The position numbers were made by a program, and so were the translations under genes. Positions 1 to 64,000 of a DNA stretch of 64,000 nt are shown in pieces. Numbering within the stretch: position 1 is the first letter of the stretch; every line of letters begins with the position of its first letter. The DNA comes from Octopus sinensis (lineage: Eukaryota). Where the stretch lies: the NCBI RefSeq assembly GCF_006345805.1, contig NC_043014.1, positions 41,850,001 through 41,914,000 of the forward strand. Direction: 5' to 3'. Below the pieces are notes generated by a model. It was not told where the DNA came from. It ran no database searches and saw nothing but the letters and a program-made list of their open reading frames with translations.

Positions 1-12466: not shown

Positions 12467-12528
<62 letters not shown>

Positions 12529-12529
12529 T

Positions 12530-12574
<45 letters not shown>

Positions 12575-12603
12575 TAGACAGATAGATAGATAGATAGATA
12601 GAC

Positions 12604-12634
<31 letters not shown>

Positions 12635-12635
12635 C

Positions 12636-12686
<51 letters not shown>

Positions 12687-12687
12687 C

Positions 12688-12747
<60 letters not shown>

Positions 12748-12841
12748 GGATAGACAGATAGATAGACAGATAGATAGATAGACAGATAGATAGATAGATA
12801 GACAGATAGATAGATAGATAGATAGAGATAGATAGATAGAC

Positions 12842-12889
<48 letters not shown>

Positions 12890-12890
12890 G
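12458..12890. repeat. (GACA)n/(GATA)n tetranucleotide array
   Basis: Directly visible, about 430 bp. Confidence 0.97.
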
Positions 12891-13133
12891 GATGAGTCGA
12901 AACAGGGGCAGCTGAAGAAGGGGAACGGTTCCCTCTGTTGTTTGTCCTGTACTCTGTTTTTTCGTTGTTAAAAAAAGTCCGTTTCCTTGTTTTGTTTTTA
13001 TGATTTCGTTTCTCGTTGTGTTCTCCGTTTATCTGTGGTGTCCTGTACTCATATTTGCATGTATATATACATATAGATGTAGGTTTGTTCATATATGTAT
13101 GTATGTATGCATATGTTTTATTTATTAAATTGT

Positions 13134-13190
<57 letters not shown>

Positions 13191-13271
13191 GCACATCGAA
13201 TAATATTTATATTTATGCATATGTACATATAGGTTATGCAATTTATTATACACATATGTTCATTTATATAG

Positions 13272-13310
<39 letters not shown>

Positions 13311-13363
13311 CTCACCCCACCCCCACCCCCCACCCACCACACACACACACACATATATATATA

Positions 13364-13395
<32 letters not shown>

Positions 13396-14045
13396 AATGT
13401 ATGTATGCTTGTATACGTATATTATATTGTGTTTATATGTGGGAATCTGTGCGGACGTGTCTGGTGACGTGTGTTGAGTTGTTGTATTTGACATTATAGT
13501 GTTTGTTGTCTGTCTTTCGGGTGAAGGACAATACAATATATGCCCGGTTAATATATACCAAGGAGTTGCCTCCAATCAATTATACGCCATCACGTGAGAA
13601 GAAATAATGGCATTCTGTCAAGTGAAAAGAAAATATTATTTGTACGAGTATCATAACTAGCTATCGGTGAAATTATCTCACGTTTCAGGCAGTTATGAAC
13701 GATAAGAGAACGTATAGTGATGCCGTAGATAACAGAGGTGCCTAATCAACTATTACATAAACACTATTAGACAAAATACACTTATTGATTTCATACCACA
13801 CCTTCTCTGCATGCTTGGCAATACAGAGGTGAAATGGAAGTAAGTTTGCCATGACGTTAATGCTCTTATTAATGGAATCGTATCAGTGGAGTGCATGAAG
13901 TCAACTATACGCAGCAAGAAATCGAAACCGTATCACACTGATTTCCCCCTCAATTTGCGTTTGTGTTAATTATACGGCAATCTGATATGTTATAAAATGG
14001 GACTTCATGCGTTCAGTTTCATTCATTATTATTGCGGTAGATATA

Positions 14046-15330
14046 AAGGTGACGAACTGGCACGATCGTTAAGGGTGTCAGACAAATTGCTTGGTGTTAT
14101 TTCTTCCGGTCCGGCGTTCTGGTTTCAAATACTATCGAGGTCGAATTTGCATTTTATCCTTTCCGGGTCGATGAAATAAGTACCAGTCGAGGAATGTGGG
14201 GTCGATGTAATCGACTAGACCCTTCCCGCCAGATTTCAAGCCTTGTGTCCTATTGTGTAAAGGATTGTTACGATAGATACAAAAGTGGCGAGCTGGCAGA
14301 ATCGTTAACACGCCAGGCGAAATGCTTTGCGGTATTCCGTCTGCCGCTACGTTCTGAGTTCAAATTCCGCCGAGGTCAACTTTGCCTTTCATCCTTTCGG
14401 GGTCGATTAAATAAGTACCAGTTACACACTGGGGTCGATATAATTGACTTAATCCGTTTGTCTGTCCTTGTTTGTCCCCTCTGTATTTAGCCCCTTGTGG
14501 GTAGTAAAGAAATAGGTAATTATTCCGGCATTATGTTCAGAGTTCAACTTCCAGCAACGCTAACTTTGACTTTAGTCCCCTCAGGGTCGAGCACTGAGGT
14601 CAGTGTAATCGACTAGACCCCTCTCCCAAAATTTCCGGCCTTGCACCTAAAGAACAAAGGATCATTACGATAGATATAAAATTGGTGAGCTGGCACAATC
14701 GTTGGCAGGATTTCTTCCGAAACTTTACATCCTGAGTTCAAATTCTGCTACGGCCAAATTGGCCTTGTATCCCCTCGGAGTCAATAAAATAAGTATCAGT
14801 CGATCACTGGAGGTTGAAGTAAACCACTAGACCCACACCCACGGAATTTTAGGCCTTGTGCCTATAACAGAAAGGATTATTATAATAGATACAGAAGTGG
14901 TGAGCTGGTACAATCGTTAGCAGCATTTCTTCTGAAACTTTACGTCTTGAGTTCAAATTCTGCCGAGTCCAAATTTGCCTTCCATCCCCACAGGGTCGGC
15001 AAAATGGTATTCGTCGACCACTGGAGGTTGAAGCAAAAAGAAAAAAAACCCAAAAAACAACTAGATTCCACTCCCGGATATTTCGGGCCTTTTGCCTATA
15101 GGGCAAAGGATTATTACGAGAGATACAAAAGTAGCGAGCTAGTACAGTCGTTTAACGGTATTTTTTCCGAAATTCTACGTCCTGAGTTCAAATTCTGCCG
15201 AGGTCAAATTTGTCTTTCATCCTTTCAGAGTCGTTGACATAAAATAAGTACCTGTCAAGCATTGGGAGCCAATATAATCGACTAGAGCCCTCATTCCAAA
15301 TTCAGACCTTGTACCTATAGTAGAAAGAAT
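14046..15330 (+). mobile_element. Head-to-tail cluster of about 6 family B-related SINE units
   Basis: Recurrent GAGCTGGCA...GAGTTCAAATTC...ATAAAATAAGTACC...GACTAGACCC...GGATTATTACGATAGATA units; one young copy at 14286-14517. Confidence 0.8.
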
Positions 15331-15855
15331 TGCAATTACGATAAATACCAAGGTCAACGAGCCGATAAAATTATTAGTTACCACTCTCAGCTTCAAACAT
15401 TTTGGGTATTTTGTGCACGACATATCTAATTGAAAAACAAAAAGAAAAAGAAACAGATCATACAATGAGAGCTAGCAAGAGGAATTTTATAAAAAATGGA
15501 GGCTCTACCATGAGTCTGTAAACGCGTGGTGGTTCTCTAGAGTTACTTCATGTAGAACTGCATTAAGTTCTTATGAGTGATTGACGAGTGAATGTGTAGT
15601 AGAGTGTAGTCTATTTTATTTTACTCTATTTTATTCTTCTTTTCTCTCTGCTCTTTCTTTGTTTTTGATTTATTCATTTTATTATTATTATTATTATTTT
15701 TATTATTTTCTTTTGCTTTCTCTTTCTTTTCAGAATAAAAGGTCCTGTTCTGAAGTTGTTTTATACAAAACTTCACGGTTCCTTGGCCGTGTTGCCTTAA
15801 ATTATAACAGTGAAAACTGGAAATTAAAAAAGAAACCACTACGCCATATGCTCAC

Positions 15856-16109
15856 GGGCATATGGCGTAGTGGTTAAGAGCGCGGACAACTAACACCAAG
15901 ATTCCGAGTTCGATTCCAGACAGTGACTTGAATATAATAATAATAACAATAACAACATCAGAAAATACCTTAAGAATGAGAACCCACGTTCCAAATTTCC
16001 CCAAGACACCTGATGAAGGCTGCAGGGTATATCAGCCGAAACGTTGTGTTAACAGCAAACAAGATGAAGACAAATATCCGTCAAATGTAAATAATGTAAA
16101 AAAAAAAAA
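15856..16109 (+). mobile_element. tRNA-headed SINE-like element carrying a hammerhead ribozyme
   Basis: A box TGGCGTAGTGG (15863-15873), B box GTTCGATTCC (15908-15917), no acceptor stem, hammerhead at 16005-16050, A-tail, no internal T4. Confidence 0.8.
16005..16050 (+). ncRNA. Minimal type I hammerhead ribozyme (canonical core)
   Basis: GACAC CTGATGA A GGCTG-cagggtatat-CAGCC GAA ACGT T GTGTT: 5-bp stem I, 5-bp stem II, palindromic loopless stem III, GUU cleavage site. Confidence 0.82.
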
Positions 16110-16600
16110 GTTAATTAAAAAAAAATGTTGGTTCGTCAGACAAAATGTTCAGAGGGTTTTCTTCCGAGTATTTACGTTATGAGTTCGAGTTCCAGGCGGC
16201 GCTAACTTTTTCTTTTACGTTTTGAATTTGAATCCTGTTAGAGTCGAATTTACCATTCTTTCGTTTTGTTCATCGCCCTAACCATTTCACCAATATACCA
16301 CCCTACAGTGTCACATTACCTTCTGAAAAATAGCAGCCAAATTCCCCTCAAATACAATCTACATACAGCGTTAATTTTCGAGGTATACTAATTAGTGCTT
16401 GAGGATGTTGCGCAGGCCGCAAAAAAAAAAAAAAAAATAGATGAATAAATAAATAAACAAAAGCATGAATAGGAAAAAATCAAGTTCAATTTTTATTCGT
16501 CTTAGAATTTTGACAGAGACGCAACCAATTAAAGTGAACGGATTAAATTAACTGATACTTATTTAATCGACCTCGGGAGGATGAGATGCGAAGCTGGTCG

Positions 16601-16640
<40 letters not shown>

Positions 16641-16642
<2 letters not shown>

Positions 16643-16725
16643 CGGGAAGCTTTATGAAAATAAACAAAAGACGAAGGCAGGTGGAAAACAAACGAACAAT
16701 TGTATTAGTATGGCGCTCAGGAAAT
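16641..16725 (-). repeat. Truncated copy of the hammerhead element at 62695-62880
   Basis: aacgggaagctttatgaaaataaacaaaagacgaaggcaggtggaa…atggcgctcaggaa is near-identical; flanked by (TA)n and lacks the ribozyme. Confidence 0.85.
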
Positions 16726-16745
16726 ATATACATATACGTGAACAT

Positions 16746-16792
<47 letters not shown>

Positions 16793-17104
16793 GTGTGTGT
16801 GTGTAAGAAATCGAAAACAAAACAATAAATTGGACAATTATAAATTCAATTCAATTTCAATATTTTATACAAACATATGACACATCTCATAAATAACCTC
16901 TTTATCTCATAAGCACCTAGAAACTTCGGGAGATGTGAAACAATTCGTTTTTAATGATAGAACTCAAAGTAGATAAAGTTATATATATATAAAATATCAG
17001 ATATTTTTTAATATATTATTTTTAAAAACCTCCCCTCATAATTTATAAATTTTCCAACGAACTAAACCACCAAAAATGTGTACCTTATTCTATTTTAAAA
17101 AACG

Positions 17105-17268
17105 GTGTAGGAGTGGCTGTGTGGTAAATAGCTTGCCTACCAACCACATGGTTCCGGGTTCAGTCCTACTGCATGACACCTTGGGCAAGTGTCTTCTACT
17201 GTAGCCTCGGACCGACAAAAGCCTCGTGAGTGGATTTGGTAGATGGAAACTGAAAGAAGCTCGTCGTA

Positions 17269-17327
<59 letters not shown>

Positions 17328-17551
17328 GTGTGTGTATATTTTTGTGTGTTCATGTTTGTCCCCCCCAACATCACTTGACAACAGATACTGGTGTGTTTAC
17401 GTCCCCGTAACTTAGCGGTTCGGCAAAAGAGAGCGATATAATAAGTACTAGGCTTACAAAGAATCAGTCCTGGGGTCGATTTGCTCGACTAAAGGAAGTG
17501 CTCAAGCATGGCCGCAGTGAAATGACTAAAACAAGTAAAAGAGTAAGAGTA
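17105..17551 (+). mobile_element. SINE family A
   Basis: Full head, body and tail with central microsatellite. Confidence 0.92.
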
Positions 17552-17609
17552 TATGCATTGGGTAGCATTGTCCCATCACGCAGTAAATTTATTTCAAAAA
17601 TCAGAACAA

Positions 17610-17805
17610 GGTTAGTAATTTCGTGGACAAGGGATAAGTCGATTACATCGACCCCCAGCGCTTAACTGATCGTTATTTTATCGACCCGGAAAGAATGACG
17701 GGCAAAGTCAACCCCAGTAAAATTTAAACTTAGAAATTAAAGACGGACGAAATGCCACTAAGCATTTTGCTCGGCGTGCTACCGATTCTGCAAGCCCTTG
17801 CCCTT
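17610..17805 (-). mobile_element. SINE family B-related, older copy
   Basis: aagtcgattacatcgacccc…aaagtcaacc…gacgaaatgccactaagcattttgc. Confidence 0.8.
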
Positions 17806-18575
17806 ACATTACGTAGTACATTACAAACACGGGCAGGCCGGTTGCGGTTGGAATGATTTTTTTTTTTTTCCCCACTGAATTAGACTGGAGATAAGCGGTA
17901 AAAACAATATGATGTTGGACAACATAGTAAGCTGTGACAATCTATGGTTAGACAATGTTCTCAATACTTCATATCTAACAATGTGATGAAATGCTCATGA
18001 TAGAGAGAATCCTTAAATCTTATTTATTGAAAGGCTTTTAAGAAATCCTTCATGTGCATAGGTTTGTCAAAGCGGATTTACAAGGTGAAGTAAATGAAGA
18101 GGCTGCGCTTCAGAAACTATACTAAAAAAAATGGATTTTAAATTACTATTTGCAACAGCTTTGAATATTTCCTGGTCATGTTATCACCATCATTTAATCA
18201 TTTAATTGTGTCTTTAGAGTAAATTTACTTACGGCCCAACCCATCATGCCATAAAGGATGCTAGGAGAAGTTAGGGTTTTTTTAATGACAAATGAGAAAG
18301 TTACACTATTTTGTAAAGTTTGATAGTGGTAAATTGCTTGCTCTCTGATACTTAACTTTGAACAATAAAAAAATACAAAGTGCATCAACTCGATGCGAAT
18401 CAAGAAGACAAAATATGCCACATTAGAGGGTGCGCCTCCAAAGATTACATTGAAGAAATTATATGGCAATTATTACATTCAGTATTACATCAAAGTAACG
18501 TTAAGACTGATTCAAGTTGCTTGAAAAGAAAAAATGGTAAGTCTTTTTACCGATGCAGAGTTTATGAAGGAATAT

Positions 18576-18900
18576 GATGAGACCCCACTTCGGTCATGAC
18601 TGACCGTGGGATTGCAACTAGAAAGTTACCCTCCCAGGCACAAGTCCGGGCAAGGTTGTTTATGGAAGACCAGCAGTCGCTCATGCATACCAGCCTCCCC
18701 TCTCCACGCCGCCAGTGTTGTCCAAGGGAAAGGCAAAGGCCGATACAGCTTGACACCTGTGACATCGCAACTCATTTCTAGAGCTGAGTGAACTGGAGCA
18801 ACATGAAATAAAGTGTCTTGCTCAAGAACACAACACGCAGCCCGGTCCTAGATTTGTACTCACAACCTCACGATCTAACCACTGAACCATGCACCTTCAC
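18576..18900 (-). mobile_element. tRNA-derived CORE-like SINE, family D, with 11-bp TSD
   Basis: Reverse strand GTGAAGGTGCATGGTTCAGTGGTTAG...TGTGTTCTTGAGCAAGACACTTTA; flanked by TGAAGGAATAT / TGAAGAAATAT. Confidence 0.82.
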
Positions 18901-19247
18901 TGAAGAAATATATTGTTGAAATTGTAGGATGCTTAAATACACATAAAGTTAAATATAAAGGCGTGCCTCTTTCAAGAGCATGGAATTTACTTGTAATGGA
19001 ACAGGATGACTTTAAAGAAAAAATAGCTTTGGGTGATCACTATTCGGAGATTTTTTCTTCATCGCTTCTGTATATTTCCCTCCCACTTACTCCACTGTTG
19101 CAGAATATGCAGGCGTTGTGTGTTAGATGGGTGGGCACTTCATCCGAATTACGGCAAATGAGAGTCGTGTCAGCATGCACAGACCATTACAATAGAGGTG
19201 CCAACAGGAGTACTCATTAACTTGGAGAAGTTGGTAGGTTTACAACT

Positions 19248-19479
19248 CGAAGGCGGTGAGCTGGCAGAAACGATATCACGCCGGGCGAAATGCGTAGCCG
19301 TATTTCGTCTGCCGTTACGTTCTGAGTTCAAATTCCGCCGAGGTCGACTTTGCCTTTCATCCTTTCGGGGTCGATTAAATAAGTACCAGTTACGCACTGG
19401 GGTCGATATAATCGACTTAATCCGTTTGTCTGTCCTTTTCATCCCCTCTGTGTTTAGCCCGTGGGTAGTAAAGAAATAA
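19248..19479 (+). mobile_element. SINE family B, full monomer with 14-bp TSD
   Basis: GTAGGTTTACAACT at 19234-19247 and 19480-19493. Confidence 0.93.
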
Positions 19480-19781
19480 GTAGGTTTACAACTGGGTAAG
19501 TAGATTGACAAGTTCCGTGCTTGTCACATGTCTAAGAACCGGCTTTCTCGTTAACGCGCAGGACAGGTGTACAATGCAGCAAATCATTGTACAATGCAGC
19601 AAATCCAACGTTAATCACCTGGCGGAAATTTGGATTGAGCACAGCCGTCAGATTCGATATTCTATCCTAAAGAATCTTCTTGAGTGGTCCTAATTTCCAG
19701 AGCCTCATCAAACCCATAATTGTCTCTATGCTTTATCGGACAGGGGTACAACACTCTTACAACACCTCTGTAATATAATAT

Positions 19782-20015
19782 TTATTTCTTTACTACCCAC
19801 AAGGGGCTAAACACAGAAAGGACAAACAAGGACAGACACACACGGATTAAGTCGATTACATCGACCTCAGTGCGTAACTAGTACTTAATTTATCGACCCT
19901 GAAAGGATGAAAGGTAAAGTCGACCTCGGCGGAATTTGAACTCAGAACGTAACGGTAGACGAAATACGGCTACGCATTTTGCCCGGCGTGCTAACGATTC
20001 TGCCAGCTCGCCGCC
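19782..20015 (-). mobile_element. SINE family B, full monomer
   Basis: Reverse complement of the 19248 copy. Confidence 0.92.
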
Positions 20016-20514
20016 TATTGACTTATGGACCGATATAGACCCTTTTGTTAGCGTATACTTGTGATTATACTCTTTGTAAAGAAAACCACACCATCCCACT
20101 TCAGACCCAGAGCCGCTATCGTATGCAAGCTTGCAACTGTTGAGAGCAAAGGCACCGTTATGGAATCGAACCAGCAAGTAACGTGGCTGCGAAGCGAACT
20201 ACTTAACCACAAGGCAAGCAAAAGTCCAATTTTGCAAACGAAACACAATACATCGGTATGCAGGGCATATAATGATTTCACATCAGCTGAATATATCTCA
20301 TTTGAAAGTTAGCTTATCAGTGCTTCTTATCATATGATTTATTTAGCTTTCGCTCACACAATAACCGCTAAGGCATTCTTGCTTTATTAATATTCCTACT
20401 TATTTAATCATAATTCCATATTACTTCAAATAGTAGGATTTACGAATAAATCTAAGCGTACATATGCATAAGTACACATACACACAAGGACATCAATACG
20501 CTCGCACACAGACA

Positions 20515-20663
20515 TCACGCATATGTATGTATGTATGTATATATGTATGTACACACAAATATATATATATATAAATATACGTATATATATATGCGTTTAT
20601 ATAGAATTATATGTATATATTTAAATGTGTGTATGCATATGTATGTATATATGTATGTATGTA

Positions 20664-20694
<31 letters not shown>

Positions 20695-20775
20695 GTTTAT
20701 GTATATATATATATACATATGCTGATATATAGAATTATATGTATGAATTTAAATGTGCGCATGTATGTATATATG

Positions 20776-20812
<37 letters not shown>

Positions 20813-21160
20813 TTGTGTGTATGTGTGTGTGTGTGAGTGTGTGTGTGTGTATAAGTATAATGATGATATATATGTAATAAATATAATTACACACACACAC
20901 ACACATATAAGTATATATATCCTAGATAGTATGGTGTGTGGATATATTATATATACGTATATATATACATATATGTGTGTGTATGTATGTCGTATGATGT
21001 ATGTAGTATGTATGCATGTATGTATGTAGCGCTATGCACTGTCTGTATCCACTTTCACATAGACATATATATATATATATATATATAATATATATATATA
21101 TATATAGATACATATATATATATATATATTATAGATATATATTTATATTATATATAATAT

Positions 21161-21193
<33 letters not shown>

Positions 21194-21625
21194 TATATAT
21201 AGATATATATAATATCTATATACATTATATATAATATATCTCACTGGCCATATGACGTTAAGTTTCAACCACTAATTACATCCCAAGAGCAGATATGTAG
21301 CGGGTGTTATGGGAATTGCAGACAAATAGGCTCAGTGTCTACTCAATTATAGCTGATGACACTTGGTACATTACCAACATGGGGTAGTGTCTCATCTGGT
21401 GAGGCTTCGTGGGTTGCACCTTTATATAAACATGCAAAGAACTTTATGTTTAGCGTGGCTTTTTCTTCATCAAATGTTGGTTACTGGTGGTAATATCCCA
21501 AACACACACATACACATACATAGAGAAACAAACGTACATACATATATATAATATATATATATACAAATACATATACACATACACATTCATTTATGTCGGT
21601 TTATATATCTCTGTCTATCTGTCTG

Positions 21626-21667
<42 letters not shown>

Positions 21668-21672
21668 ATCTT

Positions 21673-21729
<57 letters not shown>

Positions 21730-21815
21730 TTATCAATCAATCTATGTATGTATGTATGTATGTAAGTATCTGTCTATCTATCTATTTATCCATCCATCTA
21801 TCTATCTATCTATCT

Positions 21816-21874
<59 letters not shown>

Positions 21875-22056
21875 CATACATACACACAAACACATACACA
21901 CACACACACACACACACACGTATATATATAAACAGATACTGAGGTGTATTTATATTCAAAATTTTTTATATTGGATTACATACACACACACACACGTATA
22001 TAAACATATATATTAGCTCCTCTGTAATTATACATACATATATAAATACACATCCA

Positions 22057-22135
<79 letters not shown>

Positions 22136-22429
22136 ATATATATGTATGTAATTATATACGTGTGTGTGTGTGTGCGTGTGTATATTTAAGAGGTATTATG
22201 AAAATTTAATACTTAAACATACTTTCATTACCCAAAACGAGACATACATCACGTAAGAGCACGTGTGTATTTTATCTCTGCGTGTATGTATGCACATATG
22301 AAATCATTTAAATTCTTCCTTACGCGCGCGCGTACACACACACGCACACACTCCCCCACACCCATACGTGTATATGGAAGTAATTAAATCATTATATACA
22401 TATATACATATGCAGCATTGTATATATAT

Positions 22430-22474
<45 letters not shown>

Positions 22475-22500
22475 TATGTATGTATAAACTGAAATATATT
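20515..22500. repeat. Compound (TA)/(TG)/(TATC)/(TC) microsatellite region
   Basis: Directly visible, with short unique interruptions such as 21240-21500. Confidence 0.9.
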
Positions 22501-22994
22501 ATAATGTAATATGTATGTATGTGGGTATATTATGTCGTATGAAATTACATTAAAGACCATATCTATTACAAAATAATATATATTAGATTATATTATATAT
22601 TTCATTATTATATTATTTAATGATATAATCTATTATATACATAATCTATTTCGTAGAATGGTTGCGTAAATTTAGACCCTGTTATTACTCGGAGTTTTCT
22701 ATTATATTTCTGTAGAGGCAGAAAGCTGCGATAAAATCCGAAACCTTCTTACTTCGAGAATTAAGGAATGAGCTCCTGCGTCGTCGTTTGATATGCTGGA
22801 TATCGTAGCTAAATCTTTCTCATATCGAATCTTACAGTATTAAACAAGGAGGGACAAATTTGATAATGTACCTTTAGACGCGCCTAAGAAGACGGTCAAA
22901 GACTGAACCCTTTTGGTGATAGCTTTGCTCCGTGAAATTCGTCATGGAACTAATAATGAACAACATTTATAGTTTTTCCATTTCGTTTGAATCC

Positions 22995-23166
22995 TAAACC
23001 CACAGTTCCGGGCAACTTGTGCAATTGTTTTCCATTATAGCATCGGGTCGGCCTAAACCTTGTGACTGGATTTGGTTGAGGTAAATGGAAAAAGTCCCCT
23101 CATATATATATATATATATATATTTACTTGTTTCAGTCCCTTGACTTCGGTCATGCCGGAGCACCG

Positions 23167-23201
<35 letters not shown>

Positions 23202-23440
23202 TATATGTATGTATACACGCATATGTGTGTGTCGATGTTTTTGATTGTCCAGCCCTCACGCTTGCCAACCGGAGTTGGTTTGCTTGCATCTCCATAACGT
23301 ACCAGTTCGGCGAAGGTGACCAATAAATTAACAATCCAGGCTTCAAAAATAAATACTGCTAGCGATTTGTTCGTTTAAACCCTTCAAGGTGGTGCGTCAA
23401 AATGACCGCAATCCAGTGACTGAAACAAGTAAAAGATAAA
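22995..23440 (+). mobile_element. Old family A SINE with an inverted tail fragment in its central (TA)n
   Basis: Diverged body plus ttacttgtttcagtcccttgacttcggtcatgccggagcaccgcctt at about 23123-23170. Confidence 0.7.
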
Positions 23441-23447
23441 TATAGGC

Positions 23448-23515
<68 letters not shown>

Positions 23516-24762
23516 GTTTAGATGTGTGTGTGGTGGAATAATCACGGTTCACCTTCCACCCCAAGCAATCCTTGACTTCTTCCTAACTCAACCTTATTCG
23601 TCCGAATTCCTCAAGGAAGTGCCACATTCGCCGTTGATGGGCTGTACTACACACCGCATATAGCAGTAATTGGATCACAGTTGCCCACAACATGGCTCTT
23701 CAGACTGGTAAATAAAACAAATAAAACCTTCAATGTATAATAATTCAAGTTCCTACGTGCTGGTCGTGCGGTTAGCAATTGCGCTAAAATCAAGGAATTT
23801 GTGGATATTGAATCGGTGTCCCGGATTAGAGTTCTCAGAGGCAAAGTAAACGGCTGCTTTAAGGAAGCAAGTGTTATCTTAGGTGTTAGTTCTGTCACGA
23901 GGTTACTGAGTCAAAAGGGCTGGGTATACTCTAGTTCCCATGGTTTACCAGTGAACAAGAATACTGTACTTCCATCACCTAAACAAGACGCCACTCCATT
24001 GGAAGATTTAACCAGCAGGCTATTACTGGGTCCAATTTTTAGCCGGAACAACATGAATTAAAGCCGGAGCAACGTGCTCTATGCTCAACAATATTACGCG
24101 TTGTCCGGTATTTGAATAAAAACTACGACCGTACGATCTTGAGTCCAACATCCTAACATAAATTTATGTCTTGTTTTGTTTTCTTTTTTCGAATTTGTCT
24201 TCTTAATTTCAAAATCATACCCCCACTTACAGTTTCTATACATTTTCAAGTAAAGAAATCTTGTCCATTGTGTATATATCTGATTGGGATAAAAGTTGGA
24301 ACCAATCTTTATTTTCTTATTATCATTTGTGAAGGAATCCCTTGGTTTTTTTCTCCCCTCCTTCATAGCAAAAGGTTACATATTTTTCTTCCGTCAAGTC
24401 ATACTTTTGCTTCAGGTTCATCATTCCAACAGATGTGAACATACGAATGAGCATTCAACTACATACTTTCCGTACTATGCTTTCTACTGATTTTTCGTAT
24501 GTTGCGACGTGTGAAACCCAATTTGTGCCACATTATCTCATTTTCCATCACCGAGCTCTCAACTGGAGACAGCGTCCTCCTCCTCACGTGATATGCTGAA
24601 TGACATGAGAGTTGAGGCTCTTGTTTGATTTTGCTTACAATTTTATTCATTTCCACAGATGTTTGTGAATCTGATAGAAACTCTCCCAAGACCAGATATT
24701 GACACCTGTGAGACATCAATACAATCTATAGTTTTAATTTATTGTTGTTATTATTGTTGATA

Positions 24763-24963
24763 GGCGTTGAAGTGGCTGTGTGGTAAGGAGCTTGTTTACG
24801 AACCACATGGTTCCGGGTTTAGTCCCACTGCGTGGCACCTTGGGCAAATGTCTTCTACTACTGTGTGTGTATATATATATGTATGTGTGTGTATACGTTT
24901 ATGTGTCTACTCACAAAGCCTTGTGAGTAGATTTGGTAGACGGAAACTTAAAAAAGCCCGTCG

Positions 24964-25020
<57 letters not shown>

Positions 25021-25249
25021 GTGTGTGTATGTTTGTGTGTCTGTGTTTGTCCCCCCCCCTCAACATCGCTTGACAACCGATGCTGGTGTATTTACGTCCC
25101 CGTAACTTTACGGTTCGGCGAAAAGAAACCGATAGAATAAGTACTAGGCTTACAAAGAATAGGTCCTGGAGTCGATTTCCTCGACTAAAAGCGGTGCTCC
25201 AGCATGGCCGCAGTCAAATGACTGAAACAAGTAAAATAGAGTAAGGAGT
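24763..25249 (+). mobile_element. SINE family A with a second (TG/TA) insert
   Basis: Shared head and tail; extra microsatellite at 24862-24908. Confidence 0.9.
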
Positions 25250-25538
25250 GAACAATAGCAATAAATAATTATCCTAAACGTAGATTCGTCTTTTCTGGGA
25301 GGTGTATGACGATTACTCAGATTCGTTTCGCAATTTCAGAAATGTATTGAAAAGGCAGGACTTTTAGAGGATGCCAAAGATTGCTTTACGCTGCTTAGCC
25401 TAGCTTCCTGTGCTCTGAGTTCAAACTCCATCGAATTCAATTTTGTCTTTCAGCTATTCGAAGTTGATAAATAAAATACTAGTCCCGTTCTAGTTCATTG
25501 CTTTCCGAGCTCAAATCGCGTCGGGATCAATTTATTAC

Positions 25539-25771
25539 TTATTTCTTTACTACCCACAAAGGGCTAAACACACAGAGGACAAACAAGGACAGACAAACGG
25601 ATTAAGTCGATTTTATCGATCCCAGTGCGTAACTGGTACTTATTTAATCGACCCCGAAAGGTTGAAAGGCAAAGTCGACCTCGGCGGAATTTGAACTCAG
25701 AACGTAGCAGCAGACGAAATACCACTAAGCATTTCGCCCGGCGTGCTAACGTTTCTGCCAGCTCACCGCCT
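25539..25771 (-). mobile_element. SINE family B, full monomer
   Basis: Matches the other copies. Confidence 0.92.
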
Positions 25772-26177
25772 TCGATTTATTACCTTTCAGTCATTCAGAG
25801 ACGATAAATAAAGTACCAATTCGCCTACCCACACTCTCTCCCTCTCTGGTGTAATTCAAAGATCCAACCGTGTCACACATGTTTCACTAATTCTGTTTTG
25901 ATAAGTAACTTAAGGTTATATACATTTGCGGAATACTCAGCCGCATTTTTAACGATGTGGAATTCATATGGTTAAATAATCGAATACTCAGGGTCGAAAA
26001 TTCATCGTTACGTTTAAAATTCATCTTTATATTGGGAAGCAATCATAACTTCACGTATATGCGTGTTTTCCCGTGTTTAATATTTTATTGAGTATTTTTT
26101 AAAAATATTTTCTTCTTGGTTCGTTATGTATAATTAGGAACAATTCTCTATTATAAACCCAAGGAATGAAATTTTGA

Positions 26178-26535
26178 TTGCTTCTCAACCACATGGTTCC
26201 GGGTTCAGTTCCACTGTATGACACCTAGTGCAAGTGTCTTCTGCTATAGCCTCGGGCCGACCAAGGCCTTGTGAGTGGATTTGTTAGAGGGAAACTGAAA
26301 GAAGCCGGTCGTGTACATATATGTGTGTATATGTTTGTGTGTTTTTGTGTCTGTATTTGTCCCTCCCATCACCGCTCGACCTCTGACGTTGGAGTGTTTC
26401 TGTCCCCCGTAGCTTCGATAGAATAAGTACTAGGCTTTAACAAATAAGTCCTGGGGTCAATTTGTTCGACTAAAACCTTTCAAGACAGCACTTCAGCATG
26501 GCCACCGTGAAATGACTGAAACAAGTGAAAGAACA
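26178..26535 (+). mobile_element. SINE family A, 5'-truncated and diverged
   Basis: caaccacatggttccgggttcag…aatgactgaaacaagt. Confidence 0.85.
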
Positions 26536-27210
26536 AGGAAACTACAAGGACATATGCTATGTATGCATGTATGAGTGCATGTAATATTGTATTGATGATG
26601 AATCTGGTGTCTCGAAACGTTGATTGACGAATGGATTAAGGACCATTATTCCAAATTATACATCAGGTGGCTATTTAATACAATCGTTAGCGCGTCGGAC
26701 TGAGCTCTGAGTTCAGATTCCACCGAAGTCAACGTTGTGTCTTATTCTTTCAGGGTTGGTAAAATAAGCACCAGTTGAGCAGTGTGGTCAGTGTAATCGA
26801 GTTGTCCCCTCGCTCTAAATTTCATTCCTGGGGTTTATTATAGAGAGTATTATTCCTAATTATACATAATGAACCAAAAAAGAAAATATATAAAAAAAAA
26901 ATACTCAATAAAGACATTAAACACAGGAATACACACACATACATATGTGTGCGTGAGAGAGGGAGAGAGAGAGAGAGAGTGTGTGTGCGTGTGTGTGTGT
27001 GTGTGTGGTGTGGTGTGTGTGTGTGTGTATGTGAATAAGGAACTGTTTTCTTTTTCAAGCACGTTATACTATAAGCATTCCTATTTTGTAGATAGACAGA
27101 CAATACAGAGGTAAACATACTGAAAGATCTATGTGTGCGTGCATATCTATGTATGTATGTATGTATGTATGTATGTATGTATGTATGTATGTATGTAGTA
27201 TGTATGTATG

Positions 27211-27243
<33 letters not shown>

Positions 27244-27244
27244 C

Positions 27245-27305
<61 letters not shown>

Positions 27306-27940
27306 GTGTGTGTGTGTGTATGTATGTATATGTATGTATAGATAGCTAGAGAGATATAGATATATACATATATCATATACATACATACATACATATATAT
27401 ATGTAGAGAGAAAGAGAGATAATAGATACACTCAGTCCTTTCTTTCTCTCAGCATTTACATATTGCCTCGCGCAGTGTTTGGCATTTAACCTTTATTGAG
27501 AGAGTGCCAACTTTGTAGGACGTAAACACTTGATGTTATAGGAGATGGGTCACCACGTAAAGATGCGGGAATTCGGGAATCCGAGCCCGAAATTTCAACC
27601 AAACACAGAATATAGAAAAATAAATAAGTCAACTTCTAAAATGAGACAGACAGCGGGATAAGTGAGGTAGGTTTAAGTAAGAGCGGATTTGGTTAAGAAA
27701 GAAGAAGAGTGTCATGATTGTAAATGAGAAAAATAAAGGGAAAAAGAGAATTAGCGAAGCTTGAGAAGAAATTTAGTAAGAAATATGAAGAATGAATGAG
27801 AGACTGAGACAGATGAAAAAAGATAGAATGCTATATTAAGCTTATATGGAAGTATATATTTTTGGCTTTGTTCTTGAAGTTCAGATATATATATTTATAA
27901 ATAGTATGTAATGCACACATATGTACATAAACAAACATAC

Positions 27941-27992
<52 letters not shown>

Positions 27993-28085
27993 ATGTATGT
28001 ATACATATAGACAAACAAACTCACGCATATACATATGTATGTATGTGTGTGAGTATATACAGACACATACACATATACATACATA

Positions 28086-28503
28086 CTCTTTACTCTTTTA
28101 CTCTTTTACTTGTTTCAGTCATTTGACTGCGGCCATGCTGGAGCACCGCCTTTAGTCGAGCAAATCGACCCCGGGACTTATTCTTTGTAAGCCCAGTACT
28201 TATTTTATCGGTCTCTTTTGCCGGAACCGCTAAGTGACGGGGACGTAAACACACCAGCATCGGTTGTCAAGCAATGCTAGGGGGACAAACACAGACACAC
28301 AAACATATACACACACACTTATATATATATACATATATACGACAGGCTTCTTTCAGTTTCCGTCTACCAAATCCACCCACAAGGCATTGGTCGGCCCGGG
28401 GCTATAGCAGAAGACACTTGCCCAAGATGCCACGCAGTGGGACTGAACCCGGAACCATGTGGTTGGTTAGCAAGCTACTTACCATACAGCCACTCCCGCG
28501 CCT
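28086..28503 (-). mobile_element. SINE family A, young full-length copy
   Basis: Near-identical to the copies at 56127 and 63374; (GTAAAAGA)n tail. Confidence 0.93.
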
Positions 28504-28967
28504 ATGTATAATTACATGCATATATCTGAACTTCAAAAAATCTATAGTGTTTACACACATATACAGAAACACACTCACACAAACACATTATAGACACATA
28601 CACACACTTACATATGTATATATATATATTCACACACATATAATTGTATAATATTTCAGCTACATCTCTGTGTTAGAGGTGTGTGTGTGTTTGTGAGTGT
28701 GCACACGTATGTGGTACATATGAATGCATGTATGCCTATTTGTGTGTCTATTTTCATACATGAATCGTTTCACTTGCTGAGGTTTGAGAGTTTATTTCTT
28801 CCATATACTATGACAAGACAGTAAGATAAAAACGATATAAAAAAATACAGAATAATTCATCCTTGTTCTCTTTATCATAATTTATGCGTCGAACTTCTTT
28901 CACATTTTAAGATCTTACCCCATGTACAGCCATAGTTTCATTTAGGCAGGTTGATTGATAAATTTCT

Positions 28968-29580
28968 TATTTTTTTATTGCCCACAAAGCGCTAAACATA
29001 GAGGGGACAAACAAGGACAGACAAACGGATTAAGTCGATTAAATCGACCTCAGTGCGTAACTGGTACTTATTTATCGACCCCGAAAGAATGAACGGTAAA
29101 GTCGACCTTGGTGAATTAGAACTCAGAACGTAACGGCAGACGAAATACCGCTAAGCATTTCGCCCGGCGTGCTAACGTTTCTGCCAGCTCGCCCTTTTCT
29201 ATGTTAAGCACAAGGCCTAAAATTTTATGGGAGGGAGCTATTCGATTATATTGATCCTAGAGCTCAATTGGTACTTATTTTATCGTCCCCTAAAGGATGA
29301 AAGGCAAAGTCGACCACGGTGGGATTTGAACTCAGAACGTAAAGTCGGATGAAAGACTCTGTCTGCTCGCGGCCTTAATATCGATTCTAATCCCTTTGGA
29401 TTTTGGTACAGAACCAGCAGCCTTTGAGGGGAAGGGAAGTCGATTATATCAACCCCAGTACTTGATTGGTACTTATTTCATTGACCCCGAAAGAATGATA
29501 CGCGAAGTCGACCTCAGTGGAATTTGAACTCAAAACTTAAAGATGGACTAAATTCCGAAATGCATTTTGCTCAACCTGCT
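28968..29580 (-). mobile_element. Cluster of three family B SINE units
   Basis: One young unit (28968-29193) and two older units. Confidence 0.85.
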
Positions 29581-29828
29581 CACTGTCTTACTTTTCCATT
29601 GTAACAAAAATGGGTATGATAATGTTGATAATGTTGTTTGGGAGAGGTGGGAGAAATGGGATAAAAAAGGGAAGAAAGAAACATTTGTTTTTTGGTTACT
29701 ATCTACCATATCCTGAGCAATGAAGTGAACTTCTTTCAGTTTTCCATGGTCACCATAGAAAAAGAAAAGAGTAATAATCAAATACAGAAGAAGATTTACT
29801 CTACTAATTCCATCCCACATTATCAAAC

Positions 29829-29891
29829 ATCATGGTCATCATCATCATCATCATCATCATCTCATCATCATCATCATCATCATCATCATCG

Positions 29892-29933
<42 letters not shown>

Positions 29934-30063
29934 CCACCACCATCATCACCACCACCACCATCATCATCATCATTATCATCATCACCTCCACCACCATCAT
30001 CAACACCACCACCATCATCATCATCATCATCATCATCACCACCACCATCATCAACACCACCAC

Positions 30064-30095
<32 letters not shown>

Positions 30096-30108
30096 CCACC
30101 ATCATCAT

Positions 30109-30140
<32 letters not shown>

Positions 30141-30162
30141 TCATCATCACCACCACCAACAT

Positions 30163-30194
<32 letters not shown>

Positions 30195-30263
30195 TCATTA
30201 CCACCACCACCACCACCACCACCACCACCACCACCACCACCATCCTCCTCCTCATCATCATCA
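29829..30263. repeat. (CAT)n/(CAC)n trinucleotide array
   Basis: Directly visible; explains the poly-His, poly-Ser and poly-Met ORFs. Confidence 0.97.
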
Positions 30264-30736
30264 TATTTTCATTTGTTTTGGATAAGTTTCTGCTCAAAGT
30301 TCTGCAATTATACGTTTTGTACTTTATGAAATTTTGTTTGTAAAGTACATTTGTTTAGCATTGTTGTTGTGGTTTATTTTATTGTAATTTCGGTGTTCTG
30401 TAAGGTTACGAACTAGAAGAATCGTTAGAACATCAGTGAAGATTGCTTAACAGAATTTCTTACGCATCCTTACGTTTTGTGAATTCCTATTCCACCAATG
30501 TTGACTTTGCGTTTCTTCCTTTCAGGATCGATAAAATAAGTACCAGTTAAGTACTGGACACGATGCAATCGATATACCCCTCCATTAAAATGTCTAGCCT
30601 TATGCCAAAATTTGAGAGAGCAAATTTTGTGTCCTCTCTTTTGCATTTCGTATGAACAAAGTGAGTTGTGCCGTTTTGTCTTCTAGTTTTACGTTCCAAA
30701 TTCAAATTCCATTGAAGTCGGCTCTGCCTCTCATCC

Positions 30737-31657
<921 letters not shown>

Positions 31658-32022
31658 ATAGATCCTTTGAAGATCGATAAAATAAGTACCATCTGAGTTC
31701 TAAGATTAATGTAATCGATTTTACCTTCTGCTGAAATGCCTGACCTTGCGCTAAAATTTGAAAGAGTAATTCTAGTGTCCTATCTTTAGCATTTCGCGTG
31801 TACAAAGTCAGTTTTACTGTTTTGTTGAGTGGTGTTTATATTTCCTATATCTTATGTCAGTGTTCCTACGTGTTTTATGGTTCAGTTGGCAGCTCACTGT
31901 ACAGTATGTGGCATGCGAGTTATGTCTTACAGTTGGTGTTATAGTGTCAAGTCTCTAATTTTGAAAGACTACTTTTATATTTTTTATTGGATGATGATCG
32001 GGCAGAGTATGTAGTGTGTGTT

Positions 32023-32500
32023 ATAATAATAATAATGAAACTATTGTATACAGTGCTCAGGTGCACCATAACTTGTCAAAAGTGAGTATAAAGCATATGC
32101 AGTAATGTACAAATGTCTGGGAAGTGAAGAGTGTATGAATCAGATACATGTTTGCGTGTGTATGGAGGGGAGAAAATCAGGTGTAGTGTTGGCGAATCTC
32201 AGGAAGTATGGAAGTTTTGAAGGATGCAGTGCTCCGACAACTAACAACTGATGCAGGCAGTTTGCTTCAGCAACTCTTAGCATGAAAAAAATGGTATCGA
32301 AAGTCATGGAAGCTGAGCTGTTTTCTGACTTTGTAAACATGTCCACGAGTGTTAGACAGGTGGAGTTTGAAAAGGTGCTCAGAGTTATTGTTAGTAAGAT
32401 GGTTAATAATTTTATGGGTTTCTGCCAAGTCAGCTGCCAGACGTTGGAGTTTCAATGTGTCCATGCCCAGGGAAGTAAGGCGTTCAGAATATTGTGTGAC
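32023..32500 (-). mobile_element. CR1/L2-group LINE 3' end (ORF2 C-terminus, UTR, (ATT)n tail)
   Basis: YSERLTSLGMDTLKLQRLAADLAETHKII…NTRGHVYKVRK…FF is the characteristic post-RT motif; a 70-bp copy lies at 31412-31482. Confidence 0.85.
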
Positions 32501-32738
32501 ATCTGTGTAGTTGGGATTCATTGGGTGTATAAACTATGTTCTGCCTTACATTGTTTTGTAGCGTTTGTGTACAAGTATGTGCTGCGTGAATTGTGAAAGT
32601 ATTTCTGGATGGTGATTATATAAGCTGTGATGTATGTAGACAGTATGATCCCTAATATATATTTGAATGGAACTATCTTGCATAGGACACGGGCTGTAAC
32701 TTAGAAGGTCAATTTTGGGATAATAACTATGTTATAGA

Positions 32739-32934
32739 AGTCAAGACTACTGAAAAGGTCGCAAGACGCAACGAAAATTTTAGGAGAATAAGAATAAGAA
32801 AAAAGTGGAAATTTTACCGGTGAGTGTGTCACATTATAAGGCACAAAAAGAAAATGACTCTCCCCAGGCACAACAGAATATGCTTCAACACACGAACTCA
32901 TATAAAGAATCTTGCAAACCAAATCCAAAAACGA
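32739..32934 (+). mobile_element. About 196-bp hammerhead-bearing element with 14-bp TSD
   Basis: AACTATGTTATAGA at 32725-32738 and 32935-32948; hammerhead-like fold at 32747-32783; further copies at 33612-33750(-), 33893-34089(+) and 56902-57024(+). Confidence 0.82.
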
Positions 32935-33269
32935 AACTATGTTATAGAGTCCTAATTGTATAACATCCGTGTGTCCTTCTAGGTGTTGTAAATATAATAC
33001 TTCTTTGTCGGATTTTTGATAGAGTATTCTAAAAAAAAAAAATGAAGATGCCGACGACCGCTCGGTTCAAAGTCTTTCTTGACCACAAATGGCCTGAACT
33101 CTTTGCATGAACACCACCCTGTACATAACTCCATGTCCCCCTACATGGCCTTGCTTTTTGCTTTTTGAGCCAAATAATTAACTTAACTTAAATGTAGTCC
33201 ATCTTTCCCCCGTCTAGTCTTGGAATTTTTTTTTAGCGCATCGTCGAAAAATTCATAACAGTAGCTTGT

Positions 33270-33505
33270 TACTGGGGCATTTAGAATATGTTTCCTTATT
33301 ACGTCACTCTTTTACAATTAGCTCTGTTTTAAGTATTAATCTAATGCTTCTATAATATCTTTTTACATTCGCGTGTGTTGTACTCCGCTCAGTTTATTAA
33401 TTCCTAAGTATTTGTGTGTCTGGTCTAATTTTCTGGTCTTGGTTTCTTCATCTAGCATGATATTTTTGATCTTAATTAATTTTCCTGACTTCATGTTTGC
33501 CTCCA
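33270..33505 (-). pseudogene. R4/Dong-like non-LTR reverse transcriptase fragment
   Basis: Reverse strand MKSGKLIKIKNIMLDEETKTRKLDQTHKYLGINKLSGVQHTRM, then (frameshift) YYRSIRLILKTEL; KYLG/thumb region. Confidence 0.65.
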
Positions 33506-33902
33506 TGTGTCTTCTAATACTATTCTCGTAACATATCCACTATTAAATTTGTGTGTTGTCGGCAGTATTGCTTTTGGTTATTTTTCATCAGTAGTGTACA
33601 CACACACACACATTCTGTTGTGTCTGGGGAGAGTCATTTTCTTCTTGTGCCTTATAAATTTAACACACTCACCAGTAAAATTTCCACTTATTTCTTATTT
33701 TTATTTTCCTAAAATTTCCGTTGCGTCTTGTAACCTTTTCAATAGTATTGACTGTCAATAGACTTGAGAGTCAACGTCGGTTATTTGACTGATATGCTCC
33801 TTTTCATGCTTCCAGATGGAAGGCATGAAAAATAAAGTCGACATCAAAGAGATATGAAGTCAAATTGTTAAAAATCAGGAGAAATATCTCAAAGAGTCAA
33901 GA

Positions 33903-33939
33903 CTATTGAAAAGGTTACAAGACGCAACGAAAATTTTAG
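33903..33939 (+). ncRNA. Minimal type I hammerhead-like motif, U3-A8 core
   Basis: CTA TTGAAAA G GTTAC-aagac-GCAAC GAA AATT T TAG; only a 3-bp stem I and one stem II mismatch. Confidence 0.55.
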
Positions 33940-34127
33940 GAAAATAAGAATAAGAAATAAGTGGAAATTTTACCGGTGAGTGTGTTAAATTATATGGCAC
34001 AAAAAGAAAAGGACTCTGCCCAGACACAATATAATATGCTTCAACACACGAACTCATATAAAGAATCTTGCAAACCAAATCCCAAAACGATATATATATA
34101 TATATATAATATATATATACATATATA

Positions 34128-34295
34128 TGACGGGCTTCTTTCAGTTTCCGTCTACTAAATCCACTTACAACGTTTGTTCGGCCCGGGGCTGTAATGGAGG
34201 CGCTCGAGGAAGATAATATTCAAGTGACACGCAGTGGGACTCAACCTCGAACCACGTGGTTAGGAAGTAAGCTTCTTACATCACAACCAAGCCCA
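34128..34295 (-). mobile_element. SINE family A, 5' half
   Basis: gacgggcttctttcagtttccgtctac…cgcagtgggactcaacc. Confidence 0.8.
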
Positions 34296-34339
34296 TATAC
34301 GTGTGTGGGGGGGTATGTAATATATATTATGTAATATAT

Positions 34340-34389
<50 letters not shown>

Positions 34390-34401
34390 ATTATATATAT
34401 C

Positions 34402-34461
<60 letters not shown>

Positions 34462-36462
34462 GTGGGTTCTCCATGAATGGCAATCCATGATTGCACATAT
34501 TCTGTATTCATTCATTTGAACAGTCTCGTTTGTTGCGATTCCTTCATTCTACACACTTCTAGCTCTGTTGCTGTTGGAGCTGAATATATTTGTGTCTCAG
34601 TCTTTATGTAGTTCTTAAAATCACTTTGGATGAGAGTCGAACCATTTCTTTTACGCAATGAATCATCATTGCTTATAATAATGTCGACGGCTTGGCTGTG
34701 TTTTACCGCGAGTATCTCGTTTTAGGAGTTCTTTGATTTAAGATTTAATTTACATATTTTTTAATTTTATATTTATGGGATGTTTGGGACAAATTTGACG
34801 ATTATTTTATGTTTTCCTCTTTTCCGGAACTGCTTGATGTATTGGCGAACATCCAACATCTTTGTAGAATATAAAGATTGAAATTGCAGTCGAGAAAAAA
34901 GTTAGCTGATGTGTAGAACCGGAAGCCATCTGAATATTAGAAAAGATTTACTTGTAACAATGATAATTGTCACGCTGAATCAATATGTCGACGCCATGAC
35001 TGCAGCTAAATGCTCTGTAGACACTGCGAAGACTATAAGAGGTGACATAGGCAGCTACAACGTACATAAAGCGCTGCAACGGAGACTACGAACCCGTGGT
35101 CTGCAGGAAGGGACACAACAGGCGTTCAACTGGCGTCCGCACGTCGAAATCCATCCCCACATCTATGAACAGGGCCTTGGGCTTAATTCAGACAGCAATT
35201 TGAAGCTTCTGGAAAGTGGCTGCTGGAAGATCATATTTGTTGCAGCAAGATTCGGCTCCTTGCCATACCTCCGGAAAGATACAGAAGTAGTTGTCGGAGA
35301 ATGTTTACGACTTCACCAGCTCCAGTTTCTATCAGGGAGTTCATGTTTTGAAATTTCATTGTCATTGCCCCGATTTGGTCGCCAATGCCATGTATTTAGT
35401 TTAACATGCAGTAGAAATGGGGCAGGGGGCTCAGTGGGGTCCCAATTAGGCGGCCCTTAAAGAAATAGTACCCCCATAGGTTGTTCCCTGTGATTAGAAG
35501 AGTTGCTGGTTTGAGTTTCATTGTCCTTGCACCAACGGTCTAGGAGGAGTTAACGAATATAAAAACGTAACGGACAGAGAAACGTCACTCAAATTACTCA
35601 AATTTATATCAGGATATGTGTGTGTGTGTGTGCGTGTGTGTGTGTGTGTGTGTGACAAAGAGAGAGAGAGAGAGAGAGAGAGTTGGGGGGAGGCATTGGA
35701 TTTCCGAAGGAAAAATACGAATGAAATACGTCTGTAAGAGAGAGTGGTTCCTTGGCCGTAAGTATATATTGAAAATGGACGAATAAAAGCTATTTGCATA
35801 TATTTTACGAAACCAGTGAGCATTTTCGTACAACCCCGAAAGAGAAGCTAGAGGGGCCTTGGTCGATGGATGCGATTGGATGTGCATCCCTCCATCGATC
35901 AAAGAAGTGCATATGCGTTCGTGTGGTACACAATTGCCCGCAAGTCGATGCCGTAATATACGTACAGCACACATACGAAGATCAAGATCAGAAATACAGC
36001 TGATTTTAACCCTCCTCTAATCGTGTGGTGTGGTGAACAACATCCGGTCAGGAGAACTCTACATAGATATTACATTTAACGATATATCACAAATACCCCC
36101 ACGTTATTGTGGTTTACCCAAAAACCAGGATCCGATTAACCTTCTACCAAAATTCACAAGAGCCAGGTTTCAGGTGCACGAAGCAAAATTAATTATACCC
36201 CCGCCACAGATCGCAGACAAGCGAGGGCGAAAATGAATACAAAGTGGACGTTGATCCAAGTCGGGGTACTTCTCGGTCTTTATTAAGTAATAATTTCTCA
36301 CCCCTCGGTGGGTGGTAACTTTCTCTTTAATTAAACCTGATTAGATGTTAATCTGTTTTTCATAATGTATGTGTCTCCATAACACTCTTTTATTGCATCT
36401 GTTTTATAACCCTTCTGTCTAGGTTTTCTGACCCAATAAATACCTTATTATTGCTGCTCTTA

Positions 36463-36523
<61 letters not shown>

Positions 36524-36674
36524 ATTACTGATTACGTATGTATTTATGTTTACACAAACGCACATGCTCACACACAAACACACACACACACACACACCAC
36601 ACACACACAGCACACACACACCAAACTCACACGTTTGCCTTGGATGTACATTCATGCATATATACAATGTACAT

Positions 36675-36718
<44 letters not shown>

Positions 36719-36820
36719 ATATGTATAAATATATATATATATATACATACTTAATATATAAATATAAATATGTTATATATAAATACAATACATATATAAA
36801 ATATGAATATAGTATATATA

Positions 36821-36865
<45 letters not shown>

Positions 36866-37066
36866 TATATATGAAATGTCTCGTTGTGAGTATGCGTGTA
36901 TGTGTATATGTGTGTATATATATATATACACATGCTGCGCGCGCACGAACGTTCGGACGTTGAATGAAACATATATATGTCGCTTAAGAATGGTACATAA
37001 CGACAGACACACTCTGAGTAGCGACGCTGTGACTCACCAGATTCTAACCACACCACACCACACACA

Positions 37067-37108
<42 letters not shown>

Positions 37109-37157
37109 CATACATATATATAGATATATATATATATACAATTATATATATTATATA

Positions 37158-37193
<36 letters not shown>

Positions 37194-37824
37194 TGTATAT
37201 GTGTGTGGATATATACACATATATATATATTTCTGTTAATAATAATAATGATAATAATCAGAACTACAACTACAACAATAATAATGCACATATATATGTG
37301 TGTTTTCTAGGCTAATTACCAATTATGAAGTAATGTCAACAGACGGTGTCATAGGGTCATCATATTTGATAAATTGTAAACATTACTTCTGTCAGGGTCA
37401 GATATACTAACAGATTTCGGCTGAAACCGTTGAAGAAGGAGAGAGAGAATGAGAGAGGGAGAGGGGGGAGGAGAGAAAGGAGAAAGAGAGGTAGAGAGAC
37501 AGACAGAGAAAAGAAAAAGATAGATTAATATTTTAACCACACCTACATCAGACCTTACCTTCGTCTGCTTGACTGTCTCTTTTCCTTCTCTCCGTCTGCT
37601 CTCTCTCTCTCTCTCTCTCTTACACAGATGGGCACATATACTCTATCTCTCTCTCTCTCACATATACAGAAACACATACTCTCTTTCTCTCTCCTTCTCT
37701 CTCTGTCTAAACTTTCACTCTTTCGTAATCAATTCCCATAACTTTATTTCATCTTATTTTTTATTTCTCTTGAATTTATTTGTGAGTGTCTTCCCAGCTT
37801 CCTTCTGTTTATCTTTCAAATTTC

Positions 37825-38027
37825 TCATCATCAACATCATCATCATCACCACCACCATCATCATCATCATCACCACCACCATCATCATCATCATCATCAT
37901 CATCGTCATCATCATCATCGTCATCATCATCATCATCTACCACCACAACCACCACCACCACCAACACCACTACCACCAACACCAACACCACCAACAACAA
38001 CACCACCACCACTATCATCATCACCAT
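37825..38027. repeat. (CAT)n/(CAC)n/(CAA)n array
   Basis: Directly visible. Confidence 0.95.
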
Positions 38028-38049
38028 TGATTTATTTATCTTATTTTAT

Positions 38050-38325
38050 TTTATTTCATATTTTATATTTTACTTGTTTCTGTCATTGGACTGTGGTCAG
38101 GCTGGGGCACCGCTTTCAAAGATTTCGTCGAACAAATCAACCCTCGTACTTATTTTTTTAAAAAACAGTCCAGTACATATTCTATCCTTCTCTTTTGCCG
38201 AAAAGTTAAGTTACAGGCATGTTAAGCAAGCGAACATCAGTTGCCAAGCTGCGTATGGGAAATCAAACACAAATATACACAGATATGCGCATGTATATAT
38301 ATATATATATATATAATATATAGAG

Positions 38326-38396
<71 letters not shown>

Positions 38397-38472
38397 TGAT
38401 ACCTACATGGGTGGTATAAATGTATATATATATATATATGTATATATACATACATATGTAATACAAATGTGC

Positions 38473-38504
<32 letters not shown>

Positions 38505-38675
38505 CGCACGTGTATAGAGGTTTCCTTACAGTTTTCTTCTACCACATTCGCTCACAATGCATTATTCGGTCTCGGGCCATAGCAGAAGAAACTTGCCCAA
38601 GTTGACACGAAGTGATGCTGAACCTAAAACTCTTCGGTTGCAAAGGGCACTTCTTTGTTAACCACCCAGCTACTT
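38050..38675 (-). mobile_element. Old family A SINE with expanded central microsatellite
   Basis: Diverged tail (tttacttgtttctgtcattggactgtgg) and head (acttgcccaag…ttaaccacccagc). Confidence 0.7.
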
Positions 38676-39164
38676 CCGTCTCGTTTTATTTCATTCAACT
38701 TTCTTTTCTCCCTCTTCCTTGTTGGCTTTCTTTTTTTCTTTCTTTTTTACATATTCCCATTTTCTTTCTTTCTTTCATTCTCTATTTCTGTTCTTCTTTA
38801 CGGCTGTCTTTCTTTCCCACATTTTTTCTTCTCCTCATTCTTTCTTCCTTTTTTTCTTTAACACATTTTCCTTATTAATCTATCAACCCCCTCTCTCGTC
38901 ATCTCTCTCTCTCTCGTCTCCACTGTCATTCTTTTTCATTCACTCTTTTTCTTCTCCGTATATCCCCCTCTCCTTCAAACTATCACCCTGTCCCACTACT
39001 ATCTCTCTCTCTTTCTCTCTCTCTCACCACATGCAACTAAATTAGAAAATATGTTTATCTAAGAATATAAATTTACGCAAAATTTAAAAGTACCCGGATG
39101 TAAATATAGTTCATATATATGTGAATGTGGGAACGTAGCATGTGTGTGCGTCCATGTGTACGTG

Positions 39165-39415
39165 TGTGTGTGTGTGTGTGTGTGCGTGTGTGTTGTGAGG
39201 GTGAATGCACGTGTATGTGAGCACGTGGGAGTGTGTAAGAGTGTGACTGCGATCAAAAATGTGTGTGTGTGTGTTTGAATGAGTGTGTGTGTGTGTGTGT
39301 GTGTGTGCGTGTGTGTTGTGAGGGTGAATGCACGTGTATGTGAGCACGTGGGAGTGTGTAAGAGTGTGACTGCGATCAAAAATGTGTGTGTGTGTGTGTT
39401 TGAATGAGTGTGTAT
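39165..39415. repeat. Two-copy tandem duplication (about 123 bp) in a cryptic (TG)n region
   Basis: gttgtgagggtgaatgcacgtgtatgtgagcacgtgggagtgtgtaagagtgtgactgcgatcaaaaatg occurs twice. Confidence 0.9.
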
Positions 39416-39711
39416 GTGTGTGTGTGTGTGTATGTGTAAATGTGAATGAATGTGTATGAGTGTGAATGTGAAAATATGTGAATACGAGTGTATTTGTGAG
39501 TCAGTTATGTGTGTGTGTTTGTGTGTGAATGAAATTTTGAAATTGTGTGAGGATGAACATGAGCGTGTGTGTGTATTATATGTGTTTATGTGTACGTGTG
39601 TTGTATGTACGTGTGTGTTTGTGTGTTGTGTGTGTGTGTCTGTGTCTGTGTGTGTGTATGTGGTGTGTGTGCGTATGTATATGTGTTTATGTGTACGTGT
39701 GTTGTATGTAC

Positions 39712-39745
<34 letters not shown>

Positions 39746-39753
39746 GCGTGTGT

Positions 39754-39790
<37 letters not shown>

Positions 39791-40104
39791 AACTACGTGT
39801 ACGAAAATATCATTATAGTGTAGGAAGTAACATCCCGAATTTATAAAACAAAGCCAGCTTCAAATTTTAGTTTCGAATTATCAAAATTGATGTCACTTCT
39901 GAGTGTAGTTTCTCGCCACGATTTACAATATTGAGAAGGAGAAACAACGAAGATCACAATAATTAAAACATCTGATAACGTCACTAATGTGATGAGTATT
40001 AAAATGAAATGTTCTGAGTTCGATTCTGTACCACCATAACTCAATATTATATGCACAATTTAAATGTCTGCAAAAGTCATTATGATTATGTTTTTGTATA
40101 TGCT

Positions 40105-40152
<48 letters not shown>

Positions 40153-40185
40153 TGTGTGTGTGCGTGCGTGTGTGTACATACACAC

Positions 40186-40617
40186 ACAAAGAAGAACAAA
40201 GAGCAATGATCCGATTTCTTTGGTCGGAAGGGTTATACAATCAACAATGCAAGATATACTGTTTTGCTGGCCAACAAACTGAAGCTAGCAATTCGCACCA
40301 AACGCCGAAGCCTATTGTCGAAGAAAGATTTGTTGTTGCATGACACTGAACGCCCCCTACACACGGTCGCCCAGACAGTTGAAACCATTAACCAATTGGG
40401 TTTTGAGGTTCTGGAACATGGAAGCGGTGCATAAACGGTAGCACGACTTACTGAAAACCTTCTTCTTGGTTGGAATACGCAAGCTTCTGGACCGTTTGAC
40501 CAAGTGCATCGAAAAGGAAGGAGACTATATAGAAAAATGATGTCTTCTTTATCCCTTGCTTTCGTGTAAATACATTGAAAAAAACAAGAATGCGCATAAC
40601 TTTTGACTCTCCCTCAT
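40186..40617 (+). mobile_element. Internally deleted mariner element
   Basis: KEEQRAMIRFLWSEG, LHDTERP (HDNARP-like), VETINQLGFEVLEH, GIRKLLDRLTKCIEKEGDYIEK*, right TIR ACTTTTGACTCTCCCTCATA. Confidence 0.85.
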
Positions 40618-40709
40618 ATATATATATATATATATGTGTGTGACCGCGTATGTACCGTTGGCGATTTTTTTCCTCCGTCTTCCCTTCTCTGGATCTTTCC
40701 TTTTCCTAT

Positions 40710-40744
40710 GTTTCTGACGAAGAGCTCCGCTCGAAACGTAAAAC
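40710..40744 (+). ncRNA. Minimal type I hammerhead ribozyme (canonical core)
   Basis: GTTT CTGACGA A GAGC-tcc-GCTC GAA ACGT A AAAC; GUA site; inside a ~210-bp element (40640-40845) between microsatellites. Confidence 0.82.
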
Positions 40745-40961
40745 CCTCCTTTTCCCTTCCTTCCTGAGCGTCCAATAATACTATATTTGTTCCACGCCCT
40801 CGCGTTGTTGCGTTTTCTCTTTGTGTTTTCATGTTTGGATTAACTATATATACATACTACATACATACATACATACATACATACATACATACATACAAAC
40901 ATACATACATACATACATACATACATACATACATACATACGTACGTACATACATATATATA

Positions 40962-40992
<31 letters not shown>

Positions 40993-41001
40993 TTATGTAT
41001 T

Positions 41002-41035
<34 letters not shown>

Positions 41036-41373
41036 TGTATGTATGTTTGTACGTACAGTTACCCCTCAACTATGGCGAATATTGCGTTCCAAAACCCCGC
41101 GCGATGGGTGAAAATCCGCAAAATAGAAACAGTACTGAACCATTTCACTTGTTTCAGTAATTTGACTGTGGCCATGCTGGAGCATGGCTCAAATTCAACA
41201 ATGCTAGGTTATTAAATAGGAAAGGGAAATCTTACGTTGGTGTAGAGTAAGAGAAATGAACGGAGTGGTGTGGAGTTGACACTGAATTTTCACCTCTTGA
41301 CAGACGAAGGCGTACTCTTATTGTGCAACATATCAACGGTGAATACAGAGATACACAGCTGCAAACACTAACA

Positions 41374-41512
41374 TAGCGGTTCGGCCACAGAGACTGAGAG
41401 AATAAGTACTAGGCTTACAAAGAATAAGTCCTGGGGACGATTTACTCGACTAAAGGCGGTGCTCCAGCATGGCCACAGTCAAATGACTGAAGCAAGTAAA
41501 AGAGTAAAGGAG
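41374..41512 (+). mobile_element. SINE family A, 3' fragment
   Basis: tagcggttcggc…aagtaaaagagtaaa. Confidence 0.88.
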
Positions 41513-42188
41513 TACATACAGCATATAAACACAGTGTACATACACAACATAAACACGCAAAAAACACATATACACAAAATATAAAGAAAATATATACACA
41601 CACAGAACAGAAATACGCGCGTCATTCTACAAACACAAAACGCACAAGCGCACAAAATGCGTACGCATACAACATACACACTGCAAGTATACATGTGACA
41701 CACAAGTATAGCATGTACAAACACACTCATACACAAACACACACACACACATGCGACAAGCAAAAACATGCTCAAAACACACACACCAGAGAAACACAAG
41801 ATACAGTAACACATACGTAAATACGCGTGTGCAAACACGCATGTTCGCGCGCAAACACATACACATACACACATACGATAAGCTCACTTATACACAACAA
41901 ACAGATATACACAAAATGCAAATAAAATACACACACGATATCCAAAGGCAGCATACATACATACATACATACATTCGCTGGAGGACGGACCTATAACAGC
42001 ATACGGAAGAGCAGAAGAAAACGACATAGAATAAATAGTATGTAAGAAATGCCTGCCCCAGCCTGGCCGCAGCTCGTAAGCTGAATCTAGATGAAATAAA
42101 AAAAAACAAGCATACATACAGAAACACACAACATGCAAATACACACACACACATACACAAAAAAAACGTACTTACACAATATACAAAC

Positions 42189-42261
<73 letters not shown>

Positions 42262-43240
42262 ACCCTCGCACACATACATATCATATAAACACTTCATACG
42301 CACACAAACTCATTACACACGGACACACAAAGACACGGCATACACAACACACCCTCGTGTACACAACATGCAAAACACAACACACGCACGTCGCAGGCAC
42401 AAACACACATAAGGTACACACAACAAACAACATATCTACACACACACACACACACGCATTCACACACACCAACGTACACACGCAAAAACGTACACACATA
42501 CAGCGAACACACATACACACACACGCATTTTCTTATTCTCTCTAACTTTTCCATTCTACTTCCGCTTTCACCAATTTGCATTTCGTTTCGTTTCTTCATT
42601 CCTACTCCATTTCTCGTTTTAACTCCGTCCACCTCTTCCTCGACCTCTTCGTCGTCGTCTCTTTATAGACTTCCTCCAACTACTCCTCTTTTACTTCTCC
42701 CCTTCCGTCACCCACTTTTACAGTTTCCCACTCGACATTCCAAAGTTTGCGTTTCAAAAACTGCCATTTTTCACATCTTCACGTACCGCACCGTGATCTT
42801 CGTCCCTTCTCTCAGAGAACCAACCACTCTCACCTCGAGACATAGGCACCCACACACACACACACACACACACATACACACACATACAGATACAACCACA
42901 CACATATGATTAACACAGACACACACGACGACTAAATATACACAAAATGCAATCAAAATACACACACGACATCGAAAGACAACATACACACATATACAAA
43001 AAGCATACACACACACACACACAGTCACACACACACAAAAGCACACACACACACGTATGCACAGACGCACACACGCGTCCACATTCCGACACATATATAC
43101 AAGCTACACTCGCATATTTTGATACACAGCTCTACGGTTCTATATGCACGTACAAATACACATATACCATTTCTAAACTCCTTCTTATACATTCAGCCTT
43201 ATATATATACAATCCACACACATAAACACACAAACACATA
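41513..43240. repeat. Cryptic (CA)n-rich low-complexity region
   Basis: Directly visible degenerate CA repeats. Confidence 0.85.
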
Positions 43241-43329
43241 TATACTCATTGTAGAGGGACGCGCGCGAATACATGTATGCTCAATCATGGTCATGTTGTA
43301 CAATCTACACACGTATAAATTAGTTTAAA

Positions 43330-44022
43330 ATTTTAGCATAAGGCGTGCAATTTCGGGGGATGAATTAAATCGATTACATCGACCCAATGCTTAACTGTTA
43401 CTTATTTTATCGACCTCGAAAGGATGAAAGGCAAGGTCGACCTTAGTGGAATTGGAACTCAGACGAAATACCACAAGGAGCTAAACATAGAGGAGACAAA
43501 CAAGGACAGACAAACGGATCAAGTCGATTACATCGACCCCAATGCGCAACTGGTACTTAATTTATCGACCTCGAAAGGATGAAAGGCAAGGTCGACCTTG
43601 GTGGAATTGGAACTCAGACGAAATACCACAAGGAGCTAAACATAGAGGAGACAAACAAGGACAGACAAACGGATCAAGTCGATTACATCGACCCCAATGC
43701 GCAACTGGTACTTAATTTATCGACCCCGAAAGGATGAAAGGCAAAGTCTTGGCAAAATTTGAACTCAGGACGTAACCGCAGACGAAATACCTAATTCTGT
43801 ACTACCCACAATGGGCTAAACGCAGAAGGGACAAACAAGGACAGACAAACGGATTAAGTCGATTATATCAACCCCAGTGCGTAACTGGTACATATTTAAT
43901 CGACCCCGAAAGGATGAAAGGCAAAGTCGACCTCGGCAGAATTTGAACTCAGAACGTAACGGCATACGAAATACCGCTAAGCATTTCGCCCGGTTTGCTA
44001 ACGTTTCTGCCAGCTAGCCGCC
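43330..44022 (-). mobile_element. SINE family B tandem multimer (four units)
   Basis: Head at about 44020 followed by repeated bodies; two ~155-bp units are near-identical. Confidence 0.9.
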
Positions 44023-44064
44023 TTATGCGCACGCATATATTGATACACTCTCCAATAACACAAA

Positions 44065-44102
<38 letters not shown>

Positions 44103-44107
44103 ACACA

Positions 44108-44141
<34 letters not shown>

Positions 44142-44399
44142 AGCACAAATGTATACGCAATCATAGCCGTGTCCAAATTCTCTTCCACATTCTTCACCTT
44201 CTCTACTTCTCCTTCTCCTCTATTTTCCTCCTCCTCCTCCTCCTCCCCTCAGCTTCGTTCTTCTATACTTCTCTTCGCCTACCTCCTTCTTGTTGTCTCC
44301 ACCTACCCTTCATCGCTCCTTCGCCACAGGGCGTCGTTGCAAGCAAAAGGCTATTCAAATTAGATCCGTGACATTTTGATTCAGAGGAAACCACCCCTC

Positions 44400-44640
44400 T
44401 ACATCACCACCAACAACAACAACACGATCATCACCGTCACCACCAACAGCAACAACAATGCTACTACCACCATCAGGATCATTATCACCAGCATCACCAC
44501 CACCACCACCACCACCACCACCACCACCATCACCATGATCTTCTGCACCGTCACCATCGCCACCACCACCATCACAACCACCACCACCACTACCGCCGCC
44601 ACCACCGCCACCGCCACCGCTACCGCCACCGTCACTATAA
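44400..44640. repeat. (CAC)n/(CAA)n array
   Basis: Directly visible. Confidence 0.9.
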
Positions 44641-44825
44641 CCGACATTTCTGAGCCAATCTCATTGTTCCCTTCTACAGATTCATGCACTTCCGATCTAT
44701 TTCAACACACCCCCTAAAACAGCATCCAGCACCCTATCCACCTACGGCTTACTTTTCCCGTCTCTATCATTTTCGTCACCTCCACTTTCACCAATAGTAT
44801 TATTATCAACGATATCATCATCTTC

Positions 44826-45051
44826 GCGAGCTGGCAGAAACGTTAGCACACCGGATGAAATGCTTAGCAGTATTTCGTCTGTCGTTACGTTGTGAGTTCA
44901 AATTCCGCCGAGGTTGACTTTGCCTTTCATCCTTTCGGGGTCGTAAATTAAGTACCAGTTCCGCACTGGGGTCGATGTAATCGACTTAATACCTATGTCT
45001 GTCCTTGTTTGTCCCCTCTATGTTTAGCCCCTTGTGGGTAATAAAGAAATA
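44826..45051 (+). mobile_element. SINE family B with TSD
   Basis: GATATCATCATCTTC occurs immediately before and after the element. Confidence 0.92.
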
Positions 45052-46007
45052 GATATCATCATCTTCATCATTATCATCATCTCCACCACCAACAACAACA
45101 CCACCACCACTGTCATCATCACCATGATGTGTTAACAAAGGAGGTTGTTCGGTCTGCTAGAAATAATAGTCAAATCTCAGAGCTAAAAGACCTTAAATGT
45201 CTGATCTTAAAGTCTCAGAAAATGAAAGACAACAGTTGACAAATAATTATTCTACACGCCGCTAAAAGAAAGCGAGATGGTCACAGTTAGAATGCTTTTG
45301 GTCATGTGTCTATTTGGTTAGAATTGACCAAAGGTTATACAGCGACATCAACAACAATACCACAATTAACGACAACAACTCTTCCGTCATAAACATAACT
45401 ATTACCGTTACTAATAATTATAATGCCATCATCTCCTAATATAATAATGAGCGTAGTGTTTTTATACATTTGTATATGTATATTAATACACTCTCCAGTA
45501 ACACAAATATATATATGTATTTGTCCAGGATCACGCAGGACGGGGAGGAGGAGAGAAAATAGTAATTCAGTGAAGGAGAAGTAGTGAGAGTAATAGTCCT
45601 GAATAAGAGGGTGTGAGAGAAAGTAATAGCAATGAGCGGAAGGAAGGGGTGGTAGATGAATAAGGAAGGAAGGGGTAAAAAAAATCAGCGTTTCAATTCT
45701 GTGTGAGTATGTGTGTATGTGTGTGTGTACAAGGAAAGTATGTGAATGTTTGTATGTGTGATTATTATGTACATTATTTTGTACCTTATTTATATATAAA
45801 ATATTACAATTAGCCGTCATTATTGACAGCACGTGGTCAGCTAGTTAATTATAATTAACTATTACCATCATTACCAACACTTTTCTGTTTCTTCCGCATG
45901 TATTCTCACCACGCATCCTCTTTTTCCTCCAATGCTATTATATGATCCTCCAATCTTCCTTTTATACTACAAAACAATATTATTTCGTCAATATCTTCAA
46001 CCTTTAG

Positions 46008-46420
46008 AGCGGCGAGCTGGCAGATACGTTAGCACTCCGGGCGAAATGCTTAGTGGTATTTCGTCTGTCGTACTGTTCTGAGTTCAAATTCCACCGAGCT
46101 CGACTTTGCTTTTCATCCTTTTGGGGTCGATTAAATAATTACCAGTTACGCACTGGAGTCGATGTGATCCACTTAATCTCTTTGTCTGTCTTTGTTTGTC
46201 CGCTCTGTGTTTAGCCCCTTGTGGGTAATAAAGAAATAGGTATTTCGTCTGCCGCTACGTTCTTAGTTCAAATTCCGCCGAGGTTGACTTTGCTTTTCAT
46301 CCTTTCGGGGTCGATTAAATAAGTACCAGTTACGCACTGGGGTCGATATAATCGACATAATTCCTTTGTCTGTCCTTGTTTGTCCCCTCTATTTAGCCTC
46401 CTGTGGGCAATAACGAAATG
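46008..46420 (+). mobile_element. SINE family B tandem dimer
   Basis: Junction aagaaataggtatttcgtctg. Confidence 0.92.
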
Positions 46421-48022
46421 AATATTTTCACCTTTTTTTCTTTTGGAACAGCTCGGATTTTGTGACTAAGAACGGAGATCAAAAACAGGCTGAAAATGTC
46501 AGGCATATGTTCGCTCATAGAATTGTGTCCGAGTATTTATGGCAAAGAAATAGAAAGATGATGGTTAGAGTCACCATGAGAAATATTGTTTCTTGATTTA
46601 TTGGGTAGTCATTATATCACAGTATGGGAGGGTGGTCAGTGAATGGTGAAGAATGGCGAGATGCAGTTTGGTAGAGAAGAGCACAACGGAATTGTAAGTT
46701 TTAAGGACACTGTAAAACCACAAGGCTGAGCTGGAGCTGTGTTTAGTTGAGGGTGCGAAGAGAAAAAAAAATGCCATGGTGCAGGCACGAACCCTGGTTG
46801 TCAGACATGGTAAAGTAAAAGCCATCTGATGGTGTTTTATCAGCAGGAACAGCAAAAATAAAGTATGTTAGCCGTAGCATCCGAGACAAGAACAAGTCTC
46901 AGAAACTGTTGCTGTTCTTTGACCATCGCCTCTCGCGGCTCTGGCAACAGCGGAAGAGATCACCTCGACTCCAATCCCGCGAGCTAATCAAGAAGCTGAA
47001 GGTTCCCTGACCCTACAATAAATATTAGTGACAGTGAAGAAGACGAGGAAGAAAATAGTGGTTAACAATAACAAAATATTCTAGAGGCGACCATTTTAGA
47101 AGTGCCGTCGAAGATCCGGAGTATTCGAATACTGGTCCGTGAAAAGCCAGAGGGCTGCCTCATTCTCGACCGTAGATGATGATAAACGATAGCTATCTCC
47201 TCCGCTAACCAATATTAATATCCCAACGCTTGTGACAAACAGGGGCGTAGTGCGCTCGGAGAAAGTTGAAAACTAGCAAGAAAAAAGGAGGTAGAGGACC
47301 CAGCACAGTAGAAGAAGAAAGACAAAACCAGATGAAAGACATGTAAAATACAAAAAGTGGACGATATGACACAGTCGTTTGAAAAATTTATCGATCCTTC
47401 AGATACGTAATAACGCAAACTGGATCAGGTGTGTCCTCGAAAATGTGTGACGATCTTTTTAGCTTATTTGCTTATCATCCCACATAAAAAAATATTGACG
47501 GGTACTTTTGGCAATACCGAACCCAAGTACAAGGAGTGGCAGATGGGTAGAGAGAGAGATATAGAGTTCTCTAAGACAGCCTAATTAGTGGTTTTTCATC
47601 CGTTCGTTGGTGAGTAACCGGAAATGTTTTCATTCTGTAATGTTTAAATAATACGTTTGTTTTATACTCATTTTAAACATGTTTCTTTGCATAAGGTCCC
47701 TCGACTACCTCTTTTACATAACTATATCTTGCACATCCACACATATTTTTTGCTAGTTATAATGTTTCGTTTATTTATGAATGATTTAAATGTAATTCCT
47801 CTCATGACTAATAAAGGATTATTATTATTATATTATTATTATTATTATTATTGTTATTGTTATTATTACTACTACTACTACTACTACTACTACTACGATT
47901 ACTACTATTACTACTACCACTACTACTACGACTACCACCACCGCCACTACTACTACCATCACCACTACTACTATTATTATTATTATTATTATTATTATAA
48001 TTATTATTACTACTTTTTTTTT

Positions 48023-48115
48023 CTTTCAAATTTGCTTCCATTTCTTGCCGAGTGTCTTCCCGACTCCTAGGGCAAAGAAACGACACTCGGCAAGAAATGG
48101 AAGCAAATTTGAAAG
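48023..48115. repeat. Perfect 34-bp inverted repeat with 25-nt spacer
   Basis: CTTTCAAATTTGCTTCCATTTCTTGCCGAGTGTC at 48023-48056 and its reverse complement at 48082-48115; arm plus spacer recurs at 48665-48721. Confidence 0.95.
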
Positions 48116-48133
48116 GAAGAAAAAAAAAAAAAG

Positions 48134-48179
<46 letters not shown>

Positions 48180-48184
48180 TTATT

Positions 48185-48660
48185 ATTATTATTATTATTA
48201 TTGAGTGAGAGAGCAGTGCATGCCATCAGAGTGACACTGGGGTAAAATAAACGAAGCCCAGTATACCCATCATGACTACCCGTCAGATAAGGGTACACCA
48301 GGCACATGCATCACAACCATATGTGCGCGACATGGTAATCTCATATCAAGATAAACAGCATATGACTTTGCAGGTGGGGACCAGTTAGAATTTCCTTCTG
48401 GTCGAGTAACCCATCCTGCTCAAAAGGTCCCTGAATAAGGGTTGTTTAAGGATGTTGAACAAAACACCCATGTTTCCAGAGGTGAATTATTCAAACCCCA
48501 AAGAATCCCTCTCAACACATGACTATGATGCTCCCCCACTACTTCTGCTCGTGATCAGAGATGCACATATTGTCAGCAACTAAGGGACATGGTCAACTGT
48601 TTAAGGTCAAACAACTGACAAGCAAACCTGTGGTATTGAGCAGAATATTTGCTGTAGCCC
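48185..48660 (-). mobile_element. Retroposon (SINE or LINE 3' part) with (TAA)n tail
   Basis: Complex sequence ending …GCACTGCTCTCTCACTCAATAATAAT inside a (TAA)n array; family not determined. Confidence 0.6.
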
Positions 48661-48813
48661 ATTATTCAAATTTGCTTCCATTTCTCGCCGAGTGTCTTCC
48701 CGACTCCTAGGGCAAAGAAACTCATAGTATACATTGGTAAACTCACTAGTTCGTTCATTTTTTTTTATAGAAATAAAGTTAAATTAAAATACACGGGTAG
48801 TAATAGTTATTAC

Positions 48814-48873
<60 letters not shown>

Positions 48874-49314
48874 AGCGGCGAGCTCACCGAATCATACGCT
48901 GGGCAAAATTCTTATCAGCCTCTCATCAGTCCTTGCGTTTCGAGTTTAAATTCCACTGAGGTCGACTTTGTCTCTCATCCTGTCGGGTGTCGATAAAATA
49001 AGTACGAGTTAAAAACTGGGCTCGATGTAATCGATTTCATACCTCCCTCAAAACTGTTGGCCTTGTGCCGAAATTCGAAAGTAAGGCAGCGAGCTGGCAG
49101 AATCGTTACCACGCCGGGTAAGATGTTTTGCGTTATTCCGTCCGTCATTACGCTCTGAGTTCAAATTCCGCTAGGGTCGACTTTGCCTTTCATCCTTTCG
49201 GATTCAATCAAATAAGTGCCAGGTGAGTACTGGGATCGATATAATCGACTAGCCCCCTCCCCTAAGATCTCAGGCCTTGTGCCTATGGTAGATACGATTC
49301 TTCTTCTTCTTCTT

Positions 49315-49345
<31 letters not shown>

Positions 49346-49650
49346 TTATTATTATTATTAAGAGCATGCCGTGCAATATGCTTAGCCGTATTACACCCGT
49401 TGCTATGTTCCGAGTTCGAATTCCGCAGAGGTTAACTTTGCCTTTCATACTTTCAGGGTCGATAAATTAAGTACCGGTCAAACACTGGGGTTGATGTACT
49501 CGACTAGTCCCCTCCCGAAAATGGCAAGAGTGGATGGTACCACTCTAAGCGTACATCTGTGAGTCGGAGAGAAGGAATTAGAGAGGGCATTCTTTCGATA
49601 AAATTCTCTCGATAAAATAAGCGCCAGTCAATTACTGGGGTAGATGTTTT
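48874..49650 (+). mobile_element. Cluster of older family B-related SINEs
   Basis: Three to four units with GAGTTCAAATTCC…GTCGACTTTG…ATAAGTAC. Confidence 0.8.
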
Positions 49651-50171
49651 CGACACCCTTATTATACAAATTTTTATACAGGTGGTACTTATACAGAAAA
49701 ATGATTTGATTACCAAAATTTTTGTTCTGGTACTGACCGACTACAACTGAATAAGTACATCGACCAATTTCCACTTGTTATGCTTTTTTTACCTGACTAA
49801 TTGAGAAAAATATGTCAGTTTAGCGCCGTTTAGTCATTTTATTTTTAAGATATGGATTAGCATGACGACTCGCCTGCCAAAGTGTCAGCAGATTTTCTTT
49901 TCTTTTTTTCTTGGATCTGTTGCTGAATTAGCAACAACAGATTTCTGTCTGACACATTAAGCAATGTCAGCAGGCATCATTCAACGAATAAGGGTGCGGT
50001 CTTATGTCAGGTTAGCAACACTTCCCTAACTGACGCAACAGACGAGCAAGCAGCTGCTGCTGGAAGGGAAACAGCAAAAAAAAAATAAAATAAAATAAAA
50101 TAAAAGGAAAAATAAAAAAAAAATACAGGGGAAAACAAGAAGAAGTGAAGAATCACATATGGAGTGGAGAA

Positions 50172-50240
<69 letters not shown>

Positions 50241-50492
50241 GAAAAACAGAGAAATATGAAAAAAGAAAATAAAGATGTAATAAGATTGGTGTAAATGAAA
50301 TATAAAAAAAAAAAAAAAATTAAATATTAGAGTGAAGAAATATAGGTAAAAAGAAAATAGGCTAAAAAATGAATAACAGAAAGGATTAAAAAAAAAAGAC
50401 GAAAGAAAAAAAGCGGAGAAATATGAAAATTAACGAAAAGAAAATAAACAAAGATTTTAGTTTGTATGAGTATGTGTCCAGATATATATATA

Positions 50493-50535
<43 letters not shown>

Positions 50536-50653
50536 TATATATATATATATATATTATATATATATATATGTATATGTATATGTGAATATGTAGGAAAAAT
50601 TGTGTGTATGTATGTATATATATATATATCTATATCTATATATATATATATAT

Positions 50654-50684
<31 letters not shown>

Positions 50685-50694
50685 GTATATATAT

Positions 50695-50747
<53 letters not shown>

Positions 50748-50896
50748 GTATATATATGTATATATATATATGCATATATATATATACATATATACGTATA
50801 TATATACAAACTTACACACATACACATATATATGCATACATGCATATTTATATAAAGGCGTATATAAGCGAGCATATAAGTATAAATGTATGTTTT

Positions 50897-50945
<49 letters not shown>

Positions 50946-50984
50946 GTATTACAGCAAAGATATATGATTATATGTGTAATATTG

Positions 50985-51598
50985 GTGTCAAATTTTGGCA
51001 CCTGCCAGTAATATCGGATGGTGGGGGGGGGGCGGTAAGTCGATTACACCGTCTCCAGTGTTCAACTGGTACTTATTTAATCGACTCCGAAAGCATAAAT
51101 GGTAAAGTCATCCTGGACAGAATTTGAACTCAGAACGTAAAGACGGACGAAATGTTGCTAAGCATTTTACCCGGCGTGCTAACGTTTCTTATTTCTTTAC
51201 TACCCACAAGGGGCTATACACAGAGGGGACAAACAAGGACAGACAAAGGGATTAAGTTGATTATATCGACTCCAGTGCGTAACTGGTACTTACTTTATCG
51301 ACCCCGAAAGGATGAAAGGCAAAATCGACCTCGGAGGAATTTGAACTCAGAACATGAAGACAGATAAAATACCTATTTCTTTACTACCCACAAGGGGCTA
51401 AACACAGAGAGGACAGACAAGGACAGACAAAAGGATTAAGTCGATTATATCAACCCCAGTGCGTAACTGGTACATATTTAATCGACCTCGAAAGGATGAA
51501 AGACAAGGTCGACCTCGGCGTAATTTGAACTCAGAACGTAGCGGCAGACGAAATACGGCTACGCATTCGCCCGGCGTGCTAACGTTTCTGCTAGCTCA
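50985..51598 (-). mobile_element. SINE family B dimer adjoining an older unit
   Basis: Junction aaatacctatttctttactacccac at about 51367. Confidence 0.9.
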
Positions 51599-51934
51599 CA
51601 TCCTTAACTATATGTATGATTTGTCAATTATTATTATCAATGAGAAATTCACCCAGATAAACACACACGTGCACACGCAAACCCGCGTATGCGTACGCAC
51701 AGACAAACGGATACATACACACGCGCGCACAACGCACACATCACGCTCGTGTATATCAGAGTTTTTGTGCATATATGTTTTCAAGCTTTCGGACATGCCT
51801 TCTGTATTTGTGTGTATACATGTATGTTTATTTATGCCTATGTGTATGCATATGTGTGCTCGTTATTGTGCGTAAGACCATGTATTTATAGTGTCTGAAT
51901 GCACGTATGCATGCATGATACAGTACATTTCTCT

Positions 51935-52004
51935 CTTCCGTTGTACGAAACACGCAGCGAAACCTCTTTTTGATGCCTTATATGGCGAGTGGAGCGTGAC
52001 GTCA
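51935..52004. promoter_or_regulatory. Candidate ETS + CArG + CRE enhancer module
   Basis: CTTCCG at 51935-51940, CCTTATATGG at 51976-51985 and TGACGTCA at 51997-52004, in non-repetitive CpG-retaining sequence. Confidence 0.45.
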
Positions 52005-52227
52005 TAGCTAATGCCTGCAGGAGATAACCAGTTTATCTAGATTTTATGAAATATATTTTTAATGAACTTAAACTATATAAAATTACACTTCAAGTGAAAA
52101 ACAGAAAAAAAGGCAGGCAAAAGACAAACATAAATTCTTGTGGTTTTTTAAATTTTGACGCATTTTTAACGCATGGCAGAAACTGGGGGAACTGGGATTA
52201 ATGTAATTTTCAGGAAGAGTTATCGAA

Positions 52228-52743
52228 TCTATATATATAAAACTGTAGTTGTGTGAGTGTCTGTCCCCTTCGATTTAGATTCCTAACTCCTCCCACATTT
52301 TGCGGTGCAGTTTAACCAAATTCGGGTATCTTACAGTCGTGATTAATATCGAGCCCGTCTGGCTATTAGCGCGCGTCTACGATGAGTCTACGATTTTAAA
52401 AATAATTTAACATCATTTTTTATTCCATTTTAATGCATAAAATGCATCGTGTGTCGATGGCGGCGGAGTTGGCGTCCACGCTCAAACACCTGCACCTGTG
52501 TTTGCTTCTCCCCCTTCTTCCCTCCCTCGTGAAGCTGTGGGGAAGGGAGTTTAAGGAAATCAACGTCGTAATGCGTTGTCAAGGAGACCAGCGTTCTTTT
52601 AGAACAACTTCATGGCTTGAAGACACCAAAACAGAAATGGCTAAGAAAGCCCGAATTGGCATCTATAAGGGAAGTAACTCTCTAAAAATGCTTATATAGT
52701 TATTTCTCTTACAAACCCGAGCAACGCCGGGCGATACTGCTAG
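52228..52743 (+). mobile_element. Non-autonomous Helitron
   Basis: A|TCTATATATATAAAA … CCCGAGCAACGCCGGG CGATACTGCTAG|T. Confidence 0.85.
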
Positions 52744-52925
52744 TGAATAATAAATCTATCCATTATTATTGGCAATACATGAGCGCGTGTATCAGAACAG
52801 TTCCTCTCTGTGACTGCTCTTGTACTTGCCTGCTACTGAGAGCTTTGCCAGGTTATAGCTTTGTCTATTCAACAAAACATTAAACCTGGGCTCATATCCG
52901 GTGGGAAATATATAGAATACTTAAT

Positions 52926-53174
52926 CTTTTATTCTTTTATTTGTTTCAGTCATTTGACTGCGGCTATGCTGGAGCACCGCCTTTAGTCGAACAAATCGAC
53001 CCCCAGGACTTATTCTTTGTAAACCTAGTACTTATTCTATCGGTTTCTTTTGCCGAAACGCTAATTTACGGGGATGTAAACGCACCAACATCGGTTATCA
53101 AGTGATGATGGGGTTACAAACGCAGACACACAAACACATACACATACATACATACATACATACACACACACACG

Positions 53175-53241
<67 letters not shown>

Positions 53242-53395
53242 GGCTTCGTTCAGTTTCCGTCTACCATATATACTCCCAAGGCTTTGGTCGGCCCGAAGCT
53301 ACAGTAGAAGACACTTGCCCAAGGTACCACGCAGTGTGACTGAACCCAGAACCATGTGGTTGGTAAGCAAGCTACCACACACTTACTCCTGCGCA
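52926..53395 (-). mobile_element. SINE family A
   Basis: Full head, body and tail. Confidence 0.9.
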
Positions 53396-53461
53396 TATAT
53401 CCACACACCCACACCTGCACCTTATATACGTATTGTATTAATCCTTTTGCTATCATATTTC

Positions 53462-53690
53462 TTATTTCTTTATTGCCCACAAGGGGCTAAACATAGGGGG
53501 AACAAACAAGGACAGACAAAGGGATTAAGTCGATTACATCAACCCCAGTGCGTAACTGGTACTTAATTTATCGACCTCGAAAGGATGAAAAGCAAAGTCG
53601 ACCTCAGCGGAGTTTGAACTCAGAACGTAGCGGCAGACGAAATACGGCTCCGCATTTCTTCCGGCGCGCTAACGTTTCTGCCAGTTCGCC
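53462..53690 (-). mobile_element. SINE family B with TSD
   Basis: Flanked by ttttgcta(t/c)catatttct. Confidence 0.92.
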
Positions 53691-54910
53691 TTTTGCTACC
53701 ATATTTCTGTCTATGAATCAATGAATATTTAAGACAAAATAACTTTGTCCTTATTAATCAAAGAATTTGGTGGAAATTTTAAATACATTCAAAAATGTAT
53801 ATATTTGCATGTATTTCTTTTTGAGTTTCATTTGAGATATTCTTAACAGCGTTCAAGACCTTTTGAATTAAGAGAATTCTCGGTATTCGTGAATATGAGG
53901 TTGAGTTGGTGCGTTGGTTGAGCTTTCGCTGCTCACACTGAAGTATGTGCATCTTTTCAATTAAAGAATCACAGATTAAGAGTCTTTGAAATGTCTCACA
54001 AATCTTCATTGTACCAGTAATAGACTTTATTTGGAGAATCGGCGTCTGTTCTTTTACTCTTTCTTTGAAAAACTCATATTTCTAGGAGTCTGTGCAAATT
54101 TGTTGGTACATAGTCTAATGTACCTATGATGAGGAGTACAAATGAGAATTCAGAGACAGGGTACAGACAGGGTACAAGAATTCACAGACAGGGTACTGTA
54201 TGTTCTGCATTAATTTACCATAAATGTTCTGATTTTCCTAGACTTGTGATTGTATGTATGTATATATGTATGTATTTATGCGTGTATGTATGTATGTAGG
54301 TAGGTTTATGTATGTATGTATGTATGTATGTATGTATGTATGTATGTATGTATGTATGTATGTATGTATGTATGCATGCATGTATGTATGCATGTATGTA
54401 TGTACGTATGTATGTATGTATGTAGGTAGGTAGGTAGGTAGGTAGGTAGGTGGGTACATATACTTATGCATACACAAATTCATGCAAAAAAATCATTAGA
54501 CATATTCATCAAATATACACGCAAACATCTCTTCACATGCAATTCTAATAATAATTAAAACTGATACGATAAATTAGTGGAGAATGTTCTAAGGTTTGAC
54601 TTTAAAGTACAAATATTTGAAATTTTATTTTAAAAACACTTGAACATTTTAAAAATGGTGTAAAACGATTCTACTTAAATTATGGAAGGAAGGAAGGACG
54701 TGATCGATGTGTTAGATTTAATTTTTGAGAGGGTAAATGTAATTTAATAAACAGACATTATATAAAACGATCCTATACACACGGTCTCTGTTTCAACCTC
54801 AATACATATACGCATATATATACACATCTCTCTTCCCCGTTTTCATCCTTCTCTCCATCTCTATCCTTCCCACCTCTCTCTCTCTCTCACTATATATATA
54901 TATATATATA

Positions 54911-54964
<54 letters not shown>

Positions 54965-54999
54965 CAAACACACACTCACGCACACACACATACACATAG

Positions 55000-55035
<36 letters not shown>

Positions 55036-55059
55036 TGATAGATAGATTGATAGATAGAT

Positions 55060-55127
<68 letters not shown>

Positions 55128-55615
55128 GCAGAACGAAGGAAACAGTGAGGAAGAGAGAGAGCGAGAGACAGACAGACAGCGATATAGAGAGAGAGGGTTG
55201 GGAAACTAGTCAGGGACGACAGCTGCGGGAAAACTTCATAGTAAAGTGAATGCTTGCGTACATAGGAAGCTCGAAATGTTTTTATTCATTAAATTACATT
55301 GTTAGTAAAGATGAATTTCATTTCCAAATTAAATTTTTTAGTCTCGCGTGCGCATTTATGAATTTGCATGCATATGTACAGATATATAGGCATTCAGATT
55401 CCGTACACCCCTACACACTACATACTTACATGATATAGCGTATGTATGTATGTATGTATGTATGTATGTATGTATGTATGTATGTATGTATGTATGTATA
55501 TTTATATCTGTATCTGTGTATGTATGTAGATATATACATATTCACACATATTAGACATATATAGATTTACACACACACACCACACACATCTGCTGCTTTA
55601 AATAAAGTATATATA

Positions 55616-55656
<41 letters not shown>

Positions 55657-55742
55657 AATATATATTTATGAATACATGTATATTGTGTATATATGCATTA
55701 TATAAACATTATACATACATACATATATATATATAGATATAA

Positions 55743-55777
<35 letters not shown>

Positions 55778-56126
55778 TAAATATATATGGGCGTGTATAT
55801 GCGCGTGTGTGTGTGTGTTGTGTGTGTGTGTGTGTGTGTGTGTGTATCCTACATAATCACTACACAAAAACAAACATTGATACACAAGCAATAATTTTAA
55901 TTGAAAATCAAAAAGAAAAAAAAAAAATATTGTCGTTAAGTAGTGTTTACTTCCTGACTACTAAATACAAGATTAACAATCCGTCACTATGCTTGTGTAA
56001 TCCAAAGTGTTTCTCAGATTGCAAAAGAAATCCACCAAGTGCAACTTTGGCCATTCCGTATCCACTTTTGTCTGACAGCGTTTTGCCTATTGCTCACTGT
56101 ATTTGTTCAGGCAGTTGACAAACAAT

Positions 56127-56546
56127 ACTCTTTTTACTCTTTTTACTCTTTTACTTGTTTCAGTCATTTGACTGCGGCCATGCTGGAGCACCGCCTTTAG
56201 TCGAGCAAATCGACCCCGGGACTTATTCTTTTTTGTAAGCCCAGTACTTATTCTATCGGTCTCTTTTGCCGAACCGCTAAGTGACGGGGACGTAAACACA
56301 CCAGCATCGGTTGTCAAGCAATGCTAGGGGGACAAACACAGACACACAAACGCACACATACACATATATATATACATATATACAACAGGCTACTTTCAGT
56401 TTCCGTCTACCAAATCCACTCACAAGGCATTGGTCGGCTCGGGGCTATAGCAGAAGACACTTGCCCAAGGTGCCGCGCAGTGGGACTGAACCCGGAACCA
56501 TGTGGTTGGTTAGCAAGCTACTTACCACACAGCCACTCCTGCGCCT
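56127..56546 (-). mobile_element. SINE family A, young full-length copy
   Basis: Full consensus-like copy. Confidence 0.93.
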
Positions 56547-56901
56547 TAATTATTGTCGTATTAAATGTCGTATTAATTATTAGTCTCTTATATTCGTTCC
56601 GAACTATCCCAACCAAAACTATACGTTTGCACTGTTTCAAGATTTCTTCCGTTTAAAAGAAGCATGCTAGGTTCCAAAGGACCATTGGATGTTTTTAATG
56701 CTATTGGTGTTGTTGTTGCTGCTGAAGTTATTGGGCTGCCGGTATAGCTATCATATTTATTGCTCACAAATATAACAGTACTGATATTTATAATTTCCTT
56801 GCTTGCACTCATTCATTTTGAAATCATATTTCTTCATATCTTCCATGGGGTAGCTCTAGCATGACCGCAGCCGCATGGCTGAAAAGAATAAAAAGAATAC
56901 C

Positions 56902-57024
56902 TCAAGACTATTGAAAAGGTTGCAAGACGCAACGGAAATTTTAAGAAAATAAAAATAAGAAATGTGGAAATTTTACCGGTGAGTGTGTTAAATTATAAGG
57001 CACAAAAAGAAAATGACTCTCCCC
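56902..57024 (+). mobile_element. 3'-truncated copy of the 32739 hammerhead element
   Basis: CTA TTGAAAA G GTTGC-aagac-GCAAC GGAAATTTTAA plus the shared body. Confidence 0.85.
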
Positions 57025-57373
57025 GGTCCTATAAGCCGTAAAAATTAATACAGAGAGTTGCTTATTTGTAAAAAAAACAATATAACATGTGACGTCATTG
57101 ACTGAGGTTACCGTGGTCTTTTCCGTAGGCTTTTCTTTCCACGGGTAAACCTCACCTGTCCTCCCCTTTACACTTTCTATTGACATTTCTCTGATAACGA
57201 TCCCTATTGAGCGATTTTTTTTCCTTTCCTTTTTTTTATCTCTCCCCCTTTTTGTCCTCTTTCTTCCTTTTACGATCCCTTTTGATCGAAAACCAAACTC
57301 CTTTTTATCCCCTAAAGAAAAGCTCTACTTGTAATTTGTCTGTCTGTGTGCAGCCCTGTGTGGCTATAAAGAA

Positions 57374-57412
<39 letters not shown>

Positions 57413-57423
57413 GCTATCTATCT

Positions 57424-57464
<41 letters not shown>

Positions 57465-57578
57465 GCGTTGTGTGTTTGTGTGTGTTTGTCCAAAAAATGT
57501 TGTAAACCCACTTTAAATAATTGTAAAGTAGGTGTTTATTAAAATACCTTTCATTTTCAAAATTTAATAGAATATATA

Positions 57579-57990
57579 GGCGCAGGAGTGGCTGTTTGGT
57601 AAGTAGCTTGCTAACCAACCACATGGTTCCGGGTTCAGTCCCACTGCGTGGCATCTTGGGCAAGTGTCTTCTGCTATAGCCCAGGGCGACCAATGCCTTG
57701 TGAGTGGATTTGGTAGACGGAAACTGAAAGAAGCCTTTCTTATATATGTATATATAATATAAGTGTGTGTGAATATTTTGTGTGTCTGTGTTTGTTCTCC
57801 TAGCATTGCTTGACAACCGATGTGGTGGTTTACGTCCCCGTCACTTAGCGTTCGGCAAAAGAGAGCGATAGAATAAGTACTGGGCTTACAAAAAAAGAAT
57901 AAGTCCCGGGGTCGATTTGCTCGACTAAAGGCGGTGCTCCAGCATGGCCGCAGTCAAATGACTGAAACAAGTAAAAGAGAGTAAAGAGTA
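57579..57990 (+). mobile_element. SINE family A
   Basis: Full-length copy. Confidence 0.93.
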
Positions 57991-57999
57991 ATACAGACA

Positions 58000-59171
58000 T
58001 TATTTTATTGTTTTGTCGACGCCTGTTTTCAAACTGACGTCCGTTCTGGTCACGGCACTGCTGACAACGCGAAGTAAACATCAAGAAACAATTCATTTGG
58101 TATTTGTGTGCATTCTCGTTCGATGGCTGCTCTCAAATCAGTGACTGCTGCAGGTCTCATAGCATAGACTTTGTCCTTTTAACTATCTCCATATAAAAAA
58201 AGTGAACGTGGAGGGTATTCAACGAAACCCCTTCGTCCAATCCACTTGTTTGGCAGGATCATCAAGAAAGGATCTAACATCGCGAATTGTGGTGTGGGGG
58301 TGCCCCGACTTGCTGAAAATAAAACTCCTCGTCTTCAAAGTCATCTCTAATGCTTGGCATGGTAGACTGTTGCAGCAAGTTCAAGTACACGGGACCAGTC
58401 ACAGTAGCATAAAAAAAGAATGGTTCAATTAATCCGCTTGATAATAAGCCACACTACACTGTAATTCCTGGTAAATTAACATGGTGTTCCACCATAACAT
58501 GCGGATTCTCAGGTCCCCCAGTTGTTGCAACTGTGGCGGTTAATTGAACCATTTATTTTGAATGTGGCCTCATCACTCCACACAATCTTTGTTGGAAAGT
58601 GTGCACCTTCTACACATCGTGCCAAGTGCCACTTGCAATACTGCACTCTTCGATCTGGATCATCGTCATTAAAAGCAAGGACTAATCTTAGAACGTATCT
58701 CTTCCATTGACAACGCTTCAAAATGCGTTGGAGAGACAAGTTTCGAATACCTGCCTCACAACTCTCTTTCTTTCTTTATTATCCCTCACAACTCTCTTGC
58801 CGCACAGATTTTCTTGGATTTGGTCATACATTTCCAGCACTCCTTCTTGCTTTGTAGGGGTTGTTGATGTTCGTGGTGTTCCGGAAACGCTTCTCGTGGA
58901 CATTCTGAACAGTTCCATCGGCTTCAAGCTTATCTCTACTTCGAGTGATGGTGAATCGCGTTGGTGGATCTTAATGAAGCTCCCTCCTAAACTGTCTTTG
59001 CACTTCAACTGCGATTTCACACTTCCAGTAGCATTTTATGATGAATTTTCCTTGTTCAAATCTTAGTCAGACTGCCATCATTAACTCCAATGTGTTTAAT
59101 CTGGAAAGAAAAAAACATCAATTGAGTTATCAGCTGCTAAAATGTGAATAGATTTTGGGGGGAACATCCTG
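58000..59171 (-). mobile_element. Decayed Tc1/mariner transposon, rosa/DD41D-like
   Basis: [41 protein letters not shown]…DLRAAIERE, RCQQCRDQNGRQFE; 5' TIR TA|CAGGATGTTCC at 59171; frameshifts and deletions. Confidence 0.85.
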
Positions 59172-59809
59172 TATATACAGGATTATTAAAAAAGAATGGA
59201 TAGAAAAATAAGTATGTGTGTATATGCCTATTTCTGGACTTCTTGTATCCACGAAAATATTGCTTAAATAGCCATGAAATTTTTGCAGTGTAATATAACT
59301 GGTTATACTACTTTTCAATATTTGTGTCCGTTTAAGCAATATTTTCGTGAATGATTACTTGGTCGTATGTGGTGCTGAAGAAGGAGTAAAACACCAGAAA
59401 TATCCATATACATCAATTACGTATTTTGCTTTGATCGCATTGTTTACAAAGATGTATTCGAAACGCCGTAACTTTCGGTGCTGGCTCTAATTATTTCTAT
59501 TAAAAAATCTGTAAATGTAGCTTTAAATATTGAATATAATTCTTGGTGCAAAATGTCCGAGGAATAGTCAGAACCATTTGGCTGCAAGGCCTTCAGTTAT
59601 AGATCTATTCGGTCAGGGTTGAGCAGCCAACAACATCAACCACACTGACAATGACAATAACAACAACAGCAACAAAAAAAAAAACAGCCATGTTCCTTTT
59701 GTAAGTCACTCATTATATCGCATGTAACGCTTTCAGAGTTCTGCAGTTCTTCTGCTTCTTTACTCTTCTTAACCTCTTGTACCTTCGCATCTCACTCATG
59801 CTATATATA

Positions 59810-59870
<61 letters not shown>

Positions 59871-59874
<4 letters not shown>

Positions 59875-60220
59875 TAAATTAGAGACAAAACCACTATTAG
59901 GCAAATCAAACAATGAAAGACTTAAGCCAATACATAAATTAATTTATATTATTTAAATATGTAACAATTATTAAAAAATATAATTAATATCCACTACGAT
60001 CGTTTCCTGTCTTGGTTGTATGTGGTGCTGAAGAAGGAGTAAAACACCTGAAATATCCATATACATCAATTACCTATTTTGCTTTGATCACATTGATTTG
60101 CCTAATAGTGGTTTTGTCTCTAATTTAATATAATATAATATTTTACTATAAAATTGGATTCAATCCTAAATCTGATTTTTCCCTGTAAGTTTGGATTTAT
60201 TCCCTAATATTTATTATTAT
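59871..60220. mobile_element. Fold-back element with 39-bp inverted arms and a hammerhead-like motif
   Basis: Arms at 59871-59909 and 60093-60131; GTG CTGAAGA AGGAGT-aaa-ACACCT GAA ATAT C CAT at 60025-60060; related short copy at 6757-6835. Confidence 0.7.
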
Positions 60221-60235
60221 ATATATATATATATA

Positions 60236-60632
60236 GGCGTAGGAGTAGCTTATTTACCAACCAAATGGTTCCGGGTTCAGTCCCACTGCGTGGCACCTTG
60301 GGCAAGTGTCTTCTACTATAGCCTCGGATCGACCAAAGCCTTGTAAGTGGATTTGGTAGACGGAAACTGAAAGAAGCCTGACGTATGTATGTATATATAT
60401 ATATATGTATGTGTGCGTGTGTGCGTGTGTGTGTGTGTTTGTGCGTCTGACAACCGATGCTGGTGTGTTTACGTCCCCGTAACTTAGCAGTTCGGCAAAA
60501 GAGACCGATAGAATAAGTACTAGGCTTACAAAGAATAAATCCCGGGGTCGATTTGCTTGACTAAAGGTGGTGCTCCGGTATGGCCACAGTCAAACGACTG
60601 AAACAAATAAAAGAGTAAAAGAGTAAAAGAGT
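60236..60632 (+). mobile_element. SINE family A
   Basis: Head, body and (GTAAAAGA)n tail. Confidence 0.9.
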
Positions 60633-60894
60633 ATATATATATATATATATATCAAATAGATACACACCCTAATATATTGTAATGTTCTATTACGTTGCTC
60701 AGACAATATTTAGGTTTATTATTCGACCGCGGAATTCGTGTTGGTTATTTTAGTAACTCTGTTCATTGCCATTTTTTTTGTTTGTTTTTGTTTTCATTCA
60801 TTAACAGGGTGATCTCTTATCGTATTGCTGCTTACACTTCTCATAATTACTGATCTTCATAACGATTATAATAATAAAAGATAATAACGATGGC

Positions 60895-60940
<46 letters not shown>

Positions 60941-61248
60941 TTGATATAATGGCGGTCGTAGGAAGGAATGATGACGATGATAAACTTTGACTCCTGTGTT
61001 ATTTTCGACCTTTGTATTTTGTTTTGATTTACGGCCTGTTGCTTGTTGCAACCGAACAGCTCTTGTAAGGATTTGCGGTCGTATATACATTTATACATAC
61101 ATCTACATAAAAGCGCGCGCACACACACATACACAGGCACATGTATACTCATACGCCTAATCATATTTATATAAATAAACATAGATATCTGTAATTATTT
61201 ATATATACATATATGCATACATATGCACATATATATGCGTATATACGC

Positions 61249-61317
<69 letters not shown>

Positions 61318-61442
61318 ATATCTATATCTATCTATCTATAAATATATATAATTTTAATCCAAACGGGAAAACAAAAAAACAACAACAGGAACAATTACAG
61401 TATTATTATTAATAGGCGCTCAGGAAATATGGAAGCAGGAAG

Positions 61443-61477
61443 GTATGACGTTTCGAGCGGAGCTCTTCGTCGGAAAC
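61443..61477 (-). ncRNA. Minimal hammerhead, U4C variant
   Basis: Reverse strand GTTT CCGACGA A GAGC-tcc-GCTC GAA ACGT C ATAC; related to the 40710 motif. Confidence 0.65.
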
Positions 61478-62477
61478 ATAAAGAAGGAAGAGAGAGGAAA
61501 GAAAGATCCCAAAGTGTGGCAAACAGGAGATGGAGAAAAAAACGACTGGTGTTTACGAAGTCCACATGGTGAAAGGCGGAAATTTACGATAACAAGAGCA
61601 AATAGGTTTTTAAAGGCAAAAGAGTGGAGACAGGGTTGGTAACGCAACAGATGTGTGTGTATGTGTGAGTGTGTGCGTGTGTGGTGTGTAGTGTGTGTGT
61701 GAGGCGAGATAAAAAAACAAAAAATATATGTATGTGTTAGTGTGTGCGTCTGTGTGTAGGCGTGTGAGGTAGGGCGAACAGTAGTAGGCAACAGACAAGT
61801 GGTCAGTAGTAAGAAAATGAAGGAAGGAGGAAGGGAGGGAGGGGAAGGGGTGGGGGCGTATATATATATCTATATATATATTACTTGTTTCTGCCATTTG
61901 ACTGCGGCCATGCCGAAGCACCGCCTTTAGTACACGTTGGCATAAATCTGTGTCACGGATGGGGTAGTTAGTATGCACTGATTGCTATCGCTTGACCGTT
62001 TCTTTGCTAGGTGTCTTCCCAAATTAACAACAGGTTGGAAATTAACACTCACTATCTTAATTAACAACATCGACCCTGCACGCACGATGATAACAAGCTC
62101 ATATAACAAAACAGTATATGAAGAAAAATTCACATATAATATATAACTTGGAAACAGAACTATGAATATACCAACACACACGAGTTCAAGACATGTCTAT
62201 CCTCACGTACACCTCATGAGGAATTTCGGAAAGAACTTCGTGAGACCATTACAGGAACGCTTCCGACAGGTTACAGTAACCGTTAGAAGAATAAGAAAAC
62301 CGACTATAACTGTGACTCCGTTACTTCCTAGCGATCTCTGAAGGAGGAATTTTTATATTCCGAAGTATTAGACTATGAATAATTAAATCATTTCTAACAG
62401 TTATTATAGTCCACTCTGCATTGTTAAAGCATTCAAGACACGTTACATTTCACAAACAATACGCAATGATTCCTGTG

Positions 62478-62694
62478 AACTACAATACTCACTCATATAT
62501 ATATAACTACAATACTCACTCATATATATATAACTACAATACTCACTCATATATATATAACTACAATACTTACTCATATATATATAACTACAATACTCAC
62601 TCATATATATATAACTACAATCACTCACTCATATATATATAACTACAATACTCACTCATATATATATAACTACAATACTCACTCATATATATAT
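62478..62694 (+). repeat. 27-bp minisatellite, 8 copies
   Basis: Unit AACTACAATACTCACTCATATATATAT. Confidence 0.97.
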
Positions 62695-62792
62695 AACGGG
62701 AAGCTTTATGAAAATAAACAAAAGACGAAGGCAGGTGGAATACAAACAAACAATTGTATTAGTATGGCGCTCAGGAATATAAATAAAACAAG

Positions 62793-62830
62793 TCTTTTAC
62801 GTTTCGAGCCTACGCTCTTCAACAGAAAGA
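62793..62830 (-). ncRNA. Minimal hammerhead, A6U variant
   Basis: Reverse strand TCTTT CTGTTGA A GAGC-gtag-GCTC GAA ACGT A AAAGA; perfect stems. Confidence 0.65.
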
Positions 62831-62902
62831 TACACAGAAAAGAAACACAGAAAGAAACAAGGAGAGAAAAAAATGCGTATATATATATACTCACACACGC
62901 AC

Positions 62903-63900
62903 ACGAGGTCTGATCAATAAGAATCCGGACCGTTGCCATAGTAGCCATAGAAGCAGAGCTAAAGCGCTCAGAGTGAAGCCGCTAGTACAGATCGACCTTC
63001 AACGCTGCTGTGCATGCGCACTAGGTTTTAACGTTCTGGATTACTTCCGCTGTTTACAACAGTGCTTTGAAGGAACGTGTTTAGCGTGTGATCGTCGCAA
63101 TGTCCATGACAAAGAAAGCTGTCATGGCCATACAAGCTCAGAAGCCTACGCAAAGTTGAAGAAAGTGCATGGACGGGAGTGCACGAGCTACACACAACCG
63201 TACGCGTGGTTTAGATGCTTCCAAAACTGTCGATACTGACGAACGTTCAGGGGAAACCCGCAACAAGTAGAACTGAGAAAGAACATCACAGTTGTGCGTG
63301 CAGCTGTGAGAGGAAGCGTCGAATCACCATTCGGGAGTTATCAGAGAATGTGCAGATTAGTTAGGGTTCAGTTACTCTCTCTCTTTACTTGTTTCAGTCA
63401 TTTGACTGCGGCCATGCTGGAGCACCGCCTTTAGTCGAGCAACTCGACCCCGGGATTTATTCTTTTTTTTTGTAAGCCCAGTACTTATTCTATCGGTCTC
63501 TTTTTGCCGAACCGCTAGGTGACGGGGACGTAAACACACCAGCATCGGTTGTCAAGCAATGCTAGGAGGACAAACACAGACACACAAACAAACACACATA
63601 CATATATATATATAAATATATACGACAGGCTTCTTTCAGTTTCCGTCTACCAAATCCACTCACAAGGCTTTGGTCGGCCCGAGGCTATAGCAGAAGACAC
63701 TTGCCCAAGGTACCACGCAGTGGGATTGAACCCGGAACCATGTGGTTGGTTAGCAAGCTACTTACCACACAGCCACTCCTGCGCCTATGTTCAGTCCATT
63801 ATCCCTGAAGATTTGGCTATGAGTGCGTGCCTGCAAAGTTTGTGCCCAAACTGCTTTCAACTGACCAAAAAGACATTCGGTTTTCAGTTGTACAAGAGCG
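62903..63900 (+). mobile_element. Mariner 5' fragment (same family as 3943) interrupted by a SINE
   Basis: TIR ACGAGGTCTGATCAATAAG; SSEAYAKLKKVHGREC…WFRCF; resumes after the SINE with VQSIIPEDL…KFVPKLL. Confidence 0.85.
63374..63787 (-). mobile_element. SINE family A nested in the mariner
   Basis: Full-length copy that splits the SVQSII codons. Confidence 0.93.
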
Positions 63901-64000
63901 CCTTCTTTCTGTTTTTCTTCTCCTCCCCTTCATTTTTTTCTCTTCTTTTCTCTTCCTCACTATTCCTCTTTGACTCTCTCGTTGCTCACACGTGACCAGC

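Follow-up and report, generated by a model that had tools for sequence, protein, structure and literature searches.

Is a short octopus repeat that joins a tRNA-like head to a hammerhead ribozyme a SINE in its own right, or is it one end of a larger mobile element? The question is raised by a single locus in a 64-kb stretch of the Octopus sinensis genome (NC_043014.1, positions 41,850,001–41,914,000; hereafter the window). The initial annotation of this stretch described the locus as a chimera of a tRNA promoter and a ribozyme, separate from Penelope-like elements (PLEs) and possibly moved by their machinery. We find that head, (AAT)n linker and hammerhead together are the pseudo-LTR (pLTR) of an autonomous PLE, which encodes a reverse transcriptase (RT) with a C-terminal GIY-YIG endonuclease, and not a separate SINE.

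Organization of the window copy

Positions are those of the window, and signed offsets take as position 0 the G at 15856 with which the tRNA-like head begins. The copy lies on the plus strand. Its tRNA-derived head (15856–15928) is followed by an (AAT/AAC)n linker of variable length at 15931–15958, 5′ of the start codon; across copies the gap between head and ribozyme ranges from 15 to 142 nt. The first 41 codons of the PLE ORF (15976–16098) are open in the window and read through the ribozyme, which occupies 16005–16050. Upstream of the head, on the minus strand, a fold-back arm (15834–15853) repeats the head's initial 20 nt (15856–15875) in inverted orientation. The two are complementary at 19 of 20 positions, with one G-T pair, and are centred on the element's own hairpin (GCCC-ac-GGGC in the family). 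The first run of four T (T4) after the head is found at 16157–16160. Fold-back, A and B boxes, linker, hammerhead and first T4 all lie where the initial annotation had placed them. It also counted one copy in the window, in agreement with our BLAST search, which found no second copy and no ORF piece of the element in the 64 kb. A repeat search within the window was dominated by microsatellite matches.

The copy stops at the “short” 3′ end of the family (16090–16100). The 3′ ends of the family are bimodal, and the “long” end adds ∼30–35 nt of PLE tail that is absent from the window copy. The A-run at 16098–16109, first described as an A-tail, is present but private to this copy, as 8 or more A at the 3′ end were seen at only 1 of 95 sampled sites. 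A 12-nt sequence at 15822–15833 may be the left target-site duplication (TSD), matching 16113–16124 at 11 of 12 positions, 10 nt of it exactly. This assignment is uncertain, given an A-rich flank and a right copy displaced by ∼14 nt.

The ribozyme is a minimal hammerhead

The hammerhead is made up of a 5-bp stem I (16005–16009/16046–16050), the CUGAUGA core (16010–16016), an extra A before a 5-bp stem II (16018–16022/16033–16037), GAAA (16038–16041) and a loop-less stem III consisting of one A-U pair and a palindromic CG. All 11 core positions equal the family majority. Judged by sequence and predicted fold, this is a minimal, dimer-type type I hammerhead of the PLE kind, matching the minimal type described for metazoan PLEs in excerpts of PMC4209133, and not a canonical one as first thought; the loop-less stem III and the extra A mark the difference. 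Cleavage is predicted after 16045, and the ribozyme would cut only as a dimer or with the help of a protein. A 66-nt fold is no more stable than that of shuffled sequences (z = −0.09), and Rfam scans, by gathering threshold and by E-value, called neither the hammerhead nor the head. The core is intact in 80 of 136 arms, a sample partly selected on the ribozyme.

The locus had also been thought to finish in a PLE-type ribozyme terminus. Copies of the family end ∼55 or ∼85 nt beyond the cut site, and the ribozyme defines neither of these ends.

Membership of an autonomous Penelope-like element

The complete unit is 2.7 kb long and consists of head, (AAT)n, start codon, hammerhead, tail, ORF (RT, then GIY-YIG) and a 33-nt spacer, after which the next head begins. 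Several samples lead to this order. Among the first 30 loci, five had common upstream sequence, which translates as GIY-YIG in four, one of them with RT beyond. When loci were instead selected by a distant RT query, all 30 belonged to this PLE family, and 23 of them run into a head ∼33 nt after the ORF stop. At the other end, the family 3′ tail runs on into the ORF body in a near-complete copy (L058), a tail-to-ORF junction with 384 candidates, and the frame that opens at 15976 crosses the ribozyme and enters the ORF body in four natural copies (L193, L197, L205 and L210). As the frame is continuous into the ORF and the head recurs downstream of the stop, we assign head, linker, ribozyme and tail to the pLTR of the 2.7-kb unit. 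The pLTR is formed by partial tandems, and the ORF start overlaps it. The initial annotation had suggested looking for an autonomous PLE that shares 15960–16100; L058 and the ORF-attached copies are such an element. The alternative raised there, that the tail might be an ordinary LINE 3′ UTR, does not hold, as the sequence 3′ of the linker is PLE coding sequence.

A majority sequence built from 47 aligned pieces gives one open frame of 803 codons from tail to stop, with the motifs in order; depth is just 1–6 over its first 600 nt. It is a single ORF with a PLE RT plus a GIY-YIG domain at its C-terminus, with two Cys between GIY and YIG. The N-terminus, from the 41-codon part in the window onward, is 48% identical over 88 aa to the N-terminus of a relative (P0003; E = 8e-22), and the ribozyme-encoded N-terminus is retained in this 56%-identical relative. 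A natural frame of 551 aa matches 1665 proteins carrying RT and related families. Pfam gave a weak RVT_1 match to one piece, and the 551-aa frame had no match. By eye, the natural frames have no Cys-rich linker between RT and endonuclease, a trait of Penelope/Poseidon; the linker is present in Neptune/Nematis. We therefore place the element among the endonuclease-bearing (EN+) PLEs of Penelope/Poseidon type, an assignment made from these features. No intact young copy was found among the copies, which are ∼92% identical to the majority. The tail contains a 9-nt unit that occurs one to three times per copy, always keeping the frame, at the short RT start site (16084–16098).

Copy number and linkage of head and ribozyme

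A 256-nt query returned 4413 candidates in the genome (G000), 40 of which were scored and match at 87–92% over nearly the full length. Exact matches to a 27-mer of the ribozyme number 4597 genome-wide, and those to a 31-mer of the head 3780; the controls, reversed in the case of the 27-mer, gave 0, and the counts lie far above chance. The exact 27-mer is carried by 18 of 87 arms that were sampled independently of it, from which we estimate ∼22,000 ribozyme-bearing arms (interval 15,000–36,000), the genomic count that had been missing.

Head and ribozyme, whose linkage had been questioned at the outset, stay joined. In 30 loci selected by the head, the whole ribozyme follows downstream in 26 and part of it in 2, while the remaining 2 end within the linker or shortly beyond it. 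Sequencing runs of three other organisms (A, C and E) also contained the fold-back point and the 3′ ends.

Ends, inverted arms and target-site duplications

To map the ends, exact ribozyme matches were taken in order along contig C1; 90 were fetched and 2 overlapping ones removed, leaving 88 loci. Inverted arms are present in 54 of the 88. The 3′ ends of 131 arms fall into two groups, 67 at +240 to +260 and 59 at +270 to +278, with none between and 5 shorter. Insertions with two arms are bounded by two 3′ ends, and in 33 of 36 such insertions one of these is long and the other short. A duplication of 10–13 nt, mostly 12 nt, lies near both borders in 20 of the 36, two of them in simple repeats. 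Among single-armed copies, whose 5′ borders are poorly placed in AAT runs, a TSD of 9 nt or more was seen in 3 of 33.

The PLE of Anolis carolinensis, PAc, has two internal RT start sites and cleaves both strands, according to the sections of PMC11167929 that deal with it. Pairs of long and short ends within a 10–13 nt duplication would follow if the two strands of a staggered cut each prime at their own RNA site. The one-sided tail of 30–40 nt seen here, together with inverted 5′ arms, is a PLE trait (for the tail, see the relevant part of PMC8557442). With inverted arms, long and short 3′ ends and 10–13 nt TSDs all present, the early suggestion that PLE machinery moves these copies is well borne out.

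The 5′ ends cluster at the head. With symmetric fold-backs counted once, 40 of the 59 events that reach +8 stop within −8 to +8, a density of 5.3 ends per 100 nt compared with 0.87 just downstream and 0.13–0.34 upstream; 2–3 of the 40 (L145, L162 and L175) may hold short read-through. The head-selected set gives a similar picture, with 20 of 26 5′ ends at the head (6 of its 30 loci are also in the first set). Many 5′ ends at the head have no fold-back. An exact fold-back pattern gave 829 strand hits, most sites being counted twice, against 452 read-through copies. The hairpin of the head has 4–5 bp and a predicted stability of ∼−4.7 kcal/mol. Three upstream pLTRs, independent of one another, extend as far as the head; they begin at −8 (L204), −7 (L193) and −2 (L195). 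In L154, a tandem junction, the pLTR extends upstream to −182, and in L207 the end of the ORF is joined to the tail with the head skipped. These two loci indicate that longer RNAs or nested insertions also occur.

Short and ORF-attached copies share their variants

If the short copies formed a lineage of their own, it might be recognizable by diagnostic variants. We compared 81 short with 27 ORF-attached arms, leaving out 28 intermediate ones. Every variant at a frequency of 8% or more is common to both groups. Only two positions reach P ≈ 0.04; both lie in the hairpin, where fold-back predicts differences. Divergence outside CpG is 4.2% for the short and 3.8% for the ORF-attached arms. With no diagnostic variants and similar divergence, the simplest reading is one master type that gives both products, and it is likely that a single element yields full-length as well as SINE-like short copies. 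The first view of a chimera separate from PLEs is not supported by these results, as the head is part of the autonomous element in 23 of the 30 RT-selected copies.

Compared with a typical SINE, the short form has the tRNA-derived head with A and B boxes. In this modest sample (81 against 27 arms) it is not a separate non-autonomous lineage, and in place of an A-rich or repeat tail from a LINE 3′ end it ends inside the PLE ORF. Nor does it form tandem arrays of hammerhead units, as retrozymes do: 88 sampled loci contained no head-to-tail arrays of the short unit.

The tRNA-derived head and the question of Pol III

Aligned without gaps, the head is identical to a genomic tRNA-Arg(ACG) gene at 45–47 of 73 positions (47 for the window copy). 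Its A box (15863–15873) matches that of the tRNA gene at 9 of 11 positions and its B box (15908–15917) at 9 of 10, so that the boxes differ at 1–2 positions. The cloverleaf has been lost: the four tRNA-like stems, all broken, pair at 2/7 (acceptor), 1/4, 3/5 and 3/5, and ARAGORN did not call the head as a tRNA. A gapped alignment to tRNA-Arg scores 45 against a shuffle maximum of 33, and tRNA-Asn also scores 45. With an alternative scoring, Arg reaches 68 and Asn 63 in the whole panel of 12 isotypes, and Asn ties at 47 identities. The best-scoring candidate source is tRNA-Arg(ACG), with tRNA-Asn tied on identity.

The pLTR has no T4 up to the tail. The sense strand of the majority ORF has none either, whereas 3.4 are expected from synonymous shuffles (P ≈ 0.01, for one lineage). 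Natural copies contain 0.31–0.35 T4 per kb, in keeping with the 0.41 simulated for the decay of a T4-free master. Runs of five A are also depleted in the majority ORF (7 vs. 12.9 expected, P = 0.011). For comparison we used 28 non-redundant related ORFs of more than 1 kb from 77 metagenome loci. In these, T4 is not depleted (171 vs. 148 expected), each of the 26 for which at least 2 are expected contains some, and A5 shows mild depletion (196 vs. 229). No pair of A and B boxes was found downstream of the 28 ORFs, of which just 5 reached a hammerhead-like motif. The same genome offered no head-less PLE family as a T4 control, as all 30 RT-selected loci belong to the present family.

In two raw RNA runs of organism A, which may not be the species of the window, the ∼6% covered of each had equal depth on both strands. 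These fragmented cDNA libraries gave no start or end, at the cut site or elsewhere, and their depth tracks the copy profile.

We lean slightly towards Pol III as the polymerase of the element. Since the 2.7-kb sense strand lacks T4, unlike the 26 related ORFs, Pol III may also transcribe the coding RNA. The fullest form of this idea, that the entire coding RNA of 2.7 kb or more is made by Pol III from a captured tRNA promoter, with the coding strand purged of T4 terminators and solo pLTRs as the main product, is tentative, and we consider it rather doubtful. An uncapped Pol III RNA would make a poor mRNA. If the coding RNA is nonetheless a Pol III product, its translation becomes a direct experimental question.

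Origin of the short copies

Our preferred explanation, to which we give a probability of about 0.68, is that the window copy is a solo pLTR of the autonomous Penelope/Poseidon-type PLE, and that the tRNA-derived head likely sets the 5′ end of the RNA as a Pol III-type internal promoter. We infer that the transcript would start ∼6–8 nt before the head. The PLE protein would make a staggered cut of ∼12 nt in AT-rich DNA and reverse transcription would begin within the RNA, from two positions ∼130 and 155 nt into the ORF, in the manner seen in vitro for PAc. Starting at the sites near the RNA 5′ end would give a cDNA of 250–285 nt that stops at the head, which is a SINE-like short copy, and starting at the downstream copy of the sites would give ORF-bearing copies. 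Once the cDNA reaches the end of the RNA, the 4–5 bp hairpin of the head could let it self-prime and produce the 20-nt fold-back.

Several observations speak against this explanation. The 5′ ends are spread over 17 nt, and many lie at 0 to +8, as a stall before the hairpin could give; 2–3 of the 40 events may hold short read-through; L154 and L207 point to longer RNAs or nested insertions; A5 is depleted along with T4; the RNA runs gave no direct sign of Pol III or of an RNA start; an uncapped Pol III RNA would serve poorly for translation; and no intact young copy was found. Ends at 0 to +8 fit the view that the head has no active role and is left over in the PLE 3′ UTR from an old SINE or tRNA pseudogene, carried in a longer Pol II tandem RNA, with the short copies produced by RT stalling or snap-back at the hairpin. 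It is also in line with this view that fold-back and read-through at the hairpin are about equally frequent, that the pLTR of L154 is accompanied by upstream ORF sequence, and that Penelope of D. virilis, in the account given in part of PMC2377424 the one PLE promoter studied in vivo, relies on an internal promoter like that of LINEs, together with a downstream promoter element (on pLTR promoters see also the corresponding passages of PMC6765202). We nevertheless find a passive head unlikely. The hairpin is weak, yet it is where about two thirds of the cDNAs stop; roughly half of the ends lie at −8 to −2, past the copied hairpin; both boxes have been kept while the stems decayed; and T4 is absent along the unit. 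The commonest single end, 6 of 30 in the head-selected set, is position 0, the +1 base of a tRNA. This could point to processing of a longer RNA, by RNase P-like cleavage at the tRNA-like head or by hammerhead cleavage and circularization as in retrozymes, and the many intact ribozyme cores would agree with the latter. Such processing is very improbable in view of an acceptor stem that pairs at only 2 of 7 positions, the many ends that retain the −8 to −2 leader, the lack of short-unit arrays in the sampled loci and the position of the copy ends away from the ribozyme cut.

The initial annotation favoured an independent, non-autonomous SINE lineage, born of a PLE end, that copies from short genomic masters with PLE protein. 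Short, head-started copies do exceed ORF-bearing ones, as an exact endonuclease pattern has 554 matches against the 3780 of the head, although the patterns are not strictly comparable. Some copies could be transcribed, having intact boxes and no T4, and long-tailed copies keep the short RT start site. Still, short and long arms are of equal age and no variant tells them apart, the length variants of the tail are the frame-keeping 9-nt repeats, and PAc needs RNA ∼55 nt downstream of the start site (PMC11167929, in the part on initiation), which is mostly absent in short copies. We judge a separate lineage to be improbable, and return to the solo pLTR with an active head as the preferred reading.

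Relation to known elements

Among the closest known systems are the PLEs of the Penelope/Poseidon clade, PAc in particular, as portrayed in the consulted sections of PMC11167929. PAc and the octopus element both have one ORF (∼845 aa in PAc) with RT and C-terminal GIY-YIG, an ORF start that overlaps the hammerhead, two 3′ ends 30–40 nt apart, inverted 5′-truncated arms and AT-rich targets. The octopus pLTR differs in that a tRNA-derived head carrying both promoter boxes comes first, and its start codon lies 34 nt 5′ of the ribozyme core, whereas that of PAc lies inside the core. The pairs of long and short ends in a 10–13 nt duplication make the octopus copies a genomic test of the internal-initiation model of PAc.

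Sm-alpha and Sj-alpha of Schistosoma, present in tens of thousands of copies, also have a Pol III promoter related to tRNA and, after it, a type I hammerhead. As far as the excerpts of PMC2770079 and PMC6765202 go, these are SINE-like repeats of tandem or satellite form whose ribozymes are canonical and for which no autonomous partner is named. In octopus this combination makes up the terminal repeat of a coding PLE; its ribozyme is minimal, and its copies are dispersed and inverted. If the whole unit is indeed transcribed by Pol III, it would be a living intermediate showing how elements of the Sm-alpha type can arise from a PLE. Non-LTR retrozymes are likewise short, non-coding-looking relatives of PLE pLTRs with type I hammerheads and dispersed monomers; they form tandem arrays cut from ribozyme to ribozyme (PMC7229834; bioRxiv 10.64898/2026.07.22.740005, both in part), whereas the octopus ends are RT start sites and the head. 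The 2026 preprint (bioRxiv 10.64898/2026.07.22.740005) argues for a PLE origin of retrozymes and, in its available portion, does not mention tRNA, Pol III or promoters. Cephalopod repeat papers list PLEs and SINEs separately (relevant sections of PMC13282606 and PMC8967140), and the portion of the SINEBase paper available (PMC3531059) does not mention Penelope.

The octopus element joins PLE pseudo-LTRs with the tRNA-headed, hammerhead-bearing SINE-like repeats from which they have been treated as separate. Ohshima and Okada reportedly described the octopus retroposons OK, OR1 and OR2 in 1994, OR1 and OR2 being related to tRNA-Arg. Such tRNA-derived SINEs are said to resemble the short form in their tRNA-like head with A and B boxes, their length of 250–290 nt and their high copy number, and to differ in being non-autonomous with a borrowed LINE 3′ end; the octopus head also occurs in an autonomous element, and its “tail” is the 5′ coding end of a PLE. 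The element thereby shows how a family resembling SINEs can arise with no LINE tail, and ∼20,000 copies that annotation would likely label as SINEs are PLE ends. Its parts are known, from Penelope/Poseidon PLEs and from the pairing of Pol III promoter and hammerhead in Sm-alpha and Sj-alpha. In the literature, which our search covered as opposed to the repeat databases Repbase, Dfam and SINEBase, no PLE with a tRNA head turned up. A SINE name may already exist for the short form, and the repeat libraries of PMC13282606 and PMC8557442 may already hold the family.

Additional observations

Four loci (L183–L186; G000:C8464:5691, C9459:38223, C9724:23138 and C1:206748919) carry one and the same near-full-length insertion in an identical flank, three of them on small contigs and the fourth on a chromosome; they represent assembly duplicates or a segmental duplication. 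A second repeat of ∼630–840 nt lies in or beside the (AAT)n linker in several copies (L049, L046, L050 and L061), which suggests that the linker is a target for another element. Elsewhere in the genome, ∼90 units matching tRNA-Arg(ACG) form a tandem array with a period of ∼206 nt (G000:C2:3121900–3157900; L214–L224).

Within the window, two tRNA genes, Asn(GTT) at 8953–9028 and Met(CAT) at 9333–9404, lie 300 nt apart on the minus strand. A long T-rich tract ending in TTTCAG (15630–15733), 100 nt upstream of the insertion, resembles a 3′ splice site. Other dispersed repeats of 200–350 nt and 80–94% identity are found from 17100 onward and at ∼8500–8910, 28285–28511 and 53154–53374, and a second dispersed family of the same length and identity range near 10620–10970, 14280–14590, 43750–44020, 46010–46395 and 51220–51570. 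The repeat at 17100 has a tRNA-like head of its own, unlike that of the PLE copy.
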